NCBI GenBank assembly: GCA_020720765.1
Contig: DYOB01000003.1
Location: 3,170-67,169 of the forward strand
Source of the DNA: Borreliella garinii
GTDB taxonomy: Bacteria > Spirochaetota > Spirochaetia > JABEVK01
Direction of reading: 5' to 3'
DNA length: 64,000 nt
A model generated the notes under the pieces. That model saw only the letters and a program-made list of their open reading frames with translations, did no database searches and was not told where the DNA came from. Positions 1 through 64,000 of the stretch are shown here, piece by piece. Both the position numbers and the translations under genes were made by a program. Numbering within the stretch: position 1 is the first letter of the stretch; the number at the start of each line of letters is the position of its first letter.

Positions 1-174
1 GGTTAACGGGATAAACATTTCTGTGCCTAGATCCCCTTCTAGAAAAACAACCTGGTCTTTTTTGAATTCACGGACATCGCAAATTTCGAGAATTTTAGTC
101 AGATGTTCCTTATTGGTGCGTATATCGATAAAAAGAGGAATCGCACATATTTTTTCTTTTAAATTTTCTTTCAT
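1..174 (-). CDS. Cyclic-nucleotide-binding (CAP effector) domain protein, N-terminal fragment running off the window edge
   Basis: The minus-strand ATG at 174..172 overlaps the K+ channel stop (ATGA). Translation MKENLKEKICAIPLFIDIRTNKEHLTKILEICDVREFKKDQVVFLEGDLGTEMFI matches the cNMP-binding domain pattern. Confidence 0.5.
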   Translation of the reverse strand, partial: MKENLKEKICAIPLFIDIRTNKEHLTKILEICDVREFKKDQVVFLEGDLGTEMFIPLT

Positions 175-1340
175 ATCCGCTCCAATACAATCGCCCGCGA
201 GTGCCTAGGCAGGATATAATCGCCGTCCGGTAAAAGCACGGGCTTATTGGGTTCAAGGCTTTTTACTCGTGTTAAGTTTTGAACAAGGAGTGAAACATTG
301 CTGGTTTTTTGGGCCTCCCTTAAGGCATCGAGTTTTAATTTTTTTGGACTTCCTGAGTTTTCTAGAATCCCGATAAGAACCTTATTATGCGTGACAAAGT
401 AGTGTTCACGAAGTTCATTAAAATTTCTACCCACCCAACCAGCAGGAACAATCGGGGTAGCCATACGCACACCCCCGGATTTTCTATCGATAATATTATA
501 CATAATGTGGGACATTCCGCTGATAACACTGGTATTCGTCAGAAGTTTTCTTGTGATATCGCGTATTAAAAAAATCTCGTCGCACTGAGCGGCTTTTAGA
601 TTAGTTTCATACTTTTTGTCGATTAGTTCCGCACAAACGTAGGTGTCTTTTGCTATATTTTTTATCGTCATAACCGTCATAACTGTTTTTGAATCCACCT
701 CGGTTCCCGTTACAGACTCCACGATATCTGCGAGAACCAAGACCTTTGCTGCGCGTGTAACATTGGCTCGCATGAGTGTAGAATCGGAAAAGTAGTCCCC
801 GCGGACAAATCGAAGTCCGGTTAAAGATTTTTCTTCCCGCAGGGCTTCCACCTTTTCAGGATCGACATTGGAGATCAAAATGATATTTTCGGAGGGGAAT
901 TCCTCGGAGATTTCAACTATTTCAAGCAGGATGGCCTTGATATGGTCCTTCCATCCGCAAATTACCATGTGACCCGACATTCCAGGATAATCCATAAGCC
1001 CCCTCCTTGCCTTGCTGTTCCGTTCAACTATCAATGAAGCCGCCAAACCGGCTATATAACCCGCCACGGCTATTCCAAAAAACATCATTAGAACAGCTAT
1101 GACCCTCCCAAACCATGAGGAGGGAACCATGTCCCCGTAACCTGTGGTTGTAAAAGTCACAACACCCCACCAAAGCGAGTTAAAAAAAGAAAAAACATTG
1201 CTCCCGTCACCTTCTGCAAGCGAATACAGAAAAGACAGGACAAGAAAAAGGATGAGGCTGACAGTTAATGTCAAGGATATAGTTGATTCAGTAAAACGAA
1301 CTACTTTTCTTCGAAGAAAATTTAGAAATCTATATAACAA
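171..1340 (-). CDS. Potassium channel with TrkA-N/RCK domain (MthK/Kch-like)
   Basis: 389 aa. Two N-terminal TM helices, the TTGYGD selectivity filter, and a cytoplasmic RCK/NAD-binding-like domain. Confidence 0.8.
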   Translation of the reverse strand: MLYRFLNFLRRKVVRFTESTISLTLTVSLILFLVLSFLYSLAEGDGSNVFSFFNSLWWGVVTFTTTGYGDMVPSSWFGRVIAVLMMFFGIAVAGYIAGLAASLIVERNSKARRGLMDYPGMSGHMVICGWKDHIKAILLEIVEISEEFPSENIILISNVDPEKVEALREEKSLTGLRFVRGDYFSDSTLMRANVTRAAKVLVLADIVESVTGTEVDSKTVMTVMTIKNIAKDTYVCAELIDKKYETNLKAAQCDEIFLIRDITRKLLTNTSVISGMSHIMYNIIDRKSGGVRMATPIVPAGWVGRNFNELREHYFVTHNKVLIGILENSGSPKKLKLDALREAQKTSNVSLLVQNLTRVKSLEPNKPVLLPDGDYILPRHSRAIVLERI

Positions 1341-1381
1341 AAAGTCCTCCCCTTCTATTATCGAAAGGAAGGCTCCTCAGT

Positions 1382-2380
1382 TTAATGGGAAGTTTTTTTC
1401 AAACTCTTTTGCCTACGGCCCATCTGTGAAAAAACTATCATGGCTATGACGCCACCAAGTATCATCAAAAAGCTGAAAATTTGACCCGTTGAAAAATTCC
1501 ACGGAGAAATAATCAGATGGCTGGTGAGAATTCCGCCCTGGCTGTTCATAATGGCCTGTGGGTCCAACATGATGGGAAAGTCCATTCCTGCATCTGGGGT
1601 TCTGAGATATTCAACGACAAACCTCGCTACTCCATACCCGATGATGTAGGCGGAAAGGTAAAATCCTTTGAACATGTCCCTCTTTGAGAAGACCAACCAG
1701 AAAATTAAAAAGATCAGAATACCTTCTGAAAAAGCCTCGTAAAGCTGACTGGGGTGACGCGGCAGGTTAACCATACCGTTGATAACTGCGCTGTCTGGAA
1801 TTCCCGTTTGGGCCATGACTTCCTTAACCCAGGGCTCCCTCACAGAAAGCATGCTTCCAGTGGGAAAAATCATCCCCCAAGGTACCGTTGTAACTCTTCC
1901 ATAGAGTTCGCCGTTGATAAAATTCCCCAGCCGGCCGAAGGTGTAGCCTAAAGGTACCCCGTAAACGATCATATCCGACCACTGAAGGAGGTCAATTTTT
2001 TTCCATCGGGTATAGATTAAAGCTCCAACTAGCGCTCCAACAAAGCCCCCGTGGTAGCTTAACCCCTGAAAACCGAATGAACCGTCACGGTTGAAGGGCC
2101 AAAAGATCTCCCAGGGGTGGGTCCAATAATAACCGTCAGGGGTATAAACCAAGGTACCAAAAAGCCTTGCACCCAGCATCAAACCGACAATTAAAAAAGT
2201 GAAAAATTGTCCTGTCTGGTCTTTGCTGATATCCAGACCTTTTGCCTTCACCTGCCGCCTGAAAAGGATGTAGGTAATTCCAAAGGCGACAAGGTACATT
2301 ACAGCATACCAGCGGAAGGGTAGAATTCCAGGCAAAATCTCGGGTTTGAGCCAAGAAGGAAATTCTATATAATTGATCAA
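1382..2380 (-). CDS. lgt: Prolipoprotein diacylglyceryl transferase
   Basis: 332 aa polytopic membrane protein carrying the Lgt signature FGRLGNFINGELYGRVTTVPWGMIFP. Confidence 0.9.
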   Translation of the reverse strand: MINYIEFPSWLKPEILPGILPFRWYAVMYLVAFGITYILFRRQVKAKGLDISKDQTGQFFTFLIVGLMLGARLFGTLVYTPDGYYWTHPWEIFWPFNRDGSFGFQGLSYHGGFVGALVGALIYTRWKKIDLLQWSDMIVYGVPLGYTFGRLGNFINGELYGRVTTVPWGMIFPTGSMLSVREPWVKEVMAQTGIPDSAVINGMVNLPRHPSQLYEAFSEGILIFLIFWLVFSKRDMFKGFYLSAYIIGYGVARFVVEYLRTPDAGMDFPIMLDPQAIMNSQGGILTSHLIISPWNFSTGQIFSFLMILGGVIAMIVFSQMGRRQKSLKKTSH

Positions 2381-5292
2381 AGCGGTGTCTCCTCTAATTT
2401 TCCGGTCATAAGATTAAAAGTAATACGAACAGAAGTCTTTTTTTGTTGAACTTCTAAAAGCCTACCGTGACTTTCTATATTAACTCCTGGAAAAATACTA
2501 CCCTTGACGAGAATTTCTGAAGGAAAATGAACTTCAAATTTATCCCTTAGAAATATCAATTTCCGGCCTCTTTTTTCGAGCATTTTCATTAGTAGCACCT
2601 TTTTCTTTCTTACTGCGTCTAAATGTGCCTTTTGATCCGGTTTGCTGAACTTCAGCATCATCCGGTCAAGCGCTATAATCGATTGCCTGATCTTGTCCAC
2701 CTCCTTTTCTTCTGTTTTGATCTGATCCTCGACGAGATAATCCTGTCCGAAGGAAACTATTGTTTCTTTTTTCGAAGGATGCCCCAGATTGTGGACCTCC
2801 ATTCCGAATTTCGTTCTAATATTTCCACCCGCAATCGTACCTTCGGCCTTGGACTGTCGGATCCGGCCATTACATTTAAAGGTGCAAAACAAGGCCGAAT
2901 GCTGGATTACTGTATCACCAACGCTCATGAGTATGGTTCTCTCGGCCTGATGTACGCTGATATGTTTTTTGGCACTGATAACAGCTTTTCCTTCCCCCCT
3001 GACCAAACCTGATACAATGACGTTGATGCCCCCGGAAAGCAAACTAGCACCAACGTCGCCGTTGATTTTCAAATCACCTCCCGCGTAGAGGGCTACACCG
3101 GATTCAACACTGGTTTCGACAGCTACATTTCCTGCGAACTTGCGGTTACCTTCAGATTTTTTAGCTCCGTGAGGTAGGACTAAAGTGTCTTTAAGTTGAA
3201 GGGTTTTTCCATCGAAAAGAAACTCGCCGCTGCGTTCAGCCAATATCTGAACCCGTGTGGAATCTTCCAGCGGTTTAGTAGAAAAACCCGCCTCTAATTT
3301 AAGTTCCTGCACACTTTCAACCGCACAGGGAATAATATTGCCCATAATATCTACACCATCTGCACAAGTCCCGTCATGCGGGTCGTATTCTGCTATGACT
3401 GTTCCTGCTGTTGCGGAGCCCTGGGTTATATCTTTTTTAAGATCATGCCGGTTTTCGGTTTTGAAAAAGATACGCGCCCGGAGGTCAGAACCTGGTGCTT
3501 TTCCGCTTGCAACGAGAACCGATTCGACTTTCCCCGACTTTCTTGCTAAATCAAGAGCCTTTACTATTGCTTCATGGTCAATCCCGTCGAGGACTTGTTC
3601 CTGTTTTAGGGTTTCCTCTATTTGAGTGGTCGTTAGAGGTGATCCGGTACCCAATGCTTGATAAAGGTTCATGCGAGCACTCATATGATCGTTGCTGTGA
3701 AAGACCTCGACGAGCGCGTCTTTGTGTTTTCGAAGTCGTAAGTAATAACCTGTTTCATCTTCTTTTATTTCAACAAAACCGTCTTCGAAAGCCAGCACAG
3801 AATCTCCCACCCTTCGTATTTCCCCAAAACAAAAAAGTCGAGGGTCGTTGCCAGGAAATGGCGGAACAATTTCTCCAAAAATATCCACGCCGGTAACACC
3901 TGGTACCCCATTTCCCAGGTTCAGCACCGCTACTGTGCCTTCTGCGTTTACTACTGCACCTTTTTGAACTTGTTCAAGTGGAAATTCCATTAATCCCGGA
4001 GTTTCTTTAAGGAAAAGAGGGTTGGCTTTAATACGTTGATGGATGATTTTTAGAGCATCATGTGTTAAAAAATTTACTCGAAAATCTAGAATACGGTCAG
4101 GATTCCTTGTTGGGCTTTTACCTTGGGCAAAAATAAAGTCTTGCAAAAGGATTTTATCGGACGCCATAAAAGCATTCACCGTTTTCATGACTTCGCCAAT
4201 AACAAGATTTTTTATTGTTAAAGCTGAAATTTCTTTTACAAGTGTAGTTAGATTTAACGGCGCCCCTTTTCCTGTCGGTTTGTATAAGGTCATGGCCGCT
4301 TTGAGTTTATCTGTGGAAATGTTAATTTCACTGCGTCCGTCAGAGGTACTTGTCAAGGAAAATCCGGTCACAGCTATCTGGCTTTGAAGCGATTTTCTGA
4401 TAACTGCGTCAATATCCCCTTTTGATAGGACACGTTCAATTGGGAAACCATCGCTTTCCAATTTTTTAAGAATTTCAGCCGAATCCACGATCGGGGCCTC
4501 GATGCTACCTGGATGAAAATCCAAATGAGCGTTGGATTTATCGGGAGAATAGGAAATTTGAAATTGATGGGGCAGGTATTCCAGGACTTCAACCCAGTTT
4601 TTTCCGCGCCTCACAAAGCCAGACACCAAGACCTTGTAACCGTCTTTAGACTTTTCGATGCCTTCTCCAAGAAAAAACTTTCCACTCGGCACCTGGGGCG
4701 GTGGCACCAACCGCCCACCCAGATCACGCCCCGGTTTGCCCGGCTTCGAGGGAAAACTTGTTCCGATTTTCTGCCCGGCCTCGAAGAACCCTACGGCTAG
4801 AGACTGCGCTGATACGATCACGTGTTCACGGACTTCCCTTATTTCATTTGTAATTTGGGTTTCTACTTTTTTTCCTGCAAAAAGCCCGCCTTTAACTTCG
4901 ACCTGCTTTTTTATTTCAATCTTTTCCTTCTTAACATCGAAGACCGCGGGGTTGGGGTTCTTTTTTAAAATTCTGTCGGCAATATTTTTCATGTCTTCCG
5001 GAATTAAAAAATCATCCCATTCGACTTCTTCCGCAACAGGCGGTAGGGGCAATATTCCTTTGGCGAAAACAAACTGGAGGCTCTTTTCTTTTGATTGAAC
5101 AAACTTATCGATCTGGTAATCAATATCTGTTTTCTTAAACCCTTCTTTGATCCCCATGGTCATCAAATGCTTCGTTAGCCGTTCGGAATCCCAATTTTCC
5201 CCCGGACTTTTTTCCAGGATAAGAGATGCTTCCAAAAGGGGCGCATTGATTTCTGCCTTGAGGATTCCAGAAAATTTAAAACCTTTATCCAA
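2377..5292 (-). CDS. FapA/DUF342 family beta-helix protein (unusually long, 971 aa)
   Basis: Repetitive G/V/I-rich parallel beta-helix segments (e.g. GDLKINGDVGASLLSGGINVIVSGLVRGEGKAVISAKKHISV) typical of DUF342/FapA. The stop overlaps the lgt start by 4 nt. Confidence 0.6.
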   Translation of the reverse strand: MDKGFKFSGILKAEINAPLLEASLILEKSPGENWDSERLTKHLMTMGIKEGFKKTDIDYQIDKFVQSKEKSLQFVFAKGILPLPPVAEEVEWDDFLIPEDMKNIADRILKKNPNPAVFDVKKEKIEIKKQVEVKGGLFAGKKVETQITNEIREVREHVIVSAQSLAVGFFEAGQKIGTSFPSKPGKPGRDLGGRLVPPPQVPSGKFFLGEGIEKSKDGYKVLVSGFVRRGKNWVEVLEYLPHQFQISYSPDKSNAHLDFHPGSIEAPIVDSAEILKKLESDGFPIERVLSKGDIDAVIRKSLQSQIAVTGFSLTSTSDGRSEINISTDKLKAAMTLYKPTGKGAPLNLTTLVKEISALTIKNLVIGEVMKTVNAFMASDKILLQDFIFAQGKSPTRNPDRILDFRVNFLTHDALKIIHQRIKANPLFLKETPGLMEFPLEQVQKGAVVNAEGTVAVLNLGNGVPGVTGVDIFGEIVPPFPGNDPRLFCFGEIRRVGDSVLAFEDGFVEIKEDETGYYLRLRKHKDALVEVFHSNDHMSARMNLYQALGTGSPLTTTQIEETLKQEQVLDGIDHEAIVKALDLARKSGKVESVLVASGKAPGSDLRARIFFKTENRHDLKKDITQGSATAGTVIAEYDPHDGTCADGVDIMGNIIPCAVESVQELKLEAGFSTKPLEDSTRVQILAERSGEFLFDGKTLQLKDTLVLPHGAKKSEGNRKFAGNVAVETSVESGVALYAGGDLKINGDVGASLLSGGINVIVSGLVRGEGKAVISAKKHISVHQAERTILMSVGDTVIQHSALFCTFKCNGRIRQSKAEGTIAGGNIRTKFGMEVHNLGHPSKKETIVSFGQDYLVEDQIKTEEKEVDKIRQSIIALDRMMLKFSKPDQKAHLDAVRKKKVLLMKMLEKRGRKLIFLRDKFEVHFPSEILVKGSIFPGVNIESHGRLLEVQQKKTSVRITFNLMTGKLEETPL

Positions 5293-5304
5293 AACACTTC
5301 TCCA

Positions 5305-6444
5305 TCACAAACGAACCCCTGCCTGAAGAGCTTTTACAACCTTGGATTTTAAAAGGAGGTTTTCTTTTCGAAGCTGGGTTATTTCCAACTGTTGGGTTCT
5401 CACGGTTTCGACGAGATCGCCCATAGAAAGCGTACCGGAATCCAGTAGGTCTTCTAAAAACTCTACCCGGGATTCAAAATCAACTTCAGCTTCCTGGCTG
5501 GCAGTCTGGAAATTTTCATCCAGAAATTCCCAGTCCAAGGGACCGTCATCGAGACCCTCCGTCGAGATAATTTTTTCAGAGATGCGATAGATGGCCTGGC
5601 TTAATACGCTCTGGGGTTTGTAAAGAACAATTGGCAGGCGCGCGCCTAAAGCGATATCCTGGAGTTCGTCCCGGTAGATCACCCCCAAATGATCGAGTTC
5701 TATTCCCAAGTATTCCCTGCATGACCGCCTGACTTTTGCCGCTTTTTCAGCGTCTTCAGGATGTTCCAGCATATTAAACACCAATCTCGGTTGAAACTTT
5801 CCAACTGCGTTGTTAAAGGCTTGTGCGCTAACAGGGTCTTTTTCCTTAACCGTCTCAAGGAATCTTGGCAAATACAGTTTTTGGGCCTGGGATCCGCTCG
5901 TTAAGATTTTATTGAGTTGCTCTTTTGCCCAGGAACCTTTTTTAAAACTCGTATCCAATAACCTGAATACAGCGTTTTTAAGAAAAAAATAGGCGTTAAG
6001 CGTAGCGGTTAAGGTCGGTGTCGTTACAACAATACCCCTGCTGGAAGTGAGAAAACTATCGACAGTGTTGGTGCTTGTACCTGCACCCAAGTCCATAATA
6101 AGGTAATCAGCCTCAAGATTGAGAAGATTTTTTAGGAGTTTGTTTTTTTGTTGGAATTTTATATTTGCCATTCCGGGAATTTCAGAGTCTCCTGGAAGGA
6201 ACTGAAGATTGGGTACATCTGTATCCAGGAGAAGCTTGTTGAGCGCTACCCCCTCAAAGAGAAAGGAACCTATTCCCTGGGGAATGGCCCTCAATCCCAA
6301 AATCAAATGCAGGTTCGAACCGCCCAGGTCAAGATCTGTGAGAATCACCTTTTTTCCAGCTTGAGCCAATGCAATTGAGAGGTTGGCAGAAAGAAGGGAT
6401 TTCCCTACCCCGCCTTTTCCGCTGGCTATGGGAATAATATGCAT
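5305..6444 (-). CDS. MinD/ParA-family P-loop ATPase with C-terminal coiled-coil extension
   Basis: N-terminal deviant Walker A IASGKGGVGKS; 379 aa. The start overlaps the upstream gene stop (TAATG). Confidence 0.75.
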   Translation of the reverse strand: MHIIPIASGKGGVGKSLLSANLSIALAQAGKKVILTDLDLGGSNLHLILGLRAIPQGIGSFLFEGVALNKLLLDTDVPNLQFLPGDSEIPGMANIKFQQKNKLLKNLLNLEADYLIMDLGAGTSTNTVDSFLTSSRGIVVTTPTLTATLNAYFFLKNAVFRLLDTSFKKGSWAKEQLNKILTSGSQAQKLYLPRFLETVKEKDPVSAQAFNNAVGKFQPRLVFNMLEHPEDAEKAAKVRRSCREYLGIELDHLGVIYRDELQDIALGARLPIVLYKPQSVLSQAIYRISEKIISTEGLDDGPLDWEFLDENFQTASQEAEVDFESRVEFLEDLLDSGTLSMGDLVETVRTQQLEITQLRKENLLLKSKVVKALQAGVRL

Positions 6445-6896
6445 TACCTAGGCTCCTTGCCAACTATGGCTGATGCATGGATTTGCCTAAAAATCAGGTA
6501 CACAACCAAAGAAGAAAAGAGGGCGCTTAAAAATAAATACCCGCCCCATTTAACAAGGATTTCAGACTGGGGGGGGAAGTCAAAGAACTTAGGCAGTAAA
6601 ATAATACTAAATTTTATAAAATTCAGGACAACGTTCACAGCGCCAAGGGGATATAATTCCTTAATTTCCCTATAAAATATGTACATAGGTAGAAAACTTG
6701 CATAGGCAGAAAATGCCAGCACGAAAAGCGCTGAGGTAAATGGGTCCGGCATCAAGTCCCTCATCACAAGGAAAACAAAAAAAAGCAGAGATAAAAGAGA
6801 AAGTGCTTCCAGGGCAATAAGAAAAGGTTTTGGCTGAAATTGCATGTTTTCATTGTATGAGGGGTATCCAGTAGGGTCAAGGCGTTGACAAAGCAT
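6444..6896 (-). CDS. Hypothetical integral membrane protein
   Basis: 150 aa with about four hydrophobic helices. Translationally coupled to the downstream ParA-like gene. Confidence 0.4.
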   Translation of the reverse strand: MLCQRLDPTGYPSYNENMQFQPKPFLIALEALSLLSLLFFVFLVMRDLMPDPFTSALFVLAFSAYASFLPMYIFYREIKELYPLGAVNVVLNFIKFSIILLPKFFDFPPQSEILVKWGGYLFLSALFSSLVVYLIFRQIHASAIVGKEPR

Positions 6897-6919
6897 CGTG
6901 AAAAAATAACTATCTTAGA

Positions 6920-8347
6920 ATGAAAACTTATTGGAAACTTGGGCTTTTCGCCCTAGCAGGAATCCTTCTTACAGCCTTCCTTGTTTTTACCCCTTTTCTT
7001 ACTGCACAGACCCCGTCCATCGTTCCACAGGGTACAAACTCCACCTCGACCTACGCACAAATGTTCCAAACAGCAATGAACTTTGTTCTTACACGGTATG
7101 TGGACGAACCGGATCCCCAGGTACTTTTCGAGGGCGCGATGAAGGGCATGCTGGAAGCTCTCGACGACCCCTATACCGCCTATCTTAATGAATCCGATTA
7201 CAGAGGCCTTACCGATACAACGCAAGGTGAATTCGGGGGGGTCGGTCTTTTTATCAATAAAGTCAGTTTAAGCCAAATACGTCCTGATGGCCCTATAACA
7301 CAATATTTTGTGGAAGTCGTAAGCCCCATCGACGACACCCCGGCTCATAGGGCGGGAATTCTGGCTGGCGACTTTATCACCGATATCGAAGGGGAAAGTG
7401 TGAAAACCCTTGAAATGGACGAAGTCCTTAAAAAACTACGCGGCAGACCGGGCTCTCCTGTAATAATCACCATCCTCAGGCAGGATACTATCACGTTTGA
7501 TGTCACCCTCAACAGAGCCATCATTGAGGTTCCCAGTGTGCGTCATCAAATGATCGATGATATCGGTTATTTAAGAATCCTTCAGTTCACCTCCCACACA
7601 GCCGAAAGAACCGAAGCCGCCCTGAAGGATATTGTGTCTAAAAATCCTAAAGCTCTCATCCTCGATCTTCGTTCGAACCCGGGCGGGCTTCTTGGCTCTG
7701 TTGTCCAGGTTGCCGACTTTTTCTTTCCCGAAGGCACTCTCGTTAGCACCCGATCCCGCAACCCTAGAGAAAACCAGACTTTCCCGGCCTCGGTCGGGTA
7801 CGAATTCTCTCCGACTCTTCCCATTGTTGTCCTCATCGATAAAGGCAGTGCAAGCGCATCTGAAATTCTTGCCGGCGCGATGAAGGATAGAAAACGCGCC
7901 TTCTTGATTGGTGAAACATCTTACGGTAAGGGATCTGTTCAGCAGGTTGTACCTTTTGGCCGAACGGGTTTCAGAATGACAACAGCCAGGTATTACACCC
8001 CCAACGATATAAGTATCGATAAAATCGGCGTAGTTCCCGACAAAGAAATAAAGATACCCGACCTCACAGAGTCGGAACAGGACGCTTTTAAAAAGCTTAT
8101 GCAGTCCGGAAGAATCGAACTACTCGTAAGACAGGTTACAAAACCAACACCCGATCAAATGCAAAGCTGGGTGGTGAGGCTTCAAAATGAAGGGTTTTCC
8201 CTGGAACAGAGGATACTTAGAAGGTTGATTCAAAATGAAGTCAACCGTGTCAATAATATTTCTCCTCCTTCCGTGGACCTTGAATATGACCTCGTGCTTT
8301 CCCAAACCCTGGATTTGATCCGGCAAGGACAAATACCCCGTTTGTGA
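6920..8347 (+). CDS. ctp: Carboxyl-terminal processing protease (S41 family, PDZ domain)
   Basis: Signal/TM at the N-terminus, a PDZ region, and the S41 catalytic motif GSASASEILAGAMKD. Confidence 0.85.
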   Translation: MKTYWKLGLFALAGILLTAFLVFTPFLTAQTPSIVPQGTNSTSTYAQMFQTAMNFVLTRYVDEPDPQVLFEGAMKGMLEALDDPYTAYLNESDYRGLTDTTQGEFGGVGLFINKVSLSQIRPDGPITQYFVEVVSPIDDTPAHRAGILAGDFITDIEGESVKTLEMDEVLKKLRGRPGSPVIITILRQDTITFDVTLNRAIIEVPSVRHQMIDDIGYLRILQFTSHTAERTEAALKDIVSKNPKALILDLRSNPGGLLGSVVQVADFFFPEGTLVSTRSRNPRENQTFPASVGYEFSPTLPIVVLIDKGSASASEILAGAMKDRKRAFLIGETSYGKGSVQQVVPFGRTGFRMTTARYYTPNDISIDKIGVVPDKEIKIPDLTESEQDAFKKLMQSGRIELLVRQVTKPTPDQMQSWVVRLQNEGFSLEQRILRRLIQNEVNRVNNISPPSVDLEYDLVLSQTLDLIRQGQIPRL

Positions 8348-9090
8348 AACAACTCGTTCTTGACATTTCCCCGGAAGATGGTGCAAGCCTACAACTGACG
8401 GGGGAAACTTTCCACTATCTCGTCAATGTACGCCGCGAGAAAACGGGTCACGTGATTTCTACATTGTCTCCGAACGGCACCCCCGGCCGTTTATTGATAC
8501 AGGAAATAGGAAAAGATTTTCTGCTAGGGGAATGGAAATCGCTTGATTTGAAGAACACAAAAGAAAGACATTTGACTGTGACCCTTTACCCGGCCGCCCT
8601 AAAAGGTAACAAACTCGACGATGTTCTTCGCCAAAGTGTCGAATCCGGGATTGCCTCCTGGCACCCTTGGATAGCACATCATTCCATCAGCAGGCCGGAT
8701 TCTGAAAGAGGAAGGGAACGTTGGTTGAAAATCACCAGGGAAGCCCTTCAGCAATCCGGTCGTACGACACCTGTGGAGACAATAGGTTATTCAGACTATA
8801 CTCAGATGTGTGTGCGTTGGCGGGTGGAGAAGACTCTTTTGGTTTTCCACCATGAACCTCTTCATAGTGTTGGTTTTCATTCTGTTCTTAGGGATGATGT
8901 TTCCCAGGTTGGTTTGGTTTTTGGCCCGGAGGGCGGTTTGAACCGGGAAGAAGTTCTGTTTTTCCAGGATATCAACGCTCATTTTATCTGGCTTGGTTCC
9001 GGGATTTTACGTAGTGAAACAGCGATTATTTATTCATTGGGTGCAATAAAAACTATTTTTCAGGAGAAAGCCTTATGGAAAACCCCATAG
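8344..9090 (+). CDS. rsmE: 16S rRNA (uracil1498-N3)-methyltransferase
   Basis: 248 aa with the C-terminal SPOUT motif LVFGPEGGL. Overlaps the ctp stop by 4 nt. Confidence 0.75.
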   Translation: MKQLVLDISPEDGASLQLTGETFHYLVNVRREKTGHVISTLSPNGTPGRLLIQEIGKDFLLGEWKSLDLKNTKERHLTVTLYPAALKGNKLDDVLRQSVESGIASWHPWIAHHSISRPDSERGRERWLKITREALQQSGRTTPVETIGYSDYTQMCVRWRVEKTLLVFHHEPLHSVGFHSVLRDDVSQVGLVFGPEGGLNREEVLFFQDINAHFIWLGSGILRSETAIIYSLGAIKTIFQEKALWKTP

Positions 9091-9848
9091 TGAAGCAAAT
9101 TCAGCGAATCAATTTTTTAGGGGTACCTATCGATATACTCCCCGAAAAACACCTTGAAGCTGTTATTCTTAAAATGCTTGAAAGTGGAAAAAGCTGGAAA
9201 ATTGTTCTTCTGTCTTATAAGGATTTCCGCAAAGCGCGCCGTGATAAGGAGCTCCAAACCTACCTTTTCCGCGCCGGGCTTGTCATACCTGTGGATAAAA
9301 GCCTCGAATGGGGGATGAAGGCTTTGGGCCTTCCTATACCGGTCCGTTACCACCCCTTTGACTTTGCGATTCGACTTTTCGGAATACTCGAACAAAAGAG
9401 AATGAGCCTCTACCTCCTTGGCGGAAGCGTCCCCGAAGTCCAAAAAGCCGCAGATACTGTTAAAACAGGTTTTCCTGGGCTTGTGCTTATTGGCCGCCAC
9501 GCTGGAAGATACCCGAAAGAGACTGAAACAACCATTCAGACAGCAATACAAAAATCGAGCCCTTCCTTGCTTTTCGCAGGTACAGGTCTACAAGGCCGCG
9601 TTAAATGGATATTTTACGCGGAAAAAACCATTACCAGCCCCTTGGTCTTTTGGTCGGCTGAAGCCTTTCAAATCATTGTAGGTAAAAAACGTTTGCCGCC
9701 GAGGGAAATCTTCAAATCTCGTTTTCGTCAAGGAACTCTGGGACTTGCTGGATTATGGTACAACCCATTCCGGTGGTTACGGATTTTCAGCTACCTCAGC
9801 TATGCCTTGATAGTTCTTTTTTCCAAGCTATTTTCAAAAAAGGTTTGA
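9075..9848 (+). CDS. WecB/TagA/CpsF family (GT26) glycosyltransferase
   Basis: 257 aa; GVPID and LLGG motifs and overall similarity to WecG/TagA N-acetylmannosaminyltransferases. Confidence 0.65.
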   Translation: MENPIVKQIQRINFLGVPIDILPEKHLEAVILKMLESGKSWKIVLLSYKDFRKARRDKELQTYLFRAGLVIPVDKSLEWGMKALGLPIPVRYHPFDFAIRLFGILEQKRMSLYLLGGSVPEVQKAADTVKTGFPGLVLIGRHAGRYPKETETTIQTAIQKSSPSLLFAGTGLQGRVKWIFYAEKTITSPLVFWSAEAFQIIVGKKRLPPREIFKSRFRQGTLGLAGLWYNPFRWLRIFSYLSYALIVLFSKLFSKKV

Positions 9849-9860
9849 AAAAACTCTTAC

Positions 9861-10904
9861 TTAAAACCCTTGTGCCGTTGGAACTTCTTTATTTCTGTCT
9901 TCGAAATCTCGCCAGTGTCTGACAGCAACTTTAGAGAGAAAGTTTTTAATAAAGCGCATTGCTGTATCAGAGCTGTCTTCCCGGTGAAACTGAACCGCCT
10001 CTGTGAGTTGTTTTTTTGGAAATAGATGCAAGTCCCTAAGGAATTTTGGTAAATCTTTTTCAAGTCCTGAAAGCGAGGAATAATCACCATTTCCGGACAG
10101 TCTGAGCATATGGGCGTTCAAACGCTGCTCGTACTGCCCTCGTTGGGGTATTACAAATATAGGTTTTCTCAAAGCTATACATTCCGAAATGGATTGATGT
10201 CCGGCGCTTGTGATGACCCCCGCGCATCCGGCTAAATCTTTCGCATAGTTTTTATCAGAATCCGGATAGAGTATATAGTTCGTAATACCCAACTTTTCTA
10301 AGGTTTTTAAGACCGGAACTCGAAACGAAGGTTTCAGAGAAACCACAAGATAATCTCCCCGGGTCAAAGGGTATTGCTGGAGCTCTTTTCGGACTATAGG
10401 ACCGCAGTCACCACCGAAAAAACTGATAAAAACCCGTTCATCGTACGGGCCCATCATTTTCTTAGCCACCATACCGGCCAAGATAGCATCCGGGGTGAAG
10501 TTCATGTATTTCACTACTATGCCAGGGTGGTTAATTTGAAGCACGGGGATATCCAAGTCCCTCGCCGCAGTAGGCATGTAGGGCTCGTAGTCACTGATAA
10601 TGGCCTCAAGTTCCAGCATGGCTGTGAGCCGTTTTAATCGTTTTATATCCGGTCCTTGGTTCAACAACCCCCTGATACCGGCCTTTATGGCGGGCAACCA
10701 AAGAATTTTATCTTCTTTTTTTTCTAACACAAGCGAAGGAACAGTAAAGAGTGGAAGTTCCGAAAGATGCTTATGGATGAAACTATGCACCTCAACAGGA
10801 GCGAATAAGAAGAGGGTGTGTTCTGTTTTCAGCATTTGCGCAAAAGCTACCATGCGGGCAACGTGACCCCAGCCTTCACCGCAGCAAGACATTCCTATAC
10901 GCAT
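9861..10904 (-). CDS. Glycosyltransferase, MJ1255/TIGR00661-like GT-B fold family
   Basis: The N-terminus MRIGMSCCGEGWGHVARM matches the CGEGxGH signature of this family; 347 aa. Confidence 0.55.
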   Translation of the reverse strand: MRIGMSCCGEGWGHVARMVAFAQMLKTEHTLFLFAPVEVHSFIHKHLSELPLFTVPSLVLEKKEDKILWLPAIKAGIRGLLNQGPDIKRLKRLTAMLELEAIISDYEPYMPTAARDLDIPVLQINHPGIVVKYMNFTPDAILAGMVAKKMMGPYDERVFISFFGGDCGPIVRKELQQYPLTRGDYLVVSLKPSFRVPVLKTLEKLGITNYILYPDSDKNYAKDLAGCAGVITSAGHQSISECIALRKPIFVIPQRGQYEQRLNAHMLRLSGNGDYSSLSGLEKDLPKFLRDLHLFPKKQLTEAVQFHREDSSDTAMRFIKNFLSKVAVRHWRDFEDRNKEVPTAQGF

Positions 10905-11065
10905 ATCACCCCCAGTATACTAACAATTCATTATTTTAGTGAGATTATTATAAACTTCCCGTGAGATTTGTGTTTTATATCTTGACGTTTAGTCTTTCAG
11001 GGGTTATGCTCTGATTGATTATAAGTCGGTCCGTGTTATGCTCTAATTGAGCATAAGGAGGTCTT

Positions 11066-12022
11066 GTGAACATTCCCAACAAACTCAAAAACTTTATTCC
11101 ACTTTCGGAATGGCCTCTTATTGAACAAGATATCCTTGCTATCAACAAATTAAAACATGAAAAAGGTGCGGTAATTCTTGCCCATAACTATATGACACCT
11201 GAGATTTTCCATGGAATAGCCGATATCCGCGGTGATAGCCTCGCCCTAGCCCGTGAAGCAGTGGGTATCGACGCAGAAATTATCGTAATGTGCGGCGTTC
11301 ATTTTATGGCTGAAACGGTAAAAATTCTTAACCCTGGAAAAACTGTTCTGATTGCGGACCTTGCGGCAGGTTGCTCACTTGCTGAAGGTATCACTGCGGC
11401 CGATGTTCAACAGCTTCGGAAGCAGTATCCAGGTCTTCCAGTCGTTACTTACGTCAATACCTCTGCTGCTGTAAAGGCTGAAAGTGATATCTGCTGTACG
11501 AGTGGTAATGCTTTGAAAATCGTTGAGAGTCTTCCTGGAGACAGTGTTATCTTTTTACCAGACCGCTACCTTGCTGAAAATGTTGCTAAAAACACATTAA
11601 AAAAAGTAATTACCTGGACAGCCAGCTGTATGGTCCACGAGCGATTTACTCCAGAAGAACTTCAAATGATGCGTACTTCCTACCCGGGGACGGTTATCCT
11701 TGCCCATCCGGAATGCCCGCGCCTTGTGGCTGATAACTCGGATTTTACGGGTTCTACAGCCCAAATGGTTCAATGGCTTGAAAAAAACAGGCCCCCAAAA
11801 GCCCTTCTCCTCACCGAGTGTTCCATGAGCGATAATGTAGCCATAGATTTTCCGGATATTGAGTTTGTCCGTCCGTGTAACCTTTGCCCCCACATGAAAA
11901 GAATTTCTCTGACTAAAGTTCGACGAACACTTGAAAATCTGAGTCCAGAGGTCCTTGTTGATCCGGGGATCATTCCCCGCGCGAGAAAAGCTATAGAAAG
12001 AATGCTTGAGGTGGGAAGATGA
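11066..12022 (+). CDS. nadA: Quinolinate synthase
   Basis: 318 aa. Conserved NadA blocks (ILAHNYM, GDSLALAREA, HFMAETVKIL, cysteine ligands). GTG start preceded by AAGGAGG. Confidence 0.9.
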   Translation: MNIPNKLKNFIPLSEWPLIEQDILAINKLKHEKGAVILAHNYMTPEIFHGIADIRGDSLALAREAVGIDAEIIVMCGVHFMAETVKILNPGKTVLIADLAAGCSLAEGITAADVQQLRKQYPGLPVVTYVNTSAAVKAESDICCTSGNALKIVESLPGDSVIFLPDRYLAENVAKNTLKKVITWTASCMVHERFTPEELQMMRTSYPGTVILAHPECPRLVADNSDFTGSTAQMVQWLEKNRPPKALLLTECSMSDNVAIDFPDIEFVRPCNLCPHMKRISLTKVRRTLENLSPEVLVDPGIIPRARKAIERMLEVGR

Positions 12023-13596
12023 CCAATTTTTCCTGGATTGAAACCCACGAGGCGGTCATTATCGGCGGTGGTGCGGCAGGTCTTACCACGGCTCTTTCCG
12101 CAGCACCGATGAAGGCCCTCGTCCTGGTTCAGGGTGATGATTATCTACACGGATCCACAGCGCACGCCCAGGGCGGAATAGCCTCGCCCACCGACGACGA
12201 GGACGTCCTTCTCCACGGTAGGGATACATTAAAAAGCGCCGCCGGTTCCGCCATCCCCGAAGCGGTGTCCATTCTAGTAAAAGAGGGACATGCTGCAGTT
12301 GCCTGGGTCGCAAAACACGGCCTCGTCTGGGATGTCCGTCCTGACGGAAAGGTCCTTCTCGGCCGTGAAGGCGCCCACAGTAAAAACCGGATTCTCCACG
12401 CAGGAGGGGACGCCACAGGGAGACACGTTTCGGAAACCCTTTATCACGCTGCAAAAAAAAGCCCGTATCTGGAGCTTCGCTATAGGGCCCGAGTCGTACA
12501 GATAACCCAAGATGAGTTTGGTATTTCAGGGCTTGTGGTCCACTGGGAAAAACACGGGCTTGGCTTTATCCACACACGAAAAATCGTTCTGGCAACCGGT
12601 GGTTATGGGGGCCTATTCCGCCCTACTACAAGCCCCGCACTTTCAACGGGCGAAGGCCTATTTCTCGCTGCAGAACTGGGCTGTCCCCTGCAAGACCTTG
12701 AAATGATCCAATTCCACCCAACCGCGCTGGATGTTCCTGGCGACAGGAGCCTCCACCTTCTCACAGAGGCCCTAAGGGGTGCAGGAGCTCGATTGGTGAT
12801 GGTAGACGGCACAGATTTGCCCATCAATCATCCTCAAGGCCCGCTTGGTCCTAGAGACATCGTTGCACGCGCCATATTTGAACAAAAATCCAAAGGCCTT
12901 TCTGTTTTTCTCGATGCCCGCGGGGTTTCCAACGCAGAAACCCGGTTTCCTACAGTATCAGTCTTCACACAAGCATTCGGGTTGATGCTTTCAAGAGACC
13001 TTATACCCGTAACTCCCGCCGCCCACTATACCATGGGTGGAGTTGCCGTTGATCTGAATTCGCAGACGCCTATTCCAGGATTATGGGTCGTAGGCGAGGC
13101 TGCTTCCAACGGAATTCACGGCGCCAACCGCCTGGCAAGCAACTCACTTCTCGAGTGTCTTGTTTTTGGCCGGAGAGCCGGTAAAACACTTAAAAGTACC
13201 CGGAACTTAAAATACCCCTCCTCCCAATTGCCCCCAGGCAAAATGGTCTATAGTATAAAAGAAGCAGACCCATCCGCACTCGATGCACTAGGTACCTTGC
13301 TTTTTTATTACGCCGGTCCTGTACGAACGGAAACACAGCTCAACCTCGGTATCCAAGCACTAAACGCGTGGATGGTTCAATGGCTTGATTCCAAGAAACA
13401 GAACCTCACTTTGAAACGGGCTTTCCATTTGTCCCTTGGGATTTTTGAATCTGCCCTAGCCCGCACAGAAAGCCGTGGGGCTCATTTTCGCTTGGACTAT
13501 CCGGATAGCGATCCTGCATGGGCCAGGCTCAATAGTTGGAAATACGCTTTTTCCGACCCGCTGAGTTTTATCGGAAAGGCAAGGAACATCGCTTGA
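12019..13596 (+). CDS. nadB: L-aspartate oxidase
   Basis: 525 aa. FAD-binding GGGAAGL and the HGSTAHAQGGIA motif. Overlaps nadA by 4 nt. Confidence 0.9.
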   Translation: MTNFSWIETHEAVIIGGGAAGLTTALSAAPMKALVLVQGDDYLHGSTAHAQGGIASPTDDEDVLLHGRDTLKSAAGSAIPEAVSILVKEGHAAVAWVAKHGLVWDVRPDGKVLLGREGAHSKNRILHAGGDATGRHVSETLYHAAKKSPYLELRYRARVVQITQDEFGISGLVVHWEKHGLGFIHTRKIVLATGGYGGLFRPTTSPALSTGEGLFLAAELGCPLQDLEMIQFHPTALDVPGDRSLHLLTEALRGAGARLVMVDGTDLPINHPQGPLGPRDIVARAIFEQKSKGLSVFLDARGVSNAETRFPTVSVFTQAFGLMLSRDLIPVTPAAHYTMGGVAVDLNSQTPIPGLWVVGEAASNGIHGANRLASNSLLECLVFGRRAGKTLKSTRNLKYPSSQLPPGKMVYSIKEADPSALDALGTLLFYYAGPVRTETQLNLGIQALNAWMVQWLDSKKQNLTLKRAFHLSLGIFESALARTESRGAHFRLDYPDSDPAWARLNSWKYAFSDPLSFIGKARNIA

Positions 13597-14432
13597 TCCT
13601 TTACCTGGAACAGTATGAAGGACTTTTAAGAAAGGCCTTTGAGGAAGATCTTGGAACTTCGGGAGATTGGTCTTCCAACCTGATTTTTAATAACGCGCAG
13701 AAAGGGAAGTTTATACTCCGCGCAAGGGAGTCCGGCGTTTTAGCAGGTATCGAAATCGTAGCCTCGGCGTTTCATTTTCTTTCACCAAGTGTCCAGGTAT
13801 CAATCTTAAAAAATGATGGTTCAACCATACTTTCCGGTGATGACGTTTTAGTTGTAGAAGGCCCCCTCGTACCCATCCTTACCTCGGAGCGGACGGCTTT
13901 AAACTTTCTCACGCATCTTTCGGGTATTGCGACGTTAACCCGTGCTTTTGTAGAAAAAGTCCGGGGGTTTTCATGCAGGATAGCCGACACCAGAAAAACC
14001 CTGCCAGGACTTCGTTCCTTAGAAAAATATGCCGTCAGGATGGGGGGCGGGGTCAATCATCGGTTTGGACTTTACGATATGATCATGCTGAAAGACAACC
14101 ACGTTAAATATTCCGGAGGCATCGCCCAAGCCGTAAAAAAAATCCGGGAAAAAATTGGCCACTCTATGAAAATTCAAGTAGAAGCAGACACCCTTGAACA
14201 GTTTTATGAAATTCTGGATAGCGGCGCAGATTGCGTACTTCTTGACAATATGACCCTCGATGAACTCAATACCGCCACCTCAGCAGGAAAGGGAAAAATC
14301 ATTCTAGAGGCTTCGGGAGGTGTAACGATCGAAACCGTTAGAGGCATAGCAGAAACCGGTGTCGATATCATCTCCGTTGGACGGCTTACCCATAGCGCCC
14401 CCGCTATGGACTTCGGTCTGGATGCAGGGTAG
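13593..14432 (+). CDS. nadC: Nicotinate-nucleotide pyrophosphorylase (carboxylating)
   Basis: QPRTase family. The listed ORF starts at 13536 inside nadB; a TTG at 13593 overlapping the nadB stop (TTGA) is the more plausible start. Confidence 0.8.
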   Translation: MILYLEQYEGLLRKAFEEDLGTSGDWSSNLIFNNAQKGKFILRARESGVLAGIEIVASAFHFLSPSVQVSILKNDGSTILSGDDVLVVEGPLVPILTSERTALNFLTHLSGIATLTRAFVEKVRGFSCRIADTRKTLPGLRSLEKYAVRMGGGVNHRFGLYDMIMLKDNHVKYSGGIAQAVKKIREKIGHSMKIQVEADTLEQFYEILDSGADCVLLDNMTLDELNTATSAGKGKIILEASGGVTIETVRGIAETGVDIISVGRLTHSAPAMDFGLDAG

Positions 14433-15593
14433 TTACGGTAATTTATCCAGAATTGCTTGTGCTTTGAGTTTGAGAACAGGTGCGTAATTCATAGCGGTAA
14501 ATTCCATCAGTGCTTGCTTGGTCCGCGGATCTAAAATAGCTTCGAAACTGGATAAAAGTTGATTGACCATGCGGTAGGCCGTGTCGTTATTCCCACCTGC
14601 AGCCTGTCGTTGATTATATTGTTGGAGTAGAGTCGTTAAATATGTAATGCCCTCGTCTGTTTTTCCCCTGGCAATTGCATCTATCAAGGAAGCAGTTTCA
14701 CTCCAGTCCCTATTGAGTTCAATAAGTCTGGAAAAAGGTACTACGATATCCGCTTCAGCCTGCGAATATTGCACCGCAAGTTTTGCCGCTTCCCGGGTAT
14801 AGAGTTCTATCAGCCGCGTATCCTCAAAATTAACAGGCTGGAAACTCAACCCGTGTTTTAATATTTCGATAGCCTTTTTAGCCTGGATCGCGGTATCACC
14901 TTCATTTTCTCGAAGGTAACGGACAGCTTGAATTCGGTACCTTAAGGCTTCCCCTGAAACTGCAAAGTTAGCGACGGTTTCGGTGAGATTCGACCCTAAT
15001 TTTTTCCAGGCTTGTTCTGCAACAACCTTAACTTGGGAGCGTGAAGAAAACCAGCTCCTGCTTGCTACAAAAAGCGCAGCAAAGGCTTCGGGTCTGCCCG
15101 AGGCTTCAAGGCCCTTAACTATTCCATAAGCAAATATTTCTTCATCCCTGCTTCTTCTTGTACTGTCTGAAAGACTTAAAAGCGTTTCTGCCAGATATTT
15201 CAAGGAATCGGTTTCACCTACACGTCCTAAAGAAAAATAAGCTTCTCCTCGTAAAATTGGTTCCCTAATCTCCCTGGTCAGTTGAAACAACACAGACTCG
15301 GCGGTTTTAACCTTGAGTTGGCCCAATTGTTGAACAAGTAAAAGTGCAAGATTTTGTTTGACATCCCTATCTCTGGGGGTGCCCTCTTCTATACGGCGGG
15401 ACACCAGATCGCGGAGAGTCTGTTCGAAGACCTCCGCATAGTCCGGGCTCGGAGCCCGTACCATTCGTTGAACAACATTGAGCCTTTCTTGATCGGTAAA
15501 ACTCCGTTTCAACAGGTTCGACATCTGTTGGGGCGAATCTTGTGCGTTCAAAACTCCGGACACAAGGAGGCAAAGCGCAATAAAGTTTTTCAT
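14433..15593 (-). CDS. Hypothetical secreted protein, alpha-helical (HEAT-like) repeats
   Basis: N-terminal signal peptide MKNFIALCLLVSGVLNAQ; 386 aa; helical repeat character. No recognisable catalytic motif. Confidence 0.4.
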   Translation of the reverse strand: MKNFIALCLLVSGVLNAQDSPQQMSNLLKRSFTDQERLNVVQRMVRAPSPDYAEVFEQTLRDLVSRRIEEGTPRDRDVKQNLALLLVQQLGQLKVKTAESVLFQLTREIREPILRGEAYFSLGRVGETDSLKYLAETLLSLSDSTRRSRDEEIFAYGIVKGLEASGRPEAFAALFVASRSWFSSRSQVKVVAEQAWKKLGSNLTETVANFAVSGEALRYRIQAVRYLRENEGDTAIQAKKAIEILKHGLSFQPVNFEDTRLIELYTREAAKLAVQYSQAEADIVVPFSRLIELNRDWSETASLIDAIARGKTDEGITYLTTLLQQYNQRQAAGGNNDTAYRMVNQLLSSFEAILDPRTKQALMEFTAMNYAPVLKLKAQAILDKLP

Positions 15594-15633
15594 TATTACA
15601 TTTTACCCCCAGTTGTAGGAGTTTTCAAGTGGA

Positions 15634-17409
15634 TTACGGATTTGTTGTGGGTATTTCCGGACCATAGATCGCTTCCCAATCGCTTTCCGGTGATTCTGGC
15701 TCTGCCTGGCCGGGGAATCCATTGGCCGCACGGGCATCCTTACCGTCATAACGGACAACCGCTTGGATTTTCCAGTTCGAAAGGTTGAGAACACTGGAGT
15801 CCACAGGTCCAGCTATTGTCAAGGAAGGTGACCATGTCATCGTAAGGGTTGCCTGGTTAGGTATTAAAGCCCAGTCGAAGACCATCGCAGTTTCCACTGT
15901 TTGGGTCCAAGCCCCCTCGGACTTGTTTGACGCAGGAATCTGGGTATATGGACCAGCGATTTGGCCCCCTCCCGCCGTTTTTCGGATGTTATCCTTGGCG
16001 CTGAGTTGATAATTCTCGGAATACGTGGCCAGAGTCCATGTTCCATTCAGGGTTAAACGGAATTCGGGAAAAGGTTCAAACCGAAACCGTACCCCTGCGG
16101 TATGTGCGTGGTCCATTCTGAAGAAGCTGCCGGTAAGGACGGGATCTTCAAAACTCACATTGCTACCATTTTTAAGAGTGCTCTCGGAATATTGCGCAGT
16201 GTAGTTTAGAAGATGGAAACCTAACTTAGGAATATACTGCAACCTAACCTGAACGACCTTTGTGGGACGGAAATCCAGCTCAAAAGGAAGCTGAACCCCA
16301 AAGTCAAACTCAGGTGCCATTCCGTAAACCGTGGTTCTGATTTGATAATCGCCGTTATCCCAAGCTGGACCAAAACTTGAATCGTAGTAATAGGTGGCGC
16401 TTTGGTCCATCGTTTGACCATAAAGCTTCATTTCAAACCAGGCGTCAAACTCTGGAATAAACCTTAAACGGTACCAACTTTGGAAAGCCGAAATGGCCCA
16501 TTTATCCAAATCGATCTCTGTTTCGACCATACCGTCATACCGCAACTTAACCCACGAAAAACTTTCGTTATGGGCAACCGAGTAGCTTTTTTGCAGGTTG
16601 CTGTTATCCTGCACGAAAATCGTTTCAGAATTATACTGGTCACCGGCCCCATCAAATGCCGCCAACGAAATTCCCGATGCGTTTAACACTGGCAACCCGG
16701 CTGGCGCACCTCCGGCTCCAAGAATACCAACGTGGAGCTTGTGGGAACTGTTAAGCCTTCCGACAGAGTATAACCATTCTTGGGAATCCAAAATGTCATC
16801 TGTTCGATTAACAAAGGGCTGGTTAAGAAAACTAAAACCAAATCCCAGCTTTATAGGAATTTCACCAGCGAATCGTTTTGACGTTAATCGTCTGTCATCC
16901 ACCCCCGGGTTCAAAATGTCGATCAATCCGGCGGTTGTAAAATGATGGTCATACTTCATTTCTATTGTTTCCCACCTACCGTAATCCAGGCCAGACCCAA
17001 AGGAAAATCCGAACGACGCTTTATCGCCGACAACATAACCTACGTATGCGTGTAAAATATTTTTAATCGGTCCCGCGGTAAAGCTATTTTCTTTGGTTTC
17101 ACGGCTCATACCACCTAAAGAGCCATCTCCGTTGGCGTGGTATTCCCTAGAAAGCTCGCTAACTGCTTGAGTAGCTTGGTTTTCAAACTCCCCGATAACA
17201 GATATCTTCCAATTGTAGGAGAGCGCAAAACCCAAACCGATATAAAAATCTTCCGCTACGTGGAGAGGGTCTACCAAACGGAAATTCAGCACATTCTTGC
17301 TGATTCCGGGAAGGTAGATTTCACTCTCTATGTCTCTTTCTTCGTCCCATGCGTGAATCTGCATAGAAAAACACAGCAGCACCAAGCCCGCTGTCGCAAA
17401 TTTTTTCAT
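15634..17409 (-). CDS. Hypothetical secreted protein, possible outer-membrane beta-barrel
   Basis: Signal peptide with an IHA-WD cleavage site; 591 aa. Rich in G/Y/F/W with alternating hydrophobic patterns (FGFSFGSGLDYGRWE, KLGFGFSFLN). Confidence 0.35.
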   Translation of the reverse strand: MKKFATAGLVLLCFSMQIHAWDEERDIESEIYLPGISKNVLNFRLVDPLHVAEDFYIGLGFALSYNWKISVIGEFENQATQAVSELSREYHANGDGSLGGMSRETKENSFTAGPIKNILHAYVGYVVGDKASFGFSFGSGLDYGRWETIEMKYDHHFTTAGLIDILNPGVDDRRLTSKRFAGEIPIKLGFGFSFLNQPFVNRTDDILDSQEWLYSVGRLNSSHKLHVGILGAGGAPAGLPVLNASGISLAAFDGAGDQYNSETIFVQDNSNLQKSYSVAHNESFSWVKLRYDGMVETEIDLDKWAISAFQSWYRLRFIPEFDAWFEMKLYGQTMDQSATYYYDSSFGPAWDNGDYQIRTTVYGMAPEFDFGVQLPFELDFRPTKVVQVRLQYIPKLGFHLLNYTAQYSESTLKNGSNVSFEDPVLTGSFFRMDHAHTAGVRFRFEPFPEFRLTLNGTWTLATYSENYQLSAKDNIRKTAGGGQIAGPYTQIPASNKSEGAWTQTVETAMVFDWALIPNQATLTMTWSPSLTIAGPVDSSVLNLSNWKIQAVVRYDGKDARAANGFPGQAEPESPESDWEAIYGPEIPTTNP

Positions 17410-17424
17410 CCAATTCTCCTTCTT

Positions 17425-19686
17425 TTACGGTATATAAATTCTGGCGACAACGGGCTCGTGGTCGCTGAGTATTCTATTGCTTTGAGTTTCATCGTAAAAC
17501 ACATCCCTATTTCTTCTGACAACATCCAAAACCGACCCTGTAACTGCATTGTTGGAAACCAAAATATGATCCAAACTTTGCGAATTCCCTAAATGGATAT
17601 ATGTATACCTTTCATTAACAGCGTTTTTGTTATGAAGATTGAACAACCCGGCTTCTTCAAAAATGAGCAAGGTCCTGCTGAAATGGTAATCGTTAAAATC
17701 TCCAACAATAATGACAATCGCCGCCGGGTCCAAAGCCTTAATTTCCCGCACAAAATTAGAAATGTATTCCGCACGCTGGTGCCGTTTTTCCTCTGAAGGC
17801 CTCAAGATGGGCTGATACGGCCCAAAAAAGGCCCCGTCGCCAATTTTACTGTTAAGGTGTGCTGCTATAAAAAAGACTTTTTTACCATTAAAAATAAACT
17901 GGGCGACAAGCGGCTTTCGAGTATAGTCGAATAAATCTTCCCCGGCACCTATTAACCCAGGATTCCACCCTAGTTCCGGCCCGGTTGGACCATTAGTAAC
18001 TTGTACAGACGTCTGTGCGGGATCTACACTTTCTGGCGGCGTCTTCAAATTAAAAGTCAAGTTTGGTGTTCTGTTGGTGCGATACAGGATAGCCGGTCTA
18101 ATGTTGGCGCCGGGGGCTCCCCCGTTTCTGTTATTGAGGGGTGCAACTTCCATGGCGGCATAGCCCGCTACTAATAAATCGCCCAGGGTGCCGGCACCGC
18201 TTACAGTACCATCATCCTGTTCACCCGAATCATCCTGGACTTCTACAAGTCCGATGATGTCGGGGCTGTTCAATCTCGTACCGGTAATTTCTGTTTTAAA
18301 TGTTAATGCGCGACTATCGCCTTTTGCAAAGTTTTCCAAGTTCATCGTGGCAACCAATAAATTCGTTGCGTCACCGCCCGGTTGGAGCGAGTCTTCCTGG
18401 ATAACACCCATATTATTAACTGCTCCTGAAAGAGCAAGTGTTCTTACCATAAAGGTGTTTCTGCTATAGTCCACCAGACCAGTCATAGAACCTATGGTAC
18501 TCCCGGTATTTACCAAAGGCATATTTCCCCTGCTATCAGCTGATGAAGGGGTTTGAGCAGGGTAGTCCAAGTACGAAAATCTGTATTTCCATTCGTATTT
18601 TATGATTTGGATTGTCCGTGCATTTGTTTCATTGTACGACTGAAGCAAGGCTCCGCCAGCCGCTGTCGTTTGAGCTAGAGAACCACCATCGGGCGAAACA
18701 TAAATGTCTCCATATTGGCTCGTTGGTTCCACTACTTTTAGGTTGGACATGGTGATGAGCATTCCTTCCAAACTTTCCCAAAAGTCTACCGCATTCAGTG
18801 CGGGGTTAAAATCCCAGGATTCGGCTTCAATAGTGCCTTCTATTACCGCGTGCCTTGCGGGTATGATGCGTTTTCCCGTTGCCGGGGTTACACCTACAGA
18901 AATTGCCGGCGGTATTTTCGAATCTGCGGGACCGGTACCAGCAAGAAGGATTTCCACGTTATCTTTCGAAGTGCGGATCCAGGTCCTGCTCAAGTTACCG
19001 TCATAGCCATAATCCAAGAAGGAAAAGTCATACCGGTTTTCCTCAACAATTCCTCTTTTAATGTTGACCAAGCTCCCAACAGGAACGGAAAAACTGGTGT
19101 CCTGTAAGGGAATATAAATAAATAGCCCTTCGCTTGTTTTTTCGTCACCGTCGGAGTTTTTTGTTTGAATATAAATACCGTACCAAGGTACAGCAAGTTT
19201 GTAATACTCTTGGAATTCCACACCCGTCACAATTCCGACGACATTTGTCACTTCTTGGTTTACAAAAGGAGAAAGGTGGGCCCGGCCTTGGATTTCCGGA
19301 ATTTTGTAAATGTCACCAACGGGGTTGAAGACCTCGGAGTTAAAGTTTTTTACCTCAATTCCATCAACAATCTGTCTGGAGTCCGATGCTGCGGCTGCGG
19401 AATAAACAAAATAACCATGAAGATCTACTTCTATGCGATAATCACCCGCCGGTAGTGAAGAAAAGGAATAACCACCACTCGCATCGGTGCGCGTTGACTT
19501 ATTCACAGGACCAAAGAGTTGGACGCTAGCTTCTACTAGTGTTGCAGGACCAGTTCCGTTATAAACGGTGCCTGTTATTTGGTGCGGTCCGGTTGTTTCG
19601 CTCCCCGGAATAGGAAAGGTAAAGGGTTGGCCACAAGCGCCGACTACCAAGATAAAACCGGCTAGAACACTCCATTTATGGATCAT
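17425..19686 (-). CDS. Extracellular endonuclease lipoprotein, ExeM/NucH-like (carboxypeptidase-regulatory-like domain + EEP nuclease domain)
   Basis: Internal start MIHKWSVLAGFILVVGAC (lipobox). CarbopepD_reg-like segment GTVYNGTGPATLVEASVQLFG...GGYSFSSLPAGDYRIEV. The EEP motifs LLVATMNLENF ... ILSDHEPVVARIYIP are C-terminal. Confidence 0.65.
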   Translation of the reverse strand: MIHKWSVLAGFILVVGACGQPFTFPIPGSETTGPHQITGTVYNGTGPATLVEASVQLFGPVNKSTRTDASGGYSFSSLPAGDYRIEVDLHGYFVYSAAAASDSRQIVDGIEVKNFNSEVFNPVGDIYKIPEIQGRAHLSPFVNQEVTNVVGIVTGVEFQEYYKLAVPWYGIYIQTKNSDGDEKTSEGLFIYIPLQDTSFSVPVGSLVNIKRGIVEENRYDFSFLDYGYDGNLSRTWIRTSKDNVEILLAGTGPADSKIPPAISVGVTPATGKRIIPARHAVIEGTIEAESWDFNPALNAVDFWESLEGMLITMSNLKVVEPTSQYGDIYVSPDGGSLAQTTAAGGALLQSYNETNARTIQIIKYEWKYRFSYLDYPAQTPSSADSRGNMPLVNTGSTIGSMTGLVDYSRNTFMVRTLALSGAVNNMGVIQEDSLQPGGDATNLLVATMNLENFAKGDSRALTFKTEITGTRLNSPDIIGLVEVQDDSGEQDDGTVSGAGTLGDLLVAGYAAMEVAPLNNRNGGAPGANIRPAILYRTNRTPNLTFNLKTPPESVDPAQTSVQVTNGPTGPELGWNPGLIGAGEDLFDYTRKPLVAQFIFNGKKVFFIAAHLNSKIGDGAFFGPYQPILRPSEEKRHQRAEYISNFVREIKALDPAAIVIIVGDFNDYHFSRTLLIFEEAGLFNLHNKNAVNERYTYIHLGNSQSLDHILVSNNAVTGSVLDVVRRNRDVFYDETQSNRILSDHEPVVARIYIP

Positions 19687-22600
19687 ACGTATGCCTCCCA
19701 AGGTCTCCAAACGAGTTGCGGGGGTAGATAATCCACTCTCCAGTCACCCGGGGATCGTTAGCGCCCGAATTTGGTCCAGAGACCAATGAGGTTCGGACAA
19801 AGGTCGCGTCTTTATAAAAATCAGCGCCGCCTTGTGCAGTACCACCACCTCCGAACTGGTCGATTTTAGTAACGCCCTTGTAAAGATAAATGATGTCGTT
19901 CCCGTTCATTTCAAAAAAATTGCTTGTGGAGGATGTCGCAGCACCCAGGACCGCTGGTTCGGCGCTGTTGTCGGCAATAGCAAAAACTTGTCCCGGTAGT
20001 AAATCCATTGTCGGCAAGGCGAGGGTTCGATCGGTGATGTTGTCCCAATTCTTGTCTATTTGGAGGCTATAACCTCCTAAAGCAATCGGTGCATTGGTGA
20101 AGTTGGCTACTTCTACGGCCTTATTATCGCCCGACCCTTCTACAATTTCAGAAATGAACAATTCTGTTGCCAAGACAGACGATGTCGTTACCGTACTGCG
20201 GTTAAATTTTAAAACCGGCCCAAAATCGTAAGGAGCTCCTTCCGGCACCAGATAAAAATCATAATTCCCGCCTGCTAGCAAATAGGGGGCGGAAAGGGTC
20301 AAATCTATGCCGGAGTAGTACACACCCCCGCCGCTAAGAAAACTACCACCGCTATTCCGACGTCCTTCGCGGATTTCATAGGCGCTGGGAGACTGGGTAC
20401 CGGCTGGAACTACCGCATAAAACAATCTCGCCGGGTTGGTCATTTTTACCGTAGCACTAATTCTAAAAACCTTACCCTGGACATTAGGAAAGGTTGGTTT
20501 AAAACTTGCTATTATACCCGTAATGGGAGTCTGGGAAAAATTGAACCGTGCAATCAACGGTTCGTGGTCGGTTGCAGCCTGGCCTGAGGCAAATTTGGTA
20601 ACGCTTTGAACAATGTCAAATTCCGGGTTAAATTTAAGCAACTCGGGTGTCACCAGGTAATTATCCAAAACCTGGGCGTTGCCGTTGTAAACATAGCTGA
20701 ACCGCCGGTTTTCGGGCAAGGTCCAAACCAGGTTCGTCATGCCCGCTTTTTCCACTTCTTTCAGCGGAGCGCTCCACTGAAAATCGTTAAAGTCTCCCAA
20801 AGCAATGATTTTCGCCTTCGGGTCTTTGTTCAGAAAATTCCGCACCCAATCCGCCACCAATTGCGCCTGGGGCATGCGCCGCTCTTCGGAATAAAGGATG
20901 GGCGGTTGGATATTTCCTTGCAGGGGTGCGTCGCCGCCTTTGGCGGTCCAGTGGTTCGCCAACACGATCACGCGCTGGCCCTGAAAAAGAAACTCCCCGG
21001 CAAGAGTGCGCCTGGTGCTGGACCAAATATCGTTTTCTCCGGGAGCGATCCTTCCTGGGCTGTGCGAAAGAACCCACTCGCCGTTTTGATACACCGGTTC
21101 TACCGGTCGGGACCTAACGACATCCTGGACAAAATTCGGATCGAGAACAGGGTCGGGCGCCCGGTCGACAAAACTGACACGCTTGGTGTTAAACATAAAG
21201 CCCACCCGGATATTCCCTCCAGGCTCGCCGCCTTCTGTATTGTAAATGGGGCTGATTTGCCGCCATTCATAATCGTACCTTTGCAAATCAGATGCGTAGA
21301 AGTCGATTGCAGCTTCCAACTCGTTGAGGGTGACATCGGCACTCACGGTTCCATCGTCCAAGTTTCCCGAACTGTCTTGAATTTCAACCAAGCCAATAAT
21401 GTCCGGGAACAATAAATTGTCACCGACAATTTTTGCTAACCCACTCATTTTTCCAGGGTCTCCATTGGGCGCTGCCACCGGTGCTAGATTTTCTACGTTA
21501 AAGCCCGCAACCGTTAAACCGCCGGTTGTTGGCGCAAGAGAACCCACTCTTGGAACAATTGTTTCTAAATAAGCCGGTAACGCTTGGGTCGGATATATTT
21601 TATATTGCCGGTAGCTATAATCCACAATACCGACAATATCCCCTTGAAATAAAGCACCACGCGGCAAAGCTTGGGCAAATCCCAGATTATTTCCAAAAAA
21701 AATGATTTCCGGGTTGTAGGTATCGGGTCTAAGAAGTACCCCGCCATCTTGGCTTCTATGCTTAATATGCCGGCCATGATCCACGACCACGCTTGTAGAG
21801 GCGAATTCGTCGGTGTGGCCAACGGTTAATGGTTTGTAAACTTGCACCCGCATGTGTTCCAAGCTTTCCATAAAATCGAGCATATCGCGTTCAGGAACAA
21901 GGATATCCTGCTCCGTGTCGGCCTGCATCGACTGGTTGGGCGGCATCCGTCCGGTAGGACCTATAAGGATGGGCGGAGGGAGTGTAAACGTTGTTCCAAG
22001 TCTCACGATGTTCGTTGCTGATACTGCCGCTTGGGTTCGTGTCATATTCTCTACGTAATCGCTTCCTGATGGGTAGTTCAGTTTGCTTTCCTCTATATAG
22101 ACCTTTTTAATAACGATAAAATCACCCGCAGCAAACAAAATACCAGTAACCGGCGAAGGGTCGTATTGTGTGGTATTGAGGTAAAAACCTTCGCTCGTAA
22201 TTTCGTCGTTGTCTGGCCACGGGTTTTGAATGTAAAGCTCCTGGACCGTTGGACTTGATGCTGAAGGATCTGCAATAAACTGCCTGCGGGCTGTTATGAT
22301 TCCGGGAATCCATTCCACCTCTTGCCCTTGGAACGGAGAGAAATGGGTTTTGCCCTGTATTTCATTGATGTAGGAAAAATCACCGGTAAAACCGGCATCC
22401 ACCGTATTATTAGCATATTGCCTGAAATTGAGATCGGCTATAACACCAGTTACGGTTCTTTTATTTTCACCCCAAACCGGAACATAAAAATAGCCATCCA
22501 CCTTGATTTCAAAGCGGTATTCCCCTGCTGCCATATTCGAAAAACTAAAAGCTCCGGCACCACCTGTTACGGCGGTCTGGTTGGTGGGTCCAAAAGCTCT

Positions 22601-22756
22601 TACCTGGACACCCGCCGCCGCGCCAGTAATGGTTCCGGAGACAGAAAAAGAACCGACAGGCGCATCTCCGCCCAAATCTGGCTGGTAAGGAGCCGAACAG
22701 GTGGCCAAAAGAAACAAAGAGAAAACCCCCGCGAATGTGTAAGCACGCTTTTGCAT
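19676..22756 (-). CDS. Extracellular endonuclease lipoprotein, ExeM/NucH-like (CarbopepD_reg-like + EEP + lamin-tail domain), paralog of the downstream gene
   Basis: Lipobox LLATCS. CarbopepD_reg-like GTITGAAAGVQVRAFG...AGEYRFEIKVDGY. EEP motifs AGFNVENL ... ATDHEPLIARFNF. C-terminal LTD-like ELFISEIVEGSGDNKAVEVANFTNAPIALGGYSLQI. Confidence 0.65.
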   Translation of the reverse strand: MQKRAYTFAGVFSLFLLATCSAPYQPDLGGDAPVGSFSVSGTITGAAAGVQVRAFGPTNQTAVTGGAGAFSFSNMAAGEYRFEIKVDGYFYVPVWGENKRTVTGVIADLNFRQYANNTVDAGFTGDFSYINEIQGKTHFSPFQGQEVEWIPGIITARRQFIADPSASSPTVQELYIQNPWPDNDEITSEGFYLNTTQYDPSPVTGILFAAGDFIVIKKVYIEESKLNYPSGSDYVENMTRTQAAVSATNIVRLGTTFTLPPPILIGPTGRMPPNQSMQADTEQDILVPERDMLDFMESLEHMRVQVYKPLTVGHTDEFASTSVVVDHGRHIKHRSQDGGVLLRPDTYNPEIIFFGNNLGFAQALPRGALFQGDIVGIVDYSYRQYKIYPTQALPAYLETIVPRVGSLAPTTGGLTVAGFNVENLAPVAAPNGDPGKMSGLAKIVGDNLLFPDIIGLVEIQDSSGNLDDGTVSADVTLNELEAAIDFYASDLQRYDYEWRQISPIYNTEGGEPGGNIRVGFMFNTKRVSFVDRAPDPVLDPNFVQDVVRSRPVEPVYQNGEWVLSHSPGRIAPGENDIWSSTRRTLAGEFLFQGQRVIVLANHWTAKGGDAPLQGNIQPPILYSEERRMPQAQLVADWVRNFLNKDPKAKIIALGDFNDFQWSAPLKEVEKAGMTNLVWTLPENRRFSYVYNGNAQVLDNYLVTPELLKFNPEFDIVQSVTKFASGQAATDHEPLIARFNFSQTPITGIIASFKPTFPNVQGKVFRISATVKMTNPARLFYAVVPAGTQSPSAYEIREGRRNSGGSFLSGGGVYYSGIDLTLSAPYLLAGGNYDFYLVPEGAPYDFGPVLKFNRSTVTTSSVLATELFISEIVEGSGDNKAVEVANFTNAPIALGGYSLQIDKNWDNITDRTLALPTMDLLPGQVFAIADNSAEPAVLGAATSSTSNFFEMNGNDIIYLYKGVTKIDQFGGGGTAQGGADFYKDATFVRTSLVSGPNSGANDPRVTGEWIIYPRNSFGDLGRHTYDP

Positions 22757-22801
22757 TCTTTCATTGTTGCACTGCTTGGTTAGAGTTTGTTTAGGTTTGG
22801 G

Positions 22802-23512
22802 TTAAGTTTTCCATAAAACAGGATCTTTATCTAATTCTTCGAGAAACCATCGGGTAAATTCCTCTAATGGAGTGTTTATAAGTTTAGCTTTTTCCAAACG
22901 TGGTCCGATTCCCTCCCAATAGTCGAACGCCACCCTACGGCTCGAAATCCTTCCTTCAGCTTGGAAACGGAAAAAATAATTCCACCCATGCCAAAAGTCA
23001 GCGCGGCACCCGCTCCAGGTTCTGGCCTGGGGTGTTGTTGAAAAGCTCATCAAGCCCATTTCATGAAAATCCAGAAAGCGCCTGCCAAATTCCACATCGT
23101 ATTGGGAACCAAAAAAAATAAGTGCTTGATAAAGTCTTCCGTTACGGCTTTGAAGCGGAGTCGCCGAACGTACGTTAAAGTCATAAAGGGAAAACCGGTA
23201 GTATAAATCGAATGCAAAGTATAAATCGGCCCTTACCCCGAAGCCGCCAGGCCAACCAGCCTCTTTTAAAATAGAGGCGACCTCTTTTACCGGGTCTGGC
23301 TGTTTAACCTGGTCTCGTCGCTCAAGAGCTAGAATTACCGTCCTGTAGTCTTCTTGAACTTTGAGAAAAGCCTCGTTGGTCCCACCTTGGTCGGGGTGGG
23401 TTTCCAAACAAGCCTTCCGGTAGGCCCGGCTGAGGTCTTCCCAACTCTTCCTGCCGGCTAAAAGGAAAATTTCATCATATCTCTTGTTGCTTTCCACTTT
23501 ACCTGTTAGCAT
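22802..23512 (-). CDS. J-domain protein with uncharacterised C-terminal domain
   Basis: The N-terminal region contains the HPD tripeptide in J-domain context (AYRKACLETHPDQGGTNEAFLKVQEDY). The C-terminal ~150 aa have no recognisable motif. Confidence 0.45.
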   Translation of the reverse strand: MLTGKVESNKRYDEIFLLAGRKSWEDLSRAYRKACLETHPDQGGTNEAFLKVQEDYRTVILALERRDQVKQPDPVKEVASILKEAGWPGGFGVRADLYFAFDLYYRFSLYDFNVRSATPLQSRNGRLYQALIFFGSQYDVEFGRRFLDFHEMGLMSFSTTPQARTWSGCRADFWHGWNYFFRFQAEGRISSRRVAFDYWEGIGPRLEKAKLINTPLEEFTRWFLEELDKDPVLWKT

Positions 23513-23537
23513 AACCTATGTAATATGATTTGGCTAT

Positions 23538-25355
23538 TTATAGCCTTCTTACCGCTCCAACATCGGCGCTTTCCACATGGGCTGCATAAATCTGAAGAGC
23601 TAAAGAAATTTTTCTCTCTCTTTTTTTCGGTGTAAATGCGTCTTTTCCCCGCGCTTCTTCTTCCTTGCGCCTCATTAGGAGTTCCTCGTCGGATACTTGA
23701 AGCTGGATTTTGCGTTGAGGGATATCGATAACCAAACGGTCGCCGTCACGTGCGAGGGCAATGGCTCCTCCAGCGGCTGCTTCAGGGGATACGTGACCGA
23801 TGCTGAGTCCTGATGTGCCTCCGGAGAATCTCCCGTCTGTTAAAAGCGCACAGGCTTTTCCCAGTTTTTTTGCCTTTAAATAGCTTGTCGGGTAGAGCAT
23901 TTCCTGCATACCCGGACCGCCTTTGGGTCCCTCATAGCGGATTAAAACAATATCGCCTGCAGAAATTTTATCGTTAAGAATCGCATCCACCGAATCATCC
24001 TGGCTTTCGAAGACCCTAACGGTGCCTTCGAAATGAAAGAGTTCTGAATCCACACCCGCTGTTTTTATGATACAACCGCGTTCTGCGATATTTCCGAAAA
24101 GCACCCCCAAGCCGCCGTCCGGGTAGTACGCGTGCGGAACATTGCGGATACAGCCTTTTTCCCTATCCAGGTCGAACTCGGCCGTTCTCTTTTCCTGCGA
24201 TCCCGCAAGGATGGAAAAAACACCTCCAGGAAGCGCAGAGTAAAGCTTCTTTGCTTTTTCCGAACCCGATTCCAGGCTGTATTCTTGGATAGCCTCTGCC
24301 AGGGTTTTCCCGTCTGCACGGTTTACAGTACCGTCTAGAAGACCGGCGTTCATCAGCTGTTCAAGAATCCCAAGCACTCCGCCCGCCCGGTGGACATCCT
24401 CGATATGGTAATGCGAATTAGGGGCTACCTTACAGACACAGGGGACCTTACGGCTGATACGGTCGATGTCCTTCATTGTAAAGTCTACGCCCGCTTCCTG
24501 CGCGGTGGCTAAAATATGGAGTACCGTATTAGTACTTCCGCCCATAGCGACATCAAGGCTCATAGCGTTTTCAAAAGCGGCCTTGGTTGCGATGTTTCTC
24601 GGCAAAACTTTACTGTTCTCCTGGAAATAGTACTCTTCAGCCATTTCCACGATGCGTCTCGCCGCCTGATCCAGCAAATTCAAACGGTCTTGGTGGGTGG
24701 CGAGAATCGTACCATTCCCAGGGAGCGCCAACCCGAGGGCTTCATTGAGACAGTTCATGCTGTTTGCAGTGAACATCCCGGAGCAGGACCCGCAGGTGGG
24801 ACAAGCTGCTGCTTCAACCGCGTCAAGCTCGGCATCGCTCACGCCCTCATCTGCGCCCATAACCATGGCGTCGATCAGGTCGAGTTTTTTCCCATCAAGT
24901 TTGCCGGCTTCCATGGGACCGCCGCTGATAAAAATCGTGGGAATATTTAGCCTCATTGCAGCAAGAAGCATGCCCGGTGTAATTTTGTCGCAGTTAGAAA
25001 TGCAAAGAAGCGCGTCGGCGCGGTGCGCATTGACCATGTACTCCACAGAATCCGCTATCAGATCCCGGCTAGGCAAACTATAAAGCATACCATCGTGTCC
25101 CATGGCGATACCATCATCGACTGCTATGGTGTTAAACTCTGCAGCAAAACAGCCCATTGATTCGATGATTTTTTTTGCTCTTTGGCCAAACTCTTTTAAA
25201 TGGACGTGCCCGGGGACAAATTGGGTAAAACTATTCGCAATAGCAATAATCGGCTTGCTCATCTGTTCTTTTTTCATGCCGTTGGCACGCCAAAGAGCCC
25301 GGGCGCCCGCCATGGTGCGTCCCGTCAGACTGAGCGTGCTTCTCATTGTGTTCAT
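23538..25355 (-). CDS. ilvD: Dihydroxy-acid dehydratase
   Basis: 605 aa. Near-identical conserved blocks to E. coli IlvD ([30 protein letters not shown]). Confidence 0.9.
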
Positions 25356-26041
25356 CTGTTTTCTCCCTCACCGGTATAAAAGACCCGGATCTGTTTCATC
25401 AACCCTTCGCCTTCACTTTCCGTGTGGATACCCCCAAAATCACTCAAAGCCGTGTGGATCAATCTTCTTTCAAACGGATTCATGGGCTCAAGAAGCTGGC
25501 TCCTGCGGGTTTTTCTCACGATCTGGGCGGTTTTTAGCGCCATCCTTACGAGTGTATCTTCGCGACGGCTTCTATAGTTTTCACTATCTAGTACAATTTT
25601 TAAACTGTTTCCTTCTCCGATCTTCTTGCTGGCGAAAACATTGGCCAAAATTTGGAAGGCGTCGATATTTTTGCCCTTTTTTCCGATAAGAAGGTTCGTA
25701 TCATCGCTGTCAATGTTCAAAACTATTTTTCCAGGTTCGTGGCCTATCAAGCTTATTTGAGCTTCCAGTCCGGTATATTCCATCAAGGTGCATAAAAAAT
25801 CCATGACTTCTTTTTCGAGCTTGGGGTCCAGGCCGTATGGGTTACCATGAAATTCTTTTCTTTCCTCGTGCTCGGGTTCTTCATCGATCTGAATTCGAAT
25901 CTTCACAGGTCCTTTTCGGAAGAATCCCGTTCTTTCCTGCCCTATTATTTCAACGTCGAGTTCGTCTTTACTTAGTCCCAGTTCATCAATCGCTTTTTGG
26001 ATGGCCTCCTGTTCGGTGGCTCCTTCAAATTCGCGTATCAT
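25352..26041 (-). CDS. jag: Jag/KhpB RNA-binding protein (Jag_N, KH, R3H domains)
   Basis: 229 aa; N-terminus [22 protein letters not shown]. Sits downstream of yidC, the canonical position. Confidence 0.8.
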
Positions 26042-26056
26042 AACTACCTCCTTGAC

Positions 26057-27745
26057 CTACTTGGCCGGTTTCTTTTTGAGATGCGTGTTGATGTAGTACT
26101 GCTGTACCGCGCTCAAAATATTTGTAACAGTCCAGTACAGAATTAATCCCGAGGGAAATTCATAGAGCCAGAAGAAAAAGAGAATCGGTAAACCGAGTGT
26201 GAAGATCTTTGCCTGAATCCCGCTCGTCGCCGGTGTGGGTGTAAATTTGGACATTAAAAGCTGAGAACCGAGCATAATAATGGGAAGGAGCCTGAAAGCG
26301 CTCCAGTTCAGAATGGGGAGACGGAACCCGTTGAAGGAAAACAGGGTATCGGGCAGAGAGAGGTCATTGATCCAACCAGGGATAAACATAGCTCCCCGTA
26401 ATTCAAAATGCGAACTTAAAAGCCCGTAGAAAGCGAAAAATAAAGGTAGTTGCAACAACATGGGCAAACAACCGCCCAAGGGGTTGATTTTCTCTTTTTG
26501 GTACAATAGAGCCATCGCCTCGTTGAGTTTTCCGGGGTCGTTTTTATATTTGGCCTGCAAATCCTTTATTTTCGGTTGAAGCGTTTGCATAGCAGCAGTG
26601 GATCTTTGTCCTGAAATTGTGAGCGGTGTCATTACGAGGCGTAAAAGAATGGTAAGAATGATAATTCCCACCCCGTAATTCGGTATCAACATGTAAAAAA
26701 GGTTTAATCCGGCTTTCATTATGTCTTCAAGCCACCCAAGAAACATATTTCTATCGATGATTCTATCTAAGTGAATCTGGTCGTAACGTCCGAGTTCTTT
26801 GTACTGTTTGGGTCCAAGATAAACTTTTATGACGCTTGAAGATGTCACCGTCACTGGTCGTCCCGATGTAAATATTATCTTTGAAACATTCTTTACCGTT
26901 TCGCTTTGTTTGTTTGACCAAGAAGTTTCAAGTCCGGGGGTATTGGGGATAGCAAGTAAGGCAAAATACTTCCCGGCTATACCAGCCCAAATTAACGGTT
27001 GGGTCCGCGATTTGAGTTCATTACTAAGGGTTATTTCTTCCATATTGTCGTTGGCAAACGACCAGTACTTACGAAACTCTTTCTGTCCGTCCAAAGTCAC
27101 GAATTTTGGCCCGAGCTGGGGTCCGATTTCTACACTCCAGCCCTTTTCATTTCCAGGCAGAACGGGAACGATATTGTTTTTTCCCTGTAAAAGAATTTCA
27201 AGTTGAACCATGTATTCATCCGGCAGAAGTGTAAAACGTTTGGTTAGTGTAAAAGGGTTTCCTGCAAGGTCTGTAAAATCACGGTAGAATTCGACGGTTT
27301 TCTCATCGGGCTGGCGTATTTCAAAAGTTGCACGGACTGCGGTAGCCTCCGGGCCTCCCCATGTCATCTCAAAAGATCCTGCTCCGCCGAAATCCCTATT
27401 GACCATCTCGAGTGGTGCCTCTCCGTCGCTATGACTTAATAGGGTGAAAGCTTCCATTAGGCCGTCTTTATTAGTAAAGGAGGCTTCTGCTTTTTCGTTT
27501 CGCAAGACAACGCTTCTAACACCGGGGTCTTCGCCGATGACACCCATAACGGTGCCAGCTAAAGGTTGGGCGGTAATAACAGCAGGATCTGTCTGACTTG
27601 GGGTTGTCGGGGTTTGCTGCAGTTCAGTTGTGGTTGTTGTTACCGTTTCCCTCGCCTTGGCAGGAAAAAGCACGCCGTTTAGTGTTGAAAACCCCAAAAC
27701 TACAGCAACAGAAAGAACGATAGCCAACAGTGTGCGTTTATCCAT
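26057..27745 (-). CDS. yidC: Membrane protein insertase
   Basis: 562 aa. Large periplasmic domain plus the C-terminal 5-TM 60 kDa-IMP region; follows yidD and rnpA. Confidence 0.9.
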   Translation of the reverse strand: MDKRTLLAIVLSVAVVLGFSTLNGVLFPAKARETVTTTTTELQQTPTTPSQTDPAVITAQPLAGTVMGVIGEDPGVRSVVLRNEKAEASFTNKDGLMEAFTLLSHSDGEAPLEMVNRDFGGAGSFEMTWGGPEATAVRATFEIRQPDEKTVEFYRDFTDLAGNPFTLTKRFTLLPDEYMVQLEILLQGKNNIVPVLPGNEKGWSVEIGPQLGPKFVTLDGQKEFRKYWSFANDNMEEITLSNELKSRTQPLIWAGIAGKYFALLAIPNTPGLETSWSNKQSETVKNVSKIIFTSGRPVTVTSSSVIKVYLGPKQYKELGRYDQIHLDRIIDRNMFLGWLEDIMKAGLNLFYMLIPNYGVGIIILTILLRLVMTPLTISGQRSTAAMQTLQPKIKDLQAKYKNDPGKLNEAMALLYQKEKINPLGGCLPMLLQLPLFFAFYGLLSSHFELRGAMFIPGWINDLSLPDTLFSFNGFRLPILNWSAFRLLPIIMLGSQLLMSKFTPTPATSGIQAKIFTLGLPILFFFWLYEFPSGLILYWTVTNILSAVQQYYINTHLKKKPAK

Positions 27746-27747
27746 AA

Positions 27748-27963
27748 TTACTCCTTAGGTACCGGATCCCAACCCCCGGGGTGTCCGGGATGACAACGTA
27801 AAATTCTTTTAGCGGCTAAAAAACCGCCGTGGGCAGCTCCAAAACTTGAAATGGCATCCTGTGCATAAACGGAACAGGTCGGTCTGTACCGACAACTCGA
27901 AGGAAATGCAGGAGATATCCATTTTTTATAAAAGCGAATAACGCTTATAAGAATTCTTTTCAT
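27748..27963 (-). CDS. yidD: Membrane protein insertion efficiency factor
   Basis: 71 aa with the conserved cysteine pattern [14 protein letters not shown]. Confidence 0.85.
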
Positions 27964-28302
27964 TTAACTATTAAAGACAGTAGCGCGTTGCACCAGATCT
28001 AAAACCTGATTTTTTCTCTGGTTAAAAGTAAAAACTCCCGGGTATACAAGAAATAAAAAGTCGCCGGTTTCCGTTGTCTCAGCTTTCCAGTTCCTAAAGA
28101 TCTCTTTCACCTGTCTTTTTACCTTGTTCCTCAAAACCGCTTTACCATATTTTCGGGCTAAAGTGATTCCTACTCGAATCACGTCATTTTTCAAAAAAAA
28201 GAGCTTCATCCCCTGCGTCTGTAAGCGCAGAGGTGAAGCAAATAGCCTTAAAAACTGCTCTTTTTTCCGAACTCGATCTTCCTTAGTAAGGTTTCTTCTC
28301 AT
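27964..28302 (-). CDS. rnpA: Ribonuclease P protein component
   Basis: 112 aa basic protein with the RNase P RNR-like motif region [11 protein letters not shown]. Its start overlaps the end of rpmH. Confidence 0.85.
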
Positions 28303-28438
28303 CGGATGCTGTCAATTTTTTTCGGCCTTTTTGTCGGCGTCGGGCCAAAACAAGCCTTCCGCCAACGGTTGCCATCCGGGCTCGAAATCCGAATTTTCGG
28401 TTTCGTTTTACTCGGCTTGGCTGGTAGGTTCTTTTCAC
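28283..28438 (-). CDS. rpmH: 50S ribosomal protein L34 (hand-translated; not in the supplied ORF track because it is under 60 aa)
   Basis: GTG start preceded by AGGAGG. Translation [51 protein letters not shown] matches the L34 consensus [26 protein letters not shown]. Confidence 0.8.
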
Positions 28439-28497
28439 GCCCCGCCTCCTTAGATTTTGCTACAGTAGCGGGATAGTACTTGTTTTCATGTCCAGTG

Positions 28498-28920
28498 TCA
28501 ATCCTGATTCAACAAACTTTTTAACTTGTCTAAACTCTCTTTGAGATCCTGTGAGGGTTTAAAACTAACGGCCTCTTTTTCGGCTTCAGGAAGCCTTGGT
28601 TCCTGCGGGGGTTTTTGCAAATCCGCGACAAGTCTCAACCTTATTCCCTTAATCTGTAGTTGGGGGGATTCCCTTTGTATCCTTTCCAAAATCCCGTCTT
28701 TTTGCATAAGAAATTGATTCATCCAAGCAGGATGATCGACGTCCACTAGGAGATTTCCACCCTGTATTTCCCTTGCCCGTGTATGATAACTTAAATTTTC
28801 TCCGACAAACTGGGGCCAGCCTTTGAGTAACGGCACCCAACCTTCAAATGCGGCTTTTTTTCCGGGAAACAGCTGATCTAAAAACGCCCCTAACCGTTTG
28901 GGTTCGTCCGTCTGTCCCAT
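28498..28920 (-). CDS. DUF721 (DciA-like) protein
   Basis: 140 aa encoded immediately after recF in the dnaA–dnaN–recF cluster, the conserved position of DUF721/DciA. The annotated start overlaps the recF 3' end, so the true start may be internal. Confidence 0.55.
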   Translation of the reverse strand: MGQTDEPKRLGAFLDQLFPGKKAAFEGWVPLLKGWPQFVGENLSYHTRAREIQGGNLLVDVDHPAWMNQFLMQKDGILERIQRESPQLQIKGIRLRLVADLQKPPQEPRLPEAEKEAVSFKPSQDLKESLDKLKSLLNQD

Positions 28921-29984
28921 TTTCCCTCCTGGATATCGTAAATTGTATAATCTTCCCGCGTAAATTGATATTCGTTCTGCCCGGGCAAAAAAGTGTAAAA
29001 GGCCTGTTCATAGTCCGGCAGGGCATCAGAAAACCGTGTACGCTTCTCCGTATCCAATTCCAAAAGAACATCGTCCAGGAGAAAAATCGATCTTCTTTTT
29101 TTGGCTTGTATCACCATTTCAGCCTGTACGGCTTTTAGACAGAGCGACGCCAACCTAATTTGTCCTGTCGATGCTGTTTCTTGAAAGGAATCTTCTCCCC
29201 AATCCAGATACCACCTGTCACGGTGAGGACCGTTTCTTGTATAACCCAGGTCTCTGTCTCTTTCACGGTTTTGTCGGTAACCTGTTAAAATAGCCTCCAG
29301 TTCAAGACTTTTAAAATCCGAGTGATACCGTAAAGCCACGCGTTTTTCTATCTGACTGACATAAAAAAAAACTTCTTCAAAACGCGGAGAAAAAATTTTT
29401 TGTACATCGGCACGTACTTTACAAAGTATTAAAGCCTCTTGGGCTAATTGAAATTCATAGACTTCGAGGAGTGCGTTTGATACACCCTGCCTTAGTGAAA
29501 AGTTTCTGTCTCGTAAAATTTTTTGGTACCTTCGCCAGGATTCTAAATAGTCTTCGTTCATCATAATCAGCGTTTGATCGAAAAAGCGACGTCTTTCTTC
29601 CGCGGGTCCGCTTACCAGTAAAAAATCTTCGTGGCTGAAAATTACCACCGGCTGCAAGGCAAGAAGCTGCCTGCGTTCTTTTATGGGATTTTCATCGATA
29701 AAAAAGCTTTTGTTTCCTTCTTGAAACTGAGTTTTTACCTTTATCGTTTGTGATGGCTCTTTGACTATCCCTCTGACACCCCACTCGTTATTTCCACTTT
29801 TAGCTAAGAGTAAATCTTTTCGTACCCTGAAACTGCTACCTATCAATAAAACATAAAGGGCTTCCAAGAGGTTTGTTTTACCTTGTCCGTTTTTGCCAAT
29901 AAAAAAAACCTGGCGCGACGAGGTATTGATTTCCCCGTCGTCCAGGTTTCTAAAATGATAAAACCCAGCCCAACCAAGCGACAT
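28890..29984 (-). CDS. recF: DNA replication and repair protein RecF
   Basis: 364 aa. Walker A GKNGQGKTNLLEAL and the SMC-like signature region. Confidence 0.9.
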   Translation of the reverse strand: MSLGWAGFYHFRNLDDGEINTSSRQVFFIGKNGQGKTNLLEALYVLLIGSSFRVRKDLLLAKSGNNEWGVRGIVKEPSQTIKVKTQFQEGNKSFFIDENPIKERRQLLALQPVVIFSHEDFLLVSGPAEERRRFFDQTLIMMNEDYLESWRRYQKILRDRNFSLRQGVSNALLEVYEFQLAQEALILCKVRADVQKIFSPRFEEVFFYVSQIEKRVALRYHSDFKSLELEAILTGYRQNRERDRDLGYTRNGPHRDRWYLDWGEDSFQETASTGQIRLASLCLKAVQAEMVIQAKKRRSIFLLDDVLLELDTEKRTRFSDALPDYEQAFYTFLPGQNEYQFTREDYTIYDIQEGKWDRRTNPNG

Positions 29985-31087
29985 TATTCAGACATCTGCA
30001 TCGGCATGATGATGTGAAAATAGTTCTTCTCCGGGTCTGTTTTGAGCGTTACCGCTCTGCGGGGGTCTGTAAACTGCATGATGATCGTATTTTCAGTACA
30101 AACGCGCACTGGATCCTGGATGTAATGGTAATTTAAGGCAATCACGGTTTGAGGCCCCTCATACTCGACTGGAATTTCTTCACGTGCCAATCCCAACTCG
30201 CTTTCATCGGAGGCTATTAGGGCATTGTTATCTGCCAGTGTGAGAAAAACCCTTTGAGCCTTTTGGTCGGCCATAAGACTGACGCGCCTTATTGCGTCCA
30301 TTAGGTCTTCTTTTTTAATTTTGGCTGTATAAGCCTGGCTTTCAGGAATTACACGAAGATAGTTGGGGAATTGTCCGTCGATGAAATTCGAGTAGATTTT
30401 TTGATTATCAAAACTGAACACCAGGCTTTTTTCACCAATTCCAATATTTAGAACACCCTGGCCGCTGGCAAGTTTTCTTATGAGGTTTAAGGGTTTAGTT
30501 GGTATGATGGCTGTGAAATCCCTACTGATGTCCATATCAATTTTAGCTATGCTCAGCCTTCTTCCATCGGTAGCGACCAAACGGAAGGTTCCTTCCTTGT
30601 ATTCGAAGAGTACACCCGTCATAAAATATCTTGCATCGTCGTCGCTTACCGAAAAAATCGTCTGGTTGATCATTTCCAAAATTTCTTTTTGGCCTATCGA
30701 AAAAGCGAGTCCTTCGGTTTCCCACTGTACCCAGGGATAATTTTCGGACTTCATTGTTTTCAGCTGGTAATTGATGGATTTTTTTTCAGGCCTGATATGA
30801 AACCTGCTATCGTCTGTCATGTTAAAAAGAACATCCCCGTCGGGGAGGTTTTTCAAAGAGCCTAAGAATTTTTCACTATTGACTGTCGTAATTCCTTCAG
30901 ACTCCACATTCACTGGCAGGATGGATTCAAAGGCTGTCTTTGTATCCGTTGCACGAATGATAAGTTTGCCTTCTTTCACTTCCATCATAACATTGCTTAA
31001 AATGGAAATGGTTGATCTGTTTGAAACGACTTCCTGAGCTATCAGGATTTCCTTCATCAGCAGATTTTTATCACAATAAAACCTCAT
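29984..31087 (-). CDS. dnaN: DNA polymerase III beta sliding clamp
   Basis: 367 aa with three-domain beta-clamp architecture, immediately downstream of dnaA. Confidence 0.9.
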   Translation of the reverse strand: MRFYCDKNLLMKEILIAQEVVSNRSTISILSNVMMEVKEGKLIIRATDTKTAFESILPVNVESEGITTVNSEKFLGSLKNLPDGDVLFNMTDDSRFHIRPEKKSINYQLKTMKSENYPWVQWETEGLAFSIGQKEILEMINQTIFSVSDDDARYFMTGVLFEYKEGTFRLVATDGRRLSIAKIDMDISRDFTAIIPTKPLNLIRKLASGQGVLNIGIGEKSLVFSFDNQKIYSNFIDGQFPNYLRVIPESQAYTAKIKKEDLMDAIRRVSLMADQKAQRVFLTLADNNALIASDESELGLAREEIPVEYEGPQTVIALNYHYIQDPVRVCTENTIIMQFTDPRRAVTLKTDPEKNYFHIIMPMQMSE

Positions 31088-31291
31088 ATAATCTCCTTAA
31101 TACTTATAAATTTAATAATAGCTGTTGTTGTAGAGACGGTGGAATTGTGGACAACACCATAAGTCTATACAGCATAACAAATTAAACCATTTTTACCCTT
31201 GTGGATAAAATTTGCCTTTATACACAAATCCACAGGCATGTGAAAAACACCCTTTTCTTCCACAGGAATATAACACTTTATCCTACTTTGG
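31088..31291. other. DnaA-box cluster in the dnaA–dnaN intergenic region (one half of a bipartite oriC)
   Basis: TGTGGACAA at 31146, TGTGGATAA (perfect reverse TTATCCACA) at 31200, AAATCCACA at 31226, TTCCACAGG at 31258. AT-rich spacer. Confidence 0.6.
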
Positions 31292-32710
31292 TCATGACCC
31301 ATGTTGGCTCTGCTCCCTGCATGTTCGAATAAGACTTTGGACTATCATGTCGGTTTTAGGATCCACCTTAATTTTTGAATCGATTTTCTGGACCGAGTGC
31401 ATGACCGTGGTATGGTCACGGCCCCCGAATTCCAACCCGATCTCAGTAGTTGAAAACTCTGTCATTTCCCTTGCAATAAACATGGCGACTTGCCTAGGAA
31501 GAACAATGGCTTGATTTTTCCTTTTATCTTTGAGGTCCTTTGTTGTTACATTAAAGTAAGCTGCTGTTACCTTTTGGATCATATCAATGGTAACAGTTCC
31601 TAGGGACATACTTGCAGAGATGGGTTTGATGGCTTTTTGGGCCACAGCAAGGGTTATTTTTTCCTGGACAAGTTCAGCGTAAGCCTTAATATTTGTTAAG
31701 GCTGATTCAAGGTCTCGAACATTACTTGAAACCGACGTCGCAATGTAATTGAGAACGTCGTCGGGTATGGCAAAAGAAAAGGATTCACTTTTCTTTTTGA
31801 GAATTGCCAAACGGGTCTCATAACTTGGCATACGCAAATCTATTTTAAACCCGCGTACGAACCTGCTGATAAGACGTTCGTTGAATTTTTTTAGTTCCGT
31901 TGGTGGCCGGTCACACGTAAAAATCAGTTGTTTTTTATTGTCGTAAAGCTGATTAAAGGTGTGGAAGAGTTCTTCCTGACTTTCATCTTTTCCCTGTAGG
32001 TCGTGGATATCGTCAAGCAAAAGCACGTCGAGGTTTCTATAATGATCTTTGAATTTTTTCATGGTGTTGTTTTTTATCGACCCTGATAAAACGTGGTTAA
32101 CAAAATCACTAACGAAGGCTTCAGAAGGAATACAGAGGATGTTCGCAGAGGGATTCATCCTTTGAATGTGGTTTCCAATGGCGTGCATTAGGTGGGTTTT
32201 ACCTAAACCCACGCCACCGTAAATAAGAAAAGGGTTGTAATCGCCGCCGGGTGATTTTGCGATTGCTATAGCCGTACTATAGGCAAGCTTGTTTTCTTCT
32301 CCTATAACATAGTTTTCGAAGGTCATGGAACCATTCAATCTTGAAGATTCCCTTTTGGTGTTGCCGTCTTCCCGCAACATTATCGTGGGGGTCTGACGGG
32401 GTGTATCCTGGATGACTTTTTTTTCCTCTGCGGGTTGTACCGGGAACGACATGCTTTCTAACGCCTCTACGGATAAAACGATGGGACGACCGCAGAGAGC
32501 GTGCAGTTTTTCTTCTATTTTTTCAACCCAGGCTTTTTTTAATTGATCCCTGAAAAATAACGAGGGTGTGTTAACAACGATCGTGTCGGTTTCGCTTCTG
32601 TTGTATTCCAAACCGCTAAGGTAGAAATCGAGCTCTGACGTTGGCATTTCTTCTTTAAGGTTTTTAACGGCTTCTTCAAAGAAGGGTTTAAAGTCCAGAG
32701 CATCCTCCAA
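31292..32710 (-). CDS. dnaA: Chromosomal replication initiator protein DnaA
   Basis: 472 aa. AAA+ Walker A GGVGLGKTHLMHAIG and the C-terminal DNA-binding domain. Confidence 0.95.
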   Translation of the reverse strand: MEDALDFKPFFEEAVKNLKEEMPTSELDFYLSGLEYNRSETDTIVVNTPSLFFRDQLKKAWVEKIEEKLHALCGRPIVLSVEALESMSFPVQPAEEKKVIQDTPRQTPTIMLREDGNTKRESSRLNGSMTFENYVIGEENKLAYSTAIAIAKSPGGDYNPFLIYGGVGLGKTHLMHAIGNHIQRMNPSANILCIPSEAFVSDFVNHVLSGSIKNNTMKKFKDHYRNLDVLLLDDIHDLQGKDESQEELFHTFNQLYDNKKQLIFTCDRPPTELKKFNERLISRFVRGFKIDLRMPSYETRLAILKKKSESFSFAIPDDVLNYIATSVSSNVRDLESALTNIKAYAELVQEKITLAVAQKAIKPISASMSLGTVTIDMIQKVTAAYFNVTTKDLKDKRKNQAIVLPRQVAMFIAREMTEFSTTEIGLEFGGRDHTTVMHSVQKIDSKIKVDPKTDMIVQSLIRTCREQSQHGS

Positions 32711-34961
<2,251 letters not shown>

Positions 34962-34969
34962 GAGAAGAC

Positions 34970-37432
34970 ATGGCCGAGCTAACAGGACGGATTATTCCCG
35001 TTGAAATCGAAGACGAAGTAAAAAGAAGCTATTTAAACTATGCGATGAGCGTTATTGTTTCGAGGGCCTTGCCCGACGTGAGGGACGGTTTGAAGCCAGT
35101 CCACCGCCGTATTCTCTTCGCCATGGAAGAGATGGGGCTCAGGCACGAGCGTCCTTTTAAAAAGTGCGGACGTATAGTCGGTGATGTGCTGGGTAAATAC
35201 CACCCACACGGCGACCAGAGTATCTATGACGCGCTTGTCCGACTAGCCCAGGATTTCAGCCTTCGCTACCCAGTAGTAAGAGGGCAGGGTAACTTTGGAA
35301 GTGTGGACGGCGATCCTCCAGCGGCGATGCGGTATACCGAGGCAAAACTCGCAAAAATTTCCGATGAACTTATCCGGGATATTGACAAAGAAACCGTAGA
35401 TTTTGGTCCCAATTACGACGATAGTCTCAAGGAGCCCTTGGTTTTGCCAGCGGCGTTCCCATTTTTGCTTGTCAATGGAGCAAGTGGGATCGCGGTCGGA
35501 ATGGCTACCAATATTCCACCGCACAACCTGGGCGAGGTTTGCCGGGCCATTGTTGCAACCGTCGACAACCCGGAAATTACCAGTGATGAACTCGTTCAAT
35601 ACGTAACAGGCCCGGATTTTCCCACGGGTGGCGTTATCCAAAACCGTGGTGGGTACCACCTTGCGGCCCGCACAGGGCGCGGAGCGGTTACAGTACGAAG
35701 CAAGTACGAAATAGAAGAGAGTTCTACGGGAAAGCAGAGCCTGATCATCACAGAAATCCCTTACATGGTGAATAAGGCGCTAACGATAGCCCATATAGCA
35801 GAACTCGTGAAAGATAAAAGGATTGATGGGATTTCCGACCTTAGGGACGAGAGCGACCGTGATGGTATGAGGATAGTCATTGAAATTAAAAAGGGTTTTG
35901 ACCATATGGTTGTTGTCAACAGCCTTTTCGCACATACAAATCTGCGTTTAAATTTTAATATTAACGCGCTTGCCCTGGTCGGCGGTATGCCCAAAGTTCT
36001 CAGTCTAAAAGAAATGATCGTGGCTTTTATTGCCCACCGAAGGGAAGTGATCATCCGAAGGACTATTTACGACCTGAGAAAAGCCGAAGAACGCGCCCAT
36101 ATTCTACAGGGATTAAAAATAGCCCTCGACAATATCGACGAGGTCATCCGAACCATCAAGGAGTCTGCCAACGTTGCTGAGGCTAAGGTCCGCCTTGAGA
36201 CGCGCTTTTCTCTCAGCGAGATTCAGAGCCAGGCTATTCTTGATATGCGCCTTCAGAAACTTACTTCACTTGAAACGCAAAAAATATTAGAAGAATTGGC
36301 CGAAGTCGAGGCTAAAATCGCATTTTTTAAGGACTTGCTGGCACATGAAGAAAAAATCTACGGCGTAATAAAGGAAGAAACCAAAAAGATCGAGGAAGAT
36401 TTCGGTGATGAAAGAAGGACCGAAATCACCGACGAAGAAGCAACGAATGCAGATATGGAAGAACTGATTCAAAAAGAAGACGTTGTTGTGACGATTTCAA
36501 GCGGAGGTTTTCTCAAGCGTGTACCAGTAACGGAGTATAGGGCCCAGGGGAGGGGGGGGAAGGGGGTCTTCACCGCAAACCTGAAAGAAGAGGATTTCCT
36601 TGAGAATATCTTCGTTTGCAACACCCACCACTTTATCCTTTTTATCACCGATCACGGCAGGTCTCAGAGCATTAAAACCTACCAACTTCCAGTGGGCTCT
36701 AGAACATCAAAAGGAAAACATATCAGAAGCCTGCTCGACCTTCAGGAAGATGAAAAAATGACCACAGTAGTCAGCCTGGATTCGTTTAAATCCGACAGGT
36801 TCATTGTCTTAGCGGCTAAAAGCGGAAAGGTTATGAGGATGCCGACTTCTGTCTTTGCATATTCAAAGGTAAAGGGCATAGCAACGGTAAACCTTGAGCC
36901 AGATGATCATTTGGTTTCCGCCTACCTAACAAGCGGCTCGGATGATATTATTCTTATCACCAAAAATGGTCAGGCTTTGAAATTCCCTGAAACTGATATT
37001 CGAAGTACAAACAGAAACGTTCAGGGCGTGAAGGGCATTACTTTTAAGGCTAAAAACGATGAACTCATCGCTGCCATCCCCGTTCGTTCCAACGAGCAGC
37101 TTCTGCTGGTTTCAGAATTTGGTTTAGGCAAACGCTTGTCTGCGAGTGAGATCAACCCACACGGGCGTGGAACAGCGGGAATGATCTGTTATAAGCCGGA
37201 TGAAAAAAGCGGCCGTTTAGCCGGTGCAATTCCAGTAAGTCCGGACTATGACGTGATGTGTATCACAGAACAGGGAAAAAGCATTAAGAGCGCCACCGAC
37301 GCTATTTCCGAACAGGGGCGTTCTGCCAAGGGTGTTAGGCTTATTACGCTTGAACCCGGAGACAGGGTTTCGGGCATTGCAAAATCTGTTCAGGAAGAAA
37401 AAGCCATTCAGGGTGAACTTTATACCGAGTAA
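34970..37432 (+). CDS. gyrA: DNA gyrase subunit A
   Basis: 820 aa. Active-site region [10 protein letters not shown] and C-terminal beta-pinwheel repeats. Confidence 0.95.
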
Positions 37433-37442
37433 ACTATTTGTT

Positions 37443-38492
37443 TCACGTGAAACGTTTTTGAAAAAGAGCTACAGCTTTGAGGTACTTTTTTTTAAGGTAG
37501 CTCTTTTCTGTGGGGGTTAAGAAGGCGGCATCGATTGAAATAAGGTTAGACTTGATAAAGTCTTCGATGGTAAAGTTGAAATACTTGACGGCTAGCATAT
37601 AGTCGTCAGTTAAATCTGCGTCCTGAATACTCGGGTCGTCTGAATTTAAAGAAACAGGAACACCCATCCGAAAAAGCGCTCCAAAAGGGTGGGTTGCTGT
37701 GTCTCGCCACGACCCTGTTTGATAATTTGAAGTAAGGCATTGTTCAAGAGTAATCTTATTCTCTTTTAGGTACGCTCGAAGCTTTGGGTCCTCTATGGCA
37801 GAAGTCCCGTGCCCGACGCGGGCAGCGTGAAGTGTTTTAACCGCTTCCCATATTTGAGAGGGCGGGCTGACTTCACCGGCGTGGATCGTAGTTAAAAACA
37901 AGCCGTCCTTTTGGACTTTATCAAAAACACTTTGAAATAATTCCGGAGGATAATTTGTTTCATCGCCGGCAAGGTCGAAGCCGCAGATGTCTGGGCTGAC
38001 CGATTTAAATTTTTCATACAGTTCCAGCATTTCTTCGGGGGAATGTTTTCCTCGGTTCAGGGTAATAAGGTACCGGATCGTAATGCCGATTTCTTTAGCG
38101 GCTTTGTTTCCAGCGCGGATTACAGTGAGAATGACTTCCTTCCGGTTAAAGTTATTTATGGCCGCAAAATGTTCCGGGTTAAAGCGTAATTCTATATAAA
38201 AAAGCCCGTCATTTTTAAAATTTTTAACACTATGAAAAGTGATAAAATCTACATCTTCCAGGCTTTTGTACCAATGATTCCGAAACTTGGCTAAAAACAG
38301 TAAAAAATCCGGCTCCCCATCTTTGGGAAACTGGTTGTCCTTTTTAAATTCTTCATAGGTCTGGGATTCGGCTACATCATTCTTTTTGGCAAGTTCATAA
38401 AGTTTGTCCATAGGAAACGAGCCTTCAAGGTGTCGATGCAGTTCTATTTTGGGGAACTGTCTTATGATTTCATTTGTTAATTGCCGTCCCAT
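37443..38492 (-). CDS. add: Adenosine deaminase
   Basis: 349 aa with metal-binding motifs IELHRHLEGS and SLNSDDP. Confidence 0.75.
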   Translation of the reverse strand: MGRQLTNEIIRQFPKIELHRHLEGSFPMDKLYELAKKNDVAESQTYEEFKKDNQFPKDGEPDFLLFLAKFRNHWYKSLEDVDFITFHSVKNFKNDGLFYIELRFNPEHFAAINNFNRKEVILTVIRAGNKAAKEIGITIRYLITLNRGKHSPEEMLELYEKFKSVSPDICGFDLAGDETNYPPELFQSVFDKVQKDGLFLTTIHAGEVSPPSQIWEAVKTLHAARVGHGTSAIEDPKLRAYLKENKITLEQCLTSNYQTGSWRDTATHPFGALFRMGVPVSLNSDDPSIQDADLTDDYMLAVKYFNFTIEDFIKSNLISIDAAFLTPTEKSYLKKKYLKAVALFQKRFT

Positions 38493-38625
38493 CCGTCATC
38501 CTCGTTTTGATGTGCATAACATTAGGTATGATTACCTACTTAAAGACATCGGAAAAAAATAAGTTCTTCTCAAGAAAAATCTTTTTTTCAAAGACTTTTT
38601 TTCCATCAGTGCCTATAATGCGGCT

Positions 38626-39384
38626 ATGGGAAAAGCTTTGATATTTGCTAATCAAAAGGGCGGGGTAGGAAAAACCACCACCGCTGTAAGCCTGGCGAGT
38701 TATATCGCAGCGGCCGGAAAAAAAGTCCTTCTCGTGGATTTCGATCCGCAGGGAAATATGTCGTTAGCTGTCGGTGCCGATCGGAACAAGCCCGGCATTT
38801 ACGAATTAGTTCTAAAAAAAGCCGTTGCCCGGGAAGTTGTTCAAAAAACGTTCGAAGAAAACCTCAACATTATACCAGCGAACGTCCACCTTTCAGGTAT
38901 CAATGTTGAACTGACGGAAATGGATAAAAGGGAATACTATTTAAGAAAGGCCCTTGAACCCATTAAAGCCGATTTCGATTTTATATTTATCGACTCGCCA
39001 CCCTCTCTTGACCTTGTGACAGTCAATGGTCTTGTCGCGGCAGACTTGGTGATGATTCCTCTGCAAACTGAATTTTTTGCTATAGAAGGCACGAGTCAAC
39101 TCGTCAGGACAATCACCATGGTCAAACAGAATCTCAACCCAGGACTTGAGCTGGGTGGAATTATTTTAACGATGAAAGATAACCGGACCCAACTCTCAAA
39201 AAACGTGGTTGACGAAGCTGTTTCCTATTTTCGTGACAAAGTGTTTCGGACGGCTATCCCCCGAAACGTCAGTTTAGCCGAGGCCCCATCTTTTGGGATG
39301 ACAATCCGTCGATACCAGCCTGGTTCGCCAGGGGGCCGTGCGTATGAACAATTAGCCAAGGAGGTGCTAGATCGTGTCCAATAG
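38626..39384 (+). CDS. parA: Chromosome partitioning ATPase ParA/Soj
   Basis: 252 aa with deviant Walker A NQKGGVGKTTTAV. Followed by parB. Confidence 0.85.
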   Translation: MGKALIFANQKGGVGKTTTAVSLASYIAAAGKKVLLVDFDPQGNMSLAVGADRNKPGIYELVLKKAVAREVVQKTFEENLNIIPANVHLSGINVELTEMDKREYYLRKALEPIKADFDFIFIDSPPSLDLVTVNGLVAADLVMIPLQTEFFAIEGTSQLVRTITMVKQNLNPGLELGGIILTMKDNRTQLSKNVVDEAVSYFRDKVFRTAIPRNVSLAEAPSFGMTIRRYQPGSPGGRAYEQLAKEVLDRVQ

Positions 39385-40270
39385 ACTGGGTAAGGGTTTT
39401 GAGGCCCTGTTTTCAGCCGACCCCGCACCCATGGCGCAAAGCGGCGAGCCTTTGACAGTTCCGCTCAATCGGATTCAAACCAATCCCAACCAACCGAGGA
39501 AAGATTTTCAAACTGAGGCGCTCGAAGAGCTTGCTTCTTCGATACGCGAGAAAGGGATCATTCAACCGATCCTTGTTGAGCGTTCGGAAGAAGGCGGTTT
39601 TGTGATCATCGCGGGTGAAAGGCGCTTCAGGGCGGCAAGGATGGCGGGACTCGAAGAAATCCCTGTTTTTGTAAAAAATTATACCGAACAGGAAAAGCTT
39701 GAAATAGCCTTGATCGAGAATATTCAGAGGACCGATCTCACCCCCATGGAAGAAGCCAGGGCTTACGCAAGGCTTATGGAAAGCGGTGATTATACCCAGG
39801 AAGAACTCGCGGGGAGGGTGGGAAAACAACGTTCGACTATAGCTAATTCTTTGCGTTTGATGAAACTTCCAGAGCCCATTCAAGTCTTGGTGGAGAAGGG
39901 ACAAATTACACCCGGGCATGCGCGCGCCATCCTTTCTCTCGAAAAAGCCGCTGATCAGAATAGTCTAGCCGAAGAAATACTGGTTAATTCGTTGTCTGTT
40001 AGGGGTGCTGAGCGCCGTGCAGAAGAAATGAGGCTTGGAAAAGCCTTGGTGCAAAAAGAAACGGAAAAACCGCAACCAAAAAAGACCCCTGAGGATTCTG
40101 CTCAGGAGAACTACGCGGAATGGAAGGATCTGGCGAATCAGCTGATGGAAAAACTCGGGACTAAGGTTCGACTCCGGGGTACCCAGGATGGCGGCACCGT
40201 AGAAATTCAGTTTTACTCACTCGACGACCTCAATCGATTATCAGATCTTCTGCTATCCCGTTTCCCTTGA
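39374..40270 (+). CDS. parB: Chromosome partitioning protein ParB/Spo0J
   Basis: 298 aa with the ParB box GERRFRAA and an HTH region. Confidence 0.85.
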   Translation: MSNRLGKGFEALFSADPAPMAQSGEPLTVPLNRIQTNPNQPRKDFQTEALEELASSIREKGIIQPILVERSEEGGFVIIAGERRFRAARMAGLEEIPVFVKNYTEQEKLEIALIENIQRTDLTPMEEARAYARLMESGDYTQEELAGRVGKQRSTIANSLRLMKLPEPIQVLVEKGQITPGHARAILSLEKAADQNSLAEEILVNSLSVRGAERRAEEMRLGKALVQKETEKPQPKKTPEDSAQENYAEWKDLANQLMEKLGTKVRLRGTQDGGTVEIQFYSLDDLNRLSDLLLSRFP

Positions 40271-40310
40271 CAGAATCGTAAGGTCTCAATATCATTCAGT
40301 GGGTCTCCCT

Positions 40311-40395
40311 GGAGAGGTGGCAGAGTGGTCGATTGCGGCAGTCTTGAAAACTGTTGGGCCGCGAGGTCCCGTGGGTTCGAATCCCACCTTCTCCG
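40311..40395 (+). tRNA. tRNA-Ser (anticodon TGA), class II long variable arm
   Basis: Hand-folded. Acceptor GGAGAGG/CCTTCTCC, anticodon loop CT-TGA-AA, 19-nt variable arm, T-loop TTCGAAT. Confidence 0.7.
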
Positions 40396-40405
40396 AAGAC
40401 AAATA

Positions 40406-40493
40406 GGAGCGGTGCCAGAGTGGCCGAATGGGGCGCCCTGCTAAGGCGTTGTACCCCTCAAGGGTACCGAGGGTTCGAATCCCTCCTGCTCCG
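40406..40493 (+). tRNA. tRNA-Ser (anticodon GCT), class II
   Basis: Acceptor GGAGCGG, anticodon loop CT-GCT-AA, long variable arm, T-loop TTCGAAT. Confidence 0.7.
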
Positions 40494-40497
40494 TATT

Positions 40498-40571
40498 GTG
40501 CCCATAGCTCAGTTGGATAGAGCGTCAGATTGCGGATCTGAAGGTCGGAGGTTCGAATCCTCTTGGGCATA
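40498..40571 (+). tRNA. tRNA-Arg (anticodon read as GCG)
   Basis: Acceptor GTGCCCA/TGGGCAT, D-arm GCTCAGTTGGATAGAGC, anticodon loop TT-GCG-GA, 5-nt variable region, T-loop TTCGAAT. Confidence 0.6.
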
Positions 40572-40586
40572 TTGCCGTAAGAGCAA

Positions 40587-40671
40587 GGAGAGATGGCCGA
40601 GTGGCTTAAGGCGCACGCTTGGAAAGCGTGTATACGGAAACGTATCAGGGGTTCGAATCCCCTTCTCTCCG
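40587..40671 (+). tRNA. tRNA-Ser (anticodon GGA), class II
   Basis: Acceptor GGAGAGA, anticodon loop TT-GGA-AA, long variable arm, T-loop TTCGAAT. Confidence 0.7.
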
Positions 40672-40681
40672 TCCCTTTAGT

Positions 40682-40782
40682 GACTGTCGGGCCCTACGCT
40701 ATCGGCTGACACCCAACCCCGCCAGGATCGGAAGGTAGCAACGGTAAGTGCTCGGCGATGTGCCGTAATCGGTTTGACAGGA
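40682..40782 (+). ncRNA. ffs: Probable small SRP RNA (4.5S/ffs)
   Basis: Domain-IV-like core CCGCCAGGATC-GGAA-GGTAGCAACGG at 40718..40746 resembles E. coli CCAGGUCC-GGAA-GGAAGCAGCC (GNRA tetraloop plus symmetric loop). The termini pair (40684 CTGTCGGGCC with 40771 GGTTTGACAG). ffs–dnaX–ybaB–recR synteny is known. Confidence 0.5.
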
Positions 40783-40797
40783 ACTAAGGGGTTTTTT

Positions 40798-41979
40798 ATG
40801 AGCTATGAAGTAACCGCGACAAGACGACGCCCTAAAACATTCCTAGAAATGGCCGGCCAAGATTTCGTCGTAACGACGCTGAAAAAATCCATTGAAACAC
40901 AGAGAATTGCCCATGCCTACCTTTTTTCCGGCCCCCGGGGAGTGGGAAAAACAAGTTCGGCAAGAATTCTAGCTAAATGCCTTAACTGCGAAAACGGCCC
41001 TACTGCAGAACCCTGCGGGGTTTGTTCTTCTTGCGTTTCCATTGCAAAAGGTTCGAGTATCGATGTTATCGAAATCGACGGAGCTTCCAACACCTCGGTC
41101 AACGACGTTCGGGTCATCCGTGACGAGGTTTTGTTCGCCCCCAGCTCTTCAAGGTATAAAATTTATATCATCGACGAAGTCCACATGCTTTCGAATTCCG
41201 CCTTTAATGCTTTATTAAAAACTATTGAAGAACCCCCTCCCTACATTGTTTTTATTTTTGCCACGACCGAACTCCACAAGGTTCCTGCAACGATTCGAAG
41301 CCGGTGCCAACAGTTCCCTTTCCGGCTTATCCATACTGACGATATCAAGAAAAACCTTGAACTCGCGGCGGCAGAGCTCGGGTTGAAAGCGGATGATGAA
41401 GCACTGTTCTGGATGTCAAAGGAAGCTACCGGGTCCATGAGGGACGCGTACACGTTATTTGACCAGGTGGCGGCCTTCTCCGATGGACATATCACCCAAA
41501 CGAAAATCCAAGAAAAACTCGGACTTGTCGGGGTTGATGTCGTTACGGAGCTCGTTTCAAGCCTCTTAACCGGAAACCACCACGAAGTTCTTGAGCTTAT
41601 CGATAAAATATTGGTTTCCGGAGTCAGTGTATCACAGATCACCCACGACCTTACTGATTTTTTCAGGGGCCTTCTGCTCTACAGAGCCGGAATCCGCCGT
41701 GAAAGTCTCTTAGGTTATAAGCCGGAACGGCTTGCGGAGACTGGTCTGGAAACCCTTACATTGGCACAAGTTGAAAAAGCAGAAGAATCCCTTCTGGAAC
41801 TCAATAGAAACCTAAGGTACAGCATCAATCCCCGTGCAGAATTGGAATTGACCTTGATAAGGTTTTGTTCCTTGCCCAACTTTTTGGGTACTAGCGAACT
41901 CTACCAGCAAATCCTTCTGTTAAAGGAAGAGTTGGTAGGCGTCGCTTTACAGGCAAAAAAAAAACTACAGAACGGATAA
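40798..41979 (+). CDS. dnaX: DNA polymerase III subunit gamma/tau, in-frame (short) product
   Basis: MSYEVTATRRRPKTFLEMAGQDF; AAA+ Walker A GPRGVGKTS; zinc-module cysteines CGVCSSC. Ends ...AKKKLQNG* immediately after an A10 tract (41955..41964). The listed start at 40774 would overlap the SRP RNA and is rejected. Confidence 0.85.
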   Translation: MSYEVTATRRRPKTFLEMAGQDFVVTTLKKSIETQRIAHAYLFSGPRGVGKTSSARILAKCLNCENGPTAEPCGVCSSCVSIAKGSSIDVIEIDGASNTSVNDVRVIRDEVLFAPSSSRYKIYIIDEVHMLSNSAFNALLKTIEEPPPYIVFIFATTELHKVPATIRSRCQQFPFRLIHTDDIKKNLELAAAELGLKADDEALFWMSKEATGSMRDAYTLFDQVAAFSDGHITQTKIQEKLGLVGVDVVTELVSSLLTGNHHEVLELIDKILVSGVSVSQITHDLTDFFRGLLLYRAGIRRESLLGYKPERLAETGLETLTLAQVEKAEESLLELNRNLRYSINPRAELELTLIRFCSLPNFLGTSELYQQILLLKEELVGVALQAKKKLQNG

Positions 41980-42302
41980 TTTCACACCCTGAAGGCCTGC
42001 CTGAAAAATGGCGGACGGAAATTTTAAAAAATACTGAAACACCCAAAGGCATTGTTTTAGGCCTAGAGGGAATTACTGCTTGGGTCGTAAACGGTGAGGA
42101 GCTTTCTTTAAGTTTAAAAAATTCGCTATATTTAGAGGGGTTGCAAACAAATTTTGACTGGTTACTGGAAAGGATTAGGAATTTTGTGCCAGGGGTGGGA
42201 AAAATTATTCTGATTGTTGAAGAAAATGAAGAAAAACCGCTTGAGGATTGGGAAAATCAAAAGGCGGTTTGGTTGGAAATCTTTCAGGGGAGGATTGGGT
42301 GA
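41962..42302 (+). CDS. dnaX: DnaX C-terminal (tau-like) domain encoded in the -1 frame with no start codon; reachable only by frameshift or slippage at the A10 tract
   Basis: The -1 frame is open from 41895 to the TGA at 42300 with no ATG, GTG or TTG. It encodes ...PEKWRTEILKNTETPKGIVLGLEGITAWVVNGEELSLSLKNSLYLEGLQTNFDWLLERIRNFVPGVGKIILIVEE..., resembling DnaX C-terminal domains. Confidence 0.5.
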
Positions 42303-42610
42303 ATCCATTTGAACTTATAAAAAATTTCGGCAAGATGAGGAGCCAATTAGATGAATGGGGTCAGAAACAAAAAGAGATTGAAGCCGAGGGCATATCTGCA
42401 GGAGGCCTGGTAAAAGTTGTTGCGGGTGGAGATCTCACAGTGAGAAAGATTTTTATCGATGATTCACTGTTTCTTGAAGATAAACGCGGACTATTGGTCC
42501 CGCTGCTCGTCTCTGCTGTGAATATAGCCCTAAAGGACGTCCAGGAGAAAAGCAAGCAGGCGCTCTCGGGTATGACGGGCATGGACCTTTCGGGGACGGG
42601 AATTGGGTAA
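42299..42610 (+). CDS. ybaB: Nucleoid-associated protein YbaB/EbfC
   Basis: GTG start, about 103 aa; NPFELIKNFGKMRSQLDEWGQKQKEIEAEGISAGGLVKVVAGGDL is typical of YbaB. Between dnaX and recR. Confidence 0.8.
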   Translation: MNPFELIKNFGKMRSQLDEWGQKQKEIEAEGISAGGLVKVVAGGDLTVRKIFIDDSLFLEDKRGLLVPLLVSAVNIALKDVQEKSKQALSGMTGMDLSGTGIG

Positions 42611-43211
42611 CAGCCCCATAGAAGAACTCTCAAATCTTCTGGGAAGAATACCCGGACTAGGTAAGAAAAGCGCTTCGAGAATGGTTTATTATCTTTTAAA
42701 ATCCTCTTCGGAATACGCAAGAACTCTTGGGGAACGCATTCAAACCCTGCACGCAAGGGTGGTCAAATGCCGTATTTGCGGACATTTTTCAGAGGCCGAA
42801 ATTTGCCCCATCTGTTCGGATCCACAGCGGGATAGAAAAACTATTTGCGTGGTAGAACAGGACCAGGATCTGCTTTCCGTCTACTTTTCTAAAGAATACC
42901 TGGGTTTGTTTCACGTTATGCACGGAGTGCTTTCCCCAATGGACGGCATTGGTCCCGATGCTTTGGGGCTGGAACAATTACGCTTAAGAGTGGAAAACGA
43001 GGAAATCGAGGAACTGATTATTGCCACAAATCCCACGACAGAAGGGGATACGACGGCGCTCTATATAGCCCGGAGCGTAAAAAGAAACGGACTCAAACTT
43101 TCGAGGCTCGCAACGGGCCTTCCCGTGGGCGGGGATATCGAATACGCGGACCGGCTGACTATAACACGGTCCTTCCGAGCCCGAACGCCCTTATTCGAAG
43201 AAGAGACTTAA
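42603..43211 (+). CDS. recR: Recombination protein RecR
   Basis: 202 aa with HhH, the C4 zinc finger CRICGHFSEAEICPIC, and a Toprim domain. Confidence 0.9.
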   Translation: MGNSPIEELSNLLGRIPGLGKKSASRMVYYLLKSSSEYARTLGERIQTLHARVVKCRICGHFSEAEICPICSDPQRDRKTICVVEQDQDLLSVYFSKEYLGLFHVMHGVLSPMDGIGPDALGLEQLRLRVENEEIEELIIATNPTTEGDTTALYIARSVKRNGLKLSRLATGLPVGGDIEYADRLTITRSFRARTPLFEEET

Positions 43212-43359
43212 ACCGATAAACAAGCCCGAAAGTATAACAAAAGAAAACAAGGGAATAAAACGGCTGGGAAACCGGCGGAAGAAGCCTACAAAGGATAAGA
43301 TTTGAACAATTGCAAAAAGGGCTAAGACGATAAAAGGAACGTGTCGCAAGTTTTATCTC

Positions 43360-44853
43360 CTATATTTTTTCGATAAGCATGGAACATTTCCCCGAAGGTA
43401 TAGGAAGGGTTTTCTTTTTCTGCCCAACAATATCTACAGTAAAATAATAGAGTTTTTCAGATTCCAGGCGAATTTCCCATCCGCGACCGCTTTTTGCACT
43501 GATGATAGAAATAAAGTTTCTTCGAAGGCTTAAATTATCTATACCCATAAGTTCCAGGGTGGGAACAATCCAGTCGACGGTTTTCCTGGGTAGACTTATT
43601 AGAAGGCCGACAACATTTTCAACCATTAGCGCCACTGTCACAAGGCATGCCGTAGCTAAATGGTGCTGCTTGAGCCCGGAGTTTTCACCTTCCCAGCGCG
43701 CAGGCCCGTCCCTGAAGGGGAGGTAGGCGTTCCAAAGATGCCCCTTGTTTTTTCCATCGGGATGGAGCGTGTCGAGAATATAATAAAGGTGCTTGATAGC
43801 GGATTCGCGCGCGAGTTCGTATTTTCCGTATTTTTCTAGGCCCTTTATAATGACAAAGGTCAAATAGGGAAAAACACTCCCGTAGTATCCGTCCCCTGCT
43901 TTCGTAAAAGAAGGATCGTCTACGGAAACGGAAGGAAAGGGGTTGGGGCTTGAAAACTGTTTTTCATCCGCTAGTTTTGAGATCAAGATCTCGGAACGGG
44001 CTTCATTAGGAAGTTCTGCAAGTAATGGCCAAAACCCGGCGGCCGTCTTGGTAGAAAGAATTACGCTGTTTTCATCAAGATCATGGTAAAAACCCGTCTG
44101 ATCGCTCCACATTTGGCTATTGATGCGTGTTTTTATCGAATAGTAGCGCCTTTTGAAAATAAAAGCGGTTTCTTTATCATTCAGGATATCGCCGATGGCA
44201 CTGAGGTAAAGAAAACTTATGGCCATTTGACAATTAAAATCGACAGGAAAAGCAGATTTTTTTCTAGGAGATGGACCCATTCCGCCGGAACTCACAGGAA
44301 CCATGTAGAGTCCGTTTTCATCCTTGAAATTTTCATCGATCCAGTCTAAATGTTTTTGAAGGAAAGGAAGCACTTCTTTAAGTCTTCTTTTTAAACCGAT
44401 TTTATGGTAGAGGTTGTATTCTGCCCAGGCAAAAAGTGGAGGAGCAAGTCCTTCGGGGTTGTCTTCGGAGAAAAGAGGATGACCAGTGTCGATGGAATAG
44501 CGGCTTCTTATGGCGCCGTTTTCCTCTTGTCGGGTGTAAAAAAAATCGAGTCCGTGGTAGGCTGGATAGAGATTATTGGAGTATGCAAGAAAAAATGAGG
44601 TCATGACGGCGTCGAACTGGTCGAAGTATGTTTGTTCGGGCTGGAGGAAAATGGGTTTGGAAAAGACCTCGTCGGGTGTCCATTTATTCCAAAAATCCTT
44701 AATCCAAATCCAGCTCTTATCGTAGACGTCGACAAAGTCCTGATCGTAATAGTGGATTCGTGGCGGTTCTTTCCTGTTGATTGTTCCGCCGATGATGTCA
44801 AAGCTCAAAGAATAACTCCAAAAATTAAATCTGCAATCTTTACACCATAGCAC
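43360..44853 (-). CDS. Glycoside hydrolase, (alpha/alpha)6-barrel type (GH63/trehalase-like); family not resolved
   Basis: 497 aa cytoplasmic protein with six-hairpin glycosidase-like composition. No family-specific signature confirmed by eye. Confidence 0.4.
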   Translation of the reverse strand: MLWCKDCRFNFWSYSLSFDIIGGTINRKEPPRIHYYDQDFVDVYDKSWIWIKDFWNKWTPDEVFSKPIFLQPEQTYFDQFDAVMTSFFLAYSNNLYPAYHGLDFFYTRQEENGAIRSRYSIDTGHPLFSEDNPEGLAPPLFAWAEYNLYHKIGLKRRLKEVLPFLQKHLDWIDENFKDENGLYMVPVSSGGMGPSPRKKSAFPVDFNCQMAISFLYLSAIGDILNDKETAFIFKRRYYSIKTRINSQMWSDQTGFYHDLDENSVILSTKTAAGFWPLLAELPNEARSEILISKLADEKQFSSPNPFPSVSVDDPSFTKAGDGYYGSVFPYLTFVIIKGLEKYGKYELARESAIKHLYYILDTLHPDGKNKGHLWNAYLPFRDGPARWEGENSGLKQHHLATACLVTVALMVENVVGLLISLPRKTVDWIVPTLELMGIDNLSLRRNFISIISAKSGRGWEIRLESEKLYYFTVDIVGQKKKTLPIPSGKCSMLIEKI

Positions 44854-44935
44854 ATATTGGTGTAAAAGAACAGCGTTTTATACCGTATTTTCCATCAGAT
44901 TCTTGACAGGAATCGAGGTTAGAGGATAATGGCCG

Positions 44936-45220
44936 GTGATGATGGATAAGACAGACATAGAAATAACAGTTGAATTGGCGCAAATGGAACTCTCAGATGC
45001 CGAAATGAACAGGCTGGGAAACGAAGTTCAAGCCATGTTGGAGTATTTTGCCCAGATGAACGCCGTAAATGTGGACGGTGTTGAGGCGACGACGCATTCG
45101 CTCCAAAAGGCTATGAGGGTAAGACCGGATACTATAGTCCCCTCTACCTTGAGTGATATGCTCCTTGAACAGGCTCCGGAAACCGAGGGCCGTTTAATTA
45201 GCTTACCGAATGTACTTTAA
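44936..45220 (+). CDS. gatC: Asp-tRNA(Asn)/Glu-tRNA(Gln) amidotransferase subunit C
   Basis: 94 aa; the LAQMELSDAE...MLEYFAQM pattern is typical of GatC. Precedes gatA. Confidence 0.8.
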   Translation: MMMDKTDIEITVELAQMELSDAEMNRLGNEVQAMLEYFAQMNAVNVDGVEATTHSLQKAMRVRPDTIVPSTLSDMLLEQAPETEGRLISLPNVL

Positions 45221-45232
45221 AACAGGGAGAAC

Positions 45233-46603
45233 TTGGTGAAAGACTTATGGCAAAATGCGGTGAAAACACCCGGTTATCAGAACTATCTCGCAGAGACACA
45301 GAAAAAACTAGGCGCCTTTTTATCCTTGGCTCCCCGGGAGACGCTTGAAACTCGGAAGCAGGGTCCTTTTTCTGGTATTCCTGTGGCTGTTAAAGACAAT
45401 ATCGCCGTATCGGGACAGCCGCTGACCTGCGGATCCAAGATGCTAGAAAATGTGACCTCGCCTTATGACGCAACGGTTGTGGAACGTTTGAGAGAAGCTG
45501 GGGCCGTTTTCGTTGGTAAAACAAATCTGGACGAATTCGGAATGGGGTCCTCCAACCAGGATTCTGCCCTGGGTAAAACCTACAACCCGTGGAATAAGGA
45601 CTCTGTTCCCGGCGGTTCAAGCGGCGGCAGTGCAGTTGCCGTAGCTTCTGGTATGGTTCCCCTGGCCATAGGAACGGATACCGGCGGGTCGGTCCGCCAA
45701 CCCGCCATGTTTTGCGGGGTTTACGGTTATAAACCCACCTACGGACTCTTGAGCCGTTACGGTTTGACGGCTTACGCGAGTTCCCTTGAAACCCCGGGTT
45801 TTATTGCACGGGAGATATCCTGGCTTGAGAAAGCGGTCGAGGTCACCGCAGGATTTGACATTCATGATCAAACGACGACCAGCGATACATTGTTTCCTGT
45901 GAAACAGATTTCAAAAATCGGAGTACTCTCCGTGGACGATGGTCTTAGTCCAGAAATGAAAGAAGCATATATAGAAGCGCAGGACAGGTGGAAAAAACTG
46001 GGGATGGAGTTGAAGGACATCAACCTGCCGGCCCTTGAAAATGCAGTTCCTTCCTATTATACGATTGCGACCGCGGAGGCCTCCGCAAATCTCGCGCGTT
46101 TTAACGGAATTCGCTATGGTTTAAGGCCCGAATACGCCGAAAACCCCGAAGAGCTGATTAGAAAGTCCCGAACCGCAGGGTTCGGCGACGAGGTTAAAAT
46201 CCGCATTCTTCTGGGAACCTATGTTTTACGCTCGGGTTTTCAAGATCAGTTCTACCATAGGGCCCAAAAAATCAGGACCCTAATCCGCCAGGACTTAGAT
46301 AGGGTTTTCGGAAATTTTGATGCGATTCTTATGCCCGTGTTTCCGACCCAGGCCTTTCTCCGCGGTGAAGCCGGCTTGACGCACCTTCAGCAAAAACTCG
46401 CGGATAAGTTTACCGTCGGTGCCAACCTCGCGGGTTATCCTGCACTCTCACTTCCCTCCGGGTTAAAAAACGGTCTTCCAGTGGGATTTCAACTCATGGT
46501 CCCCGCCCTCCGGGACAATGACCTTTTTCAGCTGGCTAAAATTTGGGCGGCGGGTTTGGATGTGCCCGAACCTCCGGAATATCCCGCCAAGTGGGAGGCA
46601 TAA
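45233..46603 (+). CDS. gatA: Asp-tRNA(Asn)/Glu-tRNA(Gln) amidotransferase subunit A
   Basis: 456 aa with the amidase signature GGSSGGSAVAVASG. Confidence 0.9.
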   Translation: MVKDLWQNAVKTPGYQNYLAETQKKLGAFLSLAPRETLETRKQGPFSGIPVAVKDNIAVSGQPLTCGSKMLENVTSPYDATVVERLREAGAVFVGKTNLDEFGMGSSNQDSALGKTYNPWNKDSVPGGSSGGSAVAVASGMVPLAIGTDTGGSVRQPAMFCGVYGYKPTYGLLSRYGLTAYASSLETPGFIAREISWLEKAVEVTAGFDIHDQTTTSDTLFPVKQISKIGVLSVDDGLSPEMKEAYIEAQDRWKKLGMELKDINLPALENAVPSYYTIATAEASANLARFNGIRYGLRPEYAENPEELIRKSRTAGFGDEVKIRILLGTYVLRSGFQDQFYHRAQKIRTLIRQDLDRVFGNFDAILMPVFPTQAFLRGEAGLTHLQQKLADKFTVGANLAGYPALSLPSGLKNGLPVGFQLMVPALRDNDLFQLAKIWAAGLDVPEPPEYPAKWEA

Positions 46604-48025
46604 ATGGACAGTTTTATCGGACTTGAAATTCATATCCACCTTGCGACTAAGTCGAAAATGTTTTGTGCCTGTAAAGCCCATTACGGCGACGAACCCAATA
46701 CCAACGTTTGTCCCGTATGCATGGGGTATCCCGGGACCCTTCCCGTCGCCAACGAACACGCACTCTACTTGGGTTATGTCATAGCGCGGGCGTTAAATTG
46801 CAGCCTCAGTCCCAACACCTTTTTTGAAAGAAAAAACTATTTCTACCCCGACCTTCCCAAGAATTATCAAATATCCCAGTTTGAGGAACCTATCGGAAAA
46901 AACGGTCATATTTCTGTGCCCATGCCCGACAGCAGCCTCAAAAGGGTTAGGATTCACGACGCACACCTTGAAGAGGACGCAGGGAAAATGATCCACGCAG
47001 GCGATATGACACTGGCGGATTATAACAGGACGGGCTTTCCGCTTATGGAAATCGTGACAGAGCCCGACCTCACCCTGCCCGAAGAAGCGGAAGCCTTGCT
47101 CCTTCATTTCCAGCGTGTCATCCGTTATCTCGGTGTGAGTGACGGAAATATGGAAGAGGGTTCCATGCGTTGCGACGCTAACGTTTCGGTCAACTTCGCG
47201 GGCAAGGGACTAGGCACTAAGGTTGAGATCAAAAACTTGAATAGTTCTCGGTTTGTAAAAAAGGCGCTTCTCTATGAGATCAAACGCCAGTCGGAAATTC
47301 TGGAGAATTCCGGTGCAATTCGGCAGGAAACCAGGCTTTGGAACGAAAACCGGGACCTTACCGAGATTATGCGGACGAAAGAGACAAGTAACGATTACCG
47401 GTATTTTCCGGAACCCGATATGCCACCGTTCCACCCCACGAAGGAATTCCTTTCAAGGGTAGAAGCTCACCAGGTAGAATTGCCGGACCAGAAGAAAGTG
47501 CGTTTTATGGAACAGTATAAACTTAACCCGGAACTTGCGGATTTTCTTGTAGATACCCTGAGTACGGCTCAATACTTTGAAGAGGCCGTCGGTTTGGGTG
47601 CTGAACCTCTGGCCGTGGCGACGTGGCTTGCGGGAGATATTCAAAAGCTCTTGAACAAAGAAAATTTGACCCTTACGGGTTCGCCCATGACCGCCCCAAG
47701 GCTGGCGCAGCTTTTAAAACTTTTATCCGAAGAAAAAATCCACGGAAAAATCGCAAAACAGCTTGCTGAAGCGGTCTTCCTTGAAAACGCCGACCCGGAA
47801 AACTTGATGAAAGAGAAAGGGCTTGAACAAATTATCGACCCTGTGGAGCTTGAAAAACTCATCACCACCGTCCTCGAAGAATTCTCCCAGGTTACCCTAG
47901 CGGTGCGCTCTGGGGACGAACGCCAAAAAGGGTTTCTTGTCGGTAAAATCATGGAACGCTCCAACGGGCGGGCGCACCCGCAAAAATTACAACCCATCCT
48001 TCAAAAAGTACTAATAGGAGCTTAA
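46604..48025 (+). CDS. gatB: Asp-tRNA(Asn)/Glu-tRNA(Gln) amidotransferase subunit B
   Basis: 473 aa; N-terminus GLEIHIHLATKSKMFCAC. Immediately follows gatA. Confidence 0.9.
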   Translation: MDSFIGLEIHIHLATKSKMFCACKAHYGDEPNTNVCPVCMGYPGTLPVANEHALYLGYVIARALNCSLSPNTFFERKNYFYPDLPKNYQISQFEEPIGKNGHISVPMPDSSLKRVRIHDAHLEEDAGKMIHAGDMTLADYNRTGFPLMEIVTEPDLTLPEEAEALLLHFQRVIRYLGVSDGNMEEGSMRCDANVSVNFAGKGLGTKVEIKNLNSSRFVKKALLYEIKRQSEILENSGAIRQETRLWNENRDLTEIMRTKETSNDYRYFPEPDMPPFHPTKEFLSRVEAHQVELPDQKKVRFMEQYKLNPELADFLVDTLSTAQYFEEAVGLGAEPLAVATWLAGDIQKLLNKENLTLTGSPMTAPRLAQLLKLLSEEKIHGKIAKQLAEAVFLENADPENLMKEKGLEQIIDPVELEKLITTVLEEFSQVTLAVRSGDERQKGFLVGKIMERSNGRAHPQKLQPILQKVLIGA

Positions 48026-48026
48026 A

Positions 48027-49301
48027 ATGCAACGGACCCTTATTTCTCAGCTTGAAAGTCTTGCGGGACAGACTGTTTCGGTTTCTGGATGGGTCCACCG
48101 TATCCGGGAACTGGGGAAGATCAGCTTCGTGATCCTTCGTGACCGAAGCGGAATGGTGCAGCTTGTCTTTGATACTAAACCCGAATTCACCCTGGAATCT
48201 GTGATTACCGTCAGCGGCACAGTCCAGAAAAACGAAAAGGCGCCTATGGGGGTTGAAATAACCGCGGAAAAAATAGAGGTGTTAGCAGCCGCGGCCCCCG
48301 ATTTACCCATTCCAGTAAATCAAGATCCAGATAAGCACAATATCGACTCCATCCTCGATAATAGGATTATCTCTCTGAGAAACCCAAAGATCAGGGCCAT
48401 CTTTGAATTACAAAGTGGGTTGCTTCTGGCTCTTTCCCGTTTTATGCACGCAGAAGGGTTTCGGGAAATGAAAACAAGTAAGCTGATAGGTAGCGGTACT
48501 GAAGGCGGTACGGGTCTTTTCACGGTGGAATATTTTGATACTAAAGTTTTTCTTGCGCAAAGCCCCCAGTTTTACAAGCAGGCCATGGTTTCAAGCGGCT
48601 TGGAGAGGGTTTTCGAGATCAGTCATGCTTACCGTGCGGAAAAGCACGATACTCCCAGGCATTTGAATGAATACGTCTCTTTCGACGTAGAAATGGCCTT
48701 TATAGAAAGCGAACTAGATTTGATCGAGTTTGAAAAAAGGCTCCTAGCGTACGTTTTTGATGAAATCGGGAAGAATTACGCACCTCAACTTGAAATGTGG
48801 GGGGCCAAAGTTCCTGAACAGGGTTATATGGAGAAGGTTCCAACCGTGGACCATGAAACCGCGAAAGATATCATCAGTAAGGAGTTAGGGCACAAGGTTT
48901 ATGAAATTACCCCCGAGGGTGAACGTGCGTTATGCGATTGGGCCCAAAAAGAACACGGGGCGGACGCTGCATTTATTAACGACTGGCCGAGAAAGAAGCG
49001 GCCCTTTTATACTTTTCCGAGAGACCAGAAAACCATGAGTTTTGATCTTATTTTCCGCGGCTTGGAAATCACTACCGGCGGACGCAGGATCAATGAATAC
49101 CCCATGCTTATCGACGCACTATCTAAATTTGGAATGACGGAATCAGGCCTCGAAGATTATGCTACGATCTTCAAATACGGCTGTCCCCCTCACGGGGGAT
49201 TTGCCATAGGGGTGGAGAGGCTGACCCAAAAGATCCTGGGTATGGATAACGTAAAACTCGCCTCTCCCTTTCCCCGCGACCGAAAACGCGTTCGGCCGTA
49301 A
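48027..49301 (+). CDS. aspS: Aspartate--tRNA ligase, short archaeal/type-2 form (probably non-discriminating)
   Basis: 424 aa, lacking the bacterial GAD insertion. N-terminal OB fold and class II motifs (FRGLEITTGGRR, GGFAIGVERL). 1 nt after gatB. Confidence 0.85.
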   Translation: MQRTLISQLESLAGQTVSVSGWVHRIRELGKISFVILRDRSGMVQLVFDTKPEFTLESVITVSGTVQKNEKAPMGVEITAEKIEVLAAAAPDLPIPVNQDPDKHNIDSILDNRIISLRNPKIRAIFELQSGLLLALSRFMHAEGFREMKTSKLIGSGTEGGTGLFTVEYFDTKVFLAQSPQFYKQAMVSSGLERVFEISHAYRAEKHDTPRHLNEYVSFDVEMAFIESELDLIEFEKRLLAYVFDEIGKNYAPQLEMWGAKVPEQGYMEKVPTVDHETAKDIISKELGHKVYEITPEGERALCDWAQKEHGADAAFINDWPRKKRPFYTFPRDQKTMSFDLIFRGLEITTGGRRINEYPMLIDALSKFGMTESGLEDYATIFKYGCPPHGGFAIGVERLTQKILGMDNVKLASPFPRDRKRVRP

Positions 49302-49308
49302 TTATACA

Positions 49309-51306
49309 TTAATCAAAGAAATCGTCTTCGACCTCAAAAAATTTGGGGTCGATTTCAAAGAATTTCTCCACATCGACCATGAAAAAATCGTTTTCAACGA
49401 AGTTGTCAAAAAATTGGTCGCTGTTTGAGAAAAACTCGTCGTTCTTAAAGGCGTCTGCCGAGCTATTAAAGCGTTCTTCTTGGCTTTGCTGGAATTGTCC
49501 AAAATAAGAGTCATCCGCATACCGGGTATTTCTTCTTCTTACAGTGTTCGTCGAGAACCCCATCACATAATCCACCGAAGGGCTCATCACTTGGCCGGCG
49601 ACGGCGACAATGGAATAATAGTTGGGGTTGGTGTTTGCGGTTCTGTGGATAAACCTGGGTTCTTGTGTTTCACCCAGGGGTTCATAACGGCTTGTCCTGA
49701 TGTTCAGAAGTGAAACAATGTATTTCTGAGCGTTGGGAGTGGGGCGCCACGTGATTTCTACTCGGTCTGTGAATTGTCCCTGGGACGCCCTGACCCCGCG
49801 AACAGCGCGCAGGCTCGTAACAGAGACAGCCGGAACAGGGTTCTTTGGGGGGGGCGTCGTGGGTGTTGTGGTTGTTGGTGTCGTCGGTGTGGTAGGAGTA
49901 GTCGGCGTCGTTGTAACTGGGGGGGGGGGGATAACCGGAGGAGGAAGGGTAATTGTTATAGAGATACTCGCACTCGAAGCGCTTTCCTCTTCTCCTTTCG
50001 CGGCAGAAACGACGTACCAATAACTGGCCGAGGCCGAAGGAAGGGTCGAATCCTGGAAACCGACGTCACGGCTTGTACCGATAAGACGGAATTTTTCGGC
50101 GGTATTATCCCACCTGTAGACGTTATATCTTTCCGCGTTGGCCACGGCGTCCCACAGGATTTTAACCAGGGTGCCCTCAGTAAGGGCCTGGATATTTTGA
50201 GGAATACCGAGAACTTGGGGTACTTGGAGAAAACCGTTTGCTATAGGGCTGAAATCGCTATCACCGCCCACACCGAAACTTTTTACGGTGTAATAGTACA
50301 TTTTTCCCTGTTGGACCTGTCTATCGATATAAACATTCCCTTGGGTTCGTGCTATTTCAGAAAAGGGACCGGTATTGGCTTCTCCCCTAAAAACTATGTA
50401 ACCTTCCGAGTTTTGAACTTCGCCCCAGGAAATCTGGATTCTATCGGCGAAGGCGCCGAGACTTGCCTGGCTAGTTGAAGGCGGTAAGCTCTTATTGGGG
50501 CGGCTGATAACGCGCCCTTTCATGACCACGGCGGTATGGGTGAGTTCGCCAAAAGTACCGTAAGCCACCCATCCGTAGCCGTTTTCACCCCAACGGTTCG
50601 ACCAGGAGTTGATGATAAGAAAGGCTCCCTTGCTGTCATCGTAGCCAATGGCACTCATAGCGTGGCCGCCAAGGTACGCGCCGCTGGTGCCGTTGTAAAC
50701 ACCGCCGCGGTAGTTCGTAAAATTCTCATAGGTCCGCATGCCGAAAATGATCACGTTTCCGGCTGCCAAGACGGCTTTGAGCGCCTGTGTGTTTTTGGGA
50801 TCCAGGGATTCATACGAATCAGTTGTATAATTTGAGGCCTCGTTCCTTGCGGCCTGCCCCGGCTGGGCGCGGAAATCAAGGGTATAAGGCATGGTTTGAA
50901 GGGTTGCAGCACCGGTATTTTTTATTAGGTCAACAGCCCTGACAATAGAAGATCCCTGGTCCTGGCCTCCGTTGATTTGGTTGTAGATAAAGGACGGGGA
51001 GAAAATTTTATCCTGGCTGTTTACTCCCCAGCCCCTAGCCGCATTTTCCTGGTGGGTTTTAGCGGCATAAGCCACTGCCCAACCTACGCAGCTATTGATT
51101 CTATCCTGGTAACCCGGTGCAGGTAAAAGGTTCCTATGGTCCACCAGGCGGGGAAGCTGGCCGGAACTTGGGCTTGCACTCGCACCGGCTATGGAATTTT
51201 GCAGGACAACCGGAACAGGTTGGGACCCCAACGATTTCTGGGGTGCTTGTGCAAAAACACTTCCAACCATAACACCCATAATGACGAGGTTGAATAATTT
51301 TTTCAT
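49309..51306 (-). CDS. Secreted papain-family (C1) cysteine peptidase with three Fn3 domains, Pro/Thr linker and acidic FF-repeat C-terminal tail
   Basis: Signal peptide. Catalytic Cys QDRINSCVGWAVAYA, His GGHAMSAIGYDD, Asn NSWSNRWGENGYGW; no long propeptide. Three Fn3-like modules. Linker PPPVIPPPPVTTTPTTPTTPTTPTTTTPTTPPPKNP. Tail with six acid-flanked FF dipeptides. Confidence 0.7.
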   Translation of the reverse strand: MKKLFNLVIMGVMVGSVFAQAPQKSLGSQPVPVVLQNSIAGASASPSSGQLPRLVDHRNLLPAPGYQDRINSCVGWAVAYAAKTHQENAARGWGVNSQDKIFSPSFIYNQINGGQDQGSSIVRAVDLIKNTGAATLQTMPYTLDFRAQPGQAARNEASNYTTDSYESLDPKNTQALKAVLAAGNVIIFGMRTYENFTNYRGGVYNGTSGAYLGGHAMSAIGYDDSKGAFLIINSWSNRWGENGYGWVAYGTFGELTHTAVVMKGRVISRPNKSLPPSTSQASLGAFADRIQISWGEVQNSEGYIVFRGEANTGPFSEIARTQGNVYIDRQVQQGKMYYYTVKSFGVGGDSDFSPIANGFLQVPQVLGIPQNIQALTEGTLVKILWDAVANAERYNVYRWDNTAEKFRLIGTSRDVGFQDSTLPSASASYWYVVSAAKGEEESASSASISITITLPPPVIPPPPVTTTPTTPTTPTTPTTTTPTTPPPKNPVPAVSVTSLRAVRGVRASQGQFTDRVEITWRPTPNAQKYIVSLLNIRTSRYEPLGETQEPRFIHRTANTNPNYYSIVAVAGQVMSPSVDYVMGFSTNTVRRRNTRYADDSYFGQFQQSQEERFNSSADAFKNDEFFSNSDQFFDNFVENDFFMVDVEKFFEIDPKFFEVEDDFFD
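49919..49930. repeat. Homopolymeric G12 tract (C12 on the coding strand, encoding PPPP) inside the C1 peptidase gene. A G8 tract at 49843..49850 lies in the same linker
   Basis: Read directly: ...gtaactggggggggggggataacc... It is the longest homopolymer in the window. Confidence 0.9.
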
Positions 51307-51680
51307 CGAATCTCTCCTTGATTTGTTAAAGGCGCTTCTAATTCCGCCAATTCAATTTTACCATCAATATCGTGAAAATACGTGGCGCGTAGGGATTTTT
51401 CACCCTCCTGGTCGGAGTAGGTCATCGTTAGACGGACCTGGAAACCCGCCACGACCTGAGATTCCACCTTCTGGACGGTTTTGAGAGTCCAGGAAGGGTG
51501 AGATTCTCTGACAAGGGTTTTTAAAAGCTCCAAATCCGAAAGGGCCGTGTCCCAAGTTAAAGGCTGTTCTGTCCAGCCTCCAACAAGGGTGTTTCCAGAA
51601 TCTGAAGGGGGGGCTACTGCGTCGTTTCCAACACAGCCAAAGAGTACAAAGACGTAAATGATATAAAGGGGGAACTTCAT
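51303..51680 (-). CDS. Cystatin-like lipoprotein, putative inhibitor of the downstream C1 peptidase
   Basis: 125 aa with a lipoprotein-type signal (VLFGC). N-terminal Gly-rich segment (LVGGW) and an exact canonical cystatin/stefin hairpin motif QVVAG (ESQVVAGFQVRL). Its stop overlaps the peptidase start by 4 nt. Confidence 0.5.
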   Translation of the reverse strand: MKFPLYIIYVFVLFGCVGNDAVAPPSDSGNTLVGGWTEQPLTWDTALSDLELLKTLVRESHPSWTLKTVQKVESQVVAGFQVRLTMTYSDQEGEKSLRATYFHDIDGKIELAELEAPLTNQGEIR

Positions 51681-51711
51681 TGCACCAGTATGGTCCCGTT
51701 CTTGTAAAATT

Positions 51712-51810
51712 TCAATAAAAGACGAGGGCCATATAAGGCAGGAAAACCAGGAAACTCAAGAAGGTAACGGGAGCAACCGCTCCAACGAGAGCAATGGTGG
51801 TCCTGTTCAT
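51712..51810 (-). CDS. Possible 32-aa hydrophobic micropeptide (MNRTTIALVGAVAPVTFLSFLVFLPYMALVFY)
   Basis: Hand-translated; a single predicted TM helix with no convincing RBS. Speculative. Confidence 0.2.
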   Translation of the reverse strand: MNRTTIALVGAVAPVTFLSFLVFLPYMALVFY

Positions 51811-51884
51811 ACGTAGACGGGGAAGTGTAACTGAGGCGATTCCTACTAAAGCTATAAGGGCTAGAATCTCGGAAAGGTGAAAAT

Positions 51885-52247
51885 CTATTGTTCGAGTTCC
51901 CTGTCCCAGCGGCTTATTCCGCCGAAGTCAACGACATTAGTATAGCCGGCCTGCTCTAAGGCATATTTCGCCTGGGAGCTTCTGTTTCCAGACCTGCAAT
52001 ACACGACAATAAGTTTTTCTTTATCCGTGGTGGGTATTTGGGTAAGAATTTCTGTGTGAGGTACGTTGAGAGAACCTGGAATCCTTCCGGTTTGGTATTC
52101 TCCCGGGGTTCTGACATCAACAAGGACGAAATCTTCATCCCTGAGAATCATCCCAGCAAGGTCTGCGGGCGTTAAATTCGTATTTGCTGTAATTGAACAA
52201 GAAAGGTTCGCTAAGACCAACAAACTTAAACCCAGAAGTTTATTCAT
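51885..52247 (-). CDS. Rhodanese-domain sulfurtransferase, secreted or periplasmic
   Basis: 120 aa with a signal peptide and the active-site loop CRSGNRS. Confidence 0.75.
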   Translation of the reverse strand: MNKLLGLSLLVLANLSCSITANTNLTPADLAGMILRDEDFVLVDVRTPGEYQTGRIPGSLNVPHTEILTQIPTTDKEKLIVVYCRSGNRSSQAKYALEQAGYTNVVDFGGISRWDRELEQ

Positions 52248-52303
52248 TATTTACCTTGTAGTTTTATGATGCTTGTTTTTTAACTTTAAGGCAACCGGCC
52301 AGA

Positions 52304-52867
52304 TCAATTAAGGCAGGGTTTTATTCCTGTAATAGCGGCGATGCTGTAAATACCGCCTAGTTTTTTGAGAAGAAATGTCCACAGATCGGACGGAGCCTCA
52401 TGAAAAATATCTTCGAGTTTTGCAGGAATAACCTTCCACGATTCCGAGTCAATTTCCGCTTCAAGCTGCCCGGCCCCCCAACCAGCGTACCCCGCAAAAA
52501 GCAGAACTTTTGGGCGTTCCAAAACATCAAGTTTAGGCCACGCATTTAAAAGATAATCACCGTGCGTTGAAAGGAAGGCGCCACCTTCCCAGGAGGAATT
52601 CGCCGAAAAGGATTCGTTGATGATAAAGAGCCGGTTGGGTTCAACGGGTCCACCGATTCGCAGTGGAATTTTTCCAGCTTCGGTCCCGAGAAAACCTGGC
52701 ACAGCCTGATCAAGGGTTGCAGAGATGGGGCGGTTGATAACGAGGCCAACCGCTCCTTCTTTATCATGGGAAAGTAAAAGAACTACAGTTCTAAAAAAAT
52801 TAGGGTCGTCCAAGGCTGGTTCGGCGAGTAAAAACTGACCTGTAAGGTTCTGTTCCCCTTCCATCAT
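52304..52867 (-). CDS. YqgE/AlgH family protein (UPF0301)
   Basis: 187 aa with the N-terminal LLAEPALDDPNFFRTVVLLLSHDKEGAVGLVINRP pattern. Confidence 0.75.
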   Translation of the reverse strand: MMEGEQNLTGQFLLAEPALDDPNFFRTVVLLLSHDKEGAVGLVINRPISATLDQAVPGFLGTEAGKIPLRIGGPVEPNRLFIINESFSANSSWEGGAFLSTHGDYLLNAWPKLDVLERPKVLLFAGYAGWGAGQLEAEIDSESWKVIPAKLEDIFHEAPSDLWTFLLKKLGGIYSIAAITGIKPCLN

Positions 52868-52882
52868 TGTTCCTTTCGAGAA

Positions 52883-53977
52883 TTAAAGTGAACGACGCTT
52901 TCTTACAGCTTCGGCTAAAGTTTGTATCACGGGCACGGTTTCATCCCAACTCAGGCAGGCGTCAGTAATGCTTACCCCGTATTTGAGGGTTTCGAGAGGG
53001 CCTTCTTTTTGATTGCCCCCTATGAGATGGCTTTCAAGCATCACACCAAAAACATTTTTACCGCCTTCAGAAATTTGACGCGCTATTTCCTGTGCTGCAA
53101 CTGGTTGGAGAGTGTGGTCTTTTTTACTGTTTCCGTGACTGCAGTCCACCATGACCCTGGCGGGAAGTTTGGCGTCTTCGAGTGCGCGGACGGTACTTTC
53201 AACGCTGGCCTGGTCGTAATTCACAGAATTTCCTGCTCCGCGTAGGATTATATGACAGTGGTTATTTCCCTTGGTATGGACAATGGCAGCGATTCCCTGC
53301 TTGGTTACACTGAGAAAATGATGGGGTATAGCGGCGGCGTGAATTGCATCAACGGCGATTTTAATGTTTCCATCCGTGCCATTTTTAAAACCTATCGTAG
53401 CGCTCATACCGCTTGCTAGTTCACGGTGAATTTGGCTTTCGGTTGTTCGTGCGCCTATTGCTCCCCAGGTTATTGTGTCTGCAATAAATTGAGGGGTGAT
53501 GGTATCCAGAAATTCACAGGCGGCAGGAAGTTCGAGAGCAGCCAAATCTACAAGAAGTTTCCGCGCCATTCTGAGCCCGATATTGATTTGAAAGCTATTA
53601 TCTAAAAAGGGATCGTTGATCAAACCCTTCCAGCCGTGCCGGCTTCTGGGCTTTTCAAAATACACCCGCATAAGGATTTCAACGTCTTTTTGAAGAGAAA
53701 CCCTTAAAGCCGCAAGTTTTTTAGCGTACTCGTGTGCGGCCTTTAAATCATGGATACTGCACGGGCCGACTATGATGAGGAGTCTGTCATCCTTACCAGT
53801 GAGAATATGTTCAACATTTTTTCTGCTTTCAGCGACGAATTTTTCACCCTTGCTGGTCAGGGGGATTTCTTCCATCAAAATAGCCGGGGGAATAAGAGGC
53901 TTAAGTTCCTGGATGCGGAGGTCGTCGGTTTGATAGGGCATGACTAGCAGAATAAGGAAAAACACCAAAAGGGACAA
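52883..53977 (-). CDS. aroG: 3-deoxy-7-phosphoheptulonate (DAHP) synthase, class I
   Basis: 364 aa. LLIIVGPCSIHD and KPRS/GWKG blocks typical of AroF/G/H. Confidence 0.85.
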   Translation of the reverse strand: MSLLVFFLILLVMPYQTDDLRIQELKPLIPPAILMEEIPLTSKGEKFVAESRKNVEHILTGKDDRLLIIVGPCSIHDLKAAHEYAKKLAALRVSLQKDVEILMRVYFEKPRSRHGWKGLINDPFLDNSFQINIGLRMARKLLVDLAALELPAACEFLDTITPQFIADTITWGAIGARTTESQIHRELASGMSATIGFKNGTDGNIKIAVDAIHAAAIPHHFLSVTKQGIAAIVHTKGNNHCHIILRGAGNSVNYDQASVESTVRALEDAKLPARVMVDCSHGNSKKDHTLQPVAAQEIARQISEGGKNVFGVMLESHLIGGNQKEGPLETLKYGVSITDACLSWDETVPVIQTLAEAVRKRRSL

Positions 53978-54039
53978 GAAGGTGGCTTAAAAAGAATGCT
54001 TTTCGGCAAGAATCTGGTATAATGACTTTGGAGGCTTCT

Positions 54040-54930
54040 ATGAAACAGATCGCAATGGCGGGGTTCCTGGTAATTTTATCGGGAAGTATTTTTTCCCAAT
54101 CCCCTGACGGGTCTTCCCCCGGTATCGGCGGCATTCCAAGGCTGGAAGCCGACCCGTATTACTTCGCAACAGGTTTCGAGTTCGGAGAGGCGAACGACAC
54201 GTATAAAAACCAGATAAAATTTGAGGTTGGTTTAAAATATAATGCTCTCGGTTTTAATGCAGGACCTGTACCTGTGGATTTTTTATTGCTCTATTACCAA
54301 ACATCTTTTTTTCATATTTATGACCTTACCGACAGCCAGCCAATGTACGATCATCGATACAATTTTGCTACAACTATCAGGATTCGTTTCGACCAGATCG
54401 TCCCATACGAGCTTTTTTCAGGAATCAGGTTAACGCCCTTTCACCACGAATCCAACGGCGGTGATTTGCTTTCTTCACGGGGCTGGGATCGTGCTACGGT
54501 TGCTTTTGATTTTGGGTCGGTAACCAGAGGCTTTTTTGCATTAAGTCTTTTTGTGAATGCGTATGTTTACCGTTTGGATGACGCTAATACCGACTTGCAT
54601 AAATACCTTGGCATAGGCGGAGCGACAGCTACTTTAAATATTCTGAAACTCTTAAGTCTAGGGGACCAGGGACTTTGGGATCTATACTCTTTCGGGGACG
54701 CCACGGTCAGGGCAACTTGGGTTTTTGCCGAAGAAAATTTATCGAATATAAAACTCGAAGTTTTTTATAACCCCATAACCACCTATTTTAAATATTTTGA
54801 AAGAAAAAACCCCAATGGCATCTGGTCTCCCAGTCTGTATTTTCAATGGTTTTACGGCAAAGGTGAAAACCTTCGAGACTACAAAGACGTTCATAATGTG
54901 GTAAGGGTGGGGCTTGCAACGGTTTTATGA
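54040..54930 (+). CDS. pldA: Outer membrane phospholipase A1 (OMPLA)-like protein
   Basis: Signal peptide MKQIAMAGFLVILSGSIFSQ. Active-site region FHHESNGGDLLSSRGWDR matches the OMPLA HxSNG...SRSWNR block. About 296 aa. Confidence 0.6.
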   Translation: MKQIAMAGFLVILSGSIFSQSPDGSSPGIGGIPRLEADPYYFATGFEFGEANDTYKNQIKFEVGLKYNALGFNAGPVPVDFLLLYYQTSFFHIYDLTDSQPMYDHRYNFATTIRIRFDQIVPYELFSGIRLTPFHHESNGGDLLSSRGWDRATVAFDFGSVTRGFFALSLFVNAYVYRLDDANTDLHKYLGIGGATATLNILKLLSLGDQGLWDLYSFGDATVRATWVFAEENLSNIKLEVFYNPITTYFKYFERKNPNGIWSPSLYFQWFYGKGENLRDYKDVHNVVRVGLATVL

Positions 54931-55691
54931 AACAAAATGAACTCTCAGAGTTGATGGTTTTTGCAAAAGAACTCGCCGTGCTGGGGGGTAAAAAAACCCT
55001 CCAGTATTTCCGCACGGAATTTTCTGTGGAATCAAAAGCCGATGAAAGTCCCGTCACAATAGCAGACAAAGAAACCGAACTCCTTATGAGGGCTGAAATA
55101 GAGGAACGTTTCCCCGACCACGGAATTCTTGGTGAAGAGTTCGGAGAAAAAGACGGTGCGGGTGAGTATACATGGATCATCGACCCTATAGACGGTACAA
55201 AATCCTTTATCCACGGTATTCCGCTTTACACCGTCCTTGTCGCACTCATGCACAAAGGCAAGCCGATAATCGGTGTTATTCACAACCCATTCCTTGAAGA
55301 AACCGTATGGGCAGCGACGGGGCTGGGGTGTTTTTATAACGGAAAATCCTCGAAAATCCGCCAGTCGTCGACGCTTGAACACGCCTGGGTACATATAACC
55401 GACCCCGCGGACCTCCTTCGCCGCTGGCCCTCTTCTCAGGAATTACTTCAAAAAGCAAAATATGTAAGGACTTGGGGTGACGGGTACGGCTACTTGCTAG
55501 TAGCCAGCGGCAGGGCTGATTTAATGATAGATGCGAAAATGAATCTCTGGGACATCGCTTGCTTAGTCCCCGTTATCGAAGAAGCCGGAGGTGTGATCTG
55601 GGATCTTCACGGAAATCCGGGTTTAGGTGATTCGAGCATAGCCGGCGGCGAAGGTCTTGTTAGAACGGTTATTGCGACTTTAAAGCGATGA
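54927..55691 (+). CDS. Inositol monophosphatase family protein (IMPase / HisN-like)
   Basis: 254 aa with metal-binding motifs EE..., WIIDPIDGTKSFIHG and WDIAC. Confidence 0.8.
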   Translation: MKQNELSELMVFAKELAVLGGKKTLQYFRTEFSVESKADESPVTIADKETELLMRAEIEERFPDHGILGEEFGEKDGAGEYTWIIDPIDGTKSFIHGIPLYTVLVALMHKGKPIIGVIHNPFLEETVWAATGLGCFYNGKSSKIRQSSTLEHAWVHITDPADLLRRWPSSQELLQKAKYVRTWGDGYGYLLVASGRADLMIDAKMNLWDIACLVPVIEEAGGVIWDLHGNPGLGDSSIAGGEGLVRTVIATLKR

Positions 55692-56521
55692 CGGGATTAT
55701 TTTTTTCCCTTAATGGAGTTCTGGTCCCGGTAAATGAAGCCAAGGTTGCCTGGGACGACATCGAGGTAACTTACGGTTATGGGGTGTATGAGACTCTTAA
55801 AGTGAGAAAGGGGCGTGTGTATTTTCCGGAAATGCACGAAGAAAGACTGTTTCACAGCGCGAAACTTGTTGATGTCGACCACCCTTGGAAAAATGGGGAT
55901 GTGCAACAGTATTTGGAAAATCTTATCCTCGCAAACCAAGCCATGGATGCCAACCTGAAAGTTCTTCTTTACGGCGGGTGTACCCAAGAAACAGCTCGGC
56001 TCGTCATTATTCAGCTGGCCCCTTTATTCCCCGATAGGAAGCTGTACCGGGACGGGGCTGCGGCTATAACCTGGGAAGGTGAAAGATGGCTGCCCAGGGC
56101 AAAAAGCCTCAATATGCTCCAAAGTTCCATGGCCTTTAATGCCGCACAGAAAGCAGGTGCTTACGATGCACTCTTTGTCAACCGAAACAGCGAAATTACG
56201 GAAGGAACGAGAACGAATTTTTGGTTTACGGATAACCAAAAACTTTACACCCCGCCCGAGGAGGAGGTCCTTGAGGGGGTGACACAGCTAACGGTTATAA
56301 CCTGTGCGAGGGAAGCCGGGATAGAAGTTGTTCGAAAACCTTTTCCTCTAAAGGCTGCTGGAGACTGGGACGGGCTTTTTCTTACGAGTACAAGCACGAA
56401 AATTATGCCGCTTAAAGCTGTAGACACACGGGTTTTTGAGATTCCCCAACTCGTCTTAAAAATGGAAAAACTTTACGATGAATGGCTCAAAAACTGGACA
56501 GATAAAACTTATCATATTTAA
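55688..56521 (+). CDS. Class IV aminotransferase (BCAT/D-amino-acid aminotransferase/ADC lyase family)
   Basis: 277 aa with fold-type IV PLP enzyme composition. Overlaps the upstream gene by 4 nt. Confidence 0.65.
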   Translation: MTGLFFSLNGVLVPVNEAKVAWDDIEVTYGYGVYETLKVRKGRVYFPEMHEERLFHSAKLVDVDHPWKNGDVQQYLENLILANQAMDANLKVLLYGGCTQETARLVIIQLAPLFPDRKLYRDGAAAITWEGERWLPRAKSLNMLQSSMAFNAAQKAGAYDALFVNRNSEITEGTRTNFWFTDNQKLYTPPEEEVLEGVTQLTVITCAREAGIEVVRKPFPLKAAGDWDGLFLTSTSTKIMPLKAVDTRVFEIPQLVLKMEKLYDEWLKNWTDKTYHI

Positions 56522-56579
56522 CAGTAACCTCACGGTATTTTTATATTGGTGCGGTACCTTGTGCCCAAGGAGGACTGCA

Positions 56580-56801
56580 ATGTCACAGGTAAATGTATCG
56601 GCTAGGAACCACGTTTTTCCAGGTCAGGTGATTTCGATGACCCGGGAAGGCGCGATTCTTCATTTTTCTGATGAGACCCCGTCCCTTCAAACCGGGGAGA
56701 TGATGATCGTCACACATCATACCGGCGTACGCGAAGGGAAGGTCATATTTATGGAAGAGCACCCTGCAGCTCGCCGTTTGCACGTTCGATTCAAGAGCTA
56801 A
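56580..56801 (+). CDS. Small hypothetical protein (73 aa)
   Basis: ATG preceded by AGGAGG; MSQVNVSARNHVFPGQVISMTREGAILHF... The listed ORF start at 56478 is probably an over-extension. Confidence 0.35.
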   Translation: MSQVNVSARNHVFPGQVISMTREGAILHFSDETPSLQTGEMMIVTHHTGVREGKVIFMEEHPAARRLHVRFKS

Positions 56802-58843
56802 CGGAGCTCTCCTCGAAAAAGATTGTACTCCCGCAGGGTTTTTTCCCACTCACCCTGCGGGTCGGATTTCATGAGTTCCAACAAACTGTTGCGCACCGAA
56901 AAAAGCACATCACCGTCCTTTGAAAGATCTGCCGCCCTGAGTTTTAAAGCCCCCGCCTGTCTATTCCCTAAAACTTCACCGGGACCGCGAAGGTGTAGGT
57001 CTTCTTCCGCTATTTGAAAACCATCAGAGGTCGAACGCAGGATTTTTAACCTGTCCTTGGCTGTCTCGGTGAGAGTGTCAGCGTAAACAAGAAAACAAAA
57101 GCCTGGAATCGTTCCCCTTCCTACCCGTCCGCGGAGCTGGTGAAGGGCCGAAAGCCCGAAAATTTCGCTATGGACTATGGTTATGCACGTGGCATTTGGG
57201 ACATCAACACCGACTTCAACGACGCTAGTGGCACAGAGAATGTGCGTTTTCCCTTCCGCAAAAGAGTGCATGGCCTCGAGCTTATCCTCATCCCTCATTT
57301 TTCCATGAATCGAACCAACCGAAACCGCTGGAAACGCTGATTTGATTTCCTCCACCGCCTTCGTCAAATGCATGAGCGCGCGTTTTTCTGATTCCTCGAT
57401 AATAGGAAAGATGAAATACGCCTGGTGGCCTTGTTCCAATTGTTTTGAAACAAATTCATAGACCCTTTCCAAATGGCTCTGCAAACTTAAATAGGTGGTA
57501 ATCGGGGTTCTACCCGGGGGCAGTTCGGTGAGTGTTGAAACGTCGAGGTCGCCAAAGACCGAAAGGGCCAGCGAACGTGGAATGGGTGTTGCGCTCATCA
57601 TCAGGAGATGGATCCCCTTACCCTTTTGGAGGAGTTTCTCCCTCTGCTGAACACCGAAACGCTGTTGTTCATCGACTATCACATAACACAGGTTTTTCCA
57701 AACCAAGTCTTCCGATAAAAGTGCGTGGGTGCCGAAGACAAACTGAAGGGAGCCGTTTTGCAAGTTTTTTTGAAATTCCGCACGGTCGCGGGATGTTACA
57801 GAGGCGGTCAGAAATCCTAACTTTACCCCTGCCGGAGCAAGGTACTTATAGGCGTTCTCAGCGTGCTGGTGGGCCAAAAGTTCCGTCGGAGCTAAAAAAG
57901 CTACCTGCGCCCCGGCTTCAATAAGGGGTAAGGCTGTCAGGAAAGCAATAAGGGTTTTTCCGGATCCCACATCTCCTTGGAGGAGCCTATTCATGGTTCT
58001 TCCACTTTCAAGGTCCTGGAGAATTTCTTCACACGAATTTTTTTGGGAGGAGGTAAGAGGAAAGGGAAGAAGAGAAAGTGCTTTTTGATAAAGGCCTCTG
58101 GGGAGAGTGCTGGCTGTTGTTGTTTTAGAGACCCTGTCCTTTTTTCTTAAAAGCATCACCCCAGTGAGAAAATACAATTCACGCCAAACTAGCGCCTTTC
58201 GGGCGGTTTCGGCAAATTCCAGGTTTTCAGGTTGGTGTACAGCCCTGAAAAGTGAGTGCCAGGTTTGAAGGTTCAAGGTTTCTCGGATATCGGCCGGGAT
58301 CTCTTCTGTAAGATCCTTCGTCATCGCAACCGCTTGTTCGACGGCCCGTCTGACCTGGGTTTGTTTAAGGCCCGCTGTTAAAGGGTAGATGCCCAGCACT
58401 TTTCCCAGGTTCGGGGGTTGTGGTTTGTCTGAAGTCAGGGGTAGAAGTTCAAACTGGCTGGACTGAAGCTCCTGATACCGCCAGCTGACAGGACCGAAGT
58501 AATGACCCTTAGCACCAACGGGGAACTGGGTTTTATAAAAATCCCTGTTAAAACACATTAGGCTCAATTCGGTTCCTTCATGATCTTCAACAACCATCTT
58601 CAAAGTAGAAAGGTTTTTTCCTATCCATTCATGGCTTTTTACTGTGATGGTACATAAGGCCGCTGTTTCATTCGAAGAGGCGCTCTGAAAGCTGGTAACT
58701 TTTCTTCTATCTTCGTAGTCCCGGGGGAGAAAAAATAGAAGATCGAGTACGCTGATAACACCAAGATTGGAAAACAATTGTATTCCGGCGGGGCCGATTC
58801 CCTTGAGCTTGGAAAGCGGGAGTTGAATTTCTGAAAGGTACAT
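56798..58843 (-). CDS. recG: ATP-dependent DNA helicase RecG
   Basis: 681 aa with a wedge domain and SF2 helicase motifs (GDVGSGKT, DEQQRFGV, TATPIPR). Confidence 0.9.
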   Translation of the reverse strand: MYLSEIQLPLSKLKGIGPAGIQLFSNLGVISVLDLLFFLPRDYEDRRKVTSFQSASSNETAALCTITVKSHEWIGKNLSTLKMVVEDHEGTELSLMCFNRDFYKTQFPVGAKGHYFGPVSWRYQELQSSQFELLPLTSDKPQPPNLGKVLGIYPLTAGLKQTQVRRAVEQAVAMTKDLTEEIPADIRETLNLQTWHSLFRAVHQPENLEFAETARKALVWRELYFLTGVMLLRKKDRVSKTTTASTLPRGLYQKALSLLPFPLTSSQKNSCEEILQDLESGRTMNRLLQGDVGSGKTLIAFLTALPLIEAGAQVAFLAPTELLAHQHAENAYKYLAPAGVKLGFLTASVTSRDRAEFQKNLQNGSLQFVFGTHALLSEDLVWKNLCYVIVDEQQRFGVQQREKLLQKGKGIHLLMMSATPIPRSLALSVFGDLDVSTLTELPPGRTPITTYLSLQSHLERVYEFVSKQLEQGHQAYFIFPIIEESEKRALMHLTKAVEEIKSAFPAVSVGSIHGKMRDEDKLEAMHSFAEGKTHILCATSVVEVGVDVPNATCITIVHSEIFGLSALHQLRGRVGRGTIPGFCFLVYADTLTETAKDRLKILRSTSDGFQIAEEDLHLRGPGEVLGNRQAGALKLRAADLSKDGDVLFSVRNSLLELMKSDPQGEWEKTLREYNLFRGELR

Positions 58844-59409
58844 CAGTAAAGCACGCGTGAAAGGAGACGAAAACCGAATTCACCCCCGAAGTAGATCAGA
58901 ATCCCCAGCAAGGCAAAAATAATCAAACCGGTTCTATAGGTGAGAAAGCCCTTTCTGAGAATCATACCGATTCTGGAAACAGGGGGCATAAGGAGTTGGT
59001 CTATGAAGTGCCAGATAGGGGCATTTCTAAAAGCGGGGAAAGCAAATCCCAAAAGGCGAGCCAGAGATAAAATGATAAACAAGCCTAGCATAAAGCTTAT
59101 AAACGACCAGATCATTCCCAGGATAAAATACGCAATTCCCCCCACGGTAGGAATTGAACCTATGCGGAAATACATCAGAATATAGACCAGGAGATTGAGT
59201 ACTAGGAATGCAGCCAGCGGGCTAAAATCCATTTGCTTGGTTCTTAAAAAGGAGAGTCCCCTGAAAAGATTGAGATAGGGATCAACAATGTTATTCAGAA
59301 AGGTTACCCCTTCATGGCGCAAACCCGTCCACCCTAGGATGATGCGGATAACAATAAGAAAGAGATAAATTTGTATCAGGGCGATAGCAGCGCCGATTAT
59401 CGTTGCCAA
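58843..59409 (-). CDS. YggT family membrane protein (tandem YggT repeats)
   Basis: 188 aa, about four TM segments, two YggT-like halves. Confidence 0.55.
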   Translation of the reverse strand: MATIIGAAIALIQIYLFLIVIRIILGWTGLRHEGVTFLNNIVDPYLNLFRGLSFLRTKQMDFSPLAAFLVLNLLVYILMYFRIGSIPTVGGIAYFILGMIWSFISFMLGLFIILSLARLLGFAFPAFRNAPIWHFIDQLLMPPVSRIGMILRKGFLTYRTGLIIFALLGILIYFGGEFGFRLLSRVLY

Positions 59410-59428
59410 GGTTTCCTCCTATTGTATT

Positions 59429-62400
59429 CTACTCTAAAGCGAGGTTGGCCCTCCAGACCTCCATACACCAGGGTTGTCCTAGTATTTTTTTCATATCCTC
59501 GGGGGAGGTTGAAAGGGAAAAAGGGGCTAAGATCCGCGTTTCCGACTTTAAATCCTTTGGTTGAAGGTAGATAGCCAATTTCGCAGGACCAGTTAAAGCC
59601 CTCAAGTAGTCGTGGATGACCATGATATCGCTGGTTTTATAAAAGTCGGGTTTTATTCTGATACAAACCCCCATAGCCTGGTTCGATACCAGTGAAAGAG
59701 GAAGTTCGAGGTCGTTGACAATAAACTGGGCCTCGTTCTCATAAAAATCCACCCGGCCTTTTAGCCCGACGATGGTGTCTTCCAGGTAAGACTCGTGTAC
59801 CCGTTCGTACACTTTCGGGTACATCCTCAACTGGATGCTTCCGTGAAAATCTTCAAGAACACCGCTGGCCATGGTATCACCCTTTTTCGTCGCAAAAGTG
59901 CGGAGATTTTTTAGTTGTCCGAAAATCTGATAATCTTTATTGGTGTCGGCCTTTCTGACCTTTTTCAGATCCAGGGAGGTGTAAGATTCCCACTCTTTAT
60001 AGTATTCATCCATGGGGTGTCCCGAGAAAAAAAAGCCGAGAAGTTTCTTTTCGGTTTCCAGCCTCTTATTTTTTTCAATCTCTGGCATTTCCTCCATCCT
60101 TAAGGGCGGGAGGTCTTCGCCGGCATCCCCGAAAAGACTCGATTGTCCCGAAGCCTGATCTTCCTTCACCGATAAGACTCTTTCAAGGAGTTTGGGGAGG
60201 TAGTGGATCATGGTGGCGCGGTTAGGGCCCAACCCGTCCATGGCACCGCAAAGAATCAAAAATTCTACAACTTTGTGACCGATAACCCGGTTATTGACCC
60301 TTTCCAGGAAATCCAGGAGATCTCTAAAAGGCCCCTTGGATTCCCTGGCCCGGAGTATTTCGTCCACGGGGCCGTCGCCGAGATTTTTCACACCGAGAAG
60401 CCCGAAAACAATTTTCCCCTCGTGGACTGCAAAGTACTTTTCGCTGAGGTTGACGTGGGGCGGGGCGAGTTCCAAATCCATTAGTTTGGCTTCTTCAATG
60501 TATTCGCCGAGTTTGTCGTGGTTGGCCATTTCGTTTGTAAGGTTGGCGGCAAGAAATTCAGCCGGGTGGTTGGCCTTGAGATACGCTGTCATATAAGCGA
60601 GAACGGAATACGCGGCAGCGTGGCTTTTATTGAAACCGTAGTCTGCAAAAGGCACGAGAAGTTCAAAGACCTCATCGGCGAGTTTTTCTGAGTAGCCGAG
60701 TTTTTTCGCCCCTTCAATAAAAGGAATTTTCTCAGGAGGTAATAGGTACTTTTTCTTTTTACCCATAATTCGGCGTAGAAGGTCTGCGCGTCCCAGGCTG
60801 TACCCTGCAATCTTCCTGGCGATTTCCATCACCTGTTCCTGGTACACGATAACACCGTAGGTGGGCTTTAAAATGGTTTCCAAGTCCGGATGGGGGTAGG
60901 AGATGGATCGTTTTCCTAGTTTTGATTCTGCGAATTGGGGAATGTTCGCCATAGGGCCGGGGCGGTACAAAGCGTTGAGGGCCGTCAGTTCCTCGATGCT
61001 TTTCGGTTGGGATTTTTTGAGAACCTTACGCATGCCGAAGCTCTCAAACTGGAACACCATGGAACTTTTTCCCTCGCAAAGCATTTTAAAGGTTGCCTCA
61101 TCTTGCGTGGGAATCTCTTCTTCCTTTATAACAATGTTGCGTTTTTTTAGGAGTTTTAAAGTATTCCGAACGAGAGTCAGGGTTTTCAACCCGAGAAAGT
61201 CCATTTTTACAAGACCGCAGTCTTCCAAAAGTTCCATGGTGTACTGTGTTGAAATACCGCCTGTTTTTGGATCCTTATAGAGCGGGACGAAATCAGTAAG
61301 GTGGCTTTTCCCTATCACGATTCCCGCCGCATGCGTGCTTGCGTGCCTATTCATTCCTTCGATAAAACAGGCTGTGTCAAAAAGCTCCTTATAGATACCG
61401 CCCTGGTCGTAAAGGTTTTTCAACTCAGGGGTTGCCTGGATCATTTTTTTCAATTTCATGGGTTTGTCGGTTTCGGGATCGACAAGTTTATCGTTGACAA
61501 ATTTCGTGATGAAATTACTTTCGTTAAAGCTGATGCCGAGGACACGTCCCACATCCTTAACCGCGGCTTTGGGTTTTAAAGTTCCAAAGGTGATGATCTG
61601 ACCCACGCTGTCTTTCCCATATTTTTCAGTAACATAATCGATAACTTCACCGCGTCTTTCGAAGCAAAAATCCACATCGAAGTCCGGCATGCTGATACGT
61701 TCGGGGTTTAAAAACCGTTCAAAGAGAAGCAAGTACTGAAGTGGGTCCAGATCTGTGATTCTCAGACTGTAAGCGACCAAACTCCCCGCACCCGAGCCGC
61801 GGCCTGGACCTACGGGAATTTCATTGTCCTTAGCCCAGTTGATAAAATCCGCGACAATTAAAAAATAACCAACGAAGTCCATTAAAATGATGATGCCCAA
61901 TTCATAATCAAGCCTATCGAGAATTTCCTTGGTCAAGGTCGAATACCGTTTTCTCAGTCCCCGGTGGGAGAGATAAATAAAATATCGGGTCACCGGTGAA
62001 TTCAACCGTTTCCTGTATTGGGCACGAACCAAAGAAGAAACTTCGTTAAGGGGCTTTTTACCGTAACTTTTATGGGTTTTAGCTACTGCTTCGTCCGAAA
62101 GGGATTCAAGGTAAAGCGATACGCGGGCCGTGTCCTCGTGTGTGGATTCCTGTTGATCGATGTCGAAGGTGGCCGGAACGTCAAACTCAGGGAGAAGCGG
62201 ACCGGGAAAAAGCATGGTGACGTTGCATGAAGCAGCGATTTTAACGGTATTTTCCACAGCCTCGGGGTATTTCTGGAAAAGTTGTTCCATTTCCTGGGCG
62301 GAGCGGAAACAGTATTCACCGAAACCCCTGCGTGTGCGGCCAAGGTCATTTTTTTTCTGCCCTGTTCCAATGCATTGGAGGGTATCCTGGTATTCCGCGT

Positions 62401-63007
62401 GTTCTCTTTCGATGTAAATCACTTTATTTGTGGCAACCAAGGGGAGGCTGAGTTTTTTACCGAGATCAACGAGAAGGGCGATAAGTTTCCTTTCTTCCGG
62501 TAGACCATGATCCATAATCTCCAGGTAGAATCTTTCGGGGAAAATCCGGGCGAAATCCCTTGCTACTGTTTCCGCCTCATTGAGTTGGTTCTTGAGTAGA
62601 AGTGAGGCAACTCGGCTTTTTTCATCACCGGAAAGCAAAATAACACCTACGGAATGTTTTTCTAACACCTCAAGGTTGATAGAGGGTTTTTCCCCCAAGG
62701 ATTCAAGAAATCCCAATGAACTCATGAGTTGAATATTGTGCCAGCCCTTATCGTTTTGTGCGAGGAGGGTCACGTTGTGGAAGGCCGAGTCGGTTTGAAT
62801 ATCAAGAGAAATTCCTAGAACCGGTTGGATACCCTGTTTCTTAGCTTCTTTGTAAAAACGCGCTGAACCGAAAAGATTCCCCGAATCCGTGAGGGCTACG
62901 GCCGACATACCCGATTCCTTAGCCTTTTTTATGAGTTTTTCAACAGTCGTGCAGCCTTCAAGTAAAGAGAAATCCGACCTGCAGTTAAGATGGACAAATT
63001 CGGGCAT
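59429..63007 (-). CDS. dnaE: DNA polymerase III alpha subunit
   Basis: Probable start MPEFVHLNCRSDFSLLEG (PHP domain), with polymerase core, HhH and OB domains. The listed ORF starts 5 codons earlier. Confidence 0.9.
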   Translation of the reverse strand: MPEFVHLNCRSDFSLLEGCTTVEKLIKKAKESGMSAVALTDSGNLFGSARFYKEAKKQGIQPVLGISLDIQTDSAFHNVTLLAQNDKGWHNIQLMSSLGFLESLGEKPSINLEVLEKHSVGVILLSGDEKSRVASLLLKNQLNEAETVARDFARIFPERFYLEIMDHGLPEERKLIALLVDLGKKLSLPLVATNKVIYIEREHAEYQDTLQCIGTGQKKNDLGRTRRGFGEYCFRSAQEMEQLFQKYPEAVENTVKIAASCNVTMLFPGPLLPEFDVPATFDIDQQESTHEDTARVSLYLESLSDEAVAKTHKSYGKKPLNEVSSLVRAQYRKRLNSPVTRYFIYLSHRGLRKRYSTLTKEILDRLDYELGIIILMDFVGYFLIVADFINWAKDNEIPVGPGRGSGAGSLVAYSLRITDLDPLQYLLLFERFLNPERISMPDFDVDFCFERRGEVIDYVTEKYGKDSVGQIITFGTLKPKAAVKDVGRVLGISFNESNFITKFVNDKLVDPETDKPMKLKKMIQATPELKNLYDQGGIYKELFDTACFIEGMNRHASTHAAGIVIGKSHLTDFVPLYKDPKTGGISTQYTMELLEDCGLVKMDFLGLKTLTLVRNTLKLLKKRNIVIKEEEIPTQDEATFKMLCEGKSSMVFQFESFGMRKVLKKSQPKSIEELTALNALYRPGPMANIPQFAESKLGKRSISYPHPDLETILKPTYGVIVYQEQVMEIARKIAGYSLGRADLLRRIMGKKKKYLLPPEKIPFIEGAKKLGYSEKLADEVFELLVPFADYGFNKSHAAAYSVLAYMTAYLKANHPAEFLAANLTNEMANHDKLGEYIEEAKLMDLELAPPHVNLSEKYFAVHEGKIVFGLLGVKNLGDGPVDEILRARESKGPFRDLLDFLERVNNRVIGHKVVEFLILCGAMDGLGPNRATMIHYLPKLLERVLSVKEDQASGQSSLFGDAGEDLPPLRMEEMPEIEKNKRLETEKKLLGFFFSGHPMDEYYKEWESYTSLDLKKVRKADTNKDYQIFGQLKNLRTFATKKGDTMASGVLEDFHGSIQLRMYPKVYERVHESYLEDTIVGLKGRVDFYENEAQFIVNDLELPLSLVSNQAMGVCIRIKPDFYKTSDIMVIHDYLRALTGPAKLAIYLQPKDLKSETRILAPFSLSTSPEDMKKILGQPWCMEVWRANLALE

Positions 63008-63021
63008 AAAAGCCTCCTTCA

Positions 63022-63879
63022 TTAAAAATAGGGATTCATCACCGATTCTGACAGGTCTTTAAAAGTACGATAAACAAAGGTTCTGATTTTTTCTTTTCGG
63101 CGTTCGGGGTCGGCGGTTTCGTATTTCTGAGATTGAATTATAAGCCTTGAGACCAGATATTGTATATCTTTATCCTTTAAAGGAAAGTTTTGACCGGCCA
63201 GAGATTCTTCGGCGGCAAGATCTCTTATGAGATTTCCATTTTCCAAAATAACACCAACCCGTATTATCCCTAGTGCTTCTTTACTTGCTGAAGCGAGTGC
63301 CGCAAAACGCATTCCGCGGTTTGTTTCTGTGTTCCATTTGCCTATCGAGGAATATCTGAAAAAATTCCAAATATCCGACGGAACGCGCACACGGGTCAAA
63401 ATCTCTTCTTTCTTTATAGGTATGCCGCCAGCCTCCCAAATTCTATCGGAATTTAACCAAACCGAGGAGTTCGCTGAGCGGATTTCTACCGCAGAGCCCA
63501 GGAGAAAAATAGGAAGAAAAAGATCACCGGGTTTGGGCTGCATACATAAATTGCCGCCCAATGTTATTATGTTTTTCATCGGCCAGGATGCAAACTGACC
63601 TAAAACTTCGCGCAACAACTCTGGAACTCTGGAACTTTTTAGGTCTATCAGTTCTCCCAGGGTAACAGAAGACCCGAATTCCAAACCCCTTTCATTCGCC
63701 TGAATTTTTTTAAGTTCCCTTACCTTATGTAGGCTGATGGCCACACGTTTAAGGATGAGCGAGCCGTCGCTGTTTTGGGGAATATGCGAACCACCTCCAA
63801 GGATGGTGGCATCCGGGTTTGCTTTTGCTAAAAGGAGCGCTTGGCTCAGTGTTTCGGGTGAATAAATCAGGGTGTTCAT
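63022..63879 (-). CDS. FAD-binding subunit of a xanthine dehydrogenase/CO dehydrogenase family molybdoenzyme (CoxM-like)
   Basis: The internal start MNTLIYSPETLSQALLLAKANPDATILGGGSHI matches the FAD_binding_5 N-terminus. The longer listed start (63957) would overlap the upstream gene by 77 nt. Confidence 0.55.
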   Translation of the reverse strand: MNTLIYSPETLSQALLLAKANPDATILGGGSHIPQNSDGSLILKRVAISLHKVRELKKIQANERGLEFGSSVTLGELIDLKSSRVPELLREVLGQFASWPMKNIITLGGNLCMQPKPGDLFLPIFLLGSAVEIRSANSSVWLNSDRIWEAGGIPIKKEEILTRVRVPSDIWNFFRYSSIGKWNTETNRGMRFAALASASKEALGIIRVGVILENGNLIRDLAAEESLAGQNFPLKDKDIQYLVSRLIIQSQKYETADPERRKEKIRTFVYRTFKDLSESVMNPYF

Positions 63880-63880
63880 C

Positions 63881-64000
63881 TTATCGAGGGCCACGGCGCT
63901 GTTCCTTGATTTTAAAGAAGAGGTTGGCGGTTTCCACATACTCGTCTTCCCTTCCACAGACGCAGGGGATCATGGAAAGAGATTGATAGATCTGATGCTG
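63881..64000 (-). CDS. 3' end of an upstream gene running off the window, unknown (Cys-rich ...SMIPCVCGREDEYVETANLFF...), possibly the Fe–S partner subunit
   Basis: Open minus-strand frame to the window edge, with a stop TAA 1 nt before the FAD-subunit ATG. Confidence 0.25.
   Translation of the reverse strand, partial: QHQIYQSLSMIPCVCGREDEYVETANLFFKIKEQRRGPR

Follow-up and report, generated by a model that had tools for sequence, protein, structure and literature searches.

Which proteins can be produced from a dnaX gene whose 3′ part lies out of frame with its 5′ part? This question was raised by the dnaX locus in a 64-kb stretch of spirochaete DNA (hereafter the window), in which the dnaX reading frame closes shortly after a run of ten A residues (A10) and an open −1 frame continues beyond it. 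An earlier reading made from the letters alone (the sequence-only reading) had proposed that dnaX is split at this run and that the domain specific to tau is reached via a −1 shift or transcriptional slippage. The recurrence of the same layout in 10 spirochaete lineages, presented below, upholds this proposal.

Organization of the dnaX locus

The 0-frame open reading frame of dnaX (40798..41979, forward strand) starts at ATG 40798 and encodes a gamma-like product of 393 aa carrying clamp-loader domains I to III. In this product, Pfam placed DNA_pol3_delta2 at residues 21–176, DNAX_ATPase_lid at residues 183–230, and DNA_pol3_gamma3 at residues 232–371; with the last of these ending at residue 371 of 393, the 0-frame stop follows soon after domain III. 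In the homologue search, the 393-aa product was identical to P0001. Its C-terminal end reads ...LQAKKKLQNG, and the stop codon TAA, which terminates the gamma-like product, is located at 41977..41979 on the forward strand, four sense codons past A10. The end, the stop position, and the length of approximately 393 aa given in the sequence-only reading all agree with the sequence.

The A10 tract, AAAAAAAAAA, occupies positions 41955..41964 of the forward strand and is the proposed site of transcriptional slippage adding one A and/or of −1 ribosomal frameshifting. It is read in the 0 frame as GCA AAA AAA AAA CTA, with the slippery heptamer A_AAA_AAA in frame, GC[A AAA AAA] AAA; both the tract and the heptamer had been recognized previously at this place. 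A10 is the longest A/T run of the window (46% G+C), and a rough estimate of its chance expectation in 64 kb at this base composition is 0.2. The run is not rare alone, and its significance comes from the conservation of the tract in orthologues. The window contains 23 long homopolymers, among which A10 alone sits at a frame break, the other 22 being inside intact open frames with none of them broken. G8 and G12 runs are also present in the window.

No stop codon interrupts the −1 frame between 41895 and the TGA at 42300..42302. When one A is inserted into the tract, a 501-aa protein with 112 residues past KKK is obtained, and the junction peptide of tau predicted after the shift is ...LQAKKKTTERIISHPEGLPEK. 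The extension (TTERIIS...EIFQGRIG, 112 aa plus stop; 41964..42302, forward strand) was assigned to the C-terminal domain of tau on the basis of its open frame, its conservation, and hhalign. The limits of this frame and its length of approximately 112 aa had been given correctly before. A longer shifted product had been predicted as well, and this holds, but its size is 501 aa on A insertion rather than approximately 505 aa. The absence of ATG, GTG, and TTG from the −1 frame could not be maintained, since start-type codons were found at 42141 (TTG), 42186 (GTG), 42195 (GTG), and 42273 (TTG); they are absent from the first 82 codons (41895..42140). The frames also confirm that the logic of E. 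coli is reversed here, the unshifted product being gamma-like and the shifted product being tau.

The gene neighborhood is ffs-dnaX-ybaB-recR. The SRP RNA gene ffs (40685..40782, forward strand; Rfam RF00169, 51.6 bits) is located directly upstream of dnaX. Downstream, ybaB (42299..42610, forward strand; Pfam YbaB_DNA_bd match on the called gene) is preceded by the Shine-Dalgarno sequence GGGGAGGA at 42286-42293 of the same strand. Its start is probably GTG 42299, as judged from the conserved N-terminus NPFELIKN, and this codon overlaps the tau stop as GTGA. The same 4-nt overlap between dnaX and ybaB was found in a locus with a contiguous dnaX (L097) and in two with a split dnaX (L090 and L093).

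Similarity of the −1-frame extension to DnaX C-termini

The −1 frame alone was both stop-free and conserved (z of 18–32, compared with 6 or less for the other frames). Pairwise BLASTP found little, giving no match between the window extension and the contiguous P0015 and only an E value of 0.003 with P0043, and a profile-profile comparison was therefore needed to examine homology. By hhalign, the extension matched the C-termini of contiguous spirochaete DnaX with a probability of 94.7% and an E value of 5.6e-8, and contiguous spirochaete DnaX proteins of 506–524 aa covered 100% of the fused protein. The sequence-only reading had described the −1 segment as resembling DnaX C-terminal domains and had named a homology search as the check on this claim; the resemblance was borne out by the profile-profile E value together with the complete coverage.

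The extension of the window gave no Pfam match, and the Pfam family DnaX_C (PF20964) matched 2 of 18 spirochaete C-termini with an E value of 0.017, below the cut-off. When the spirochaete C-termini were compared with those of Firmicutes, five of ten of which match DnaX_C, hhalign gave a probability of 62% and an E value of 7.5e-5. The C-terminal domain of tau represented by DnaX_C has a KH-like fold, as in DnaA domain I, and the profile of the spirochaete C-termini matched DnaA domain I in the PDB with an E value of 0.013. An AF2 model of the extension had pLDDT values of 80–91 over residues 1–79, and a Foldseek search of the PDB returned nothing significant. These comparisons suggest a weak link of the extension to the curated tau family. 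We infer that the domain binds to the polymerase alpha subunit.

Residues L15, P16, and W19 of the extension, which form an LPE.W motif, are conserved among the relatives and are located upstream of the first possible start. Protein conservation begins directly past the tract, 60 codons ahead of the first start-type codon. Separate initiation therefore cannot yield the conserved domain, and independent initiation of the downstream frame was rejected.

Conservation of the split dnaX in spirochaetes

In 10 spirochaete lineages, which are 63–75% identical and come from different samples and assemblers, an A9 or A10 tract was found at the same place, the homologous position being occupied in this way in L083, L086, L089, L090, L091, L093, L094, L095, and L096. 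The tract begins at codon position 1, 2, or 3 depending on the lineage, and its length is constant at 9–10. The heptamer A_AAA_AAA or A_AAA_AAC is in frame in every split relative. A 0-frame stop occurs 1–5 codons past the tract in all 10 lineages, and in L083, L086, and L091 it comes immediately past the AAC of the heptamer. Wherever downstream sequence was available (nine of nine lineages), the C-terminus is encoded by the −1 frame, which is stop-free over 112–242 codons and closes with an (I/V)F(R/K)G motif, as do contiguous spirochaete DnaX proteins.

The 120 best homologues include 29 short proteins, 27 of which end with a lysine run. In the P0018 cluster of 28 members, each member read stops at the same site, and a protein of the cultured Spirochaeta cellobiosiphila (WP_083963658.1) is among the cluster members that end there. 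The split layout was observed in dozens of assemblies, including contigs of more than 1 Mb and one isolate genome, and the separate assembly of SRR1560848 in Logan has an identical A10. In a neighbor-joining tree, the split forms fell into three all-split clades (13, 12, and 2 members), with three state changes.

Contiguous forms were also found. When genome contigs were scanned with the fused protein, the matches listed were mostly from organisms other than spirochaetes; at least eight were spirochaete loci, all of them contiguous, and the scan supplied sequences for comparing the terminal motif. In dnaX of L001–L008, every A run is shorter than 9. An in-frame tract of the Thermus type was considered for the linkers of contiguous Treponema-type DnaX, which contain a conserved QKK, and was not supported, as L097 has CAA AAG AAA there and none of its A runs reaches 6.

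Comparison of these sequences confirms the two-ORF dnaX as an evolutionarily maintained, genuine split at A10. An alignment with orthologous dnaX genes had been suggested in the sequence-only reading as a way to see whether they are contiguous, and it shows the split layout recurring in 10 lineages while other spirochaete DnaX proteins are contiguous.

Transcriptional slippage and ribosomal frameshifting as proposed routes to tau

The DNA anatomy and the comparison of relatives lead us to favor a maintained two-ORF dnaX that probably gives gamma from the A10 template and tau mainly by transcriptional slippage adding one A. Faithful transcription of A10 followed by standard translation would give the 393-aa gamma-like subunit. 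In part of the transcripts, RNA polymerase would slip on the T10 template and add one A. Standard translation of the resulting A11 mRNA, starting at 40798, would continue past the tract in the −1 frame and end at 42300..42302; the 501-aa tau made in this way would carry the C-terminal domain, with the conserved ..IF(R/Q)G.. motif at its end. If a transcript had A9 or A12, translation would stop at the +1-frame TGA at 41990..41992 (forward strand), yielding a second gamma-like protein, predicted by frame translation to end with ...KKNYRTDNFTP. Both subunits would thus come from one gene; the same is true of E. coli and Thermus, but there the frames have the opposite roles.

A tract length of 9–10 despite three codon phases fits a mechanism that depends on length and is independent of frame. 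In Thermus dnaX, slippage has been shown experimentally at a run of nine A residues, as summarized in PMC1088944, and selection against A runs is evident from a run length of nine in many bacterial genomes (PMC1088944). No conserved downstream hairpin was found when the 60 nt past the tract were folded (z of −0.38 in the window and between −2.6 and +0.75 in the relatives), and the predicted folds vary in place and shape among the relatives. Likewise, no upstream Shine-Dalgarno-like element was conserved at a constant position across the ten loci, L086 being without any. The ybaB start that overlaps the −1-frame stop matches the arrangement of contiguous dnaX-ybaB loci and was counted in favor of recoding. 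Counted against the favored explanation were the in-frame heptamer in every tract, the weak link of the extension to the curated tau family, and a direction that is always −1; the same required direction in all cases was used by Antonov et al. as a criterion for frameshifting over slippage (PMC3711429).

Tau could instead be made by programmed −1 ribosomal frameshifting on A_AAA_AAA (A_AAA_AAC in relatives), with unshifted ribosomes giving gamma, either alone or together with slippage. An in-frame X_XXY_YYZ heptamer in the window and in all split relatives and the shift direction of −1 throughout are in accord with this mechanism. The review by Atkins et al. mentions bacteria whose reversed dnaX apparently uses frameshifting and has the gamma stop directly past the shift site (PMC5009743). 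The stop indeed abuts the heptamer in L083, L086, and L091, a context (AAC-stop) that can favor the shift, but in the window it is four codons off the tract. Frameshifting needs only seven A residues, but the ten lineages all hold 9–10, and no conserved counterpart was found of the downstream stem-loop or the upstream Shine-Dalgarno-like element that E. coli dnaX needs as stimulators. In addition, A_AAA_AAA is far less shift-prone than A_AAA_AAG in E. coli (PMC5009743). Ribosomal frameshifting is therefore regarded as a possible but rather unlikely origin of tau, and slippage adding one A seems to be the most likely route.

Three further explanations were considered. The gene may be decaying or truly split, in which case the cell would produce a gamma-length protein only, the downstream frame being a dead remnant or the source of a small protein with its own start. 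In relatives, gene callers do list the downstream part as a small ORF of its own, and TTG and GTG codons are available from 42141. Nevertheless, this explanation is very improbable, given a −1 frame that is stop-free and conserved at the protein level in nine lineages and LPE.W conservation just past the tract, well ahead of any possible start. The essential, polymerase-binding form in E. coli is tau, whereas gamma does not bind (PMC4756838; bioRxiv 10.1101/2022.11.10.516041), and a cell with gamma only is therefore unexpected.

A sequencing or assembly error in the homopolymer, the true genome having A11 and an ordinary uninterrupted dnaX of 501 aa, had been named in the sequence-only reading as the alternative to a real split. 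Homopolymers are error-prone, and the source of the window is a metagenome-assembled genome. Against an error stand the same A10 in the separate Logan assembly, the recurrence of the out-of-frame layout across lineages, assemblies, and independent samples, the short homologues ending in lysine runs, and the P0018 cluster. Moreover, the 0-frame stop always comes shortly past the tract, the 22 other long homopolymers of the window lie in intact frames, and published cases of the two-ORF form come from complete genomes in other phyla (PMC3711429). The error was rejected on these grounds as exceedingly improbable. DNA-level phase variation, by which changes in tract length at replication would switch cells between gamma only and a contiguous tau gene, is hardly credible even though long homopolymers (the window also having its G8 and G12 runs) are hypermutable, because an in-frame A11 or A8 variant is absent among the cluster members and assemblies and because dnaX, a core replication gene, is an implausible on/off target. 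JGI metagenomes were scanned twice for tract-length variants with the flanking sequence as anchor, once for the lineage of the window and once for that of L090; no contig matched, and hence no tract lengths were obtained.

Comparison with known recoded genes

A reversed two-ORF dnaX is known in Chlorobi, Bacteroidetes, and Verrucomicrobia (Antonov et al. 2013, NAR 41:6514, PMC3711429; cited in Atkins et al. 2016, PMC5009743). The same slippage mechanism has been proposed for it, and its poly-A tract has 7–10 residues, typically 10, with A10 in 9 of 17 genes (PMC3711429). As in that class, the two ORFs of the spirochaete dnaX are adjacent and offset by −1 at the DNA level, with poly-A just before the 0-frame stop; standard decoding gives the short product, and tau needs recoding. 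The stop is past domain III, the remainder of tau is in the −1 frame, and the position and direction of the shift are conserved among orthologues. The layout was also found in L068 (Bacteroidetes) and L079 (Opitutaceae) from an 80-species sample. The present host differs in being a spirochaete, none of which is named in the text of PMC3711429 or in one of its supplementary figures. Furthermore, the extension of the window is short (112 aa) with almost no linker, unlike published reversed dnaX, and the nucleotide past the tract is mostly C in spirochaetes but G in most published cases.

Slippage on A9 has been reported for Thermus thermophilus dnaX (Larsen et al. 2000 PNAS 97:1683, as cited in PMC1088944). 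According to that account, Thermus dnaX also has an A run of at least 9 past domain III, stops close by in the other frames, and two products per gene; here A10 in the window and A9–A10 in all split relatives are found at any codon phase. By this analogy, the molecular event is probably the same, namely realignment of RNA polymerase. The templated A9 mRNA of Thermus, as described there, encodes tau and the slipped mRNA gamma, whereas the templated mRNA here encodes gamma, and tau needs an mRNA that has gained one A or lost two.

E. coli dnaX shares the gene, the position past domain III, an A-rich heptamer, the −1 direction, and the gamma/tau pair. In E. coli, however, the shift gives the short gamma and the 0 frame gives tau, whereas the shifted product here is the long one. 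The E. coli gene requires a conserved 5′ Shine-Dalgarno-like stimulator about 10 nt ahead of the shift site and a stable 3′ hairpin a few nucleotides past it, neither of which was found here, and its heptamer A_AAA_AAG ends with G and not with A or C. In Shigella flexneri mxiE, slippage on a T9/U run fuses two ORFs, as summarized in PMC1088944. One non-templated base in the transcript joins overlapping ORFs into a longer functional protein in that summary, as would be the case here, but mxiE is an unrelated gene for a transcription activator, and its mRNA has a U run instead of an A run.

Implications for annotation and for the replisome

The reversed layout of dnaX has already been published for other phyla, and its conservation in spirochaetes is shown here. 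For these spirochaetes, RefSeq and gene callers hold only the product of 387–398 aa (for example, WP_083963658.1), and the tau C-terminus is annotated as an anonymous small ORF or missed altogether. The essential polymerase-binding subunit is therefore absent from their proteomes, and a missing tau may mislead genome completeness estimates or pseudogene calls. The reversed organization is extended to a further phylum, with no fewer than three long-lived clades. Selection on a mixed supply of gamma and tau gains support from this, as does the view that a single-base change in the tract can swap the 'standard' product.

A more far-reaching reading, which we consider improbable, is that the spirochaete tract has been toggled repeatedly between tau in frame and the reversed form by gain or loss of a single A, independently of Chlorobi, Bacteroidetes, and Verrucomicrobia, with tau then depending on the infidelity of RNA polymerase and the ratio being set by conditions. 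If this were true, the essential tau of the reversed lineages would be wholly dependent on that infidelity, and the tau:gamma ratio, and hence replisome assembly, could follow ATP level, temperature, and elongation factors via slippage. Replication would then be regulated through the state of transcription, not by a fixed tau:gamma ratio.

Organisation of the dnaX locus

In the window, dnaX lies on the forward strand, together with four tRNA genes (40310-40671) and the SRP RNA gene (40685-40782), and is followed by ybaB and recR, also on this strand. The 0-frame ORF, which extends from the ATG at 40798 to the TAA at 41977..41979, encodes 393 aa and ends in GVALQAKKKLQNG, and the A tract AAAAAAAAAA at 41955..41964 is read in this frame as GCA AAA AAA AAA CTA. 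The split at A10 and the 0-frame stop recognized in the sequence-only reading were read directly from the window sequence, and on translation the −1 frame shows no stop between 41895 and its TGA at 42300..42302. The addition of one A gives a 501-aa protein in which 112 residues (the extension) follow KKK. The claim that the −1 frame contains no ATG, GTG or TTG was wrong: TTG 42141, GTG 42186, GTG 42195 and TTG 42273 are present, although its first 82 codons hold no start-type codon.

Conservation of the A tract and the stop in relatives

The window is identical to the NCBI MAG GCA_974321985.1 (contig CDCKUK010000048.1), and the Logan assembly of SRR1560848, made separately, has the same A10. 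At 63-75% identity, the nearest homologues are likewise short (387-398 aa), and among the 120 best matches, 27 of the 29 short proteins end in ...KKN, ...KKKP, ...EKKNS, ...DKKKTLNP or similar. DNA was read for nine further split lineages from differing samples and assemblers, and a near stop follows A9 in L083-85 (GTA AAA AAA AAC TGA) and L089 (GGG AAA AAA AAA CCC TGA), and A10 in L086-88 (GAA AAA AAA AAC TGA), L090 (CAA AAA AAA AAC GAA TCC TAG), L091-92 (GAA AAA AAA AAC TAG), L093 (GAT AAA AAA AAA ACT ... TAG), L094 (GCA AAA AAA AAA CTC TGA), L095 (CCA AAA AAA AAA GCC TAG) and L096 (GAA AAA AAA AAT TCC TGA). The L090 protein is carried by 15 contigs, three of which exceed 1 Mb. The L096 contig stops right behind the 0-frame stop and was left out of the downstream-frame comparison; in all the other lineages, the −1 frame runs on for 97-242 codons. 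Its last residues fit the motif (I/V)F(R/K)G(E)(I/V), as do those of contiguous DnaX proteins (535-721 aa) from Treponema, Borreliella and other spirochaetes. The sequence-cluster members read, including that of the cultured Spirochaeta cellobiosiphila (WP_083963658.1, 392 aa), all stop at the same site, and the longer ones differ only by N-terminal over-extension. When the N-terminal 375 residues were placed in a rough neighbour-joining tree, the split forms fell into three all-split clades of 13, 12 and 2 members, and parsimony required only three state changes.

Many contiguous Treponema-type DnaX proteins retain a QKK(K)P/S motif within an otherwise variable linker. At one such locus (L097, about 2385-2400, residues about 395-401), the motif is encoded by CAA AAG AAA. 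This resembles an A tract that has been interrupted and is possibly what is left of a slippery site.

Proposed mechanism of recoding

Transcriptional slippage on the tract, which would add one A, is probably the route to tau. A10 and A13 transcripts would then yield gamma and A11 transcripts tau, and A9 and A12 transcripts would yield a gamma-like protein ending at the stop at 41990..41992. A −1 ribosomal frameshift, alone or contributing, also accords with the anatomy and is a less likely source of tau. An in-frame A_AAA_AAA or A_AAA_AAC lies inside every tract, the heptamer is followed at once by the 0-frame stop in three lineages (L083, L086 and L091), and the shift direction is constantly −1. 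However, a seven-base site is enough for ribosomal frameshifting, whereas the tract is constantly 9 or 10 A's long, its start falling at codon position 1, 2 or 3 depending on the lineage. Neither a conserved downstream hairpin nor a conserved upstream Shine-Dalgarno-like element was found at the split loci. Some reversed dnaX genes are likely ribosomal frameshift cases according to the review of Atkins et al. (PMC5009743). As for transcriptional slippage, A9 is a proven slippage site in Thermus dnaX, and selection against runs is evident from length nine in many bacterial genomes (PMC1088944); Antonov et al. also favoured slippage for A10 genes of other phyla (PMC3711429). Judged from the sequences compared, the split is not an assembly artefact, and the homopolymer sequencing error raised as an alternative explanation was rejected on these comparative grounds.

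The other 22 homopolymers of the window (A/T of at least 8, G/C of at least 7) are all well within long open frames. The only other A/T run of at least 9 (29363-29371; A9 on the forward strand, T9 in the coding sense) is situated centrally in a 365-aa minus-strand open frame (28890-29987). Some frameshifted transcripts would be expected from this gene as well, provided that RNA polymerase slips on runs of at least 9. Unusually long G runs are found at 49919-49930 (G12), 49847-49854 (G8), 6569-6576 and 36552-36559. The G12 and G8 runs, 65 nt apart, lie within a 680-aa minus-strand open frame (49309-51351) and are C runs encoding poly-proline in the coding sense; this site could be phase-variable or slippage-prone.

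The −1 frame as a DnaX C-terminus

The −1 frame is the only stop-free frame 3' of the tract in the window, L083, L086 and L089, and in alignments between these four loci it scores 113-228 (z 18-32), the other frames reaching z of at most 6. Contiguous spirochaete DnaX proteins of 506-524 aa (e.g. that of Marispirochaeta aestuarii) matched the fused protein with 100% coverage and 52-53% identity. The extension alone gave weak matches by pairwise BLASTP. When a profile of the split-clade extensions was compared with one of contiguous C-termini, the probability was 94.7% (E 5.6e-8), and the match was colinear across 82 columns up to the terminal FRG; this bears out the resemblance to DnaX C-termini seen at first sight. 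The clade-conserved LP..W at extension positions 15-19 sits 60 codons 5' of the first possible start; therefore, independent initiation cannot make the domain and was ruled out.

In an AlphaFold model of the extension, residues 1-79 are confident (pLDDT 80-91; order alpha-alpha-beta-beta-alpha-alpha-beta), and the last 24 residues are disordered. A Foldseek search of the extension against the PDB gave no significant match, with DciA at rank 35. In the PDB, the spirochaete C-terminal profile matched DnaA domain I (E 0.013), and 2 of 18 members each gave weak matches to Pfam DnaX_C and to PolC N-terminus II. By hhalign, the score against Firmicute DnaX C-termini was 62% (E 7.5e-5); half of these Firmicute sequences match Pfam DnaX_C. 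All this connects the domain only tentatively with characterised tau domains. We therefore infer from where the extreme C-terminus lies and how well it is conserved, and from what is known for E. coli tau (PMC4756838), that the domain may bind the polymerase alpha subunit. In the lineage of protein P0023 (L091, 2683-2975), the extension is only 97 aa, mostly low-complexity and without the folded middle domain, and keeps the terminal ..EIFKGEV; the strongest constraint may thus act on the extreme C-terminus.

Overlap of dnaX and ybaB

The start of ybaB is probably the GTG at 42299 and not the gene caller's ATG at 42335, because NPFELIKN is a conserved YbaB N-terminus. This GTG overlaps the tau stop as GTGA behind GGGGAGGA (window 42286-42302), and the same 4-nt overlap is seen in contiguous dnaX-ybaB pairs. 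The overlap would be a further sign of −1-frame translation and suggests that ybaB is translationally coupled to the recoded tau frame. Most spirochaete loci, like the window, have ybaB between dnaX and recR. It is missing there in the three closest split relatives (L083 2664-3019, L086 2664-3021 and L089 1253-1600), in which the tau frame extends nearly to recR.

Comparison with known dnaX organisations

In both E. coli and Thermus, the ORF encodes tau, and gamma is produced by −1 frameshifting in the former and by slippage in the latter. Gamma is thus their recoded product, whereas in the window the short product comes from the 0 frame and tau would need recoding; this reading, already proposed from the sequence, is supported by the orthologue layout and the −1-frame homology to DnaX C-termini. 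In an 80-species sample, the reversed layout also occurred at A10 in Bacteroidetes bacterium 47-18 (TTA AAA AAA AAA CAT TAA; gamma 372 aa, fused tau 586 aa) and in an Opitutaceae locus (GAA AAA AAA AAG GGC TGA; gamma 380 aa, fused tau 511 aa). These phyla agree with those of Antonov et al. 2013, who described this layout as a new dnaX organisation in 17 genes of 12 genera (e.g. Chlorobium, Flavobacterium, Cytophaga, Capnocytophaga and Coraliomargarita), with A10 in nine; their text and the examined part of the supplement name no spirochaetes (PMC3711429). A full-text literature search gave no report of a reversed dnaX in spirochaetes. We know of no experimental demonstration of tau production from a reversed dnaX gene. 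Because the layout has been published for other phyla and no spirochaete report was found, spirochaete clades are a new addition to an already known recoding. The novelty is limited; the main value is that such genes can be annotated correctly and that a test organism can be cultivated.

Follow-up and report, generated by a model that had tools for sequence, protein, structure and literature searches.

Organisation of the locus

In this study we focus on two adjoining genes on the reverse strand of a 64,000-nucleotide stretch of DNA, hereafter the window, whose features are collected in Table 1. The first encodes a small lipoprotein-type precursor and the second a secreted cysteine peptidase of the C1A family; both reading frames, their coordinates and their four-nucleotide overlap agree with the original prediction made for this DNA. 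Within the overlap, the TGA stop codon of the small gene (51303..51305) shares bases with the ATG start codon of the peptidase gene (51304..51306), yielding ATGA, and an AGGAG Shine-Dalgarno sequence sits 8 nt 5' of that ATG. A weak sigma-70-like match directly upstream of the small gene is a candidate operon promoter, a consensus scan being no evidence of function. From its sequence the locus is most likely an operon of two genes in a Spirochaetia bacterium, with the gene of a cystatin-superfamily lipoprotein first and that of the peptidase second.

Table 1 Features of the cystatin-peptidase locus (positions in the window; cleavage sites marked by a slash)
Feature	Position	Strand	Basis or remark
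Gene, 125-aa cystatin-superfamily lipoprotein precursor (stefin-like domain, no disulfides)	51303..51680	-	
Signal peptide with lipobox-type Cys16 (MKFPLYIIYVFVLFG/C)	51633..51680	-	direct reading; putative lipoprotein
Flexible tether, aa 17-31 (VGNDAVAPPSDSGNT), lipid anchor to cystatin domain	51588..51632	-	model pLDDT <50
N-terminal trunk LVGGW, aa 32-36, first cystatin contact segment	51573..51587	-	conserved Gly-Gly
QVVAG, first hairpin loop (L1), aa 75-79, second cystatin contact segment	51444..51458	-	sequence and model
FHDID, second hairpin (L2), motif [FY][HK]D[ILV], at the site of the cystatin PW	51363..51377	-	β4-β5 hairpin in model
Weak sigma-70-like promoter match TTGAAA-17-CATACT	51687..51715	-	consensus scan only, 9/12 matches
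ATGA stop/start overlap of inhibitor and peptidase genes	51303..51306	-	sequence; translational coupling
AGGAG Shine-Dalgarno of peptidase gene, within 3' end of inhibitor gene	51314..51318	-	sequence
Gene, 665-aa secreted multidomain C1A (xylellain-type) cysteine peptidase	49309..51306	-	
Type I signal peptide, aa 1-19 (...VFA/QAP)	51250..51306	-	direct reading; predicted
N-terminal extension of ~31 residues (QAPQKSLGSQPVPVVLQNS...), no I29 propeptide	51157..51249	-	conserved in four orthologs
Papain-fold catalytic domain	50512..51156	-	Pfam, AF2, Foldseek
Catalytic Gln67	51106..51108	-	
Catalytic Cys73	51088..51090	-	
Catalytic His215	50662..50664	-	
Catalytic Asn233	50608..50610	-	
Catalytic-set Trp235		-	
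Fn3-like module 1	50224..50463	-	12-module profile vs PDB
Fn3-like module 2	49948..50205	-	12-module profile vs PDB
Fn3-like module 3	49552..49821	-	12-module profile vs PDB
Pro/Thr-rich linker, aa 454-495	49822..49947	-	direct reading; variable length in orthologs
C-terminal Phe/acidic tail, 6 'FF' dipeptides	49312..49515	-	conserved in four orthologs

Homology and fold of the small protein

The small ORF begins with MKFPLYIIYVFVLFGC; a lipobox-type cysteine, Cys16, closes this signal peptide. Nearly all single-domain relatives likewise have a cysteine at the end of the hydrophobic segment, in keeping with a putative lipid attachment, and the tether that follows differs among relatives in both length and sequence.

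As a single sequence the 125-residue protein gave no PF00031 match in Pfam at E<=1 and stayed below every threshold of the Pfam cystatin clan (SQAPI, PF16845, 13.3 bits vs a cut-off of 31), while a phmmer search of the PDB placed the tick cystatin OmC2 on top at only E=0.021. An exhaustive HMMER search of 1.84 billion representative proteins returned 37 relatives, with 38 matches in all at E<=1e-3, and three of the relatives, P0122, P0128 and P0130, pass the Pfam cystatin model PF00031 (E=4.6e-46, 2.5e-16 and 1.1e-15, respectively). Moreover, a profile built from 18 single-domain members matched 38 PDB sequences, every one of them from the cystatin superfamily and comprising cystatins, stefins and the cystatin-derived Adhiron/Affimer scaffolds; potato multicystatin was the best match (1.2e-15), followed by tick cystatins (~1e-7) and stefin A (2e-4, full length). 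The cystatin relationship proposed for this protein is hence visible at the profile level.

The AF2 model, with a core pLDDT >90, has the topology β1-α-β2-(QVVAG)-β3-β4-β5, a long helix packed on a five-stranded antiparallel β-sheet. This is the α+β wedge that had been anticipated, and QVVAG lies at the tip of the β2-β3 hairpin, the first of the fold, and is not buried in a helix. Foldseek ranks 1-31 are cystatins throughout, including inhibitors solved with papain and cathepsins; further fold matches include monellin and CRES, latexin and NTF2-like proteins also appear, and chagasin is not among the structural matches listed. Profiles and model together identify the small protein as a true cystatin-superfamily protein, a finding that homology and fold evidence place far beyond chance.

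The QVVAG motif taken by itself is no more than suggestive: it occurs once in the six frames of the window, against 0.04 occurrences expected from shuffles. A chance pentapeptide in an unrelated ORF was considered and has practically no probability left, being ruled out by the PDB profile matches and the fold comparison.

Three segments correspond to those by which cystatins contact their targets. The N-terminal segment had been described as Gly-rich, which is incorrect; what it contains is the Gly-Gly pair conserved in the N-terminal trunk of cystatins. The trunk Gly is invariant in alignments of 18 and of 28 sequences, the Gly of LVGGW is kept in the peptidase-paired clade, and the GG aligns with that of tick cystatins. 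An N-terminal LVGG is shared with human cystatin C and tick cystatins, and a QVVAG on the first hairpin with the cystatin superfamily. The exact QVVAG had been read correctly, and its Q, V and G are invariant among relatives. As also predicted, the second hairpin lacks the Pro-Trp of type 2 cystatins; the Leu-Pro of stefins is equally absent, and the β4-β5 hairpin carries FHDID, in which, across the paired clade, the Asp is invariant and the Phe/Tyr and His positions are conserved.

Apart from the lipobox Cys16, direct reading finds no cysteine in the mature cystatin domain, so the two C-terminal disulfides of type 2 cystatins are not present, and a signal peptide is. The size of about 100 residues and the lack of disulfides are those of stefins, whereas stefins have no signal peptide and the small protein bears a bacterial lipoprotein signal and a tether. 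By these sequence features it is stefin-like in its domain but no classical stefin. With I25 cystatins at large (OmC2, 3L0R; tarocystatin-papain, 3IMA; chicken cystatin-falcipain-2, 1YVB; stefins A and B) it has fold and profile homology in common, and it departs from them in lacking PW or LP, in its clade-specific [FY][HK]D[ILV], in its operon with a presumed target and in scoring below the Pfam threshold when searched alone.

A xylellain-type peptidase

The second gene product matches Pfam Peptidase_C1 (PF00112) with E=8.9e-18 (65.6 bits vs a cut-off of 20.7), and PDB sequence matches also support its C1A assignment. The Gln/Cys/His/Asn papain catalytic set that had been noticed in it holds up: Gln67, Cys73 and His215 do not vary across 78 family members, Asn233 and Trp235 are nearly invariant, and in the alignment with papain the His and Asn fall on His159 and Asn175. 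Furthermore, the equivalents of papain Trp177 and Trp181 are conserved in the alignment with papain. In papain these two tryptophans are contacted by cystatins, and with its catalytic set intact the peptidase is, from its sequence, a plausible cystatin target.

The catalytic domain is modelled by AF2 with pLDDT >90. Foldseek returned 297 PDB matches at E<=1e-3, the best 50 of the 297 being all papain-family; the top match is xylellain from Xylella fastidiosa (3OIS, E=1.8e-19, TM 0.80, whole chain), and the peptidase family profile matches xylellain with E=4.9e-36 in an alignment that extends into the N-terminal extension. Xylellain and other short bacterial C1A peptidases of its type likewise have a catalytic domain with a short N-terminal extension in place of the I29 prodomain. 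The peptidase of the window goes beyond this architecture in having three Fn3-like modules, a Pro/Thr linker, a Phe/acidic tail, a signal peptide and a cystatin partner gene. Single Fn3-like modules miss the Pfam threshold (fn3, E=0.15), and a profile of 12 modules from four orthologs finds the 'Fn3-like protein' 3MPC (E=3.7e-11) and titin Fn3 in the PDB; the three modules and the linker of the original prediction are therefore in place. The C-terminal tail has no Pfam match.

The enzyme had also been called propeptide-less. This is right in that no propeptide family, I29 included, was found by Pfam at E<=1, and just 31 residues separate the signal peptide from LPRLVD, a papain-like mature N-terminus. 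It is incomplete in that these residues form a conserved xylellain-like extension with a short helix, modelled at pLDDT ~90, which is possibly a mini pro-segment. Leite et al. reportedly observed in 2013 that part of the xylellain N-terminal sequence blocks its own active site, and by analogy an extension of this type may already give the peptidase latency. The argument that the absence of a propeptide calls for a separate inhibitor is weakened by this extension.

Recurrence of the pair and its proposed function

A C1 peptidase gene adjoins the cystatin gene at 7 of the 13 loci examined (the window, L006, L007, L008/L010, L011, L012 and L013), which fall into four independent genomic contexts: the syntenic window, L012 and L013; L011; L006; and L007/L008. 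Among the pairs, which include those of syntenic Spirochaetia MAGs, the genes occur in two orders and the peptidases belong to two C1 subfamilies. The window, L006 and L012 share the ATGA overlap; in L011 and L013 a short spacer with GGAGG/AGGAG takes its place, and in L007/L008 the peptidase gene comes first, with a 280-nt gap. The neighbourhood survey thus answers one of the questions on which the prediction had hung, homologs lying repeatedly next to C1 peptidases and often with the same overlap. No C1 peptidase was found near the other six cystatin-family loci (L014-L019), and no cystatin gene accompanies the closest peptidase homologs (L003-L005), so that the pairing is specific to a single clade and each partner can occur without the other. 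Prokaryotic genomes mostly have a single C1A gene (PMC10380794), which makes chance adjacency negligible. In gene arrangement, on the same strand, contiguous and recurrent across taxa, the pair resembles bacterial protease-inhibitor modules.

Between syntenic genomes the cystatin protein is 34-41% identical, vs 65-68% for the peptidase and 71-77% for housekeeping neighbours, and by these comparisons its gene is inherited vertically inside the Spirochaetia clade. Among paired members conservation is concentrated on LVGGW, ExQVVAG and [FY][HK]D[ILV], the remainder being variable.

From sequence and model, the lipoprotein is probably a cognate, envelope-tethered, reversible tight-binding inhibitor of the co-encoded peptidase, itself predicted to be Sec-exported. 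Export signals are present on both proteins, which would therefore meet outside the cytoplasm. An N-terminal lipid and the flexible tether of about 15 residues would hold the inhibitor on a membrane, and its wedge, made of the LVGG trunk, the QVVAG first hairpin and the HD[IL] second hairpin, would enter the active-site cleft of the peptidase; the latter would be kept silent, and perhaps docked, in the cell envelope until its release to the site of action. The lipoprotein might, moreover, dock a surface-deployed, prodomain-poor protease to the membrane and act as its latency switch. The protease-inhibitor pair of the original prediction is in this way supported by fold, homology and adjacency, while its descriptions as propeptide-less and undescribed stand only in part. 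Whether dedicated, operon-encoded, lipid-anchored cystatins regulate the papain-family peptidases of their own cells in this Spirochaetia clade and in at least one lineage with a different C1 subfamily is a nearly even question, tilting slightly towards no.

Several observations count against cognate inhibition: the absent PW, the sub-threshold Pfam score, the 6 of 13 unpaired loci, the cystatin-free L003-L005, the xylellain-type extension and the published anti-host view (PMC2784779). This last view, the 'emergency inhibitor' hypothesis of Kordis & Turk for bacterial cystatins and stefins (PMC2784779), would make the lipoprotein a true cystatin-type inhibitor whose targets are papain-like proteases of other organisms (host, grazer or competitor), and which is co-expressed with the peptidase only through a shared action at the cell surface. 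The contact motifs of the lipoprotein are of the kind by which eukaryotic C1 enzymes are recognised, many family members have no adjoining C1 peptidase, and the fast divergence (34-41% vs 65-77% for the neighbours) would also suit an arms race. A shared surface location nevertheless fails to explain four contexts, two gene orders, two C1 subfamilies and ATGA coupling; the paired loci are metagenome or MAG records that carry no host information in the data examined, and such a role is compatible with self-inhibition as well. We regard an exclusively foreign target as unlikely.

A role mainly as folding helper or membrane dock, in which the lipoprotein stands in for the I29 prodomain or tethers the enzyme and is no regulatory inhibitor, also has a low probability. 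It would suit a peptidase that lacks an I29 propeptide and, save for its unexplained C-terminal tail, an obvious anchor of its own, as well as an inhibitor gene that comes first and is translationally coupled, and the lipid anchor and flexible tether fit docking. Against this, close peptidase homologs have no cystatin partner, which indicates that folding generally needs none, and in L007/L008 the peptidase gene precedes, 280 nt away; conservation falls on the protease-blocking wedge, docking at the active site would itself be inhibition, and a limited check of the literature found no chaperone role for the cystatin fold. It is more improbable still that the protein has a cystatin fold but is non-inhibitory, as monellin and CRES are, and that its link to the peptidase is inherited gene order with no functional coupling. 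The fold is indeed common to many non-inhibitory proteins (monellin, CRES, latexin, NTF2-like), PW is missing and the single sequence falls under the Pfam thresholds. Stefins also lack PW, yet they inhibit; the motifs of inhibitory cystatins, N-terminal Gly and QVVAG, are invariant and correctly placed, and the two genes remain paired where synteny is lost (L011, L006), the pairing extending also to a second C1 subfamily.

Bacterial stefins and cystatins, some of them in Spirochaetes (Brachyspira), were catalogued by Kordis & Turk in 2009, who saw them as anti-host inhibitors acquired by horizontal transfer and considered endogenous regulation of bacterial C1 peptidases unlikely; in the published view the endogenous inhibitors of bacterial C1 enzymes are the chagasins, and the 2009 work makes no mention of operons or gene adjacency (PMC2784779). 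The small protein shares with the catalogued members its superfamily, conserved motifs and a patchy, rare distribution, and differs from them in that its gene is coupled to that of a C1A peptidase and is vertically inherited in a Spirochaetia clade. Our literature search found no published description of a cystatin-C1 peptidase operon, so the pair may be called undescribed, but bacterial cystatins as such may not (PMC2784779). The recurrent pairing of cystatins with papain-type enzymes suggests that bacteria control their own proteases with cystatins, which the literature has judged unlikely. If cognate inhibition is true, prokaryotes would have here their first endogenous regulatory pair of a cystatin and a C1A enzyme. 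Two published inferences would then be overturned, namely that bacterial cystatins are directed solely at proteases of the host and that no endogenous C1 inhibitors exist apart from chagasins, and the question whether the cystatin-papain partnership predates eukaryotes would be open again.

As with chagasin (I42), endogenous inhibition of a C1 peptidase by cleft-occluding loops is presumed here. Chagasins are Ig-like β-sandwiches with a three-loop mode, whereas in the small protein this work would fall to a trunk at the N-terminus and two hairpins of a cystatin fold, and cystatins obstruct the cleft without binding as a substrate does (PMC7863939). Co-transcribed bacterial cysteine-protease/inhibitor pairs are known, including Bacteroides lipoprotein inhibitors (PMC3462683). 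In staphopain-staphostatin (C47/I57), SpeB-Spi (C10/I69) and Bacteroides Bfp/Btp-Bfi/Bti, as in the window, a small inhibitor gene (~110-140 aa) directly adjoins the gene of a papain-fold protease; the inhibitor can be upstream or downstream, and those of Bacteroides are exported lipoproteins (PMC3462683). The staphostatin-staphopain parallel drawn for this locus extends to its module-like layout; the model has a cystatin fold and not the I57 β-barrel, and the locus holds no I57 member. The pair in the window is set apart from these modules by its inhibitor fold, a cystatin α+β wedge vs the staphostatin β-barrel and the propeptide-like Spi, by its protease family, C1A vs C47 or C10, and by the export signal of the small protein, staphostatins and Spi being cytoplasmic.

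Fold and family of the small lipoprotein

The two reading frames of the pair were found at the positions and lengths of the original prediction (see table). The smaller encodes a protein whose N-terminus, MKFPLYIIYVFVLFGC, reads as a hydrophobic signal peptide with a lipobox-type cysteine (Cys16) at its end, followed by a low-complexity tether. The six-frame translation of the window contains one QVVAG against 0.04 expected from shuffles, so this motif by itself is only suggestive, and the assignment made here rests on homology, fold and pairing.

Taken alone, the small protein matches in Pfam only SQAPI, a family of the cystatin clan, at E=0.12, below the curated threshold; NCBIfam returned no match for it or for the peptidase, and a word-indexed search of 5.8 billion proteins returned only the protein itself. 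A phmmer search against PDB sequences ranked the tick cystatin OmC2 (3L0R) first (E=0.021), with an alignment spanning GGW through QVVAG. Moreover, an exhaustive HMMER search of 1.84 billion representative proteins gave 37 relatives at E<=1e-3, three of which pass the Pfam Cystatin model (P0122, with multiple repeats, E=4.6e-46; P0128, 2.5e-16; P0130, 1.1e-15). The single-domain relatives resemble bacterial lipoproteins, with a signal peptide running to a cysteine, a variable linker and the pattern GG[WF]...QVVAG...[FY]xDL. A profile of 18 of these sequences matched 38 distinct PDB sequences, all from the cystatin superfamily (cystatins, stefins and the cystatin-derived Adhiron/Affimer scaffolds), with E-values of 1.2e-15 for potato multicystatin and about 1e-7 for several tick cystatins; oryzacystatin, cystatin C and stefin A, the latter over its full length, were matched as well.

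The AlphaFold2 model, computed from 28 sequences, has pLDDT values above 90 across residues 21-100 of the mature protein and displays the order beta1, long helix, beta2, three-residue loop, beta3, beta4, beta5. The cystatin wedge that had been anticipated is thus present in the model, with QVVAG (mature residues 59-63) exactly at the tip of the beta2-beta3 hairpin and not buried in a helix. Foldseek against the PDB gave cystatins at all ranks from 1 to 31, some of them taken from crystal structures of complexes with papain or with cathepsins V and K. A chance motif as the reading of QVVAG is ruled out by these structural matches and by the cystatin-only profile matches in the PDB, and membership of the chagasin or staphostatin families was rejected on structural matches, the fold being the wrong one.

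Profile homology, fold, the N-terminal glycine and QxVxG together make the small protein a member of the cystatin superfamily; it lacks the PW/LP feature, fits the definition of neither type 1 nor type 2 and lies below single-sequence Pfam thresholds. Within the superfamily its domain is stefin-like, with about 100 residues and without disulfides or PW. Since the protein is exported by a predicted signal peptide, and disulfides are absent, it is neither a classical type 1 nor a classical type 2 cystatin. Among the relatives, P0122, P0124 and P0129 (1,194-1,337 aa) are multicystatin-like, with 8-11 tandem copies related to the cystatin domain of the small protein; P0122 passes PF00031, and P0124 and P0129 give scattered spurious Pfam matches only.

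In the members adjacent to a peptidase, the invariant or near-invariant segments are the [LV]GGW trunk, ExQVVAG, an Arg/Leu just past the hairpin, and [FY][HK]D[ILV] at the beta4-beta5 hairpin, while the helix and the surface of the sheet are free to vary. The trunk and the two hairpin segments are the three protease contacts of the 'elephant-trunk' model of cystatin binding, which are made by the N-terminal trunk and by the first and second loops (PMC7863939). A clade-specific HD[IL] stands in the position of PW. Between syntenic genomes, identity is 34-41% for the cystatin, 65-68% for the peptidase and 71-77% for housekeeping neighbours, values that point to rapid change of the putative inhibitor everywhere but in its contact motifs. 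Fast divergence with three short motifs retained suggests that it could be a compact scaffold for specificity studies.

The partner peptidase

The larger protein matches Peptidase_C1 (PF00112, hmmscan E=8.9e-18) and, by sequence, many papain-family structures. The full catalytic machinery that had been proposed was confirmed by aligning 78 members of the family: Gln67, Cys73 and His215 do not vary, and Asn233 and Trp235 hardly do. BLASTP against papain aligned the His/Asn half only, and there the counterparts of papain His159, Asn175, Trp177 and Trp181 are His215, Asn233, Trp235 and Trp239. The AlphaFold2 model of the full-length enzyme is very confident at residues ~20-270, with pLDDT below 50 over the C-terminal 390 residues. 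The closest structural match of the catalytic domain is xylellain, from Xylella fastidiosa (PDB 3OIS; E=1.8e-19, TM 0.80 over the whole chain). A family profile also matches xylellain (E=4.9e-36), which assigns the enzyme to the bacterial C1A peptidases that Kordis & Turk 2023 (PMC10380794) call 'xylellain-type'.

Pfam finds no I29 propeptide in the peptidase, and there are just 31 residues between the signal-peptide cleavage site and LPRLVDHR, which corresponds to the mature N-terminus of papain. This extension (SLGSQPVPVVLQNS...) is kept in four orthologs and modelled with pLDDT of ~90, and the profile alignment with xylellain reaches into it. In the xylellain structure of Leite et al. 2013, part of the N-terminal sequence reportedly blocks the active site. 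The description of the enzyme as propeptide-less is therefore only partly right: an I29 prodomain is absent, but there is a conserved, confidently modelled extension, into which the xylellain alignment reaches and which may be a short pro-segment.

Because the model has no confident C-terminal 390 residues, the claim of three Fn3 modules was tested by sequence profile. Each beta-rich module is sub-threshold alone (fn3 E=0.15), and a profile of 12 modules from four orthologs matches Fn3 domains in the PDB (3MPC, E=3.7e-11; titin; neogenin), in support of the claim. The Pro/Thr linker is conserved in the orthologs. A conserved Phe/acidic tail, which has no Pfam match, ends the window enzyme and likewise those of L011, L012 and L013, and no other sequence compared carries it; the tail may serve in sorting or anchoring.

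In the contig record the precomputed Pfam field is empty for the window peptidase, yet hmmscan gives the match cited for it, and a look-up of its exact 665-aa sequence reports no entry in the protein collection. The cause is probably a gap in bookkeeping, through which annotation-based surveys would miss the pair.

Gene coupling and recurrence of the pair

The stop codon of the cystatin gene overlaps the peptidase start, and the peptidase ATG has an AGGAG 8 nt before it. A scan of the locus gave weak promoter matches and terminators at or below shuffle expectation.

Coordinates of the gene pair and associated features (window positions unless a locus is named)
Feature	Location	Strand	Description
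Small protein gene	51303..51680	-	125 aa
Peptidase gene	49309..51306	-	665 aa
LVGGW	aa 32-36 of small protein	-	
QVVAG	51444..51458 (aa 75-79 of small protein)	-	exact motif
ATGA overlap	51303..51306	-	cystatin TGA stop / peptidase ATG
Phe/acidic C-terminal tail	49312..49515	-	~70 residues; 5-7 'FF' dipeptides; FFxNSDxFFDNFxxxDFFxVDVExFF...
Peptidase stop codon	49309..49311	-	
End of convergent aspS	49301		
Convergent ends of peptidase and aspS genes	49301..49311		
Hydrophobic mini-ORF	51712..51810	-	32 aa
Four-tRNA cluster and small SRP RNA gene	40311..40782	+	
Window peptidase in L001 (window pair)	6375..8372		empty Pfam field
Cystatin-like P0155 / P0002	L006 (another metagenome)		ATGA overlap; P0002 is closest homolog of window peptidase, 51% identity
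P0002 and HSP33 fragment	L006 745..1431 and 1412..1777		
Cystatin-like lipoprotein gene	L011, L012 (two Spirochaetia MAGs), L013		directly upstream of C1 peptidase ORF
Cystatin gene	L007, L008/L010		downstream of C1 peptidase of different subfamily, upstream of pyruvate kinase
Region with different-subfamily C1 peptidase	L007 3..1526; L008 3..1535		active site GSEGSCTCFA; His motif IDHAQTIVGF
Tandem C1 peptidases P0004, P0015	L003 4001..5464 and 5790..7259		
Permease gene	L013 4644..5894		416 aa

As had been expected for a functional pair, homologs of the small protein lie next to C1 peptidases, and among the 13 cystatin-family loci examined the pairing recurs in the closest clade; an alignment-based related-locus search returned 2+2 loci. 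The peptidases of L011, L012 and L013 (673-705 aa) have the same architecture as the window enzyme, with an ATGA junction in L012 and spacers of 11-16 nt with GGAGG/AGGAG in L011 and L013. The gene order of the window (DAHP synthase-AlgH-rhodanese-cystatin-peptidase, with aspS-gatB-gatA running towards the pair from the other strand) is shared by L012 and L013, and the pair is kept in L011 and L006 without such synteny; with L007/L008, this gives four independent contexts. In L006, P0002 ends right after the catalytic His (...GYDDSKNA*), without the Asn/Trp region, and an HSP33 fragment overlaps next; the explanation is a truncated pseudogene or else a chimeric assembly. In L007, the stretch separating the peptidase and cystatin genes holds a called ORF of 139 aa.

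Pairing is not universal: seven loci of the cystatin family are paired and six unpaired. No C1 peptidase was found in the flanks of the more distant members L014 to L019, of which L015 and L018 are two-domain proteins and L016 is a Flavobacteriaceae-type protein. Outside the clade, no cystatin accompanies the nearest homologs of the peptidase; the tandem paralogs P0004 and P0015 of L003, 46-48% identical to the window catalytic domain, have no cystatin-like ORF within 4 kb.

Proposed role of the pair and other features of the locus

Cystatins are endogenous inhibitors of eukaryotic papain-family proteases. To our knowledge, bacterial homologs are few and the function of none has been established by experiment. 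In this bacterium, placed in the Spirochaetia on the basis of L011 and L012 and of the 71-77% identity of housekeeping genes, one message would yield first the cystatin, as a lipoprotein, and next the C1A peptidase, exported by Sec, both reaching the extracytoplasmic side. The cystatin, putatively lipidated and tethered there, would block the active-site cleft with its wedge and so keep the peptidase inactive, and perhaps attached to the envelope, until it is released. From sequence and models, the lipoprotein is probably an envelope-tethered inhibitor of the co-encoded peptidase, a reading supported by homology, fold, motif placement and conservation, the intact catalytic set, gene coupling and recurrence. 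The idea of a protease-inhibitor pair survived each computational check run, inhibition itself being a proposal.

Inhibition of foreign proteases, a published idea for bacterial cystatins ('emergency inhibitor'), is an unlikely role for this protein. Kordis & Turk 2009, the single systematic study of these proteins, which reports bacterial stefins and cystatins in eight phyla including Spirochaetes, read them as horizontally acquired anti-host factors and regard regulation of bacterial enzymes as unlikely; their paper makes no mention of operons or gene adjacency (PMC2784779), and here the inhibitor gene is coupled to that of a C1A enzyme. A chaperone or dock replacing the missing prodomain is improbable too. 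A role other than inhibition for the cystatin-fold protein is less likely still: the absence of PW speaks for it, the retained contact motifs against it. Chance adjacency is negligible because most prokaryotic genomes carry a single C1A gene (PMC10380794).

The favoured reading, an inhibitor of the co-encoded peptidase, has functional likeness, by analogy, to staphopain-staphostatin, SpeB-Spi and especially the Bacteroides Btp-Bti pairs, which are co-transcribed. However, the inhibitor fold of those pairs differs, so the small protein is not a member of the staphostatin, Spi or Bti families, and the cystatin fold would be a fourth structural solution among known bacterial protease/inhibitor gene pairs. 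Bacterial stefins and cystatins as such are already known; no description of a bacterial cystatin-C1 peptidase operon was found in the open-access literature. The locus is probably a bacterial protease/inhibitor operon, in which a lipoprotein of cystatin fold is paired with a C1A enzyme of the xylellain type. Conserved and translationally coupled, it offers a first concrete candidate for a cystatin target within the bacterium itself and turns the question of bacterial cystatin role into a two-protein experiment. It is also a natural system for how a bacterium handles a papain-type enzyme without a classical prodomain, and were inhibition absent, it would still be a well-defined case of a non-canonical cystatin-fold lipoprotein.

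Several minor features were observed around the pair. Only 7 nt separate the ends of the peptidase gene and of the convergent aspS, and the scan of this gap gave no convincing intrinsic terminator. The 204-nt rhodanese-cystatin spacer holds a hydrophobic mini-ORF, MNRTTIALVGAVAPVTFLSFLVFLPYMALVFY, which resembles an N-terminal stretch (...FRMNRSTLSLVGAIFLLAL...) of the permease at the same position in the syntenic L013; judging from this resemblance, the mini-ORF is probably what remains of a transporter gene that was deleted. Elsewhere in the window, a cluster of four tRNA genes is directly followed by a small SRP RNA gene.
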